DNA of 63,048 nucleotides, filler included, from Olpidium bornovanus S191 (taxonomy: Eukaryota > Fungi > Olpidiomycota), in assembly GCA_017911155.1 (NCBI GenBank). It is 31 parts of 31 records of this genome, joined end to end, with 100 filler letters (N's around TTAATTAATTAA, not from the genome) between each part and the next. Parts side by side here need not be neighbours in the genome. Positions count along the whole stretch, not along the records: positions 45,715 to 46,820 come from JAEFCI010012500.1; 30 more parts are not named here. One strand, given 5' to 3'. The notes beneath the pieces are model-generated. The model worked only from the letters and a program-made list of their open reading frames with translations, made no database searches and was not told the origin of the DNA. Numbering within the stretch: position 1 is the first letter of the stretch; the number at the start of each line of letters is the position of its first letter. A program made the position numbers and the translations under genes. Positions 1-63,048 of this stretch are shown one piece after another.

Positions 1-111
1 CGGGAGGGGTATGACCGCGGATGCGGGGTGAGCAGATATCCAAAGCCTCGCTTCGCGGCAAATTACTTCCAAAGACAAGTGGGGGTGGGGTGAGAGGAAG
101 TGCGGACGTAC

Positions 112-1042
112 CTCTGTCATGTCCATTTTTGTGTTAACCAGTCCATCCCCGTACAGAACAAAATCCGCGGCCAACTGTCGCGACGAACGCAACCGGCACC
201 CCGCGCCGACGACGCACCGGTCCTCGACCATAGCACCAGGCTCCGTAACGGCTTTTAATTTAAGTGTGCAAGGCCAAGTGTTACGAAACCGAAATTTTTT
301 TTAAAATAGCCGGTGGCGTTGGGGGCGCGGACGGGGTGTGTGTGACGACGCACATAACGGCTCAAATCTGTTCGCGCTTCCCACTCGCGAGGCTTCAACA
401 ACTGTGAGCATGAGCGAGGTAAGAGGGGGGAGGACGGAAAGAACGCTCAGATTTCAAAGCCATCCCCAACAGGGACGTGGGGGCGGGAGCGGGCGGAAAG
501 TACCCGTCTGTTCAAGTGAAAACGAGTTCGCACACCTACGGCTGCCGACTTCAAATACGTTCCCGTCGCCTATTATCAGCGGAGCCGAAGACCTGTCCAA
601 AAACGAGCACCCGCCCGGAGGTCAGGAGGAAGGGGCGGGGAACAGGCAGGGGTTGGAGAACACCCTCATGCGGTTTCAGCCCCCCCCCCCTCCCTCGGGG
701 CTTCCAAAAACGGCACACCTGTTCCGTATCGTGGCGCTTTCCTCCACGATGTTGTCCTTGCCGATGACTATCGGCCCGTTCGCCGCCAAGATCCTGCACC
801 GCGGGTGGCAGACCGTACCTGCGCCTTAAGGTGGGTCTCTTCCGAAGTAAGTCTTTTTCTTTCTCCCCTCGATCCGCCCGGCCATAGAAAAAAAAGAAAA
901 AGGCAAAAAGGTGCGGGGGAGGGAAATAGGCAAATAAAAGACTGCCCGCAGAGAACACCTGGCAGCGTTCTTACCTATAGTAATGTCGCCGACCGTCTCC
1001 GCACCCTGGCAGACGAGCGCGCGCGGCGCGACGCGCGTTTCC
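112..1042 (-). CDS. DCTN6: Dynactin subunit 6 (p27), multi-exon, partial
   Basis: Manually spliced GT-AG exons at about 975-1042, 719-824, 542-592, 353-401 and 112-260 give ETRVAPRALVCQGAETVGDITIG/AGTVCHPRCRILAANGPIVIGKDNIVEESATIRN/..PLIIGDGNVFEVGS/..VEASRVGSANRFE/..CVVGAGCRL..VLYGDG. This is colinear with the left-handed beta-helix of DCTN6. First and last exons were not located. Confidence 0.82.
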
Positions 1043-1179
1043 CTGGGAGGGGCGGGGTGTAAGGGGCCATTCCGCCTGGTTAGCCAGATATTGGAAGTTG
1101 CGGGGCCAGGAAGGAGCGAGGAGCGGAGAGGGGGGTCGACGACATTTTCGGTTCTCAGTCCCTCTCTTGTTTCTACTCG

Positions 1180-1216
1180 CTCTCTCTCTCTCTCTCCGTC
1201 TCTCTCGCTCGGTTTG

Positions 1217-1249
<33 letters not shown>
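1180..1249. repeat. (CT)n microsatellite
   Basis: Interrupted CT dinucleotide run read directly. Confidence 0.9.
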
Positions 1250-1541
1250 GTCCAAGGGCTTGTCTTGTCGTGTGGCGGGGGAAGGTTGCGTCAGGCTGAA
1301 CAGGGGCAGCAGGGCCTGGGTCACACAGCAATGGTCGGCCTGCTGTCACGTGACTGTTCTCTGCTGTGAAAGCGAAGGCGGGTGTAGTTCGGAGCAGAGA
1401 CGTAGAGTGCCGCTGGCCGTCATGACGGAGACGAGGGGAGACCGCACAGAGAACTCGCGTCGTCTGAGTGTATTCGGGTTATTTACTCTACGCCTCTTTT
1501 CGCACATCGGCCCGAAAGGGGATGCTACGGAAAAGGGAAAG

Positions 1542-1641
1542 NNNNNNNNNNNNNNNNNNNNNNNNNNNNNNNNNNNNNNNNNNNNTTAATTAATTAANNN
1601 NNNNNNNNNNNNNNNNNNNNNNNNNNNNNNNNNNNNNNNNN
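1542..1641. other. Artificial contig-joining spacer (first of 30)
   Basis: 44 N + TTAATTAATTAA (stops in six frames) + 44 N. Identical spacers start at 3836, 7006, 9115, 10719, 13825, 14970, 16310, 18619, 20279, 21921, 23161, 24305, 25804, 29943, 33397, 34563, 37201, 39985, 42082, 43440, 45615, 46821, 48191, 52001, 54370, 55589, 57057, 58878 and 61266. Confidence 0.99.
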
Positions 1642-3714
1642 GAAGGATTTTTACGAACAGCGGTAAATCCCTTCTCCGTGATCAAGCTGCGGACTAATTT
1701 TCAGCCATCTCTGTCCGACAAGCGGCGCCTTCCCTTTATGGGGGAAGGGAGGAGGGGCATGCTTGAAGGCAAACGAGACCAACCGCTGGGTGATCAATGC
1801 TCTTTCGCGGTAAAACTCCCTGCAGCGACCAAATAAAATATTTCTCGGCTAAGTGGGCGGCGCGTTTAACAATGACGCGCCGCCACCTGCGGAAAATCCA
1901 CGGCCCTACCGAGTCCCGTGCGACGCTTCTCCGATCAAAACAACTTCGGCAGGCCCTGGACCGCGAGGAGAGTAACGAGGAGATTAGGTACAATCAACGA
2001 GCCGGGTTCGGGCCCGGTTCCCGTTACCGACATGCACCCGACGTGAGGAGACGCCACACGATAACAGGATCGAAAACGCGCTCCGGCGCCTGGTTGGGAT
2101 ACCCCACCCACCGACGGCCTCGATCAGCGCATCGTAGTCGTGGTGCGGGTGGTTGAGCTTGAGGGGGTGCGCGAACTTCCTGAGGTTTGGCCTGGTGAGA
2201 AACCGCGGCCAAAGACTTCGGACCGTGAGCAAGAGCAATTTTTCCTGCACGCCCCCCCCCCCCTCCCTTCCCCACCCGCGCGCGCGCGCCAGGACACCAG
2301 GGAAGAACGCGAGGAGTGGGGAGCGGGCTGGAAGGGGCGAAAGCAGCGGAAGCGGGTAACAGAAACGCGGCTTCGGAAGTGCTGCGTACGACGCCATTCC
2401 GGGTTCTCTCTATTTTTCCGTCGCGTTTTATGTTTTGCTGCGGCTCCGCGCTGGCTTTTTTTTTTTTGTTTCGCGCCCCTGTTTTGAGCGCGTAGAGCGA
2501 TGATTGCGTCACCGCCGCTTTTAGAATTGAAGGGGGGAAAGGGGGGGGAATTGTAGAACCGAGAAGGTTTTCAGGGTTCGAAAGAGCTCTGCGAGGGCTG
2601 TATTTTTCGACTTCTGTTTACTTTTATATATGAGGGCTCTACGGCTACGTTCAGGCGCGGAGTGTACGCAGCGCCCCTTTGCTCAGCCTCCCCCTTCACG
2701 ATTCTATCTGACAGGAATGCGGGCTGGGGCGAGAAAGAGTTCGGAGGGCGCGTGGCGTTTGGCAACGTCTCCCCGCCGCGAGATATATGTAATATGACGG
2801 TGTCCTTGAATCCCACAAGACGCGGCAGCAGCAGCAGCATTTAATCAACAGTCTCCGGACGGCCATCACACAAGCGGAAGTAAACCGCCGGCGGAACGGT
2901 TCCACGTCGGCCCTGCCTTCTTGCGGTTTTACGGGCAATTTGGGCGCGGGACCATATCCGGCAGAACTGTGAGGCACGGTGATCCTTACTTCCCAGGGAA
3001 ATGTTTGATGGCCGCCGCCAACCCCGACGACGTGCGCCTCGGGACTCTGTGGATGGGTTTTGACGACAGTGCACGCCCTTGTCTCGATCGGCGGTGGGGG
3101 GCCAGCGAGCCAGGGCTGGTTCCCTTTGTCGCATAGCCTGTTCCGTTTTTGTTATTGAATCGGCTGGGCAGGAGGACATGAAATCACAGCGCTGGCCTTT
3201 TTCAGGCATGGCTATTCTAATCAGTGGGTCAAAAAAAGAATGTGTTGGGATTTGGAGTACATTGGCGAGCTTGATCCCTTGATCCCAACCGTCAATTCCC
3301 ACTGCGCGGAAACGTCGCCGGAGACGGCGCCAGTCCGCTGCCCACGACCCATGGCGGCTTCAAGAAGAGTCCGCGGTCTGGCAGCAAGACCAGACGCTGC
3401 ACAAGCATCCGGAGAGATGCCGGGTACCTTTTCTGCCCAAAACGGCGCAAGCAGTGTTATTTTTTGCTCGTTCGGCCAGAATTTCGGCCAGGAGGCGCGG
3501 AATATGAGGGGCCGCTGAGGATACAGCCAGAGGTTCTCAGTCGCCTGATGTATCTGGAAGGGCGTCCTCAGCCATGGCTTCCTTGTCAGAACCCCGTGAG
3601 CGAGAAGCACGGCAGCTGTGCATTCGTCCCGGACGACGTCGCCTCCAGCCGTAAGCAGCACAGGAGACAGGAGAGTAGGTTTCGCGGTCGAGGAGGCACC
3701 TTTTAAGGTGGCTA

Positions 3715-3835
<121 letters not shown>

Positions 3836-4143
3836 NNNNNNNNNNNNNNNNNNNNNNNNNNNNNNNNNNNNNNNNNNNNTTAATTAATTAANNNNNNNNN
3901 NNNNNNNNNNNNNNNNNNNNNNNNNNNNNNNNNNNACTCGTGCTGGCGGCCACCGGAAAAAAAAAAATGCTCGCCGCCGGCCTTTCGCTTCGCAACAAGG
4001 TTGAGAGAGTCAAACCCAGGGCTTCGCCTCAACCTATCTTGTCGGGAATCTCATGTATCACGGGGAGTTGCCCGTTGCACACCTGTCGTACAGGACCGAT
4101 AAGACGCAACGCCGGTGGGGCGAACGGGATAAACCGAGCTTCA

Positions 4144-6778
4144 TCAAACCAAAGCGCATTTTCGGAAAAAAAAAAACAGCAAAACCGAACAAGATTTTGA
4201 GGCGGAAGAAGCGCGCTTACCGAGGTTGTCCGCCTGCATCAAACCGGCCATGTTAAGTAGCGCCTTCGTCATGTCGCTGTTTCCCAAATTAACGTGGGCG
4301 CGTCGCTCCGCGTCCCGAGCATCGAAGGCCCTTTCCCCCTGCTGCCTTTGAAGAGCGGCGCGGCCGCCGAGGCCCCACACCTCCACCTGGAAACAGTTTT
4401 TGGGATGGCGCACGCGAGCGCCCGAAAAACGTGAGCAGGGCGACGTCTTACGGTTCCGCAGCGCGGCGTCCGGGGGGGGACGGCAACGCGTCGACGAGCG
4501 ATCGACGAACTCGGATCTGCAAGCAAACGGCGAAACGCGCAACAGCTCGCACCAGGCAGATGTCGAATCTGATCGAATATTGCCCTTTCGGTGAATAAGC
4601 GAACGTCGGCGTGACATCCTGTATGCGAGCGATGGGACGGAAAAGTGGTTAGGCGGAGTCGAAGGCGAAGGGGCCGCGAAACGGGGCAAAGCGAACAAGA
4701 TGTTTTTCCGATCCGCTCCAACAGGAACGTCGAGACATTCTCTCCAACAAAAACGTCGAAACTATAAAATGCAATATTCGAATGCTGGTGTATGCAGTTG
4801 GCGGGGTGGGGGAGGAAGTTTTCATATGTCGCGCACGAGTCAAACCACTCTGACAAGAAAGAAAGACAAAACGGGCCTCCCTGGTAATAATCATTTCTCC
4901 ACCATCCGGATTCCAGTGACGGCTCTATCACAAGCCTCGCCTTGTCTGGTTTGGCATTGCCGCCGAAACAGAGGCCTGTGGTTGGATGGTAGGAGATGTA
5001 CTGGTTGTTCCGCTTTACGGTGGGCAGGACCTCGAAAGACCCTTTCCACCCGTTGTGCTGGGGAGGCGACATTTCGAACAGAAAGGTATCTTCGTTACCC
5101 CACGTGTGTTTGCTCTTCTGCCACGGAACGGGTATAAAGGCGCCGAGGATATACGGTTGGTATCCTTCCTTTGAAGCGGTCGATTCGATGTGGATAACGA
5201 GCAATGTCGGGCCCGGATATTTGAATACCTACCCGCGCCGACGAGCGAAGTCGAACGGACGTCCACAGGTGAGCACCGAGAACTGACGCGGAGCGACTCA
5301 TCCGCCGCCGCCACGAGCCAAAAAAAAAAAAAAAAAAAAAAAGGCGACACCTCCTACCTGGGCTTCCAAACTGCTGAGGGACCTCCCGTGGTCAGTAGCC
5401 CTGTACAGAAGATCCCATTGTACCCGTTTCGTCGCCGACGCGGGAAGAAACCACGTCAGAACCCACATGTCGACCAACGTCGTGATGATGTCAGACGTGG
5501 CGAGAACCTTGGAAACGTCCACCGAAAGCTCGCGGCCGCCGCCGTCTGCGTGCGACGGCGGTGCCGCGGCTCTCGAAGCCCCGGTAGAAATGGTAGCCGT
5601 CAAAGGCGAGTTGGAGCCGCTGTGCGAGGCCCCGGCGAGGACGCTTAAGGTCCCGTGCACGTATGCTCTGAAGATATCATAAAGGTGCGGCGTTTGGCGC
5701 TTGAACCAGAGGGAGAAGTCACGAGAGCAGATCCACTGCCCAGGGATTTCGATGTTTGCCGAGACAGGCCCTTTCGGTGACATGCAGCTGTTGCTGAAGC
5801 GGATGAGGGACGCGACGACGTCCGCCATGCGATCATTTTCGGCGCGGTCGCACGCGTCTTTGTTCACGTCCAAAGTCGCCGAAGGACTCCCGGCCCCCGC
5901 GGCGGTCGCCTGAAACTGGCACCGGGCGCACCAGGCCAAGCCGCAGAGAAACCCGTGGAGGTCTGAAGCCAACACGGGAATCCCGGGGGCGACCGGGCCG
6001 AAAAGTTCCGGGAGATAGTGGTTTTTATTCTGGAGGTTAGGAGGCGCGACGTGTTCGTTCTCCGGACCGGCAAGAGCCTCGAAGATCAACCTATCCGAAT
6101 CGATATCGCTGCGCACGTTTGCGGCGAGGCCGTCGAACACGGCCACGGAGCCGAGGAACTCCGGAAAGTTCAGGCCGTCTGTGGCGCTCAGATCGTCGGG
6201 CCGCGTGGCGGTCAGCAAGCAGGGGAGGCGGGTGAAGATCCGGTAAAGCAGGTCGCCAAACGCCGATATGTGTGGCGGCAAGGCGAAGCTCGACTGGAAA
6301 GATTCAATTTAATTTGATTTGATTTTTCGGAAGACAGGTCAGAACCGGAAAAACTCCCGAGAGTTTCCGCGCGATCCGCGCGGGTTTTTGGCGATGTGGG
6401 GGGAGGGGGGGGAGGGGAGGGGAGGGGGAGAGAGAAACATCTCACCAGGAACGCCGCTTTTAGCACCACCGTTTCTCGGTCGAAGGTTCCGCCGGCGGGA
6501 CCGGGCCGCGCGCCCTGGCCGCCGGCCGCGCCTCTCGCGGCCATGGACGCGAACGCGGCCTTCAGAGCCGACAGGTCCGCCTTGGGAAACACGGCTTCGG
6601 ACACGATGTTCACGCGCGCCCGGGCGCCGCCGCCGCCGCGCTTGCGGCTCTGCGGCGGCGGCTCTGCGGCGGCGGCGGCGGGCGCAGGGGCGCGGGGGCG
6701 TCCGGCATGGCGGCCTGCGGGCGGGAGGGCGTCGTCGTCGTCGTCGTCGCCGGCGTCCCTGGACGACAGCCCTCCCAT
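4144..6778 (-). CDS. TLDc-domain protein, Rtc5/MEAK7-like, multi-exon
   Basis: N-terminus MGGLSSR (myristoylation-type). TLDc motifs WDLLYRATDHGRSLSSL, YILGAFIPVPW..WGNEDTFLF and GLCFGG. C-terminal EVWGLGG..QRQQGERAFDARDAERRAHVNL..KALLNMAGL is typical of Rtc5/MEAK7. The 3' end is approximate. Confidence 0.8.
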
Positions 6779-9700
6779 AGACAGGCGGAGAGAGGGCGGC
6801 TGCGGTCCGCGAGCGGGACCTCCCCTCTCCTTTCCGGGGTCTCTTCGTTTGTTTCTTTTTTTTTTTTTTTTTTTTCCTTTCTGTGGGGGGCGGGGTGGGG
6901 GAAGGGGCGGGTGGTTGTTGCGTGTGATGCGGGTGCGAAGCGCGCGCGGCTGAGAAACTGAGAGAGAGAGTGAGAGAGAGTGAGAGAGAGTGAGAGAGAG
7001 AGAGANNNNNNNNNNNNNNNNNNNNNNNNNNNNNNNNNNNNNNNNNNNNTTAATTAATTAANNNNNNNNNNNNNNNNNNNNNNNNNNNNNNNNNNNNNNN
7101 NNNNNGACACTAAGTTCGGCTGGCGCTGCCCACGCCGATTTTCAAGACGGCGCTGGCAGCTGCATTGCTTGCACTTCTTGGAGCACTGCCTCCATCGCGG
7201 GGTCTCCCTCGTTCCCTTGGACATGGAGAGGGGGGTCGGGTGGTGGGGAAGAGGGAAAAGGAAGAGGGAAGGACGAAGGGTGGGCTTTCTTTTGAACAGA
7301 AATTCCACGTCCGCTTTCTGATTCTTTCCGCCCTAGTTTTTGCAGGAAATGCGACGGGGGGCGCGCGGGGCGGGCGGATCGGCGCGCCGGGGGCGGCGGG
7401 GGGGGGGGGGGGGGGGGGGTAGCCATGGAAGCAGTCAAATGGAAACCAGAGGAGAACCTCGTGGGCGAAGAAAGGAAAACAAACGAACGATCTCTGCAGG
7501 CAGAAATCCGACAGAGTTTCGCGAGGTTTCGCGACGAGCGCGGGTTTGAGAGGCGTCCGGAGGCGCCCGGGTTTCTGATTTTTTGTGATGAGGCCGGGAG
7601 AGAAGTGGAATCAAAAGCCGTTGACTGCGCTGTGCTGCACGAAAGCTTGATTCAAGGACCAGGCGTCTAGTTTGGTTGAGCGCGCGCGGTTTGTTGGGAG
7701 AAAAGTAGCCGCCGACGTCTATCATAACGGCAACTGTGCCGCTGAAGCTGTGCGTTATTCAGGAGTTGGACGGTTTTTAGAAAGCGCATGCCAAGCCGGC
7801 AGCGTAACCGGAGGTAGCAGAGTCCGCACTGAGCAAAAATAAGAACAATAATTAAAAGAAACAAGCACGACGCGCCGAGCGGAGAAACGCGTGCAGGTCC
7901 TTTCGGCTTCCGGGCCCCCCACCCCTTGTTTCCTGGGGGTGCACGTCGGGGGGGACATGATCCGGACGCCAACCAATTTGTCTGGGACTTCCCGTGATCG
8001 CCAGGTTGCACAGGAACCATCCCTTGGCCGAGTCGCAAGACTCTTGACAAGCTCAAGCCGTCTCAAACCTGGCAAGGCCAGGTTAGCCCCCGTAGTGGGT
8101 TTTTCACAAATTTGTCTACTGGGACCCGATGTAACACGGACTTGCATGTGGGTTTGCTTGGATTTGCGGGTTTCGCAGTGTTCGTGGGTTTCGTGGAGTT
8201 TGTGGATTTTTGTGATGGGATACGTTAAATTCGGTTTTGATTGCTGGACTGAAGACTGCCATCTCCCCGCAAGTGAACTTTGGGCACAACTGTGTTTTGG
8301 CCGGTCTCACGACTCTAATACCAGACAGGACTCCGCACCTCAGGGCGATGCGCTTGTTAATCTCATTGGCCGGCTGGAGATACGTGAGCGACAGCGAGAT
8401 CTTGGTCTTCGTCGCTGTAACACCCCGCGTGTTGCGGGTCTCGTCAGCAAACAGATTGATAAGCGCAGACCGGACGCCGACGGGCGGCTTGCCCCCCGCT
8501 GGAGAATGAGGGAGCGCCGCAACAACGCGACGTTATGCCAGACCGGGTTGCGCTTAGGAAGCTGAGTCCTGCTCGCAAAGACATCACCGCGATTCTGGTC
8601 CTGGTACATAGGTTAGCGAACCAGATGGACACCAAGAGAGGGCGAGTTTTCTGGCTTCTTATTTTGCCGACCGGCGCGGGAGAGCGTGGGAGAAGGGCGG
8701 AGCAGGGAAATGCGTAAACGGTCACTTGACAAACGCGCTTCCCAAAGCGCTGCCCCCCACCCGTTTTTCCTCCGCCCTCCCCACTCAGCGAGCGCAGCGG
8801 GAGCCCGAGAGCTGAAAAAAAAAGCCAGCTTGCGAAAACGAAAATGTCTTATTTTCGACGCAATAGACAAGATATAACAAGTATACTCACGTTACGCACT
8901 CTGCGCTGTCGAGGAACGGAATTATCTGGAGACGTGATTCTAGCTAGTACGAGATCAAGATCGAGAAGTGGTTTTCATGCGCAGTGGGGACTCTATCTGG
9001 GACTACGACGTTATTGGTCTTTTATAGGCGTGGGCGGGTAGCCGACGCCTTGGCGGCTCGTAGTCAGAGTCCCTTCATCGTGAGCGCAGTGTGTGCGCGC
9101 GGGTGTGTGGGCGCNNNNNNNNNNNNNNNNNNNNNNNNNNNNNNNNNNNNNNNNNNNNTTAATTAATTAANNNNNNNNNNNNNNNNNNNNNNNNNNNNNN
9201 NNNNNNNNNNNNNNAACCTTTTTGATCGACTCGTACAAACTCCGTAAATAATTTTCCGGCTCCCTGAATTCAATGAAATATGTAATGCGCTCCTAACTCC
9301 AGAAAGGCGAGTGGATTCCAAATGAAAGTTTTGTTGTTTTGCGAATCCAGCCAGCTCTTGCGCATATGGGCTACGTACGTCGGGGAAATCCCTCGAAACA
9401 TGCCATTTAAGGATGGGCGCGGTGTAACCGTTGGCCGAGGATGCAGTCTCGTTTCGGTGAAGCGGCGCGCTCGGAAAAAACCCCCCCCCCCCCGACACTG
9501 TCTCGGTCGCAATGAGTTTCGGAGAATTCGCAACTCGCCAAAAACAGTAGGTTTTTATTTGGCGCGACCCGGCGTGGCATGGCGGAAACATCACGTGGGC
9601 CAGCAGGATTTTCGAAACAACACGTGGGCGGAATCGGGGCGCATGGTGTCGGGGCGTTGCCTTTGTCGTGTCTTGCACTGTTACCTCGCTTCCGAACCTG

Positions 9701-9818
9701 CCCGCGCTTATGAAAACAGGCCCTTCTTCAGCAAGAATCGTTCTTCTGCATCAAACATTTACCACCCCTTCGCACTTCACATCGTGCACTTCACATCCTG
9801 CACTTCACATCATTTACG

Positions 9819-10208
9819 ATGTCTGGCAAATTGAGCTTCTGCGCCGCGCTGGTCGCCGCGTCTCTGGCCGCTCTCTCTGCGCTTCAAGTTACCTCTGCAA
9901 TCACCAGCTATGAGCCGTAATATTGCTCCTGCCACGACCGGCATCAGATCTTTAAAGAAATTGTCGGTTATTGCAATGCGGATAGCATCACAGTTTTTCT
10001 GAATTTCGATTTGAATATTCCATTCAACGTAATCCGAATCCAAGTTGAGGAAGAAAACGACAAGGCTTTACAGGACTGCGCTTTTGCCGCAGTCGAGTTA
10101 GAATGCCGGCGCCGTGGTTACACCTCGGGGGTTGGGCCGCCGACTGCCGGCACCGGTAAAACTTCGGAAAACACCTATGTCTTTGAAGGCGAGTGCAATC
10201 TTCTCTGA
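9819..10208 (+). CDS. Small secreted Cys-containing protein (in-frame TAA at 9918-9920, or a 69-nt intron removing it)
   Basis: MSGKLSFCAALVAASLAALSALQVTSA reads as a signal peptide. The frame continues past one TAA to TGA at 10208 (..YCSCHDRH..GYCNAD..DCAF..ECRR..ECNLL). Confidence 0.55.
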
Positions 10209-10260
10209 TCGAAACATACCTCCGATTAGAGGCTGCCGGCCCAGGACTTTACCAGATGCT

Positions 10261-10647
10261 TCCCCCGCAAGTATGGAGCGTGACCGTTTTCCCCCCGCAA
10301 GTATATAGCGCGACCGTTTTCCCCCCGCGAGTATATAGCGCGACCGTTTTCCCCCGGTAATAACCCGCACGGCATTTAATCGGCTGCCCGCGGGTATATA
10401 GCGCGACCGTTTTTCCGCCACGAGTTTATAACGCGACCGTTTTCCCCCGGTAACAACTCGCACGGCATTTAATCGGCAGCGCAAGTTTGAAGACGCGCCG
10501 TTATCTTGAGATGCACACACCTTGGCTGGGCGGGGCTCAGTGGGGGGGGGGCGCCTTGCCCCCGTTATCTTGGCTAGGCGGGGCTCTGGCTGTGCGGGGC
10601 TTGCACCCGTTATCTTGAGATACACACACCTTGGCTGGGCGGGGCTC
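10261..10647. repeat. Higher-order tandem repeat array (30-bp A units, about 35-bp B units, then 26-42-bp C units)
   Basis: A = CCCCCCGCAAGTATATAGCGCGACCGTTTT-like (5 copies). B = CCCCCGGTAAYAACYCGCACGGCATTTAATCGGC (2 copies). C = CCGTTATCTTG..GGCGGGGCTC (3 copies). Confidence 0.9.
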
Positions 10648-10818
10648 TGTGGGCGCAAGATTGCAGTGTCTGGAGCCATTGTATTCCTGTGAGCTCGACC
10701 TTTTTTTTGTTTGTCTGGNNNNNNNNNNNNNNNNNNNNNNNNNNNNNNNNNNNNNNNNNNNNTTAATTAATTAANNNNNNNNNNNNNNNNNNNNNNNNNN
10801 NNNNNNNNNNNNNNNNNN

Positions 10819-13475
10819 CGCGGCGTCGTCGACGCCGCTTCGGTCGCTCGTGAGCGAGGACTTGGAGGCCTCCATCAGGCGCAGCGCCTCGTCGACGTCC
10901 CCGATCTCGATCGAGTCAGAGAGCCGCAGCCGCGCCATGGCCTGGGCGAGGCGCAGGGCGCCGAGCAGCGTCCGCGGGGACGTGTACGAGTACTGCTGGA
11001 CCTCGTTGTCCTTGTGGCGGAGCTTGACGTAAGCTTGCGTTATGTAGTTGCCCACCTCCCGCGACAGCGTCGGCCGCTTCTTGCGCGCCTCTGAGATGTA
11101 GTGCCGGATGGTGCTGGAATCCAAGCATTCAAAGTCCAGCGGCGGATGCTTCGAGTTCATGTGCACGTACGTCACGTGCTGCGCCAGCCGGACGTCTTCC
11201 TCCATGTCCGGCTTGTCGAGGATAAGGAAGAGCAGGTCAAAGCGGGAAAGAAGTGCCGCCGGCAGGTTTATGTTTTCCGTCGGGGAGTAGCGCGGATTGT
11301 ACCGCCCGTACGCCGGGTTCGCCGCCGCGAGGATCGACGCCCGCGCGTTCAGCGTCGTCGTGATCCCAGCCTTGCTGATGCTGATGGTCTGCTGCTCCAT
11401 GACCTCGTGTATCGCCGTCCGATCGATTTCATCCATCTTGTCGAACTCGTCAATGCAGCAGATGCCCTTGATTATTTTTGCGGACGGCATTTTCACGTCA
11501 GAATATCAGGTTGGAGGACTGGAAAAAAAGACACTGCAACTGTCGGGTCTATCGGCCGAGAAGGGCAACTCCGTCTGCTTACGTTGTCAGCAAGAACCAA
11601 AGCTCCTCCCTCAAGCACCATCTCGTCTGTCACCGGGTCCCTCATCACAGCGGCCGTCAACCCCACGCCCGAAGAGCCACGACCGGTCGTGTAGACGCCG
11701 CGAGGGGCGACTTTAGATATGTACTTCAAGAGTTGCGACTTGGCGACGCCCGGGTCACCCATCAGGCACACGTTTAAGTCGCCGCGAATCTTCATGCCGT
11801 CAGGCATGCACTTGGCTGCGCCGCCGACAAGAAGCAGGAGGAGGGCCTTCTTGACATCTTCATGGCCATAAATCTCCGGGGCGATGGATTGGGACATTTT
11901 GGTGTACAGGTCCGGGTCCTCGGCCAGGTCGAAGACCCTGGCAAGAGCTTCGGGGTTGAGCTCCATGTCGGCATACTGTTTCTTCTGTTTGACGATGTGC
12001 TGCGCCTGCAGGAACGTGTCAGCCAGCAGGCCGGCCTGCAGGGCCTTGAACCCGGTGAAGGGCGTCGGGAGAAAGATTCCTGATACGTTCACGACGTCTC
12101 CCGGGTTCACCGCGCGCACCAGGGACTGATAGAGGTGCACCGTCATGGTGCGGGGAATGTGACCGACCGGGACCTGGTCGGTCAGCTCCTGGAGTTTGAC
12201 CTCTTGGAATTTCAAGAATTTCGACGCCCGCGTCTGCATATAAAGCTGCCCCTTTGAGTTGTTCGTCATGCAGTCCTGCGACGGGCACTCGAAAAGAGGG
12301 GTGAACTGCTTCTGCGTGATCTCCTTGAAGATCTCGCAACCGCACCGGTCGCAGCTGTAGGCGCACACTTCCATCAGCGGCTTGACGTCCGACACCCGGG
12401 TGACGATGCCGCGGACCGTCACCAGGTGGCCGATGGACGTCGACCTGATCTTGCGTACGGATAGCGGCACCTCGGACGCCCGCGGTTCGAAATAAACTGT
12501 GCTGAAGAACGAAGGTCGGCCGCGTGTTACACAAGTCGTCGCTAGCCGCGGCGGGACTTCGTGCCTCGGTCCCCCCCAACGTACTATCGTCGCGTCAGCG
12601 AGGGCGGGAACGGGGGGGGAGCAGTCGGCGCATCGGCCATTGCGTCGTCGCGGAACCGTCTCTGCGAGATGATGACGTCGATGACATCGTCCCCCCACGA
12701 AACGTCCTCGGTTGGTGCAGGCATGGCGGCATCGATGGCGCGGCAAAAAAGATCCAGGTAACGTCTGGCGTTGCGCTTGATGCTTCCCGCAAGGTCGTCT
12801 GCCCCGCTCTCAAATTCTGACACGTCGTCCAAAGATATTGTAATCGAGTTTTGTTTCCGGTCAGCAATTGCTTGCTGACGAAGTGAAACGGAACAAGATT
12901 CGCATTAGGCATGGTATCTCGAAGCGAGAGGGCCTTCATGTTTCTGGTGGCAGCAGGGAAGTCGAGTCCGGTTTTTTTTTATTTTGCGGCCTTATTAACG
13001 CACCAGCTGCTCCCTGTACTTCAGCCTCCTCGCGCGCTCATGTTCGTGATCTTCCATCCACTCATGGCCGGCAACCGATCCCGCCGAACCCGACGTCTCA
13101 AACTTCTGAAGGAACTGGCCGATCTTTTCTGTACCGATCAAAGCGGCAGCGCACGCCGAGTTTTAAGACCCGAGGTGGCGCGCTCCTGCCAGGCGCCGCT
13201 CGCCCCCGTTTCTTTGGGAGCCCCAGGTCGCCCAAAGGCACGGAAAAAAAAAAAAAAAAAAAAAAAAAGGAAGCCCGGAACAGCGACTCCGTCGCGAACG
13301 CTTCCGCCGGAGAGTCGGGGCGTCGGAGCCGGTGCGCGCTCCGAGGACGTCTCCGGCGACGGGGGGGCGCGGGGTAAACCTTCCCCCCCCCCTGCTCAGG
13401 CACAAACCCCCGCGTACCGACTTCGCGCTCGTAGTCGACGTTCAGCGACGCGGACACAAGCGGCGGCTGGGCCAT
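10819..13475 (-). CDS. MCM7: DNA replication licensing factor MCM7, multi-exon, 3' truncated
   Basis: Start [18 protein letters not shown]. Zn finger CDRCG..CPSQDC, then [21 protein letters not shown], Walker [15 protein letters not shown], Walker [10 protein letters not shown] and arginine finger ALLSRFD. Confidence 0.97.
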
Positions 13476-13726
13476 GGTCCGCGAAGCGGACGGACACGGC
13501 GGGCGGGGGCGGCTGGCTTCTCTCTCTCTCGGCGGACTGCAGGACGGCTCCAAGTGGCGACGGGCAGGGGCGACGGGAGGTCAGGGAAGCGAGGCGGCGG
13601 GAACGGAGAGGATGCCGGCGGCGCACGTGGCGAAACGAAATGGCGCGCGCGCTGTGGGAAACGTCCGAGGAGGAGCGGAGGAGGTGAGGCCGGAGGTGGG
13701 GAGCGGTTTCGTTGAAAGGGTGGGGG

Positions 13727-13791
<65 letters not shown>

Positions 13792-13924
13792 AAAAAAAAA
13801 AAAAAAAAACACCTTCCCCCCCAANNNNNNNNNNNNNNNNNNNNNNNNNNNNNNNNNNNNNNNNNNNNTTAATTAATTAANNNNNNNNNNNNNNNNNNNN
13901 NNNNNNNNNNNNNNNNNNNNNNNN

Positions 13925-14935
13925 CTGCTGCAGTTTCCGCAGTTGGCGCAGGCCAGTCGTGCTCGCCCGCACCGCTGATATTCGGCAGCATTTCCGCGGT
14001 CGCTGAGACGGGATCACACTTCGAAGACTCCGATGCTGACTCATGTGTACTGCTCCCTCCGGCAGTCGATCGCCCGGCGACCTCTACATACTTTTGATGA
14101 GCCGAAACGTCGACAAAACCAGCCATGCCGCTTGCTTTGCTGGCGTCATGAGGAATCGACGATTCGGTTTGTTTCGCCCTTGGCCCGCCCGCGGCGGCAG
14201 CGGCGATCGACGTTGTCCGAGCGCCAGCACTGCTCACGCTCGACGGACTCCTACCGGAGGAGCAGGACGAACCCGACTGGCTCGCCTCCTCGCTCTGCGT
14301 CGTCATCCTGCGCGCCCTGCGGAAGGACGGCGGGTCTTGCGCTTTGTCAAGCCAGATACCGGCTCGAAAATCCTTCACGTTAAGGTCCGCGCTCGGGGTC
14401 TCGGCAAATTCTTGTAACCTGCGGCAGCGCCAGCAGAAGGTAAGGACGCGGGGCATGCAAAACCGCGTGGAAAGACTGGCGCAAAGGAAAGAGGCCTGCA
14501 AACGTACCGCTTTCGGATCGTCGCCGGAGCCACTTTCACGACCTGCGCGACCTCTTGAATGGTCCGGTAGAAATTGTGCATGCGAGCCGATATGAGCAAC
14601 GCTGGCACAAATAGAACGTGAAATGTTCCAGCAGCGCGCGGGACGAAGACAGCGTCAGATTTAAGCAAAACGACCTCGGCAACGGGCTAAAGCAGGGGAA
14701 CAACAGTCTGCTCACCGGCTCCACACACCCCCGATGGCCTGCGCCCGGTGTGCATCCAGTCCGCTTTGAAGCGCTTGACGAGCCTGCATCCGTCTTCGCT
14801 GACTTTTTCGGTTAACTCGGCGAATTGGAGCGCCGCCGCAAATCGCAGCATGAAAAACGAGGGGTCGATCGGAGGAAGCCTGATCCCTGTAAGTTTCACG
14901 AGTTTGAGATATACGCCGCCAAGGACAAACACATT
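13925..14935 (-). CDS. BRF1: TFIIIB subunit Brf1, internal fragment
   Basis: Exons read VFVLGGVYLKLVK..LPPIDPSFFMLRFAAALQF..RLVKRFKADWMHTGRRPSGVCGA / ALLISARMHNFYRTIQEVAQVVKVAPATIRKR / LQEFAETPSADL..DPPSF. Confidence 0.93.
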
Positions 14936-15069
14936 AACCTACAGGAAAGAAAGCGGGCGGTGAGCATCANNNNNNNNNNNNNNNNNNNNNNNNNNNNNNN
15001 NNNNNNNNNNNNNTTAATTAATTAANNNNNNNNNNNNNNNNNNNNNNNNNNNNNNNNNNNNNNNNNNNN

Positions 15070-15798
15070 CATGCGTGTTTAGTGCCCGAGTGACGTGCGG
15101 CCAAATCTCCTTCAGGTACTGTTCACGGTACTGGAAAAGCGGAGGTTTTGGCCAGACCGCGCAGGGGAAGGCGGGGGGAAGAGTCAGGAATGGCCATTAG
15201 CCGAGGAAAATCGCGGCCATCTGTGACCGTCCGCCGTGGTTGATATCGCTGCCGGCGCAAGCTGTTGTTTCCAAGCTCCGGGCGCCCAGCGGGCAAAAGT
15301 TTCACGCTTAGGAACCGCGCTTTCCGAACACATTTTGTTTTGTTTTTTTGAGAGACTTACGGACGGAAAGAGTGTCGCAAAAATAGACTCCTCGAGGAAC
15401 GGCTGCGGGTTGTGCTCCGGCCGAAACTCTTCAATTTTCCAACGGTCGATGTCGTTCGTGTCCCACGCTTTTCGTCGCGACAGAAAAGAGCGCGTCTGGG
15501 GGTGGTCAGGCGTGGGAGGGGGGAGGTCGGCCCCCGGCAAGAGCACGAAACAGAAGCAGCAGCAGCAAAGCGCAGGCGGGGAAAGAAGAAAGGGGCTCTC
15601 ACGTTTCGGCTTCCGGTACTTTCCCTTCTTGCCGGTGTTCTCCGTCGCGGCGCCTCGTCCGGCGCCGTTTGCGTCCTCCGGCGGCCGCGCCTCGTCTACT
15701 GTCTCCTCGCTCCCCGCCGGCAAGACACCCCCCTCCTCCCCTCGGTCGTCCGCGGCCGTTGCCAAGCCCGCGTCGTCGCCCGAGCGGCCGCGGGACAT
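15070..15798 (-). CDS. KRR1: 90S pre-ribosome KH-domain protein Krr1, N-terminal part
   Basis: KYRKPK / [34 protein letters not shown] / [20 protein letters not shown]. Confidence 0.93.
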
Positions 15799-16029
15799 TT
15801 CTCTCTTGACCCTCTTGTTCTTGTCTGCGAGCCAAAAGAGAGAGAGGGAGAAAGAAGCAGAAAGAAAGGGGGACCGGACGGGTCAGTGGGTTGGGAGGGC
15901 GGAAGGGCGGCAGAGCGGCACCAAGGGGGGCGCGGGCGGTGCGTGCAGCCAGGCTTGGGGGGGAAGGGGGGGGGGGGGGGGGGGGGCCGGGGGAGGGGGG
16001 GGGGAGGGGGGGGGGGGGGGGAGGGAGAG

Positions 16030-16071
<42 letters not shown>

Positions 16072-16206
16072 GTAGAGAGAGAGAGAGAGAGAGAGAGAAA
16101 CGCCCGCTTTACGCCTCGCCCCACCATGTCGACCGACGACCGTGCCGCGCGTAAGTGGGTTGCTCGCCGCGACACGCCCTGTCGCCGCCCTCTGCCGGGT
16201 CCCTCC

Positions 16207-16309
<103 letters not shown>

Positions 16310-16409
16310 NNNNNNNNNNNNNNNNNNNNNNNNNNNNNNNNNNNNNNNNNNNNTTAATTAATTAANNNNNNNNNNNNNNNNNNNNNNNNNNNNNNNNNNN
16401 NNNNNNNNN

Positions 16410-17700
16410 CGTAATGTTGGATCACGGTCCTCATTTACGCGTCTCCTTCCAAATCGCTCTTCCCATTCGGGACCGGACCGGTAGCTGATCGTTGCTATCT
16501 GCCGAGCAAGCTGAATGGGCCGCATGAAAACAAGTCAGTACTACAAGACCATGAATTAAAACCGTCCGCTTCACGCTCCGTCGGAATTCGGACCTTCATT
16601 CCAACATGCGGCGGACCGTTTTCATAGTAAAAGCCCATATTCCAATCCGGGTCCGACATCAAGACTTTCCGAAGCAGCTCACGTCAGATACCTCTTCCAG
16701 GCTCGCGCGCGAGAAAGCGCGCCGTCGGACCAGCCGCCCGTTCGTCTCGCGTGACCCCTATCACCGGGCCCACCTTGCCTTTGGGCATGCCGTAATGCAA
16801 TGGAATAGGGGTGCGACCTCGCGCAACCAGAAATCGTGACCAGTTTTCTGACCCTCTCCGGAAACAAGGCGGCGGCAGCGAGTGACTAGTTCGCGACGCG
16901 CGATGAACGGTGAACGGTGGTGCGTCCCGTTGCCGGGCGACATTTGGGGGCAAATGAGCTGCAAGAAACCTGATGGGTGCGCTCGGTGATGCCGATTCCA
17001 TTACCTGCATTCCGCCCATGCTGGCGCCCACGGACGCCAAAAGGCTGTCCACGCCTAGATAATCCAAAAGGCAAAACTGCGCTCTGACCATGTCCCAAAT
17101 GCTAATGATCGGAAAATTAGTCCCGTACCGCTCGGAGGTCTCGGGATTCACGGAGGAGGGACCGGTGGATCCGTAGCAGGAACCAATCACGTTCGTGCAT
17201 ATTACATGGAACTTGTTCGTATCCAAGGCGGCGTTCGGTCCTGAAAATTCGCGCGGATGCGCCATGTACTTAGTCCTTCCGCTCTCGGAAGCCCCGGGCG
17301 GCCTCCGACCGCCGGTATCCTCACACCCGTCGAGCCGCGGAGAATTTTGCGGGGCGATCAGGTGATCTAGCCCTTACCGATGAACTTCTCCCACCAGCCT
17401 TCGTTCGTGTTCTGCGAGTGGCTAATCGGGAGTGCATCTTTAAAGTTATGCGGTTCGTTAGGCAAACGCCGTTCTCGCCAGAGCGTACCTTTTGGCGTGG
17501 CTGGAGGCGCTCAGTCCTGTATGGAGGAGAATAGCGTTGTCCTTCCGGTCGTTAAGCTTTCCCCACGTTTCGTACGCGATCCGGAAGTCCGGCAGGACGC
17601 CCCCGTAGTCCAGAAGGAGCGGCTCCTGGCTGTGGAAAATCTTGTAACCGGAAAGAACGTTTTGGTAGGAGGGTTCCGGGCCCGTCGCTACGGATGGCCG
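16410..17700 (-). CDS. MetX-family acyltransferase, Cys2-type serine O-succinyltransferase, multi-exon, 3' truncated
   Basis: [44 protein letters not shown] / GWWEKFIG / [26 protein letters not shown] / GASMGGMQ nucleophile motif / [25 protein letters not shown] / [22 protein letters not shown]. The start is not defined. Confidence 0.88.
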
Positions 17701-18209
17701 TGGCGCCGAGGAGGAAAATTGCCTCGGACGTTTGGCCGCAGCGGCTGTCCGGCGTCACGGGTTTTTCAGAACGCGAGGGGCCAGCGCGCTGGGTTCACCT
17801 GGCCGACGAGGGCGGAATTGGACAAACGCCGGTCGTCCAGTGGACCGCAGCTCACCTGAGCTAACGCGAGGAACCGCCTGCCGCTTCCCGGACGGCGCAG
17901 CGCGGCAGAGCCGGCCGCAGGCCCGGAAAGACGGCACTCCCGCCGCGGCGGACCGGGCGGCCGCCGGAAGGACCGGGGGAACCCCGCAGTGGTGCATAAA
18001 CGGCGCGGTTCTCCGGACGAGAAAGGGGGGGGCGGGGGGTGGTTTCCGGGACGCGCGTCGCGCCCGGTGTTCCCGGTTTTGCGTCGGCTCTCCCGCGGTC
18101 GCCCGGCCGCCCCGCGTTCGTTTCGGCGGGCCCGCGACGGGCTTTCGACGCTTGGTTCCGCTGAACAATGTGACGCGCGTTTGCCGTGCGGCGCATTCTC
18201 TCAACGGCC

Positions 18210-18212
<3 letters not shown>

Positions 18213-18257
<45 letters not shown>

Positions 18258-18260
18258 GAG
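18213..18260. repeat. (GA)n microsatellite
   Basis: Direct reading. Confidence 0.9.
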
Positions 18261-18954
18261 AAAGCTGCCCACACAAGACGTCAGTACCCGGTGCCCGCGT
18301 CAATCGACGACTGTCCGGCTTGTTGGAGCGACGACGCCCGGTGTAGGTGCGAATTCGTCCGGGCTTTGATCTAGGAAGCGCCGATCCCACATTGTTTCTG
18401 ATCCTTTCTTTCGTTGCAATCGCAGCCCACCTCGCCGTCGTTGGCCAGAGACGAGAGCCATATATCCAGCCCGCGCCGGAGTCCCTTCCGCTGGATCTGC
18501 GCATTTGCGCCCGGATCGGGGTCCCCTGGTAATCGCCGGCTCGCCCGTTGGCGGCACAGCCGGTCTTCGACGGCTGCGGTGCGCGGAAATGACCGCCCAC
18601 GGTGAGCCGCCGCATGAANNNNNNNNNNNNNNNNNNNNNNNNNNNNNNNNNNNNNNNNNNNNTTAATTAATTAANNNNNNNNNNNNNNNNNNNNNNNNNN
18701 NNNNNNNNNNNNNNNNNNACCTGTGAAACGCAAAATGTGCAACCTTTCAACGTTCAGCGCGTCGGGATTTTCTAGAGCGCGCATTTACGGAACTAACCTG
18801 ACACGGCTCCGGTGGTGCTTCTTGCAGAGGACAAACATGTGCTATAAGCCTGGCCTTCTGATACTATTTCGGGTAGCGGCAATCAACAGGTGTGCCGTAC
18901 GTCCGACGACAGCACCCCGACCCTCAGCTTTGGTCATGGCGGAGAAAGTATCTG

Positions 18955-19520
18955 CCGAACCTTGACGTCCCAGCCAGCCAAAAGCGTGGCTTTCGTCTCC
19001 TGGTCTGCCAGCGGTTCCTGGCCGGTATAACAGTCTTCGACCTGCTTGTAATATCGCGTCATCGCTTTCTTGAGCAGCTGCACCACGAGCACTTCCAACT
19101 GCTGCGCGTCGCGAAGCGGGCCGAGCGAAAGCGCGACGTCGGAACTTTCATCCGAGGCGAGCGGGCGGTGGGGCGCGCCGTCGGAACTGTCATCCGACAG
19201 CACGTTCACGATCTGGTTCGCACCGACGACCCGCAGGAGCTGCAGCGACGTCGCGAGCCTGGAGAGGTGACCTTCAGGTCCAAGATCGACGTCCTGCACC
19301 ACGTCCGCATGCCCGTGTAGGAGCCTGCGGCAAAGAGTTCGAACAACGTGAACTTCGCGCCGCCGGCGGAACATTTCTTTTTTTTTTTTTTTTTTTTTTC
19401 GCGACGGGCCGCGTCCGGATCCCGGCAAACCTCTGGGAGACTCCAGAAGGAATTGATTAGGGCTTGTCCTGGTTTCGCGAAACGTGTACAATTCGGGATC
19501 ATCCGCGCCGCGGTCCAAAT
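18955..19520 (-). CDS. Unassigned protein-coding fragment
   Basis: Protein-like helical frame (LATSLQLLRVVGANQIVNVL..LEVLVVQLLKKAMTRYYKQVEDC..TLLAGWDVK) ending at a GT donor. Family not recognised and splice phases not fully reconciled. Confidence 0.35.
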
Positions 19521-20526
19521 TTCGTTCTGCGATCACTGATCAGGACACGAAGGAAGCGCCTGGGCGCGTAAGCTGCGAAGGTCACGCCGCCGCCGCCCGA
19601 CGTTCACAGTGCACACGCGTCCGGTACGTACGTGCCATCGGCACTACCGCCTCGAGCGCCGGCACCGACATACTTCTCTCAAGCTGAGGAGCGGCGGAGA
19701 AGTATTGTGGGGGCCAGCACAAGGCGAGCGGGCGCAAGGCGAACGGACACAAGACACGGTGCCGGGACGGCGAGGCGGTGTGGGGCCGGGGAAGGCGAGG
19801 GGCGCGGACAGGCGGTGCTCGTTCGGCGGGCAGGTCCGGGTGGAATTTGCCGGCGAAGTTGCGGCGACGGTTGCGCGCAGCCAGTGCGACCGCCCCTGCC
19901 AGCGGACGGCGGGGCGTGGGGCTAAAAACTGTCGAGAATTGACCGAAAATTCATTGACCCAGGTCTAAACCGAAACGTTCCTGAGGAAATCCGAAGGCAG
20001 GATAAACGCAAGCTGCAGCTGTTTTGGCCTTGGCGCACCCGCCGTTTCCTGGACGGTCCCGTCCGAAGCCCCGCCCGCTGTCAGCGGGGTTGCCACAGCA
20101 GTTGGAAGCTGCGGCGGCCCAGCCCGCCGGGAAACGCCCTCCTCCCCTTGACAACCCAGTTTAAAACAACTGCAAAACGATCAGAGCCGCTCCTGAAGAA
20201 ACAATCCTCCCCCCGGCTGCCGCCTGCTTCCGGGGCACCTGAAGAATCTGAAGCCTCCTGACTGACATTCCGACATGANNNNNNNNNNNNNNNNNNNNNN
20301 NNNNNNNNNNNNNNNNNNNNNNTTAATTAATTAANNNNNNNNNNNNNNNNNNNNNNNNNNNNNNNNNNNNNNNNNNNNCCGTGCCGCAGAGAGCCGCCGC
20401 CCCCCCCCCCCCCCCCCCTACCCCACCCCACCATCGCCACCACCGCCCGCAGACCTTCGTTACCCGGTCAGTCGGCAGTTCGAGCTGACCCGCATTTGGC
20501 ACCACTCGTGACGTCGCTTCCTGTAG

Positions 20527-21399
20527 GCGTTTTCGGCCGGCGTCATGTTATACATGACGTTTGCCGACCTTCTCCCGGACTCGACAAGACAGCTGGGGTC
20601 GCGCGAAACGATGGCGTGGTTCTTCTGCGGAATAGCATCGTTTGGCGCGTTGGAACGGTGGATCATCCCAGAGCACGAGGACGACGAAAAGAATATGTGC
20701 GAAGAGTCGCATGACCGGAGCCCGCGGCAAAAAGTCAACGAGCCACCAGCAGCAGCGACATGCACCGCCGCGTCCTCTAGTGATCCGAGAGAGAAGGACG
20801 GTGCCGCCCGGCCGGAAGGCGGTCCGCGAAAACGTTTGGCGGCCGGGAAACCCGGGCAAAACGGGTCCGCGTCTTCGAACGGCGACAGCGACCGCTCCCC
20901 CGATCTGAACTCGGTTGAAGGCCGCCGGGACCTGTTGCGGACATCGATGATCACGTTTGCTGCCATGACGCTGCACAACTTGCCCGAGGGCCTCAGCGTT
21001 TACCTCTCCGCCCTCGCCAACGTCAAGCTGGGACTGCAGCTCGCCGTGGCCATCATGCTGCACAACATTCCCGAGGGCATGGCCGTGGCCATCCCTCTGT
21101 ACGTCGCGACCGACGGCAGCGTCGCGCGCGTGCTGGGGATGACCCTCGTCAACGGTCTCGCCGAGCCGGTCGGCGTCGTCGTCGGCGGCTATTTGCTCAT
21201 GGACTTCCTTTCCCCCCCCGTCCTCTCCCGGTGTCTTGCCGGCGTCGCCGGGATAATGGCCTGCATATCCCTCCACGAGCTCCAACCCACCGCTATCAAG
21301 TACTGCGGCAAAGACCTGGCTTCTTTTGCCCTACTCCTCGGCATGTTTATTTGTTGGGTTGCCATGGAAGGCGTCGAGGAGATCGTGGGGCGGCACTGA
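20527..21399 (+). CDS. ZIP-family (ZupT-like) metal transporter, 5' truncated
   Basis: AFSAGVMLYMTFADLL, MTLHNLPEGLSV, AIMLHNIPEGMAVAIP, GLAEPVG and AGIMACISLHELQP motifs. Stop TGA at 21399. Confidence 0.92.
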   Translation, partial: AFSAGVMLYMTFADLLPDSTRQLGSRETMAWFFCGIASFGALERWIIPEHEDDEKNMCEESHDRSPRQKVNEPPAAATCTAASSSDPREKDGAARPEGGPRKRLAAGKPGQNGSASSNGDSDRSPDLNSVEGRRDLLRTSMITFAAMTLHNLPEGLSVYLSALANVKLGLQLAVAIMLHNIPEGMAVAIPLYVATDGSVARVLGMTLVNGLAEPVGVVVGGYLLMDFLSPPVLSRCLAGVAGIMACISLHELQPTAIKYCGKDLASFALLLGMFICWVAMEGVEEIVGRH

Positions 21400-21759
21400 C
21401 CATAAACGAACGAAGTGTCCTCAAAATTTATCTTATATTTCCTGGATTTTCCGAGGGCGGATTACGTTTCACGGTTTTCCCGACTACGTTTCAACCGATT
21501 TCGCAAGACCTCGCCACCGCTCTTTTTTTTTTTTTTTTTTTTTGGCTCAGGACGTTTAACTACAATGTGCCGGGTTGATCATAAGGGGGGGGAAGGGGGG
21601 GAATTCGCGAGGAGGCGGAGGACCCGAACGGCGTCAATAAGTTTATCGTGCGGCGGAACACCGGGAAACAGAGTTTAAACCTGTGGAAGACGCATTATCA
21701 CCAAATCGGGACCGGAGCCCGGCGGGAAGCGCGAGGCGTCGTCGGGCAGAGTGCTGGCG

Positions 21760-21906
21760 GAGTGAGTAGGGGACGTCGCCCAAACGCTCGGGCGGCTCCC
21801 ATGTATCCTCATCCGTTCCATATCCATTCCAACAAACAGGAAATTCGACACCGTGAGGGGCGTTTTTTGATTTTGCATTTTGCAATCTCGATTCAGCTGT
21901 CATCAT
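21760..21906 (-). mobile_element. Chromodomain relic, probably from a chromovirus-type retrotransposon
   Basis: GVEFPVCWNGYGTDEDTWEPPERL matches the chromodomain core (YLVKWKGY..TWEP..NL). The upstream part is disrupted. Confidence 0.6.
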
Positions 21907-22135
21907 CCTTGCCGCTCTGANNNNNNNNNNNNNNNNNNNNNNNNNNNNNNNNNNNNNNNNNNNNTTAATTAATTAANNNNNNNNNNNNNNNNNNNNNNNN
22001 NNNNNNNNNNNNNNNNNNNNAAGCCGTGTGCGGAAAAACTGACAGATGGGAGGCGACGAAACGCAACCCGTCAAAAATGCCGGTTAATGCTTCCTTCGAC
22101 CAAAGAAAACGGCCAAAAAAGGGGGAAAAAACCCC

Positions 22136-22168
<33 letters not shown>

Positions 22169-22190
22169 GGGGCGTGTTGCGCATCAAAAG

Positions 22191-22264
22191 TAGGCCGACC
22201 GAGGGTCAAACTCGGGGCCTTCCCCTTCCCGGAGGGACGCTCTAACCAACTGAGCTGTCTGCCC
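22191..22264 (-). tRNA. Degenerate tRNA gene or tRNA pseudogene (isotype uncertain)
   Basis: 74-nt cloverleaf. Acceptor GGGCAGA/TCGGCCT has one mismatch. D arm GCTC-AGTTGGTTA-GAGC, anticodon stem TCCCT/GGGGA, T arm CCGAG-TTTGACC-CTCGG. TTTT follows 1 nt after the discriminator. Confidence 0.65.
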
Positions 22265-23052
22265 TATTCACCAGGTGTCTGGCTTGCCCTGCGAAGCCAA
22301 TTCCAACAGGATGTTGCAAAAGGTATGGCCGGAAGGTCGAAGAACCCGAGAAACTCTCGCAGACGGAGCCGAACGAGCCCGTGAACGGAGAGGTAGAAGA
22401 GAACTGTATTTTTCGTGTTATTCTTCTAGCGTGGCGGGGCCTGTTTTATATGGCGGGCGTCTAAAGATCACCCAAAGGGGCTACAGGGGTTGAGTTGCGT
22501 GTGCAGTTTATCCGCGGCTCGGCGTCCCCACTTTCCCCCCTTTCCTCCTTTTCTAACATTAGGGGGGGGGCACACCGGGGAAAAGGGATATTTTAAGGGG
22601 CTGACGGAAAAGCGCGGAATAGCGCTCTTGTTCGTCAAAAGGTCCCCCCGTCAAAGCCCCGGGAGGGGTTTTCCTTTTTCTGTACGTTTTGATTTCGGTT
22701 TCGTCGGGGGTGAGGGGGGGAAGCATTCGGAGCTTTCTGTTTTCACTCTGCGCTTCAACGAATCCGGCGCCGCAAACTAAACGGCGTTTGGGACGCGGCC
22801 GAAACCAAAAAAATAAAACAAAAATTATAAAACTCAACATCAACGCCCTTTTTACACTTGGTGCAGACTTAAGATTTCGCCGGCGTCGCCGCCGAGTCCC
22901 TGCGGTGCTGTCGACGAAACCGCCCGCCTTTGCGGCCGTCCCGTGTGCTACAACAGGTCAAAAAGTTTTCTCCCTTTTACCCCGCGGCCTCACCCTCTCT
23001 TCCCCCCTTTCCTGCCGGTGAATTTGGTATCACGTTCTTGCCGGCGTCCGCG

Positions 23053-23086
<34 letters not shown>

Positions 23087-23588
23087 CTTTTAAACTTTTT
23101 GGAACGAAAAAGGGAGCCCCTCTCGCCCCGGGGCAAAAAATCACACAACGGGGGGGGGGGNNNNNNNNNNNNNNNNNNNNNNNNNNNNNNNNNNNNNNNN
23201 NNNNTTAATTAATTAANNNNNNNNNNNNNNNNNNNNNNNNNNNNNNNNNNNNNNNNNNNNGCCTTCCGATTCCATCTTCGCTGCACGACAGTCATCAACT
23301 GCACTCAGTGATCAATGTCGTCGATGACGCAGACCCAGTCACTGTGGACGACGTGGCACGCTCCCCGCATCGTACTTCATGCGGAGAAGGGTGTACGACA
23401 ACTCGGTGAGGATCAAAGCAGGAGAGAAAAAAAAAAAAAAAGAAGAGAAATGCGGAAAGATACAAAAGGTCAGACGCTATTAGCTGCGGTAGGGCGTTTC
23501 GCCGCGCGCCTCGGGCTTCCTATTCCTCTCCTGGCTCCCAGAGCACGCAATGCCATTATAGAATTTTATCTCGGCAAAATCGTCCCTT

Positions 23589-24304
<716 letters not shown>

Positions 24305-24404
24305 NNNNNNNNNNNNNNNNNNNNNNNNNNNNNNNNNNNNNNNNNNNNTTAATTAATTAANNNNNNNNNNNNNNNNNNNNNNNNNNNNNNNNNNNNNNNN
24401 NNNN

Positions 24405-25639
24405 CCCCGCGCAGTGCACGTCGCCGGAAACAAACGTGACGCGCGTGGAGTAGGCCGCGGCGTAGTTCTGCAGGGATTTGATGAACGCTTCTCGTTCCCG
24501 GGAGTGGCGAAGCGTCGTCCAGTGGTCTGCGGGCGCAAAGAGGCGCGGGAAGGAGGCTCGTGTTCAGGGGGCGGCGTGCAAGCGATGCTTCTCTTTTCCC
24601 TCTCAGGCATTCCCCCCTCCCACGCACGCGTACACGTGCACACGCGCACGTCCCCTTCACCGGTCAACCCACCGCCCAAGTCGTCCAACAGTTCCGGCTG
24701 GGCGCCGAGGCTGCCCATGAGGGACCCGAACAGCCCGCTCCGGTATAGGAGGCCGTTGGAAGCCCTGTTCGCGGAGTCCAGGGACTGCAGCAGGCCCTCG
24801 GCGATCGTCAACCGCGGGTACAGTATCGGCACGCCGAGGAGCGCGAGGAGGTGGCGGTTCGTGGGCGGGACGCGGGATTCGAGGGCGCGGAACATGGCGT
24901 CGTACGACTCGCGGCTCGCGACGCGGTCGAGCGTCCGCTCGCGGCGGCCGTCCATGCCGAGCACCGCCACCTCGGGCGTCAGCTGCGCGAGGAAGTTGTG
25001 GGCGCCGGGGCCGCCGAAGAAGCCGTGGCTCCGAGACAGCTCCGGGTTGGTGTGCAGCTGGAACAGGAGGTAGAAATTGTACCCGATCTGGGCGACGCCG
25101 TTCATCACCGGAGACAGCCGGAGCTCGTCCGGGTAGCTCCCGGCGCCGTCGAAAAGGTCGTGGTCGTCTGTCGAGGGGGGGGGGGGGGGGGGGGGGGAGG
25201 GGGGGGGGTGTGGGGGGGGGGGGGGTGGGGGGGGGGGGGGGGGGGGGGTGGGAGAGAGTAAGCCCGTTTTGGCGGGAATGGTGATGGCGTGAGCGGGCGC
25301 CGCGCGGAGGCCAGTCAGCGGGCGGGACTCCCCTCGCGGGGAAGGGAGCGGCTTTCCTCACCTAGCACCATCATCGTGGGCATCAACTTCAGCGCGCGGG
25401 CGAAGCGCTCGCCCGTGGCGAAGGCAGACAGGTAGCGGCGGAAGTAGAAATCTGCGACGCCGGCTCTCGTGCTCTTGGCCAGCGGGGCGTCGAGGCGGCG
25501 CTCGACCTTCATCTTGATCCACGCGGCGAGCTCGGGCACTTGGGACCAGACGTCGTCGCAGTACAGCTGGTCGCCGACGCCGACGAGGTAGTGGAAGGGG
25601 TCGCGCGCATGTTCGGCGAGCACGTCCTCCCAGAGGCCG
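24405..25639 (-). CDS. PhoD-like metallophosphatase (fungal type), fragment
   Basis: LWEDVLAEHARDPFHYLVGVGDQLYCDDVW, DDHDLFDGAGSYP, FYLLFQLHT, VAVLGMDGRRERT and LLGVPILYPRL motifs. Confidence 0.8.
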
Positions 25640-27371
25640 CTGCGAGAGAGGGGGATCGTTGGGCGAAGGGCGAAGGGCGAAGAGGGGAATGGGGGGGGGG
25701 GGGGGGGGGGGGGCGGGGGGGGGGGGTTTGGGGTGGGGGGGGTTCCCCGCGTGGGGCGCGGGGGGGGGAGGGGGGCAAGGGGGAGAGCTCTTCAATTGGC
25801 GGANNNNNNNNNNNNNNNNNNNNNNNNNNNNNNNNNNNNNNNNNNNNTTAATTAATTAANNNNNNNNNNNNNNNNNNNNNNNNNNNNNNNNNNNNNNNNN
25901 NNNCCTGCCGATTGCGCGTCAAAGCGGTAGAACATCCGCAGCATTTGCTGGAAAGCGTTTCGCAACCCCGGAAACTTCGATTGCGTCCTGAATCGCGGCG
26001 CCTCTGCTGCAAAATGCTGCATGGGCTCGGGCGCTTCACGGCGCAAGGGGCGGCCATGTGCTGCGGGTGCAAGTGCTGCGGTTGCTCGGGTGCTTCAGGG
26101 TGCACTATAATGAAAGCAATTGGTCGTTCCTGCCGGCTGGAACACGAAGCTTCTGAAACGCCACGCCGCGGCGAGCACTGTTGAGAGTGGCGTCGCGTAA
26201 CTGGCGCCGAATAACCCCCACCCTGGAGAGTGTACCGTCGAAGCGCCCCGCTATAGAGAACACCGCGGAAGGGAAATTGAACCGCGTGACACGCCCCACC
26301 ACAGAGGGTGCGCAACCGGAAACATCCGTCAGCGGATAGTGTCCCGGGAGACCACACCGTGGATAACACAATCGGCGATCTTCGGATCAATTGTTCGTAT
26401 TCCGTCCGCTAGAAGGCCTTCGCTCGGGTGCGTGTGTGGTGCGCGTGCGCGTACAAAATTTCCGACGCCCCTCTCGGGCATACTGCACGGAAAGGAAAAA
26501 AAGCATTCGACGCTTGGAGAAAGCGAATGGCGATTGGGAAAAAAAACGAGTCTAATCTGCAAGGAAATGGGTGCCCGCTACACTGGCGTGCGGCAACAAG
26601 AGAAATGCGGGATTTGCGAACCATTTTGTTGCGAACGGAGTTACATCCGTTGGTGTGTTTTGTTTATTTTCGGTTCGAGTCTACGTTTCCTTCTGTGTAC
26701 CGGAACACATTTGACGACAGGCTATTGCTCTTTAGTAGGGATATCGTGGCACGGTATCAAATGCGATGCACGCGCACGTCTCCCTGCTTGATGCGCTTGG
26801 CCAGGGTCGCGACCTTGGTGAAGAGACCTTGGCACACCCTGCCCTCTGATCTACGTCTTCAGGGAGACTTGGGGCTTCCCGCGTGACATTGTGCCCAACA
26901 ACCCTTTCTGACATTAGGGTCACCAAGGGGCGTTTGCCCGGTTCAAGCGTGTGCGTCTGAGCTTTTTAAAAGCAGCAAACCGTCCAAGCATCAGCATTTC
27001 AAGGCCGTGCCATGTTTTCGCGGCGTCCCTTAAAGACGCAGCGCACGGCACCCATTTTGGCTCTGCCTTCTGCGCCGGTAGCGAGTAGAGGTGGATGTTT
27101 CCCGCACTATTTGCCTTAGGGAGCGGGCGAAGCCGCCGCTGTTGGTACTTTTCGGGAAAAGGCGGTGTCCGGAGTCGTTGCGCGCCGTCACAACGCGCCA
27201 GCCGGCCGCGACCCTTCTCGCTCTCCGTGACTGGTGCAGCGCGGGTTATATCCGCGCCGACCGCCTTATCCCCGCACCCCCGCCCCCTCTCCCTCTCCCT
27301 CCCCGCCCGTGCTGTTCCCCGCGCGCGGTCGAAAATAGCCGGCCAGGCTCCCCTCCTCCCGGCTCCCGTCG

Positions 27372-27965
27372 ATGCGTGTCCCGCTCGCGGCCGCACGGCG
27401 GCACGTTCCGGCCGCGGCGGCGTGGTGCCTCCTTGCCGCCGCCGGGACAGGCCTGCTCGGCACCGCGCGCGCCTGCGAGCGGAACTGCAGAGACGCCGTC
27501 CTCTCTTCGATCATGGACATTTTCTTCCCGCGGGTGTACCGCGCGTACCACGTCTTCGAGATGACGCTGTACATGAACCTCCCGCGCGACGTCGCCGCCG
27601 CGCTCGAGCCGCAAATCGGCCCCCTGGTCCGAAGCGCCCGGGGAAACGCCACCAGCTGGAGTAACGTCAGGGACCCCGAGAGTATCCGCGGCGTGTTCAG
27701 CGCGGTGATCCCCGTCGTGGGCGTGCCGGGCTTCCGCGGAGACAACTGCTGCAGGCCATATTGCCCCCGGATAACTTGTTGTAGCGAACCTGGTTGGCCG
27801 CGAGTTATGAACGAGTTCACGGCGGGACTGGTGGTGTGTGGATCGGAGTACTCGGTGGCCGCGCATCTTGATGACGGTACGCCGAACCACTGCGGAATAG
27901 AGCCGGACGCCCCGTCGGCGTCTGAAGCGCAACTTCAAGGCAATGGAGGAAACGTCCTGGACTGA
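27372..27965 (+). CDS. Secreted cysteine-rich hypothetical protein, 197 aa, single exon
   Basis: Complete ATG-TGA ORF. Hydrophobic leader ending GTARA, then CERNCR and a CCRPYCPRITCC cluster. Confidence 0.75.
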   Translation: MRVPLAAARRHVPAAAAWCLLAAAGTGLLGTARACERNCRDAVLSSIMDIFFPRVYRAYHVFEMTLYMNLPRDVAAALEPQIGPLVRSARGNATSWSNVRDPESIRGVFSAVIPVVGVPGFRGDNCCRPYCPRITCCSEPGWPRVMNEFTAGLVVCGSEYSVAAHLDDGTPNHCGIEPDAPSASEAQLQGNGGNVLD

Positions 27966-28199
27966 TCCGTGAAATCGGTCCGCGCCCATAACGTCGGTTG
28001 CCGGAACGGCGCCTAGTTTTCTACTATGTACAGACCATAATGCAAGCGCGATCTTGGTTTGCCAACGCCAATTCTCGTAAGACTCTCCGTATTTCGGTCT
28101 TTCCGTCGTCCTTTTGGCTCTTGCGTTTCCGTTATTACCTCCCAAGACATCCCTAACTCACGGCGAACCCTTGATTCGCGCCATTACCCGCGCTCACCG

Positions 28200-28682
28200 C
28201 GCAGGCGGGATCCAAGAGCTAACAGCTCAGGTAACGCGCGCCGTCGGCCCGCGGAACCGGTGGCTGGTCCGTTTCTTCGGCAACCTGAAGGTCGCCATTG
28301 AGAACCTCAACGTGCGTTTCCGCCACGAAATGTTTTTTTCCAGGACAGTCGTTGAATCCGGGGAAGGGCCGGGGAGGGGAGGGGTCGTTTCCCCCGCCCG
28401 CCCTAATTCTTATTCCCCCCCCCCTCCCCCCCGATCGCACTTTTTTGCCCGCAGAAAGCCCATTCGTTCCTGAAGGAGAACTTGGAACACACCTACGCGC
28501 CGCTCTCTGCGTACCTGATCTGCGTGGACCACCGCCTAGACAGGCCGGCGTCGCACCCTCATGCTCAGCTTGAAAACTGCACCCGTCCGGCGTTTGGGAA
28601 AACGCCCGTCATCCGGTCGCGCGACGGATACAATTTCCCGCCGGCGAACTACCACCTCGTTCACGTTTCCCCCGGGGAGTGA
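28200..28682 (+). CDS. Possible two-exon unassigned coding fragment
   Basis: Protein-like frames GIQELTAQVTRAVGPRNRWLVRFFGNLKVAIENLNVRFRHE and, after an AG acceptor, KAHSFLKENLEHTYAPLSAYLICVDHRL..VHVSPGE. Family unknown. Confidence 0.3.
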
Positions 28683-30042
28683 AAAGCGGGAGGCGCCCGC
28701 CTGTCTTCGGGTTCCATTTTGTTATTTATTTGATCTTTCTGTCGAAGATTATTTCTGGAAACCGCGCGAGTTTTCATCTAATTCCGCCAGTACGCCGTGA
28801 TGTTTTTGCTTTTCAAGGCTGCTACTTCTGGCATTATTCCGCTTTGCGCTCCCCATAAATCTCCGTGTCTTTCACCGAACAGCCGCGACATGCTGCTTAC
28901 GTAACGCGGGTTCGCGGCCACCTTCACCCACTTCCCCGCCCCCTCCCCTCCTCTCCTCCCGGTTTTGCTGTATGGACAGTCCCATACTGGCGAGTTACGC
29001 GAAGTACTCGTTATTATTTTCGAATCCGACGCAGCAATATTGTCGCGACGTACGAAAGCGAGACCCCGCGTCTTTTGGGGGGTAGCCCGGTTGGCTCAGC
29101 AAAAGGGCGACTTGCGAATTCGGGAACCGAATTTTGATCATCGAGCCGGTGGCCTGTGGCCTTGCGACATCGTGATGTGCGTGCGCGGCTTGCTCGGCCC
29201 CGAGCTGCGCATAATATTGGCCATCTCGTAAAACACCGCCGATACCAGCTTTTTGCTGCTTTATCACGGGCAACAGGGCAGACCGTTGCGATGCGAGTGG
29301 CGGTGCTATCCGCGATGGAGTCGGACGACCGGAGGGCGGAAGAGGTGTGGGGTTCTGAAGCGGGAAGGTGTGAACAAACCCACGTGGCATCCCCAGTGCG
29401 ACACAACACATGCTACCGAGGGGTCGTTGTCATTTTTGAGTCAGTTTGTTGCTGAAAAGTAGAAGCATCGCGGCGATGTCGCGCGAGATTGCAACGTGGT
29501 AGCAATTCTAGCTTTGGAGCGTTTACATATAGCTCATTTAGCAAATTTATGTGATATCCATGGAAGTGGTCTTCGTTGCTTACAATTTGTGGAAGGGTCC
29601 GCATCATTTTATGCACGTAATAATCCGAACTTGAACTCCCCCTTCCTCCCTCCCTCTTCCAACCAAAGCATTTTCCAATCGAGTACGAGAGTTTCAAATA
29701 TGGCCAGCCAGGCCGGGAAGCACGGAGGTCAAAGGACACGAATGGGGTGGTAAACCCGTGCAAATTTTTCGAGCGCACCTCCGACAATGTGCTACAACCT
29801 TCCGCGGCTAAGCAAACAAACGCATGACGTCGTCACGGCAGAACGCTCGAAAGCACGCAAAGTGTGTTGTTCCCTTTCGCGCTAGCTCACTCATACACGT
29901 TTGTCAACCTGGGCTGCTGCCTGCCTCAAAGCTCGTCTTTAANNNNNNNNNNNNNNNNNNNNNNNNNNNNNNNNNNNNNNNNNNNNTTAATTAATTAANN
30001 NNNNNNNNNNNNNNNNNNNNNNNNNNNNNNNNNNNNNNNNNN

Positions 30043-30440
30043 CACAACGGTGCCCGCTGCCATTTTACCAGTGAGTCGGTCACCAGTGGCGACACTCATC
30101 TGGAACCAGTCCGATCTGGACATAACATCGCCAATACTTTAACAAAGCGCGATTTCTCGCATGTCGTCAAGAGCGTGGTCTAGTTCTTGTTATCGAAGCT
30201 CCCTGCGTTTTGCTCGCTTCATCTCCTCTTCCTTCCAATTTGTCTCTCTCCTCATGGCGTCAACCCTTTTTCGGGCGTTTCCCCTATTGATACCCTTGTT
30301 GCACATGGCCTCGAAGGCATCCCTGAAATTCTCAACAATCCGAAGCTCCATGCGGGCATAACATTCGTGCTGTCGTTCTTCTTTTGAGCAATTTTTTCTG
30401 AATTCAGAGGAAGGCAAATCTTCTAATCTCTTCTCCGTCT
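30043..30440 (-). pseudogene. Decayed coiled-coil-rich reading frame with two in-frame TAA
   Basis: LEDLPSSEFRK..EEEMKRAKRRELR*QELDHALDDMREIALC*SIGDVMSRSDWFQMSV stays protein-like across stops at 30190-30192 and 30139-30141. Origin unknown, possibly a transposable element. Confidence 0.35.
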
Positions 30441-30624
30441 CTCAAAGGAAAAAAAAGAGGGTTTGGGCAAAAGAGTTCGGGCGCGTAGGCCCTACATCTC
30501 TGTCGTAGCAGGCAGCGGGGGGGCGCTCGAAGCCAATGGCCCCAGCATTGCGCATATACCAGGCGGCTCAACATGCGACCAACCGGCACACGCTGCCCGC
30601 GCGAGGGACGGTTAACACCTCGCG

Positions 30625-30727
30625 TCCGAGATTTGCCCTTTGTGGGATTCGAACCCACGTCTGCCAGCAAGGGCAGTTTTCCGGGGTGCCGCGGTAACCA
30701 GCCGCGCACCCGAGGGCAAACTCCGGA
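30625..30727 (-). ncRNA. tRNA-like structured element lacking an anticodon arm
   Basis: Closing stem TTTGCCCT/AGGGCAAA. Hairpin GGGTGC-GCGG[CTGGTTA]CCGC-G-GCACCC, hairpin CTGCC[CTTGCT]GGCAG, and a perfect T arm GTGGG[TTCGAAT]CCCAC. Confidence 0.55.
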
Positions 30728-33014
30728 CAGTGGAAAGGTCGTTGGGGTTGCCCTTCAACTCTCAAGCCGGCCCGTCACGAAAGAAATTGCCGCGGACGAG
30801 AGCTGCTCCTCCACCACCAGACGGCGACGCTTGTCCCTCCCCGCCCCCATGGCCGCGCCCGCGCCGCTCCCCAGGACACCGCGCTCCGTGGCTGCGATCT
30901 GCGCCGCCCTCCATGGCCGCGACCGCGACGACTTCCTGCATGGCCGCGATGCCACCTCCCGTGGCTGCCGGGCATCACGACGCCACCCGAGACGGCCGCG
31001 CCGCCGCGCCTCACGGGTGGGGAGGGGGGGTCCGCAACGTCGTTTGGGTGGCAACGCGTAATATGAAAGTGGAGAGAATATGGAGAGAAAAGGGAAACGA
31101 TCAAAAAAAGCTCGTTTTGCCAGTTCGGCAGGGGCGGGGCGCGTTTTTGCTGCCTCGGTAAAAGTCCGCTCAAATACCGGAGTGGTACCCGCGTTCAATT
31201 CCGCGCCAAGTTACCGAGCGGGACGCAGGAATCGCGGCCCTGGGGCAGTTGCTCGCTCGGGGAGGCTAACTATTGAACTGATATTTCCAGCCGGTCTTCC
31301 TGTTGATCTCGTGGCTGTCGACCACACTGACACTTCACTCTCCGATATTTCCCGCTGACGGCGGCAGCAACATCATCGAAAAGGCAGGCCACCAAGCTTG
31401 CGCTCCTAGCTGCCGCCCCACACGTGCGATACTTTATCTTTAAAGTGGGCTGTGCGCATCGTACGATTTCCCATGAAAATTAATTCGCTACCCATGGGAC
31501 CACGTGCGCCTCACAAGATCTGCTTGGCTGTCGGGTCCTTAGCGAATGCTGTTGGGAAATGCGACAGCCACACTAACGTCGAGACGTCCCACATCTGGCC
31601 GATCCCCTGTTCTCGATTCGCAGCTTCTCCGTCTCCCTCAAGGCCTCCGACGTTGAAAGAATTCCCCCCGGCGCCCTTCGCGCAATTCGACGACCTTGCG
31701 GCATCGATGCCGCCGCACCGAACGTCAAGCTCGGGACAACGACTCTCCAGACTTGCACGGCGGCTGAGCAAGACATCGATATAGGCCGTTTCGGAGTCGA
31801 TCAAGGCTGACAGAATAATGCCCTGAATCCCGCCGCGTTATCATCTATCGATGCCCCACTCGCCGTTCAGCAAAGGCAAGGGCAACGACGGACCGCCCGG
31901 CCGCCGTTTGACAGTACTCGCGGAGGTGGCGACTGCGGAAAGGAAAAAATTGCGGCCTCCCGCGCCACGCACCCTGACGCGTCCGCTTCGTCAACCGCGT
32001 CCGGCGGACAACTTTGGCCACGAGCCAAGGTGACGAGGGGACAGCCACTGCCGTCGAAGGATAAACCACCAGGCTGCGGCCCCTGCCCCATGCTCAGAAT
32101 TATGTGGCATAAACGCCCCTTAGCCGGCACCTTTCCCCAACCTCCCTACCGAGGTGTATAAATTGGTGAGAATCTTTGGACAGTTTTGTGTTGTTGCAGC
32201 GGTAAAGAGATAGCTAGCTAAAAAGCGCAGGGCGAATACAATATTAGCTATTGTGACGAGAATCGGCGAACGCCGCAGAGGGGGTGAGAGGGGGACAGTA
32301 GCCAACAGACGGTCTGCAAAGTCACTTTGGGATTCGTGACCTCCTACATGAAAGGGTCGCAGACATTTGTTCTCTATCCTTTATGCGCTATAGATTTGGG
32401 TCTTTCAGAAAAAAAATGTCCTTTTCCCATCAGGCCGCCCATCCACAGCCACTCCGCCCCTTTCCCTCTCCCCTCTCCGAGGGCGCGTTCGGGTTCGCCG
32501 CGAAGTCTGCTATACCTCCTCATTTACGTATGTAAGGAACACGTCTGAGTGTTCGCGAGATGTAGAATAGGGCATACATGCGCCATTTTCCGGGTGGGAG
32601 ATTACCCTGAAAAACAGTTAACAATTTGACTTCCCAAGCAGCGAACGTTCTGCGAAGAGGAGGCACTCGCCGAGATTTGTAGAACGGCGAACGCGCCGTG
32701 CCTTCATCCGCCACGCCGCTGGCAGGTTTTTTCCTGCCTCCACTTGAAAGAAGCTGGGCGTTCCCTTGACTGAGCGGTGGCCATGATACGACACCACGGG
32801 ACCGGACATCTCGCCGACGCACGGCAGACGACGAATAACCAGGCAGCAACCACGTCCCGGGACAGCCCGGTCGACTGCCGCCAAACGCGGTAAAAGCAGG
32901 TCCGGTTTGCCGCTTGGGCTTGAGCGACACCCCCCCTTCGCCGCACTCGTGAGCAGGACCCGTGGTAACAGACCGAACGATGCAAATCTCCGCGCTCGAT
33001 TTTCCGTCGGACCT

Positions 33015-33385
33015 TCAACGTTTGCTCTTCTTGCTCCGCCGCTTGGGACTGCCAGTATCCCCGGCCGACGCGGACGAAGGAACCAAGCCCTGGGCAGACG
33101 ACGACCGCGGCCCTTGCTGCTGGCCCGTGCCTGATTGACCGCCGCCACCAGCGCCCCCGTACTTCTGGTTCGGGAATTGTGTCGCGGCCATCACTTTGGG
33201 TGATGCCGGTGTGGACCCGGCATCTCTCTGGGACCCGTGTCCTGGGGGAGTTCGGCGCAGGGCTGCGCCGTTGTTCATGACTAAGGCACGCGGTGGAGTG
33301 CTCGCCGGCCCGCGATGCCTTGAAGCTGCCTGTGCGATGGCCTTTTTCTCGCGCAACTCGTCCAAAAGCGGCGTCGATAGCTTAC
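33015..33385 (-). CDS. Low-complexity exon of an unassigned gene
   Basis: STPLLDELREKK followed by a Gly/Ser/Gln-rich basic tail. Only faintly reminiscent of the Upf3 C-terminal region. Confidence 0.25.
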
Positions 33386-33534
33386 CTGTTAGAGAANNNN
33401 NNNNNNNNNNNNNNNNNNNNNNNNNNNNNNNNNNNNNNNNTTAATTAATTAANNNNNNNNNNNNNNNNNNNNNNNNNNNNNNNNNNNNNNNNNNNNCACA
33501 CCCGGGGGAAGAAAAAAAAAAAAAAAAACACCCC

Positions 33535-33577
<43 letters not shown>

Positions 33578-33764
33578 AGAGTGAAAACGCGTGAATTACC
33601 GTGCAATTTTGGACGAGGAATTTCTCAGCCCCCCGTCCCTCGAGTCGACGGCCGCGCCGGGGGCAGAGTCCGCGGCGGCGGCGCGCGCGGGATTTTTTGT
33701 GCTTTCCGTCGAGTCGACGGCCGCGTCGGAAGGGGGGGTCCGCGGCGCGCGCGGATTTCGTGTG

Positions 33765-33795
<31 letters not shown>

Positions 33796-34674
33796 TTTTT
33801 TTTTGTCGAGTCTGACGACCCGCGTCGGGAGGGGTTTCCGCGGCGAGGGGCGCGCGCCCTCGCGACATTGGGGTTTTTTTTTTTTTTTTTTTTTTCGTGT
33901 TTCAACGGGCTGCCCAAAAGAGAGCTTCCTCGAGTGGTTATTTTGGCGGGTGAGTGAGGGGCCGCGCGAAAAAAAAATTTTTTAACTGGCACGGAAAAAA
34001 AAAGTTCGGATTCTGCCAAACCTCGGCCTGCCGGGTCACCCGGGCCTCTCTTGCAATCTATCTGCTCAGGAACACAGAGGAAGGAGGGGTTATTAAAAAA
34101 AAAAAAAAAACGTCCGAAAAACCCCTTTCAAAAACCATGAGGACGCGCACCAGCGGCCGCCGCGGCATTTTTGCTTTCCCCCTGCCGGAACTCGCAGTTT
34201 CCAGTTTCGCGACAAACTTTCCCCGACTTCGGGATCTTTCGCTCGGTTTGGAGAGGTCCGCGTCATATAATTTTTTTTTTTTTTTTGTGAGGTCGATGTT
34301 CTTGACGGTTTTTTTTTTCTTTTTTTTGGCGGGGCTCTCGAGAAAGCAAAGCCTTCCCGCCTTACTGGCCACCGGCTGCTTTTTAGCAGGGTTCTTTCAC
34401 GGTGTCCGTAGCCCCAGTTCGACATCCTTTGGTCTGGCCTTACGGGGCCGGCCCTTTTTTCGGGGGTGTCGCGTTGTGTCTCTTGAGCGGGACAAATCAT
34501 ACCGTCTTGTTCGACCGCGAAGATCGCGAAGACCGCGGTGGATGGTTTTCTGCTTGTCCATGNNNNNNNNNNNNNNNNNNNNNNNNNNNNNNNNNNNNNN
34601 NNNNNNTTAATTAATTAANNNNNNNNNNNNNNNNNNNNNNNNNNNNNNNNNNNNNNNNNNNNAAAAACCCCCCC

Positions 34675-34712
<38 letters not shown>

Positions 34713-35159
34713 GACTACAGCCACCGCAGACCCTGCCTTTTTCTCTTCCTCCCCCCGGCGTCGCGCCCCGTCCGTGTGCGCCTCTGCGTCCCGCCGTTGG
34801 AGGGGGGGGGTGCCCTGCTCGCTGGAACCTCGGCAGGGCTGGCGGCAAGGCGAGGAAGGCAGATAGATTGAGAGAGGCAGCAGAGAGAGAGAGGGAGAGA
34901 GGGAGAGTCAGAGAGAGAGAGGGAGAGAGGGAGAGTCAGGGAGAAACAGCAGAGAGAAGAAGGCAACGAAGGGAAGGCTATGACAGGTCGGGAGAGCGGC
35001 GCAGAGTGAGAAAAGCACGGACAAGACGTTCCCCGCCGCCTCCTTTCGGCTCTCTGGGAGGAGGAGGAGGAGGAGGAGGAGGGTGCAAGTGGAAGAATCG
35101 AACCAGTCCCTCGCCGCCCCCTCCCCCACGCCCCCGCCCACCGTCGCCCCGCACGCGCG

Positions 35160-37200
35160 ATGCAAAAACCACCAAAGACGGCTGCGGCCTCCCAGGGAAT
35201 CCAGTCCGTGAAGGACAAACTGGCCAGCCCGCCGGCTTCGGCCGCAGCCGCCCCCTTGGTGAACCCGGCCAGCGCGGTCTTCATCAACAACGCACTTGAG
35301 AAAATGGCGAACATGAAGGAAGTCAAGAAGAACAAGCCCCTGAAGGAGGCCACCGCCAAAGCGCTTGGTGAGGGGAGGCTCGACCGGGGCCCGCGGAAAA
35401 GGGCGTGCGTCCCGGCGGGCGGCATGTATTCAGACGCAAAAACTGCGCTCGCGCCCTTCCTCACGCAGATCATATCAAGAGCCTAAGCCACCCTGGGTCC
35501 CCGCCAGGCGCGCGGAACGCCGCGTCGCCCGCGTTGCCGCGGTCGACGATCAGCCAAGTGGAGTTTGCCGTTGTTGTGTTCGGACCGCTGAGGCTCGCCG
35601 CCCTGTCTCGGTCGCCTTCGCTGCAGGTGGAGGCGTTGGATTGCCTGGGCAAGTTGCTCTCGTACGGGTTCGTGTCTGACGGCCGACTGTCCGGGACGAT
35701 TGTCTCTTTGGAGGAGATTTCTCGGGATTCGACGGAAGGAACGGAAAGACCAAGTGGCGCCGCTGCGAGCACAAGCGCGCGGACGTTGTTGTCTCCCGTG
35801 TCCGCCGGAGACGACGGCATCCGAGAAGAGCAGAAACCTTTGGTCGACAGGGCGATTGACGTTATCTGCGACTGCTTCGTGGGCGAGGGCACCGACGACA
35901 AAGTGCAGTTACAAATAATAAAGGTGCGCGACAGACGTTGCGCGCCGTTCGCGAAGCTCGAGTTGTGCGGGAAAGAAAGGACGAATTGCGGTGTTAATCG
36001 ACTACGAGCCGGCAGGCACTCCAAGCGGCCGTGGCTTCAACGATAGTGCCAATACACCAAGCGACGCTGTTGAAAGCAATTCGGACCACGTATAACATCT
36101 TCCTTCTGTCACGCAATCCCACGAATCAGACCATTGCTCAGAGTTCCCTGACGCAAATGGTGCACCTGGTGTTTGGGCGCATAACGTCGGTGCCGCAGCG
36201 ACCTGCGTCCGTGGATCCGAATGCGACAACTCCGGTGGCGTCATCCGCGGCCACCGCAGACCTTGTCTCGCCTTTCAGTAAAACGGAAAAGCCGCTGCCG
36301 GCGCAACCCGTACGGCCCTTTCTTCGAACTCCACCCGCAGTTTGGCACCAGCACTTGCCGGCTGACCGCCTGGCTTCCGAGAGGTGGCCGTCACAGACAG
36401 CAGCAGATGATCCTCCTAACAGCCAGGCCACGGCATCTCCGGCACAGAATACTGATGCTACCGTGGATGACGCTTCCTCAGCGCACTCGCGTCCCGTTAC
36501 TTCCCCCCCGGTGATTGTCCGCGAAGAAGGCGAGGAAAAGGATGCGGGTGGAGAAACCGGTGAGGGGCCGGATTCCGGTAACCGAGTCGGAGAAGTTTCC
36601 GCTGCGACTGAAAAGGATACCCGTGATGCGGCGGAGGCCGTGGAGACCGCGTTCGATGAGCGGATTGATGCGGTGGACGAAGAGGCCGCTAGGAGCAGCG
36701 CCGAGATTAACAGCGAGGGCGGAGAAGTCGGTGATGTCACCACCATCGTTGCGGTTGCCTCAGCTCAAGATATCCATTCTCAACCGTCTCCCACAGCACA
36801 TGCGGCGGAGGAGAAGGCGGACGTTAACGCCACCGACGAAGCGGTAGCCGCTTCCGGAGCCGGCATGAGGCGACTCAGTATTCAAGAAAGCCGGCATAGT
36901 CTGTAAGTTTTGAATCATTGATTTCTTATGGTCGTTTACCGAATGGAAACTTCTGCAGGTCGGCCCCTTTCCTCGAATTTCTGTTCGTTGGCTCGCCTGC
37001 TGACGAAAGATGCGGGCATCCATGTTAGCGTTACCTATGCCGAAGAACTGGGGTCGGACGTTCGACCTCGGATGGTACAGTCGGCGACATCCCCCACAGA
37101 GTCGGGGAGTGGCGGTGTGCCGCGGGACGTTGCTCCCACTAGTGACGTCTTCATTCAAGATGCTTTCCACGCTTTCAGAGCTCTTTGTCGCTTGAGCATG
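35160..37200 (+). CDS. SEC7: Arf guanine-nucleotide exchange factor Sec7/BIG, N-terminal part
   Basis: DCB-domain motifs FGPLRLA..VEALDCLGKLLSYG, DRAIDVICDCFVGEGTDDKVQLQIIK, LLKAIRTTYNIFLLSRNPTNQTIAQSSLTQMV and DAFHAFRALCRLSM. Confidence 0.92.
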
Positions 37201-37859
37201 NNNNNNNNNNNNNNNNNNNNNNNNNNNNNNNNNNNNNNNNNNNNTTAATTAATTAANNNNNNNNNNNNNNNNNNNNNNNNNNNNNNNNNNNNNNNNNNNN
37301 CATGGGAAAGCTGTTGAAATTGGGGTCGAAAGGGAGCTCGGACAGCTTCTCTATCCCACTGTTCTACCCGGATTTCTAGAGAGGGATTCAGGGGTGAATT
37401 CTGGGTTGATCCAGGGGTTGGACGTGCGCAATTGCGGCCCTTTCCCCTTTCCAACAGGAGCCGGGAAACAGAGTTCGCAGACAATATCCTGAAAGGGAAA
37501 CGTTTAATTAAGCTGGGAAAGAAATAACCGGGACTGGGGGGGGGGGGTGGAGGGGCAAAAAACGCTAAGGACGAGGGTGAGCGAACCAGAATGTTACGGG
37601 GACAGATGTACAAGGGCGAGAACGAGAGAAAGACCGGAAAAGAAAGAGAAAGAAAGAGGGAGAGACAAAGGTAAAAAGGGAGAGAGAGCGATAGAGAGAA
37701 AGAGAGAGAGAGACAGACAAACAGAGATGAAACTAAGGCTTTGGTAGGCGGGAAGGGGGAGCAACTGGACAAGCGGAAACGGAACGCTCGAAAAAGAAAT
37801 CAGAAATAAGGGGGAAGTAGGGAAAGAAAAGGACGTTTTCGCGCAAAACCAAGAAATTT

Positions 37860-38937
37860 TTAATGCGCAAAATTATCATCGGCAAGGACGTTGAACCGGC
37901 CGCCCCTGTAAGTAGCGCCGGACGCCGACGACGCCTGGTTCGGAGTCGAGTTACCGGAAACGGCGGCCACCCAACCGTCGGCGTTCGCATTGAACTTCTT
38001 CCTGGAAGACTTCTGCTTCGAGACGATTGTGAAGGTGTCCTCCTCCCTTGGCGGGGCGTCATCGCCGGCAGTTGGCGAGTTGAGCGCAGTCGCCCCCGCG
38101 CCAGCGGCCGAGGACGAGGTCACCGGAATGCCGTCAGCGCCCGCCACGGACGTATGCGGCGTGACGAAAGTGGACGAAGAGGCGGGAGCGTCGACCGCGG
38201 GGCTTCTCTTCTTCTTCCGCTGCTTTCGTTTGGCGGACTTGGACGGGCCACCTGCAGCCGCCTCGGCGCCAACACCCCCGTTTTCTTCCTCCCCGCCTTC
38301 TCCTCCTCCCTCGTCCTGCTTGTTATCTGTCGTTTGCTGCTGCTGCTGTTGCATCCGCTGCTGCTTCTGCGCCGCCGACGCAGGCGGTGGTTCCCGTGCA
38401 GGCGGTACGGCGCGCGGCGCCGCAACGTTGCGGTCGTCCTTGCCGGAAGAATTGTTCGCAACAGGGGCCTGGCCGTTTCGCTTCTTGCGCTTAGAGGATG
38501 TGCCCTCTGCGACGTCCACTGAAGTTGACTGACAAGAAAAGCAGCAAAACGGATGTCAATCAGAACGAATGAGAAGAGAAGGACGTACCGTCGGAGCGAC
38601 CGCAAAAAAAAGGAAAACCGGAGAAAAAATATTCACGTCTGGTTCGATTTGAGATGCCACGAGCTTCCGGCGGGGAAAAACTATTCACCTCCGAGGATCC
38701 AGCTCGCCTTCGCGCCGCGTCTGATCCTCGCCGGGCTTTGTCTTTTGCTGGCCCCTTAATGCGCTTGGAAGCCGCCGAGGTGGTGGAATTGCGGGCCTTT
38801 CCATTCTGCAGGGCGACCTTGGTCTTCACTGTGTCTGCCTTGAGCGTGTATAGGATGCCTATCAGCGCAGCGGCGGCGCCGAAGGTTGCAGCCAGGACGA
38901 CTGGCGTTGACACGAACGAATCGTCTCCTTCCGCCAT
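37860..38937 (-). CDS. Hypothetical single-pass membrane protein, two exons, about 305 aa
   Basis: Exons 38689-38937 and 37860-38528 join in frame at GT-AG sites. N-terminal TM segment VVLAATFGAAAALIGILYTL, then a basic, Gln-rich disordered tail. Confidence 0.65.
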
Positions 38938-40084
38938 TTGCTGATTTTTGTGAACTTTCGGAGTGTCTGAACCGAAGATGTCTGAGCCAGGGGGAGGAAA
39001 AAAAATGCGCATGTGGGCACGAAACTTGATTAGTTCCCTGATTCCCCCCTTTGACACCACGTTCCACGCTGAAAGGCGCACGGAGCGTTTGTTCAACCCG
39101 ACTCCTGCGCTTGTGGCAGTAAAGGACCGGAACCTCTCCTTTACGACGAGGTAGATTAGCATAAACTAAAACATGGAGAGGGACGCGCTTTATGCTCGTC
39201 CGTCCCATCCTGACACAACACCGCCGTTCGCCGGGAACCCGGACGTCCCGTTCACCTCTCCAGCCGAAGGACAAAAAGAGCAACTGTGCAAAAACCACCA
39301 CGCGGTCCAGATGTCTCCCGTTTGGGGCTGCTCACAGAATTGTTGCGGTATGCACGATCAAAAGGTTCACCCGGGATCGTTGCGCGAGGTACCGACGACG
39401 TCAAGACGAGAGCGTCTGGGCAAGAACCTGCGGGGCGGGGTTTGGGCGGGAGGAAAGCGAAGACCGGCAAAACCCGAAGACGACTCGGGGTGAGCGTCTG
39501 GGGAATGAGGGGGGGGAGGGGGTGTTCTTTTCGCCCGGAAAATCGGTCTTTCCGCCAAAGATAAGCACGCGACGGGAAAACACCAGTCGGTGGAAAGACA
39601 GCGAGAGGCAGAAGGGAAGAGAGAGAGCAAGAGAGAGAGAGACGCGACACGCGGCGGGACCGAAGCGCCGCGACAACAGCCGTCGCAAGTCACCCCTGTG
39701 CAGCTCGCCGGCACAACCCTGTGGCGGAATCCTCTTTTCCGCCTTGCACCGAGAGTACTCAGAGCACTCCCCGGCGGCGGTGGCTCCAACGGCGGGGCAG
39801 CCGAGACCCGTTTTTCCGCGGAGAGCGACGGCTCCGCACAGGGGGCTCCCGCGCAGGCGCGAGCGTGCGCGACGTCAGAACACACCTCCGCGGCCGCACA
39901 CACGCGCGCCTCCACACGAGGGCAGGGAATGGCAGGTCGTGGGGAGCGTCCGGGGGTCGGGTGTGTGTGTGTGTGTGGGGGGGGNNNNNNNNNNNNNNNN
40001 NNNNNNNNNNNNNNNNNNNNNNNNNNNNTTAATTAATTAANNNNNNNNNNNNNNNNNNNNNNNNNNNNNNNNNNNNNNNNNNNN

Positions 40085-41206
40085 CATGCTCCGGCGGTAC
40101 GTGGCAGAACCTGAAAACACGGAATATCCAAAACCCGACGCGCGGCAGTCGATCAGCATAATCGTAGTGCGTGATAAATCAATTGTGACGTTTCCTTTTT
40201 CCGCAGTACCGGAGAAGGTGACGAATGGTGCGTCACCGACATTGAAATTTTGGCTTTGATCCCGTCCTCGAGCGCTTTCGCGGAACGACACGCGATCAGG
40301 TCGGGAGCCAGACCGAGGCCGCGCAGGTCGCGGACGGAGGCCTGGGTAGGTTTCGTCTTCTGCTCGCCGACGGAACCGACGACGGGCACGAGGGAGACGT
40401 GGATGAGGCAGAAGTTCTCGTGGCCCACGCGGAACTGGAACTGCCTCATTGCCTCGACGAAAGGCGCCGACTCGATGTCGCCCACTGTGCCGCCCAGCTC
40501 GATAATGCACACGTCGGGTTCGGCCCCGTCCTGTTCGACGGGGACGCTGGCCACCCGCTCGACCCAGTCCTGGATCGCGTCGGTGATGTGCGGCACGACC
40601 TGCACAGTCTTGCCCAGGTAGTCGCCGCGCCGCTCGCGCTCGATACCCTGCCGGTAAATTTTCCCCGTCGTAATGTTATTCTCGCGGGTGAGGGTCACGT
40701 TGAGGAATCGCTCGTAGTTGCCGAGGTCCAGGTCCACCTCCCCGCCGTCGTTCAGCACGAAGACCTCCCCTGGGCGATAAAGAAAAAAATCGGGTTAAGC
40801 GGAAACGAGCGGATCGGGTCGCACGTCGCACGCCGAGGTCGGCGCCCGCCGAGCGGGGCCGTCCGGTCCGTAAAGCGGCCCGGCTTCCGTCCGGCGGTAA
40901 GCCGCTTTCCACCCCCCTCGGCCCCACCTCCCGCCCCTCCCGCGGCACCTCGCGCCGGGCCGAGCGAAGGGGCCGATAACGGCAGGGGAGGAGGCCGGGA
41001 GAGCGGGGGATTCGTTAGCGAGTCCACGCACCGTGGTCGAGCGGGCTGAGCGTCCCGGCATCGATGTTCAGGTACGGGTCTATCTTTATGGCGGTGACGC
41101 CGAGGCCGTACGTCTTGAGGAGAAGGCCCGTGGACGAGGCAATGACTCCCTTTCCTATCCCGGAGATCACGCCGCCGGTGACGACGACGTACTTCCTGGC
41201 CGGCAT
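40085..41206 (-). CDS. URA7: CTP synthase, N-terminal part
   Basis: [39 protein letters not shown] / [38 protein letters not shown] / MFCHVPPEH. Confidence 0.97.
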
Positions 41207-41343
41207 TGCTTTTGTCTCTTCTTTCCGGTTGCTCGCGGGCCGCTCTCGGAAAGTGCGCAAACAGCAATTTTTTTTTTTTTTTTTTTTTTTGGACCGGGGG
41301 GGAAACACTACACCACCCCCCCCCCCCTTTTCCCCCTTTTCCC

Positions 41344-41382
<39 letters not shown>

Positions 41383-41689
41383 GGCGCATCCAGGTTTCGC
41401 TTGAACGGCACCTCTTCGTCCTCTCCCGCCGCCGGACTGGCCTGCCGTCAGGAGCCGGAACGGGCTGGCTCGAGGGAGCGGAAGATGCTGCACAGAAGGA
41501 AACGAGGCAAACAGGCGCAGAAATGGAAGCGCACCCACCAACGGCAGCAGCGACCAAGGGCAACACCGGCAGCGTGACTGCAGCATCGGCAGCAGCATTG
41601 ACGAGTGATGACAGGGTCGGCAAAGGCGGTGGCAGGGGCAGCAGCACAAACGGCAGGACAGGCGATAGGTGGCAATTGGCAGCCAAGGC

Positions 41690-42081
41690 AATGTAGCAAT
41701 GCAATCGCAACATCAGCGGCTGCACCGGTGACAACATCGACAGTGGCAATGTCAATGGAAATGGCAACCGAAAAATGAGAGTAGCAGCAATGGCAGCAAC
41801 GGCAATCCTATCGGAATGGCAACTTGGCTACGGCGACCATGGTTATGGCAGCTGGTGGCGGTGGCACCTATGGGTGTGGCAACTGTGGCTATGGTAGCCG
41901 TGTCTGGCAGCTGTGGCAATGGCAACCGTTTCTTGGCGGCAGTGGCAATGGTGAATGTGGTTATGGCAACTGGCAACAGTGGCAATGGCAACAGTGGCTA
42001 TGGCAACCGTGGCAACCGACTGTAGCGGACAGCTGAGGCAAAAGATGACTGGCAAAAAGCAGTGCGGCAATGGCAACCATG
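41690..42081. repeat. Degenerate TGGCAA/TGGCTA-based minisatellite
   Basis: Recurrent TGGCAAC, TGGCAAT and TGGCTA units, with a 15-bp period near 41970-42015. Confidence 0.8.
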
Positions 42082-42181
42082 NNNNNNNNNNNNNNNNNNN
42101 NNNNNNNNNNNNNNNNNNNNNNNNNTTAATTAATTAANNNNNNNNNNNNNNNNNNNNNNNNNNNNNNNNNNNNNNNNNNNN

Positions 42182-42221
<40 letters not shown>

Positions 42222-43539
42222 GGCGGTGTTACGGACGACGAGACGCCCGACTGAATCCCGACGTGAGTCCCAGGAAGCGACGACCGACCGTCCCCTCGCA
42301 CCCTGTTGACTGATCAGGGCGACGAACTGCCGCGACATTCGTTCGCCCTCACTCCCTCTTCCCGCCCCCCTTCCCCCTCCCATCTTTTTCCCGCTTTTTC
42401 TTCGGAGATCTCACGGCCGCTCCAACTACAGCGTTGGCCTCTCGGCAGGAGAGAGAGGAAGGGGGATGGGGGGGGGGGGGACGCGGTGCCCGCGGAAAAT
42501 ACGTGGTGCTGCTCGGAAGAGGAGGGACTCGCGCGTCCGCCGCGAGTGGGCAGCACGAAGAAGGTGCGCGGGCGCGACGTTCGTTTGGTCGGAGGCGAGA
42601 CACGAAGATGCGGTCGCTGCTTTTACTCTCGCCGCCGGTCCAGGTCTTCCTGTTGGATATGCGCCGCGCGCCACGGTTACCCCAAACGAGAAACCTTCCG
42701 CCCTCCCCCTCTACCAAATACAAACGAAGGGCGTCACAGCCTAAAAACGAGCGACCATACCCACACCCCCCACTCCCCGCCCTTCCACCCCACCCCTGGT
42801 GCTCTGCCTCACCAGGGGTGGGTTAGGACACCGCATGCGCGGGGGATACTCGCACACCGTCGGCCTCTTTGCAAACACGCCCGTAATCAAACAGAACAAA
42901 TCGTCCGTTCTGCTGGAGTGCGCGTACACGTGGACCTACCGGTGCGCTGCTATGCGATATGTACCCGTACTGCACCTCCCCTGGCTTTCGAATAAAAGTA
43001 CAATTCGAAATCATTTACGTTCGATGTATTGATATTTGTCGCACCTCGCACTCCTCAATTGTGAGCAACACAGTTTTGTTCACCTGATTCCGCCGGCTAT
43101 GACTAGGACCATACCAGCGAATTAGACGTTTTTTTGATATTTCGAACAAACCGACGTTGTCAAAATACAACTTCATCGTCAATTAATGTTATGCAGCGTT
43201 GGACGAATGATTTCCTGTCGCAACCTGTTGGAAGGTTAATGTTATCTGCGCAAATTGCTAATATGGAACACCGGATATGCGATCGTAGGGCTAATATTTC
43301 GAACCCGTACCGGCTGATCCGTAAGCAAGTTAACGACACACTGGGAACGGGTTTATACTGCATTTCATATTTACAAGGGGTGGTACGTTTTGCTCCAGGG
43401 ATTAATCGAGGGGGGGGGGGGGGAGGAGAGGCGGTGGGANNNNNNNNNNNNNNNNNNNNNNNNNNNNNNNNNNNNNNNNNNNNTTAATTAATTAANNNNN
43501 NNNNNNNNNNNNNNNNNNNNNNNNNNNNNNNNNNNNNNN

Positions 43540-44560
43540 CATGGTTCCGAACGCAGCTGTTCTAGGCCCACGGCAATACGTTTCTCGGCGGCAGCCGTAG
43601 GATCTTTCCGGGCCTCGCGCCACGGTTCGTCCCCGTATTTTACGGTTCGTCCCGTATTTCGACGCCTCTTCGTTAGCAGCTCGTTCGCGTCCGCTCCTCT
43701 CAAAAATTCTCCCGCCCCCCGCCCCTTCGATCTGGCGGACGCGTCTTAATCGTCGCGCCAAAACCGCCGTTCTGCAAGAGGTATGGTAGTCTTCCGATGC
43801 GAGCGTCGTCGCATTCCTTGCTGGGGAGTGCGAAGCAGCGTGCATATCAAGGGAAGGGGGGGGGGGGGGGGGGGCTGACTTCCACGACATTCAGGATGTA
43901 CCTGTTCGCGTGGATTAACTTTTTGGGAATGTGCCCCGCCAGGTCAGCGTGAGCAAGTTCCCCCGCCGGCGGGTGCGTTTGTTTTGAATCGTAGAATGCG
44001 GCTTGCGGGCTCGCTTTCCGAGTTAGCAGAAATCGCGTGTTGGTCTCCGGGGACTTGTGTAGGGCTGCGCTCCCGCCGCCTTTTTTCCATCTGCTTGCGT
44101 TTGGAACCAACGGATGGTTCCGTTCGTCGTTCGTTGATCGGGCGTGCAGAGTTTCGTAGTCGCCTGTTTTCATGGCAACTATTCATAGTGGGTGCTGCGT
44201 AAAAATAGAATAATCTATCGTCGTTTTTGCGGGTCCCTGTTGCGATTGATGGTGGTCTGTCGTCGTTGATGCGCGTCTCTGTCGGCACGATGGTCCCGTC
44301 CTTGGTGCTGAGGGCAGTCCCATCCGGCTTGAACATGATTTCGAGTCCATGCAGAGACGGAGAACAAGGGCATACGGAAGGCGAGGACTAGCCCTCGGCG
44401 CGGACCAGCTCGCAAGGCACCAGTAAGAATTGTTCTGGAAGAGATTGAAATCGCCGTGCGCGAAGCTCTTGTCCCTTCCGCGATGTATCGGCCTCGTATA
44501 AATTGGTTCTTTTGGACACAACAATCAATTGCGCAGCAGGTCGTCTGCGCCTGGAGTCCG
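43540..44560 (-). mobile_element. Heavily decayed Ty1/copia pol relic (protease - GAG-pre-integrase - integrase)
   Basis: Frameshifted pieces lie in copia order: GLEIMFKPDGTALSTKDG..IATGTRKNDDRLFYF (post-protease G..V.F..G..IA.G.R..LY.L), then KASPQAAF..GELAHADLAG..NRYILNVVE (integrase core start). Confidence 0.55.
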
Positions 44561-44874
44561 TGCAACCTTTTTTTGTCAGTCCGTCAGCGTGTAAACATCA
44601 TGACGGCAGTTGTTATGTTTTCATTAATCTGGCAGCGCCCGCTGTTCCTTTGCATAGCGCGATAACGAGTGAGAAGAAGAAATGGCAAAATCACGGAATA
44701 TATCGGCCAGGCGAAAAGGTAGGGCCGCAGAGATATGGTAGCATGAAACCGCACCAGCAATCACTGGTGTCGATGCGCTACATTCTTCGGGATGGACGAA
44801 GAGGACCGCAAAATGTCGGCAACGAGATGCGGCGGTGACGCGGGGGTGTTCGAAAAAAGCAGAATTCGAGAGCA

Positions 44875-45415
44875 CTAGGATCGCTCCCCACGCAGGCGGC
44901 GCGCTAGCTGGATATCTTTTGGTTGAATGGTGACGCGCTTCGCATGGCTGAAAGAGGATTGTACGAAGGGTTGGTATAGCTGCTGGAGGCGTGGGCTGAC
45001 CGGCCACGAACACAAACGCAAACGAAGAAAGCCAATTTTGGGGAAGTCGAGACGCCACGTGACTTACATGGCGGCGAGGTTGGTGTCTTCGAATAGCGTA
45101 ACAAGGTAAGCCTCGGCGGCCTCCTGCAGGGCGCCGATTGCGGAGCTTTGGAAGCGCAGGTCTGTCTTGAAGTCCTGAGCAATCTCACGCCTGCGAAGGC
45201 AAACACCCCCAAAGACATTTGTTGAACACCGTCAAAACCAAAAAAAAAAACCGCAGCACGCGGGCACGGCGTGACGAACGAGGAAGAGCTTTTGAGCTCC
45301 TCGGCTCTTTTCGCAGAAAGTCCGGGGCGTACACGCACACCAGGCGCTGGAACGGCAGCTTTCGAATAAGGAGCTCGGTGGATTTCTGGTAGCGGCGGAT
45401 CTCACGGAGCGCGAC
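44875..45415 (-). CDS. H3: Histone H3 (fungal, H3.3-like), 5' truncated, three exons visible
   Basis: Exons 45339-45415, about 45069-45190 and about 44875-44947 give [90 protein letters not shown], ending in TAG. Confidence 0.97.
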
Positions 45416-45566
45416 CTGTTTGATTCCGCAGTCGAGGATACCGAGAAGCAGCGGGACAGAAAGGGTCGCGCGCGATCGACGGAGCGAAGCACCGGGGGCG
45501 CTTTCAACAACGGCGCGTCGCCAGGGTTCCGCACGAGACGGCGGAATAAAGCAAAAAAAGCGAAGA

Positions 45567-45614
<48 letters not shown>

Positions 45615-45715
45615 NNNNNNNNNNNNNNNNNNNNNNNNNNNNNNNNNNNNNNNNNNNNTTAATTAATTAANNNNNNNNNNNNNNNNNNNNNNNNNNNNNN
45701 NNNNNNNNNNNNNNC

Positions 45716-46820
45716 TGGACCTCCGTTGAAGAAGAGAGCTTCTGTTCTTTGAAGGCGCACCTGGCCTCTGCTCCTGTCGTTACTCACCCCGATCCGTCGC
45801 GCACCTTCGAGCTCGCAGTCGATGCCGGTCCACGCGCGATTTCCGGCAATCTGTATCAACGCGACGACTCCGGCCACCACAGGGTGTGCTACTATGGCAG
45901 TTGGAAGCTCTCGCGGACAGAGCAGAACTACAGTCAGCCAGAACGGGAATGTCTCGCAGTTGTCAGTTCCTGTCGCGAATACCACCCGTTTTTTTTAAAC
46001 TCTCCTTTTGTTCTGTGGACCGACTGTACGGCGATCGTTGATTTGATCAAGAAGCCCGACCTCTCCGGCAAGTTCGCCCGTTGGGTCATGTTTCTTGCCG
46101 ACTTTCCCTTCGAATGTCGTCAAGGCAGTGCAGCTCGCCACCGTGATGCAGATGCACTTTCTCGCCTCGTCGCCGAGCAGGAGGAGGAGGAGGATGCCGA
46201 GGATGCCGCCGCGTCGGATCATTTGGATGCCGCTGCGTTGGATCGTTTGGATCGTTTGCTCGACAACGGCGTCGAGGACAACGTTCTTTGCGGCCTCAAC
46301 AACAACAGCGCCGCGTTGGATCGTTTGCCTGCGTCATCATATCGTTTGGCATATCGTTTTATGTCGGATCACTCGCTCGACGACGCCTTCGAAGAAGGAC
46401 ACGGAAACGACGTCAAGGACAAAGTTCTTTTGCCGCTAAGTGATGACATCGGGGGCAGGCTTCGCCCCCCTGATGGAAGTGTTGTTCCAATGCCGGAGCC
46501 TCTTGTCTCTTCAGTGGCCTATCGCCCGCCTCTCCCTGACGACGCTTCGTCGTTCCTCGCTTCACGTTTGCACACTACTGATTGGAAGCTGCACCCCGCC
46601 TGGTTCGCAGCTTTAGATGTCTGTTGGGGTCCACATACTATCGATCTTTTCGCGTCTGCCCGTAACCGCCAGCTTCCCCGGTATGCCTCGCTCAAGCCAG
46701 AGGCCGACGCCGTCGCTACAGACGCCTTCTCTCTCAACTGGTCGGTCGAAAACGGATGGGCCAACCCTCCTTTCGAGTCCGCCACGTTCTGGCGCATCCT
46801 GAACAAGGTCAAGTCTGAAG
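45716..46820 (+). mobile_element. Retroelement pol fragment: Ty3/gypsy-type RT connection and RNase H fused to a Dam-family N6-adenine methyltransferase
   Basis: One open frame spans the whole contig: W..EEESF..LK..L..APV..HPD..FELAVDA..NYSQPERECLAVV..WTDC..ARW..DADALSR, a 138-aa linker, then DWKL..F..L..WGPHTIDLFAS..DAF..W..NPPF. Confidence 0.85.
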
Positions 46821-47445
46821 NNNNNNNNNNNNNNNNNNNNNNNNNNNNNNNNNNNNNNNNNNNNTTAATTAATTAANNNNNNNNNNNNNNNNNNNNNNNN
46901 NNNNNNNNNNNNNNNNNNNNAATAATGCCGACCTTCGATTATTTTGGCAATGCCCGGCCTTCTATTATTTGGCAGTGCCTGGCGACAGTCCCTCTGCCCC
47001 CGATCTTTTAGGGCATCTCATGAACTCCCGGACAGCCGCGGCACTTCGACAAAAGGCGGCTTCGCGTGGAGTTTTTGTTGCTTGTTTTTTTTTTTCGAAA
47101 AATGAGACCAGCAGGGACATGCGGAATAAAAGCCATGCTCTGTATAACACACACACAAGGAATTGCGGTGCAACACGTCTCAAGGGAAGGGGGAAAGATG
47201 GGAGGGGGGGGGTGGGAGAAGGGGAGCAATCGGGCTGAACGCTGTGCGACTGGGGGTTGATATCGGTACATAATTATGCAAAAGAAACACGAACAGGCAT
47301 GCGACGTACGGGGCAAAATAATGCACTACCTCAGCCTGTACCACAACAAACGAGGTGATGCCTCTAACATTAAAGCGGCAGCGACCAGGAGGGGGTGGGG
47401 GGGCGTTACCGGAGCACCCATACCGAAATGTTCTTGAAAACCATG

Positions 47446-48190
47446 CTAAAAACCCTCGTGGTGCAACCTGGTCGCCATCCGGCACACAAACTCAATGGTG
47501 TCGAACGCGCCGCCGCCTCGAGACGCCTCCGGCGGCCTTTTCTTTTGCGGGCGCAGAGAGACCCGCCCAGTCAGCGGGTCACGGACGACTCGCGAGCGGC
47601 AACGCTTCGTAAGCTCAAAATGGTCCGCCTGCAGCGTCTCCAAGTAACGACCCCAGCGAGCAGACCGCACGCTCACGATGCCTGAAAACGGCCGCAAAGC
47701 ATTCGGGGAGCGGGCCGTTGTGCGCCGTCAGAGTTAACAATTGCGATCCGAAGTACAAGCCCGAGAAAAAAAAAAACTCGTTGGCGCGGTGTCAACGACG
47801 AAGCAGCATTGTGTTGCAGTAAGTACCGCGGACGCACCGTCATTCGGGCCGTCCCTCCTCCGCACAACTTCCCAGGGGATCCTTAGAGTGTCGTACACGG
47901 AGAATTCAGCGGCGGCACCGTAGCTGTAGTAGCTCACACCGGGCACGTCGGGAATGGCGCGATTGAAGACGTTCTCGCAGAACTCTGTGGTGAGGCAGGC
48001 ATAGGCGGGGGAATCGAAGGCCGAAAGAAGGCGGGAAATCACCCTGGCCCTTCCCCCAGCCTTGCGTCTCCGCTCGATGTCCACATCCTTGTCCGGCCCG
48101 CGCCCTCCGCCCTTCTCCTCCGTTTCACTGTCCTCCACCCCGAGTCCCGAAAAATTCTCTTCCAGGACCTGGGCCAACCCGACACCCATG
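47446..48190 (-). CDS. Tgl2-like alpha/beta-hydrolase lipase, C-terminal part
   Basis: AYACLTTEFCENVFN..DVPGVSYYSYGA..LRIPWEVVRRRDGPNDG / IVSVRSARWGRYLETLQADHFEL..FVCRMATRLHHEGF. Confidence 0.8.
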
Positions 48191-48290
48191 NNNNNNNNNN
48201 NNNNNNNNNNNNNNNNNNNNNNNNNNNNNNNNNNTTAATTAATTAANNNNNNNNNNNNNNNNNNNNNNNNNNNNNNNNNNNNNNNNNNNN

Positions 48291-50681
48291 CCATGGCAAA
48301 CGCCCTCACCTCGTTTTTGAGGTCACGGACCTCCGCGTTTTTCTCTAGAGCTTCACTGAATGCTTTTAGCGTCTTGGCCGCGCAGCTCTCCTGCACTTTC
48401 AGGCCGATCTGGACAGCTCGGTGCAGGAACTGGGCAACGTGCTCAAAGTCTCTTTCCTTGAACGAACGGGACGTGAGCGCGGAGGACCCTAGGCGCACGC
48501 CGCCCGGATTCATGGCGGATACGTCGTTGTTGACAGCGTTTTTGTTGACGGTGATGCTTTGAACGGGCCAAAGAGTTCGAGGGCGCTGTCATGAGACAAA
48601 ATTGTGATGCCGCCTGCGATAAACCCACACCCGGCTGTACGTACTGAACGGCGTCGCAAATTTTCTCCATCTTGCTTCCGGTGAATTTCTGGGGCCGGAG
48701 GTCCCACAGGATAAGATGGTTGTCGGTTCCGCCTGTCACCATCGTGTAACCGTAGGCGGTAAGCGTCTCAGCAAGCTTGCGGGAATTCTTCTTGACCTGA
48801 ATGCAGTATTTCTTAAACTCCGAGTCTGCCGCCTGCTTTAGTGCCACTGCGATGGCGCCGATAGTGTTATTATGCGGACCGCCCTGGCAAGTCGGAAACA
48901 CTGCGCAGTCTACGCGGGCCTCCAGGTCTGTCGCCGTTCCATCCGATTTTCTCTTGCGGAAAAAAATCATCCCTGCGCGAGGACCGCGCAGCGTCTGCAC
49001 AGCAGCCAACCGGTGCAGATGATAGCATGGTACTGAGCCAGAGACATAAACTGACAGGCACAACAAAAAGCAATATTTTCAAACCTTATGAGTTGTGGTT
49101 GTGACGACATCGCAAATCTCGAACGGATTAGCGGCCTCCTGACCAGCAATAAGGCCGCTGATATGCGCCATATCGCACAAGAGGTAGGCGCCGTGTTGAT
49201 CCGCTATCTGCGTCATGGAAATGATTAATAACTAAGAACGTGCTGCTGCAAAAACAGAGTATCCCTTAGGAGACGATCTACCTTCCGCAATCGCGCATAG
49301 TCCCATTCTCGTGAGTAGGCGCTCGCGCCGCAAACTAGAAGCTTGGGACGAAACAGCGTGGCGTTCTGTTCGAGGCGGTCGTAATCAATATAGCCGGTTT
49401 TTTGGTCCAATTGATACGGCATGGACTCGAAAAAGATGGATGACGCGGAAATTTTCTTTTTGGCCGTCCGATAACCGTGCGTAAGGCTACGGAATAATGC
49501 CTCGAATTAGCGCCGGAACAGGCCAATCACGCCGTACTAAAAATCGGACAACTCACTGTCCGCCAGAAGGCAGATCCAGACCCATCAATCGATCATGCGG
49601 ATTGAGGAGGGCGGTGAAGGCGGCGAAATTCGCAGGGGACCCTTTCCAAGACACATTTCAGCGTTGCAAGAGCCCAAAAAGTTGCATAAGCAAGGTTCTG
49701 TACGCTAGGCGTGCGGTACCAGAGTATGGTTGTACATTTACGCCCCACTCCTCGGAATTGAGACGAAATGCCTGAAGCGCTCGACGGCGGCACAAATTCT
49801 CCAGCTGATCAATAATCTCGTTGCCGCCGTAATATCTGGCGCCAGGTAGCCCTTAGAGCCAAAACCGGCAGTTAATGACAATTACAGGTACGGAGAAAGG
49901 TCAGCAGCACTCAGGGGCCGCTACCTTCTGAGTACTTATTTGTTAACGCCGACCCGTTGGCTTCCATAACAGCTTGCGACGTAAAATTCTGGGATGTTTC
50001 GTTGGCTTCTCATCAGCAAATTTGCCATTGGCTTGGAAAAGGTACTTATTGACAACTAGGATCACCTCCGAAGCAATCAACTCCAGACCCGAGTACTGAC
50101 GGTACATTTCGCGCTGGACTAGCGCATAGACCTCGGGATCCTCCTGGTTCAACGGTGCGTTAAGGCACGCGTTCTGCAGATGCAGCAGCCGGTCGCCGTC
50201 GGGCATCACACAATAATAACGAAGTTCCAAAGGCCGGGTAGGGAAGGGAGGAAATTCAACGTCTTCCACCACCAAAAAATTTGACAACCGTGAAATCCGT
50301 AGCAGGCACTACGGCGATTCTGTAACACAGCGACGGCACTCAAAAGGCTTCTCGCCTTACCCACGAATCCGGAGTCTTCCGTGCACTTGTCGCGGCTCTC
50401 GCCGTCCCGTGAAATTGCCGGGCCGCAAGCTGCGTATATGCAAGTTAGGAGCAAGCGTGTTCGAGCTACTCAGTCATAAGCCGTTGGAAAGGCGGACAAC
50501 CTGATGGTGGTGACTCAAGACGGAGCGTGGACAAGGTAGCAACGCGTTAACCGCGCCAAACCGTGCAGAAGCAGCGGACGTACCTCGAAAGCTGACAAGT
50601 TTATTTTCTGCATAAAACGCGGAGAGGCGAGGGGGCCAAGAGCAAAAAGGGGGGGGGGGGGGGGGGGGGGGGGGAGGGGAG

Positions 50682-50717
<36 letters not shown>

Positions 50718-50923
50718 TTAGAAGACCCACGAACAGCACGCTGCCTTCCGCGGAGACGGGAGGAGATACTCGGACACGGCGTGCGCGGCGAAGAAGGCAG
50801 TCCAAAGCGTGTCGCCGAACCGACCTGCAGCTCGAGCCGCCCGGCGACGGCAGCGCGCGCGGGCGCGGCAGACGCGGCCGCACGCGAGCCGGGCCTGCGA
50901 AGGCAGTAGACCAGGCCTCTCAT
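48291..50923 (-). CDS. SHMT: Serine hydroxymethyltransferase, multi-exon, 3' truncated
   Basis: [57 protein letters not shown] (PLP lysine), [13 protein letters not shown] and [13 protein letters not shown]. The upstream presequence exons (50825-50923, 50361-50429) are inferred. The core from 50173 is firm. Confidence 0.93.
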
Positions 50924-51597
50924 CCCGTCGGCTTTTCTGGTGGCGCGTGTGTGCGGCGGCTCCTCTGGTGGCGTGTGAAAAAGATCGTGTGGCGTGGGGG
51001 AAAAGAGTTTGTGCGAAAGCGTCGTTCTCTTCCTCTCTCTCTCTCTCTCATACCGGCCGGGGCGCCACACAATTTTTTTTTTTTTTTTTTTCCCCCCCTC
51101 TCTGCAATCACCCGGTAAGAAATGTAATAACAACAAGAGGCCCGAAACAAGGCCGGCCGGCTGCAGCACTGGGCGGCACTGCAACGTGTGCGCTGCGGAA
51201 TTGCCGGCTGTTGCGGAACAAAACCACAGCAGCCGCACGCAACTGGCCGGGCGATCCGCATTGCAAGACTCCAAACGCATGCACGCCGCATACTACCTCT
51301 GCCGTTTGAAAGGCCGCGGTGGTCGCCGGAGTGCAAAAAAAAACCCCCCACACCGCATCTGCCCGCCCGCCCCGCGGATCCCCGGAAGGTCAGACTTCCG
51401 TGGTCCTCGGGCGGATGAAGAACCGCGGCTGACATTTCGCAAACTCGCCACAAAAAAGCCGGCTGCACGGGGAGGTGCGGGTGGGCAGATAATCACGTGT
51501 GGATTGGTGTGGGCGGGGGGGGTGGGGGGAAGGGGGGGGGGCGGGAGCACATTGCACGCACGCGCACAGGCACGCGGATTATGCTCTGGAATAAGGT

Positions 51598-52000
51598 TCC
51601 TACCCGTACCCAAAACCCGTTACCCGCGGGTTCGGGTACGGGTTTGCGGATTGAGGGTCGGGTATGGGTATGGGTTTACCCGTCTACCCGCAGGTACCCG
51701 CTTGGTAGACGGGTACCCGCTGCGCGGCGGAAAAAAGAAAAATTTCCGTTTCACCCAACACGCAACACTCCTTCACCCAACACACAACACACCAACCTCA
51801 ACAAATCCAACCTGTCACCCATCCATCCCATCCATCCATCCCATCCATCCATCCATCCATCCATCCTCTCCATCCATCGCTGTCATGACAGTGGAAGAAG
51901 TTCTCCCGGATGACAGCATCAGTCAATCTGGCAACCAGCTGAATGGAGTAAGTGCAGTCAGCCTGGGAAAGAGACCGGCAAACGATGACGACAGTGAAGA
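51598..52000 (+). mobile_element. Putative DNA-transposon (hAT-like) 5' end with start of ORF
   Basis: Dense ACCCG/CGGGT motifs in both orientations (51598-51720), a (CATC)n run, then [14 protein letters not shown].. running into the gap. No terminal inverted repeat was identified. Confidence 0.45.
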
Positions 52001-52100
52001 NNNNNNNNNNNNNNNNNNNNNNNNNNNNNNNNNNNNNNNNNNNNTTAATTAATTAANNNNNNNNNNNNNNNNNNNNNNNNNNNNNNNNNNNNNNNNNNNN

Positions 52101-54369
52101 CATGCCTGATGCCGGCTTCCTTCAGGCTGGAGACGACCTCGTTCGCAACATCCAAAGAGGGAACTCCGGCCGCAACGCACACGCCCTCCATCGGGATGCC
52201 TTCCTTTCGCATAGCCTTGACTGCAGGATACTGGAATCCCCAGAGGCGAGGATTAAGAAACAGGATGTTGAGAGTAATGCCCTCCCCTGGAGCGACCAAG
52301 TCCATAATCTTCTTCACCCGATTGCGCAGGTGCTCTTCCGTGTGCTGGCCACCGCCAGCAAGCTCGATGTGGAAACCAGCATTGACCACAGCCGCGACGA
52401 AAGGCTCCTGAACAGTGCAAGGCGTCATTCCGGGTACCATAATCGGAGGTTTTCCGAGAAGGCGGCTGAACGGTGTTTCAACGTGGATCTGGTCGGTGTT
52501 TGCCATCCGAATCAACCTGGGTCGGAACTGGTGATGAATGGCACGCGGAGAGCAGGCGTTAATAAAAACGCACGGGGAGGGGGAAGGTATCCTTTTACAC
52601 GGTTGACCAAAACGCGCACCTGCTCAGACCAGTTCGGAGCGAATTTCACGGAATGTGGGTCTTGGTCGAACAGCGATGATTTGTTCAGCATCTCTGACGG
52701 AACGTCGTCAATGGTGGCAGCGAGGACAACCTGGACTCCAGTGCCTTCCTTGTTCCTGGACGTAAAGAATCCTACACCGGAAGCGCCGCCGGGTCCAAAA
52801 TCAAGGACGTGCGTAAGGCCCTTCGCGTTTGTTGCCTTCTCCCAATATACCGGCAGGAGACAAATCTGCTCGACGAGCGAGGACGTGACGTCCGGTCTCT
52901 TGCGGATATCCTCGCCTGTCAATTGAGAAAGAACGTGAGATTCGGGACGCTTCTCGCAGAAATCGTCCGTTAAAAGCCAAATGACCGAAACACACCAGTG
53001 TAGGTGTTGTACACGCAAATCGCTATTTTCTCGGCATCGAAATTGAGGTTATGACGGATGATGTCCTGCTCCAGTTGCGCCGGTACGTCTTTCAAATAAC
53101 CGCTGTGGAAAGGTACAGCAACGGGCAAGAATCTTGAGGAGAATCGGACTTTCCTCTCCGAGTACGGAACACGGCTTTGGTCCTGTCCGCTTGCTTTGAG
53201 CTTGCGGAGAGAATTGTTCAGACCATAGAGAGACTGCGGCGGGCCGGAAAACACTGCGGAGCGCGGTCCGTTGACCAGGGAAAGGTGGACCCTGCGGTCC
53301 TCGGGCAGAAACGAATTCGTCGAATCCACATGCTTCTGGAGCTCACTGTGACGGATTCCTGATCAGGGTGTAGGACACGCAACAAGCGCTTTTGTTAGGT
53401 CAAAGATTCAAAAAAACATCCGTAATGAGCGCGACAAACAAACAGGGAAAACGTCACCTTGGACGGCCAACATGGGCGTGGGAACACCTTCGTTATTGGC
53501 AAGCGAGTCCTGCAGGATGTTCGGGTCGACAACCGCCTTCCGGCAGGCGCGCTCGGCGCGGAGGCCCAGCCAAAAAAGAAGCACGATAGCTTTCTGGGCG
53601 TTTGCAAAAAACTCCTCTTCGGTCTGCGACGAGGCGATGGCGACCGCCGACACGACGCCCTGGCTGTGGCCCGTAGTGCCGGCAGCGAAGAACTGAGCCA
53701 TCGTGGCAGGGTCTACGCCGAGGACCTTGAAAGTGACGTAATAACACGCAAGCTGGGTTACGCCGATGAGGGGGAGGCTGAGGTGCGTGGACAGCAGCTG
53801 CTCGGTTCCCGGACGCGTCTCGGGCTTCTCCAGCCAGCTCATGAGGTCAATCATCGTGGCGTGCTCGTCCTGCGCCTGCGGCAGCGCCGAGTGATGAGCC
53901 AGGGTGAGCGCGGCCTGGTGTATAAAGGGCTCGACGACGCCTTCATAAGTGCGGAACAATGTCACGAGCTCCTCGACGTACTCCTCGACGTTTCCCTGGC
54001 CGCCGAAAACCGCGAGGAGCTGGACGCGCCCAGCGCGCGCGGCGCCGAACAGGGCGGAGGCCAGCTGCGGCTTGCTGAAACCCACGCCGGACAGCAGGTC
54101 GTGACGATTCAGTGTGGCGAGCGCGAGGTAGTACGTCCGCAGGACTTCGGGCCTGGAGACGGCCGGGATTCCAGCTACGACGGCGTGGATGTCGTTGCCG
54201 TGCAGGAAGCGGGACTCGAGGTGCTGGGTGACGACCGAGACGAGGGGAAGGAAGTCAAAACCGTCGCCGCCCTCGGGAGTCGCCTGCGTGGCCCTCGTGC
54301 GGGCCAGGTCGAGGAACTTGCAGGTGAGCTCGAGCTTCGTGATCTGTCCAGCCAACTCCGCCTCGCTCG
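52101..54369 (-). CDS. FAS1: Fungal type-I fatty acid synthase beta subunit, acetyltransferase to enoyl-reductase region
   Basis: LLAVFGGQGN, TTGHSQG (acetyltransferase serine), LVNGPRSAVFSGPPQSLYGL, THVLDFGPGGASG and PFSRLLGKPPIMVPGMTP..HIELAGGG. Confidence 0.96.
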
Positions 54370-54496
54370 NNNNNNNNNNNNNNNNNNNNNNNNNNNNNNN
54401 NNNNNNNNNNNNNTTAATTAATTAANNNNNNNNNNNNNNNNNNNNNNNNNNNNNNNNNNNNNNNNNNNNCCACGGCCGGAAACGAATCGTTCACAA

Positions 54497-54694
54497 CATC
54501 TCTCCGGCAAGAAACGAATTACGCGCGGCATCTCTCCGGCGAGAAACGAATCACACGCGCGATGCATCTCCGACAAGAAAAAAAATCATGCGCAGCCTCT
54601 CTCCGGCGAGAAATAAATTACGCGCAAACGCGTCTCCGGCGAGAAATGAAATCATGCGCAGCATCTTCTCCGGTGAGAAAAATCATTACGCGCA
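54497..54694. repeat. Tandem repeat, six copies of about 31-36 bp
   Basis: Consensus near CATCTCTCCGGCGAGAAAYGAATYAYGCGC. Confidence 0.85.
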
Positions 54695-54721
54695 ACACCT
54701 GCACAATTCGACGAAACGTAC

Positions 54722-55256
54722 CGATCAGCCCGCCGGCAACGACGTCCTGCCAATGGTGCCTGTAGTCGCAAATCCGAGAAATGGCGACCAGGGCCGCGAC
54801 GATCAGCGGAGTGATGACGACGAAGGGCTTCCAGGTGTGTCCGCGCTTGTCAAACACGTGGAACTTGCCGGCTAAGAACAGCGAGAGAAAGGTCATCGAC
54901 GCGAAGGACGCTGCAGAACATCCAAGCGGGGTCAGTGAGCGAGCCGCGCGGACCCGACTTCCCCCCTCCCCCCCTTTCACCCTCCCCCAAACGCCCGTTT
55001 TGTCTGTTCGGTTTGGCGGACGATAAAAAAAATTGCGTAGAACAAAAAAAAATTACATACTGGAGGCGTGGCCGCTCGGGAAGCTCTTCATGCCGTCCTG
55101 GAAAGTGTAGGTGTCCGACTTCGGGATGCACGCGTTCATAGACGACAACCCGTACATGGGGTCTTGGACGACCGGCGGCGCGGGCTGCGCGCGGTCCAGG
55201 AAATCCGTCCGGAAGCAGCGGTCGAGGAAGTCAGGACGAAGGCGGCCCAGAGTGTT
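54722..55256 (-). CDS. PAP2-family lipid phosphate phosphatase (Dpp1/Lpp1-like), internal fragment
   Basis: All three PAP2 motifs are present: (K)NTLGRLRPDFLDRC, KSFPSGHAS and SRICDYRHHWQDVVAGGLIG. Confidence 0.9.
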
Positions 55257-55688
55257 CTTGGAGCGGGAGGGGCGGGAGGGGGAGGGAAACGCGGGTGAAA
55301 GGGGTTAGAGGCATCTCTTTTCTTTTCTCTTTTTTTTTTCGGGAAAACCGGGCGTCAGGAGATTTCGGCTTCCGCTTTTCTTTTTTTTTTTTTCGAGGAA
55401 ACCGGGCGGCAGGAGATTTCGGCTTCCGGGCACAAAAAGGGCGAGCGCAACTCCCCTTCCTCATTCCCCCCCCCCCTCCCCCCCCCCCCCCCCCCCCCCC
55501 CCGTGGCCAACAGTCTCCTACTCGGCATTTCGTCTCCCCTCCCTGCTAACTCGTCGAATGTACTCGCTTCCTCATGGAAGTACCGCGCNNNNNNNNNNNN
55601 NNNNNNNNNNNNNNNNNNNNNNNNNNNNNNNNTTAATTAATTAANNNNNNNNNNNNNNNNNNNNNNNNNNNNNNNNNNNNNNNNNNNN

Positions 55689-55720
<32 letters not shown>

Positions 55721-56023
55721 CCCCGCTCGCACGCCACGCCGCACGCCACACTCGCTCGCTCGCTCGCCCGCTCCGCTCACGCACGCTCACAACACCAAAG
55801 CGCTCTCGCCGCCCGCCCGTTCCACGTGCGCGGAAACGCCCGCGCCTTGCGGAGGAGACGCGGCCCTTCCGCCGGCTGGAAGAAACCGCCCCCCTCGCGT
55901 CTCCGCTGCCCCCCGAGGAAAAGGGGGGGTGGGGGGTGGAGGTGGGGGAGGCAAGGCAGGAGGAGGAGGAACGCGCGCGCGGGAGAGAGAATAATCCGCT
56001 CGCGTCGCTCTCCTCGACTCGCC

Positions 56024-57056
56024 ATGGCCGCCCCCGAGTCCGAGAAGAGGAGGCACACGCTCGACGTTCCGATACAAGGTGTGCCTGGCCCCCCGCGCAA
56101 CCCTCCCCCCCCCCCCCCCCCCCCCCCCCCCTCCCCCCCTCCTGCTTGAAAGCCTTCGGAGGGAGAGAGAAATGCCGCCGGCCTTGTTCGCGGTTTTTTT
56201 TTTCGCTTGCGCACGCCGGTTGAGAAACGGTGTTTCCGCGCGAACACGCAGAGCGGAAAGAGGTCGTCGAGCTGGATTTGGACAACCTCCCTCAGAATCC
56301 CGCGGAGATCACCGAGTTTTTGGAGCGGGAGAATTCTGATGCCAAGTACTGGACGGCCATCGGGGTTTGTGTTGCGGGAGGGGAACCGCGGGTTCGAGGT
56401 CGGCTCGACGCGGTGCGTCCGAGGGCCGCCCTTGACGTGCTCCTGACGTTGCCGGCCCCGGGCGTGGCTCGGTCTTGGTCGTGGTAACTGCCGCGTGCCA
56501 GATGGAGTATTACGCGAGAAAGCAACTTGACGAGGCAATAGAAGTGCTGGAGTCTGGGTGGAAAACCGCCAAAGGTAACAACGGAATAACGCAAACTCCT
56601 CGCCCGACCCCCTACTGAACGAGCTTCGGTGTTCGCTCCTCGCCGCGAATCTCAACGCGCGTGGAAAAAGACCGCGATCGGGACAAGAGGGCGAAACTGC
56701 GGCTTCTCAACAAGTTGGCGCAGCTCCATCTCCGAAAGGCCAAGGCTGACGCCCAGCGCCGGGAGGAGCAGTTGTCGTATGCTCTCCGTTGCATCAATAA
56801 TGCCGATCATTTGGACCCGACGAACTCCGAAAACTGGATCAGCAAAGGTGCCTTCTCCTCCGAAACCGTCATATCTATTCTTTGGAGTTACCTTTCCCGT
56901 TTGTTTTCAGGTCCACGACGAACGCTGACGGCTGCTTTTTCGCAATTCTATTTTTTTCGCATTTTTCTTTGCCGTTTCGTTCCCTGATTGCGGGTTTCGT
57001 GGAACCTAACGCAAGGCATAATTCTCATCGCTCAGAAGAAGCCGGAGGATGCCATG
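56024..57056 (+). CDS. CTR9: Paf1 complex subunit Ctr9, N-terminal part
   Basis: MAAPESEKRRHTLDVPIQ / EVVELDLDNLPQNPAEITEFLERENSDAKYWTAIG / MEYYARKQLDEAIEVLE / LLNKLAQLHL..A..D..WISKG matches the Ctr9 N-terminal pattern. Confidence 0.82.
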
Positions 57057-57156
57057 NNNNNNNNNNNNNNNNNNNNNNNNNNNNNNNNNNNNNNNNNNNN
57101 TTAATTAATTAANNNNNNNNNNNNNNNNNNNNNNNNNNNNNNNNNNNNNNNNNNNN

Positions 57157-58660
57157 CATGCCAAGAACCGTAGATTCGCTATCAAGACCCATCGGTCTGA
57201 CCACGGAGGCAAATTCCTAGGGGAGGCGTATCAAGCAGCACTGCGAAGTAACGGCATCCGCATTGAAACATCAGTGCGGGAAGCCCCTCAACAGGACGGT
57301 GTCACTGAACGCATCAACCGGACCCTCCTAGACCGCGCAAGATCAACCATGGTGGCCGCAAACCTACCCGCCCGCCTGTGGGACGAAGTGTCGGGGTCAA
57401 TGGTCTACCTCTACAATTGATCCCCGCACACACACCTCGGCGGAGGGATCCCGCACCTCGCCTTCCACAGGAAGGAAGAAGCCCATCAACGCCGACCACC
57501 TGCGCGTCATAGGTAGCACTGACGCGGTCGGTTGACGCGGTCGGTTGACGCGGTCGGTTGACGCGGTCGGTCACTCTCCTTTGTATTGTTTTTGGCTCTC
57601 GTCTGGTTAAAGAAAAAGGGGAGGTTGAAAAGGTGTACGCGGGGCGAACTAGAACTACGACAAGCACCGCCAACGCACACATACTCAGGGAAGACATGGA
57701 CACCTCGACAATGTGCAAGGTGGCCCCAACCGCACAAAAGCTCATCACGGCCGGTTACTCCTCCACTAGCAAAGCATACCAACTCTGGAATCCCAAAACG
57801 GATGAGATCATCGAGCTGTATGACATTACCATGGACAAAAATCAAATGTGCAATCCCGCTGACTTCGATCTCTCGAGGGACTGCTTGCCTCCAGGCGTGG
57901 AATTCGCAGAAGCCCCCACGGGAACATCTACAGAACACAAGATTGCTAAAATTCTGACGTACCAATCCAAGGCCGGCGGGGCCCTCCTTGACAAAGTTAA
58001 ATGGACCGATGGATCAGCAATGTGGGAACCAATTGACTCCCCCCCCCTGCTTGAGAAGGAAGAGATGGTCAAAGAATTCTGTCTCGTGTAAAGCATCAAA
58101 ATACCAGAGGAAGTACGGATTACAGCAATGCTGGCTGAAGTATTAAGGAACCCATCCACGTACCACGATGCCATGAAAAGATCTGAAGCTGTGCACTGGC
58201 AAGAAGCGATGAAAAAAGAAATCGACACGCTCCAAAGCTTCCCTGCCTGGGAGCTCGTCCAGTGGCCATACCCCAGTACCAAGGGTCTGCGATGATGCTG
58301 GGTATACAAAGAATGCAGAGTCACGCGGGCATCTACCACGGGCGTAGTCATACAGTACGCAGGGGGACCAGTATCATGGAGATCCGCAAAGCAACAATGT
58401 GTAGCTACATCACCATGTGAGGCAGAGTTTATAGCCGGATCAGCGGCTGCGCAAGAAGTCCGATGGTTGTGTGCAAATTATCAACGAGATCGAACCGCTG
58501 ACTGTCGCCAAGCCGGCCGTATTAAAGATTGATAACACGGGTGCCGCGGAACTAGCCATGGATTAAAATAAAATGTCGAAGAAGTCAAAGCACATAGATA
58601 TCCGGTTTGGCCACCTCCGTTGGTGCGTGACAGAAGGTAGCATTGTCATCCAGAGCGTGT
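57157..58660 (+). mobile_element. Ty1/copia retrotransposon pseudogene (integrase, SH3-like, chromo-like, RT start, RNase H; RT core deleted)
   Basis: IKTHRSDHGGKF..APQQDGVTERINRTLLDRARSTM..LW (integrase), GYSSTSKAYQLWNP (SH3-like), PSTYHDAM..WQEAMKKEIDTL..WELV (RT start), GPVSWRSAKQQCVATSPCEAEF..IDN..SKHIDIR (copia RNase H). Several stops and a frameshift. Confidence 0.92.
57520..57662. mobile_element. 143-bp solo-LTR-like insertion
   Basis: Begins TG, ends CA and is flanked by AGCAC at 57515-57519 and 57663-57667. It contains four copies of TGACGCGGTCGGT. Removing it restores HLRVIGSTANAHI. Confidence 0.75.
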
Positions 58661-59764
58661 AAAAAGAACCTCCTCCCCTTGCCCCTCCCCCCCCCCCCCC
58701 CCCCTTCTTTTTTTTTCCCCCCCCCCCCCCCGCCCCCCCCCCCCCCCCCCCTCCCCCCCCCCTTGATCTTTTTTTTTTTTGTCTCGGTGGGCGGGGTGGG
58801 CGGGAGAAACTTGTCGGGTATCTTCCATTTCTGCGGGAGTCGCGCGCGCATAAAGACTTCTCCTGTCCGTCCCCGCGNNNNNNNNNNNNNNNNNNNNNNN
58901 NNNNNNNNNNNNNNNNNNNNNTTAATTAATTAANNNNNNNNNNNNNNNNNNNNNNNNNNNNNNNNNNNNNNNNNNNNCATGATAGACGGCAAAATAAAAC
59001 GACGGTTTTACCTGTCATATTTCAATTACACTTATCATCCTCTCTAACATCTTATTTCGAGATTTCTACATTCTAGTCCCGCATCCTGTCTGGTAACCGC
59101 CAGTCAGTGATGCCCGAGGCCCTATCGTCATCCTCACCCGGAACCGCGGGGAGGCGGAAGTAACGTGACGTCACCTCGGCAGCCGCTGAATGCCGGAGCT
59201 CATGAGGGCTGTATTCGACATCTTGCCGTGGGGCTTCTGTCAAATCACTTGGAATTCAACCGGTGGTGATTTTTGAGGACCCGCGCGTACCTCATTTTCG
59301 TTACGGGTTTGCATCGCCAACACACCTCGTACACGTGGGAACCACTCCAAAGGAGCAGCGGTCACCACGGTCGCGGTTCACAAAAAAACCAGCGTGATAC
59401 TTATTTCGACCGGACTCGGGTTCCTCAAAACGCTTTCACGTCAAATCATATTAGGTTACGGAGAAGTTTTGAAGGCTCGGACCGCTTTCCGGCGCGCTTC
59501 GGCCAAATCCTGGCCCCACTTTTGAAACTGATTCCGTGCACGGAACCACGCACGGCCCGCAGTTTTGCGCGATTCCATCGCCGAAAACACGGCCGAGAGC
59601 GTTAACCGGACCTGCCCGGACGCTTTGCTGCTGCCGCTTTTTCGGTCTTCGGGGAGCCCTGCTGTGGCGGGGATCAAGTAACTCCCCCGTGCCCCCAGAT
59701 TTGTGCCCTCTGTTTTACAGGGGGACTGCAATCACGCGCGGTACAGAAGGTTCGTCTGCATCAA

Positions 59765-59890
59765 ATTCCGCGAATTCTGCGAATCCCACCCGCCCCGGAA
59801 TTTTGCGAGCACCGACCCCGCGAATTCTGCGCACCCGCAAAATTCTGTTGATCCCGATCCCGCGGATTCTGCGAATTCCGGTCCGCGGGC
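59765..59890. repeat. Cluster of CGCGAATTCTGCG-like motifs
   Basis: About 5-6 degenerate copies at irregular spacing. Confidence 0.7.
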
Positions 59891-60532
59891 GGGATGGATA
59901 CGCATAATCTGCAGGCGGGCGGGACGGCAACCTGAGAACCCATGCCGAGCGTCGAAGGTACGAACACCTTGGCATGCGAGGGCCGGCGTTCGCCAATCCG
60001 CTCACCTGGCCCAACTTCTTCCCACTTTTCCGCCGGGCCCGTTTTAAGAGCCTCATTAGCCCACGATGGACATCTCGTTCTCGTCGACCTTGCGCTCCTG
60101 CGAGAGCGCGTCGAAGATCCGCTCTGGGGCGTCCGCCCTCGCCCAATTGGGCGCATAAATGCGTTTTCTAGTGTCTCTGCTTCCCCCTCTGGTTCGGTTT
60201 GTTTCGTCGTTTGGTCGCCACGTGATCGCCGGGCACGCCGCGCATGTTAATCCCCTCCCGCCCCCTTCCAACCACCGCCCTCCCGCCGGGCCAGGACAAA
60301 CGTTACGCGCGCAACGCGCCCGCCAGCCGCCACCCCGCGCGCCGTTCTCCTCGTGCTCGTCCTCGTTTTCGTCCTCGTCCTCCTCTCTCGCGCGCGATCT
60401 TTCTCTCTGTCTCTCCCTTTCTCTATTTCTCTCTCTCTCTCTCTCTTCCCCCTTTGCCCTCTCTCGAGCCCTCCCGCCGCCGCGCGCCGCCGCACGCCGC
60501 CGCTCCTCGGCAGCGCGGAGACAAATAAGACC

Positions 60533-60878
60533 ATGTCGGCAACGGTGGAGGATGCGCGGGCGGACGGCCGCCCTGCTTCCGGCGGCAAAGGGACAGGCGC
60601 AACCAAGGGGCTGCCGGCTACCGGATCCGGAGGCGCAGCCGGAGGAGGAGGAGGGCCGGCGGCAAGAGGGAGCGCCGGTCGGAGCGGTGCCGCCGCCGAA
60701 ACGCCCGCGGCGACGTATTTGTCCTCCGCGCAGCCCCCGGCGGCCGCACCCGACGACGCTGCCCGCGCGGCCCTACCCTCGGCGCCGAGGTACGAGCTCA
60801 GGTACTCGCTGGTCGGGCACAAAATGTCGGTGTCGAGCGTGAAGTTCTCGCCGGACGGGAAGTGGCTCGCGAGCAGCT
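60533..60878 (+). CDS. WDR5: WD40 protein WDR5/Swd3-like, first exon
   Basis: Gly/Ala-rich leader, then PRYELRYSLVGHKMSVSSVKFSPDGKWLASS and a GTGAGT donor, matching the first WD repeat of WDR5. Confidence 0.75.
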
Positions 60879-61206
60879 GTGAGTGCGTGAAAATGAGGGA
60901 AAAGAAATTCGCTTATTCGGGCTCCGCATTGTTGTTGCACGGGGGAAGCCCTGTTTCAAGCGGGGAGGCAAACCCGGGCGGCCACGTTATCTGGCCCCCT
61001 CCGGTGTGCGCGCGTGTGTTTTCTATCCCGCGTTTGTTCCGCCGCTGAAACGCATTTCGGTTGCGCTGGCCGAAGTAGCGACGCGGCTCAAAGAGGTCCT
61101 TCTTGGACACCCCCCTCGTCGTCCCAGATTTTCGGCCAGTCACCTGGCTCGGCTGCCGGCTCGACTACGTTTGTTAGAAGCGCGCGCTGACTGATCGCAC
61201 CTTTCT

Positions 61207-61258
<52 letters not shown>

Positions 61259-61367
61259 ACACACANNNNNNNNNNNNNNNNNNNNNNNNNNNNNNNNNNN
61301 NNNNNNNNNTTAATTAATTAANNNNNNNNNNNNNNNNNNNNNNNNNNNNNNNNNNNNNNNNNNNNGG

Positions 61368-61487
<120 letters not shown>

Positions 61488-61645
61488 GCGGCGCCACCCC
61501 GGTCAGGCCGGCCCTGGTCCCTTCTGTTCCCCCGGACGGCGGATGGGACCAATCGGATTCTTGGACCGCCCCCAGAGGGCCAAAAGAAAAACAACGGCAA
61601 AACGTGGTTCCGGGGAGCGAACGTGTGGTGCACGTTCCGACCCCT

Positions 61646-61691
<46 letters not shown>

Positions 61692-61841
61692 TTTTTTTTT
61701 TTTTTTTGTTTCCCAACCCGTTCCACGCTTGTTTCCGGACTCGACCAAGACCCAAACGCGGGCGTGTTTCTTTTTCTTTTAAGAATTTTATTTTTTGGTT
61801 TTGTTTTTTTTCAGAATGTGATCACTTTTCCCCCCTTCTCC

Positions 61842-61893
<52 letters not shown>

Positions 61894-63048
61894 TTTTTTC
61901 CCCCCCCCCCTTCCCCCCCCCCCCCCGCCCCTCCCCCTCCTCTGGACCCCCTCCACCCGTACCTTGTTTTGGCCCCACCCTGTTTTCTGCAACGCGTTCT
62001 TTTTCTGCCCTCGCCACGCCCTCCCCAACGCGCGCACTCGCGCACACGCGCGCGCAAGGCCCCGCCGCACGCAGAACCGCTCGGAAAGCCGAATCGTAAA
62101 AAAAAAAAAAAGGCCCTGGGGTAGTAGGCGTCCGGGGAGCGCTTTGAGTACCTTCTTTTTTCGCCCCCCGAGCAGGTCGCGGGATTTTGCGGTTGTCGAG
62201 CCGGGGGGGGGGGGGGGGGGCCGGGGGGGGGGGGGGGGGGGGGGGGTTGGGGGGGCGGGGGGGGGGGGGGAAGGAAAAGGGAGGGACCGCAAAAAAGCGC
62301 GTTCGGAAAAGGTTCGCTCCGAATTCGCGCCGGCAAAGTGGAACCCCGGGGTTTGGCCGTGGCTGGTTTTTAAGGGGACGACGCGCGGGGTGGCCACTTC
62401 GTTTCGGAGGGTTCCGGCACGGCCGTTCACATCCGCCGCAGCCGGGTCCGCCCGTCCAAACAGGGCCTTTACGAGTGCCGGCAGAGTTCTCCTTCCTGAG
62501 CAAAAAATAAAAAAAAAATAAAAAAAAACGCAGCAGACCACATTTTCCCAGTCGAACTCCCCCACTAATAAGAAAAAGAAAATTATAAAAGTTTTGAACC
62601 CGGCCTGTTTTCGCGCACACAGACTTTACGACAGAGCCGGATACGCATTAATGAATTAGTTCAGGCTTTCCGACGCGCGTGAATTGGCAAAATAGCGAAT
62701 AGCATAGAGCACCGTCACCGCCCCCGGAAAACCGCACGCGGGACGGAGAGCGGAAGAGGGGGAGGGGAGGGGGAAGGGGGAGGGGGGTGATACAAGAAGC
62801 TGTTGAACGACCACTGCGGAATGTCTGTTGGTGACCCAACACGTAGAGAGAGCTAGAGGAAGAGCAAAGGTAACGCAGGTAGGACGCCACCCGTTATAAA
62901 AGAAGTAAACAAAAAAGGGCACGATGCTCATGAAACGGTTTAAAAAAAAAAAGATAACCTTCGACGGTATTAACGCCGAAGTACCCCGTTACGGCGACTG
63001 ATTTCGGTCCCTTGACCCTCGGCCGAAGGCGGGTGATAACAAACCGAC

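Follow-up and report, generated by a model that had tools for sequence, protein, structure and literature searches.

The window analysed here is a stretch of 63,048 nucleotides from Olpidium bornovanus S191, and one piece of it (45715-46820) is the subject of this report. The piece holds a single stop-free frame of 368 codons (45716-46819, plus strand), while each of the five remaining frames is broken by 6 to 13 stops; the initial annotation had put the frame at about 368 codons, which our reading confirms, and every motif that it quoted was found again in its place (Table 1). At its upstream end the ORF is cut by the edge of the piece. It encodes, in order, the C-terminal (connection) part of a reverse transcriptase (RT) together with an RNase H (RH), an acidic linker, and the beginning of an N6-adenine methyltransferase (MT) domain.

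Table 1. Features of the stop-free frame, in window coordinates.
Feature	Position	Strand	Details and basis
RT C-terminal part (connection) and Ty3-type RNase H	45716..46168	+	aa 1-151; PF17919 and PF17917 (Pfam), alignment with Ty3 7q5b/4ol8
RNase H motifs	VDAG 45818; ERECLAVV 45941; WTDC 46016; DADALSR 46145	+	motif coordinates
Acidic RH-MT linker, poorly conserved	46169..46579	+	137 aa, aa 152-288; composition
In-frame short tandem repeats in the linker	46175..46258	+	GAG x6.7; 9 bp x2.1; 24 bp x2.2; 9 bp x2.3 (Tandem Repeats Finder)
N-terminal ~80 residues of a retroelement DAM / PCIF1-like N6-adenine methyltransferase domain	46580..46819	+	aa 289-368; Pfam Dam, alignments with DIRS and gypsy MTs
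MT motifs	IDLFAS 46640-46657; DAF 46721-46729; NPPF 46763-46774 (ANPPF 46760-46774)		domain starts with DWKL

In the RNase H part of the frame, the Pfam family RT_RNaseH_2 (PF17919) matches aa 1-99 with an E-value of 5.7e-26 and RT_RNaseH (PF17917) matches aa 26-130 with an E-value of 2.8e-25, and a phmmer search against the PDB returned the Ty3 RT/RNase H structures 7q5b and 4ol8 at E ~1e-7. When aligned with these two structures, their catalytic columns D, E, D and D are occupied by D35 (in VDAG), E76 (ERE), D103 (WTDC) and D146 (DADALSR), in agreement with the initial annotation, which had counted all four acidic positions as present. The RNases H of DIRS elements belong to another class, with TDAS..GWG motifs; the RT_RNaseH profile that scores strongly in the piece is weak or absent in DIRS proteins, and a BLASTP comparison of the piece's RNase H with the DIRS RNase H of protein P0161 gave no detectable similarity (E 0.27). 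The identity to the RNase H of P0151, a metagenomic polyprotein that is taken up below, is 29%. The Ty3/gypsy type proposed earlier is thus upheld by the HMM scan, with both profiles at E ~1e-25, and by the empty BLASTP comparison with the DIRS domain; on its sequence, we assign the RNase H to the Ty3/gypsy type and not to the DIRS type.

The MT domain is cut by the end of the piece after about 80 of its ~150 residues, and the intact methyltransferase of the initial annotation is in this respect not borne out. In an alignment with DIRS and gypsy MT domains all of the near-invariant columns are present in the piece, as is the Asn-Pro-Pro-aromatic catalytic pocket (ANPPF). The Pfam family Dam (PF05869) matches aa 290-359 over profile positions 12-75 of 169 (E 4e-4), with the cut-short domain scoring 20.5 bits, below the gathering cut-off of 28.1; PCIF1_WW is nearly equal to it with 17 bits (E 0.0045), and a protein-atlas look-up gave weak leads to both families (PCIF1_WW 0.86, Dam 0.80). 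In P0104, a relative in which the MT domain is complete, Dam reaches 47.8 bits and PCIF1 has no match at E <= 0.01. Since the piece's own Dam match lies below the gathering score, the assignment to the Dam family rests on the alignment with relatives; the earlier description as a Dam-family enzyme holds by that route. Contigs from runs X2, X3 and X5 share a common continuation after 46818, which is in frame, free of stops for at least 10 codons, and similar to the strand that comes after the NPPF helix of relatives (..ITLLIP..). As to the motif itself, the soil-metagenome copy of run X2 reads NPAF (C>G at window 46769), while in P0151, a polyprotein that is otherwise intact, CPPW replaces NPPW at residue ~692.

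The piece comes from a short-read assembly of a repeat, and in runs other than X1 no single contig spans 46512-46622; both points could be taken to mean that the join of RNase H and MT is an assembly artefact fusing two repeats. We find this barely credible. In run X1, a Logan contig of 6434 b, possibly the source assembly itself, contains the entire piece on the minus strand at its bases 966-2071, with zero differences and no joint, and extends 965 b further downstream. Soil-metagenome contigs are 93-96% identical to pieces of the RNase H end, the linker and the MT. A second contig of Olpidium bornovanus S191 (JAEFCI010001238.1, L001 in what follows) repeats the order RH-linker-MT across the same junctions with ~80% nucleotide identity throughout, and the same order is found in other DAM-LTRs, the gypsy elements with an MT that are discussed below. 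Taken together, these sequences speak for a real, recurrent retroelement lineage and not for an artefact; the chimeric lineage that had been proposed from the piece alone is met with again in L001, P0151, P0088 and P0104.

L001 is also the closest relative of the piece (72-77% protein identity), aligning over RNase H, linker and MT, and it is the sole other copy of the subfamily seen across all three. It is decayed: a single in-frame stop interrupts the MT, and there are two frameshifts; when it is read frame by frame, the MT is followed by Integrase_H2C2 and then by an rve core with its D, D and E. In GenBank this decayed retrotransposon copy appears as the gene model BJ554DRAFT_2207 (P0001, 509 aa; L001:1-2156), in which predicted introns bridge the damage and remove the first half of the MT. 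Two metagenomic proteins from Logan assemblies, P0151 (1400 aa) and P0088 (1376 aa), carry PR-RT-RH(Ty3)-Dam-rve in one ORF, and P0104 combines a Ty3-type RNase H with Dam. Judging from these relatives, the integrase (IN) is probably kept in the lineage, placed after the MT, and not replaced by it. The DEDD RNase H of the piece and the pol order of its relatives, PR-RT-RH-...-IN with H2C2 and DDE parts, are those of Ty3/gypsy elements (Metaviridae, e.g. yeast Ty3), with the difference that an MT of ~150 aa plus a linker sit between RNase H and IN; in ordinary gypsy relatives the distance from RNase H to the zinc finger of IN is ~90-160 aa, and this stretch is without a [ND]PP[FYW] motif. A search for LTRs in the relatives' contigs L002, L005 and L006 (4.5-5.6 kb) found no repeats of at least 30 b.

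The order RT-RH-MT has long been known from DIRS elements alone (PMC3783388; PMC6338049), and two further proteins, P0140 and P0161, do have a DIRS-type RNase H (TDAS..GWG) followed by the same MT. On the contig that encodes P0140 (L007:639-2557, JGI metagenome 3300012942), the DIRS RNase H and MT are followed by a Phage_integrase ORF, which makes L007 a fragment of a true DIRS element. The closest MT to that of the piece is the one in L007, with 56% identity, while gypsy-borne MTs are 42-51% identical; the piece shares with the DIRS1 group (RT-RH-MT plus tyrosine recombinase) the placement of the MT module downstream of RNase H and the conserved series DWKL..IDLFAS..DAF..NPPF. One might argue from the classical DIRS order and from this top MT likeness that the piece belongs to a DIRS element, or that a fragment of such an element has by chance come to lie in frame inside a gypsy element, and that no gypsy lineage owning its MT is involved. 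We consider this very unlikely, as the RNase H of the piece is of the Ty3 type, and the MT of its relatives has no flanking DIRS RT, tyrosine recombinase or inverted repeats; these relatives have PR and a DDE integrase, and their MT is placed between a gypsy RNase H and a gypsy IN, within a single ORF in the case of P0088 and P0151 and collinearly in L001. Moreover, the junctions are common to the piece and L001 at saturated synonymous divergence, with the MT under purifying selection (see below).

The Ty3-type RNase H, the integrase of the relatives and the likeness of the MT to that of a true DIRS element lead us to a gypsy element in which a DIRS-type MT stands between RNase H and IN. In this preferred reading, the piece is probably an internal pol ORF fragment from an LTR retrotransposon of the Ty3/gypsy group, of the kind called DAM-LTR, whose RT, PR, gag, IN and LTRs would be located beyond the edges of the piece, and it is likely that the element carries a DIRS-type N6-adenine MT module of ~150 aa in frame between RNase H and a DDE integrase that is seen in relatives only. 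As an overall assignment, the identity and architecture of the piece as a gypsy element of this kind seem highly probable to us. This also fits the remark of the initial annotation that the RT-RH-MT order is known from DIRS elements while the RNase H class differs here: the MT is a DIRS-type module, and the RNase H is of the Ty3 type.

Ty3/gypsy elements with DIRS-derived DAM domains have their first description, under the name DAM-LTRs, in a recent preprint, which reports five lineages: two chlorophyte ones and one each from an ichthyosporean, Pyropia and Euglena (Fernandez-Moreno ... de Mendoza, bioRxiv 10.64898/2026.05.21.726589, 22 May 2026). The gypsy architecture RH-MT-IN is already described by that work; the suspicion that similar fusions may already exist proved right, and the publication of May 2026 puts forward the same hypothesis of 6mA and permissive chromatin. 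The piece and its relatives agree with the published elements in their Ty3/gypsy-like pol, in a DIRS-derived DAM with an Asn-Pro-Pro-aromatic pocket, as far as the relatives go in being without a tyrosine recombinase, and in the proposed tie to host 6mA chromatin; the DAM of the published elements lies in the gypsy pol ORF, and the frame of the piece joins RNase H and MT, with IN sharing that ORF, or standing collinear to it, in relatives. They differ in that the published lineages are non-fungal, whereas the nearest relative of the piece is in the fungus Olpidium bornovanus; the text of the preprint, which screened EukProt genomes, names no fungus (bioRxiv 10.64898/2026.05.21.726589). Among the papers searched, none links Dam, Ty3 and fungi. 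We thus regard the piece as a probable fungal (Olpidium-like) member of the DAM-LTRs, if its sequence relationships are a guide.

Another difference from the published elements is the acidic linker in front of the MT, which is unusually long in the piece (137 aa; the initial annotation had 138). Its acidic character, noted earlier as well, is pronounced, with 29 D+E vs 11 K+R and a pI of 4.2, and the in-frame tandem repeats that it contains are the likely source of its expansion. In L001 the linker has undergone big in-frame deletions and is 49% identical to that of the piece, and the linker differences among soil-metagenome copies are mostly non-synonymous; from these comparisons, the linker seems to be nearly free to vary.

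Selection was measured by codon comparison between the piece and the decayed L001. The linker gave pN 0.32 and pS 0.57 (ratio ~0.4, with large indels), the MT gave pN 0.21 and pS 0.72 (ratio ~0.1), and the RNase H gave pN 0.11 and pS 0.80, where pS is saturated. These values indicate that the MT is maintained by purifying selection in the lineage. Of the recent activity or selection that the clean frame had suggested initially, it is selection that finds support, being purifying for both RNase H and MT when compared with L001.

In a tree of the RNases H, the piece and its Olpidium copy L001 group with an MT-less gypsy element, P0053 (support 95/97), and stand apart from the other DAM-LTR RNases H examined, those of P0088, P0151 and P0104. 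A constraint that keeps all MT carriers together in a single RNase H clade costs 19.4 lnL, with an AU p of 0.05, so that such a clade is rejected at the borderline. The MT tree has 12 rows, with ~80 columns that are informative for the piece, and gives no clear answer as to whether the piece groups with the gypsy-borne MTs (61/64 support). An independent capture of the MT by the Olpidium-type element is a plausible possibility.

To look at the fold, the complete MT of P0104 (residues 212-350) was modelled, and the model is a small Rossmann-type methyltransferase with a pLDDT of 90. Its best solved match is PCIF1/CAPAM (mRNA cap m6Am), with a Foldseek TMq of 0.60-0.66 and a VIA Z of 10.2 over 130/139 aligned residues, followed at lower VIA scores by Erm/KsgA (~8), T4 Dam (7.9) and E. 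coli Dam (7.6); the PDB seems to be without a PF05869 member, so a choice between Dam and PCIF1 cannot be made from this fold search. PCIF1 was also the sole sequence match of the MT profile in the PDB, a marginal one (E 0.26), while sequence profiles favour PF05869 over PCIF1 in the better-preserved relatives. The retroelement MT shares with PCIF1/CAPAM the NPPF motif and an F-x-x-FAS-x-x-N stretch; it differs in having the core only, without the WW or helical domain, and with RNase H upstream and, in relatives, IN downstream. Phage and bacterial Dam (PF05869), the Pfam family that matches the MT best, has the N/DPP-aromatic motif in common with it, and the eukaryotic retroelement domain is shorter, being without CD-1 and TR-1 (bioRxiv 10.64898/2026.05.21.726589). 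The origin of the DAM domain has been read as prokaryotic Dam (bioRxiv 10.64898/2026.05.21.726589), and the MT domains of DIRS elements had been placed in the PCIF1 clade and thought probably inactive (Iyer, Zhang and Aravind 2016, PMC4738411); our fold result agrees with the latter placement and is at odds with the former.

With regard to function, our best reading is that the MT would be an active, or at least a selected, module working on the replication intermediates of the element. As in the published model, the MT would be made as part of Pol; it might travel with the reverse-transcription complex and methylate adenines in the nucleic acid of the element itself, either cDNA or the RNA:DNA hybrid. 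In a host with 6mA of the AMT1 type, new insertions may in this way land in, or attract, chromatin that carries 6mA and is permissive for transcription. DAM-LTRs are associated with AMT1-bearing hosts and with higher 6mA and expression on the elements, and the ichthyosporean copies are enriched for 6mA (bioRxiv 10.64898/2026.05.21.726589). An actual adenine methyltransferase activity of the MT on DNA or cDNA seems to us somewhat less likely than not.

It has to be weighed against the view that the MT is not a writer of 6mA on DNA at all, and that it acts in a PCIF1-like manner on RNA, e.g. on the cap-adjacent adenosine of genomic RNA, or is a non-catalytic binder of the RNA template or of the RNA polymerase II machinery, selected for such a role. 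We think this rather unlikely but take it seriously as an alternative, noting that it would sit well with the fold match of the P0104 model, with PCIF1 as the only PDB match of the profile, with the PCIF1_WW match of the piece itself and with the PCIF1-clade assignment of the DIRS MTs (PMC4738411), and less well with the profile score of P0104, which favours Dam, and with the missing WW and helical domains; the weight of the fold match is in turn reduced by the apparent lack of a PF05869 member in the PDB. The published data point in both directions, as no 6mA was detected when DIRS and DAM-LTR domains were put into dam- E. coli, the one heterologous test of such domains in print, while DAM-LTR copies in ichthyosporeans are 6mA-enriched (bioRxiv 10.64898/2026.05.21.726589). 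We also entertain, as a long shot, a combined scenario in which the DAM module is PCIF1-like and methylates the RNA or the RNA:DNA hybrid of the element and not dsDNA, with the Olpidium-type element as a sixth, independent capture by a fungal gypsy element; a module of this kind, acting on RNA or the hybrid, would, if true, explain how purifying selection and the negative dam- E. coli assays can go together.

The genomes of early-diverging fungi belong to those richest in 6mA. To return to the DAM-LTR reading, the DAM-LTR class would reach into Fungi with an Olpidium-type lineage whose MT is under selection, and the element would provide a further, possibly independent, capture with which the link between AMT1 and 6mA can be tested. 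The preference of the fold for PCIF1 over Dam bears on the dispute in the literature over the origin of retroelement MTs, from cellular PCIF1 or prokaryotic Dam, and over their substrate.

A metagenome scan with the piece as query returned nothing beyond distant gypsy RNase H matches (27-28%), and a word-indexed search that took the MT region of P0088 as its query yielded one relative only. Most of the matches with two stretches in a search of representative proteins were rejected as cases of RNase H plus MT, being tandem or nested copies of gypsy RNase H. P0002 (1077 aa), a predicted protein from the latter search, has six consecutive RNase H domains of the Ty3 type, followed by one integrase zinc finger; it represents a tandem array or else a repeat that was assembled wrongly.
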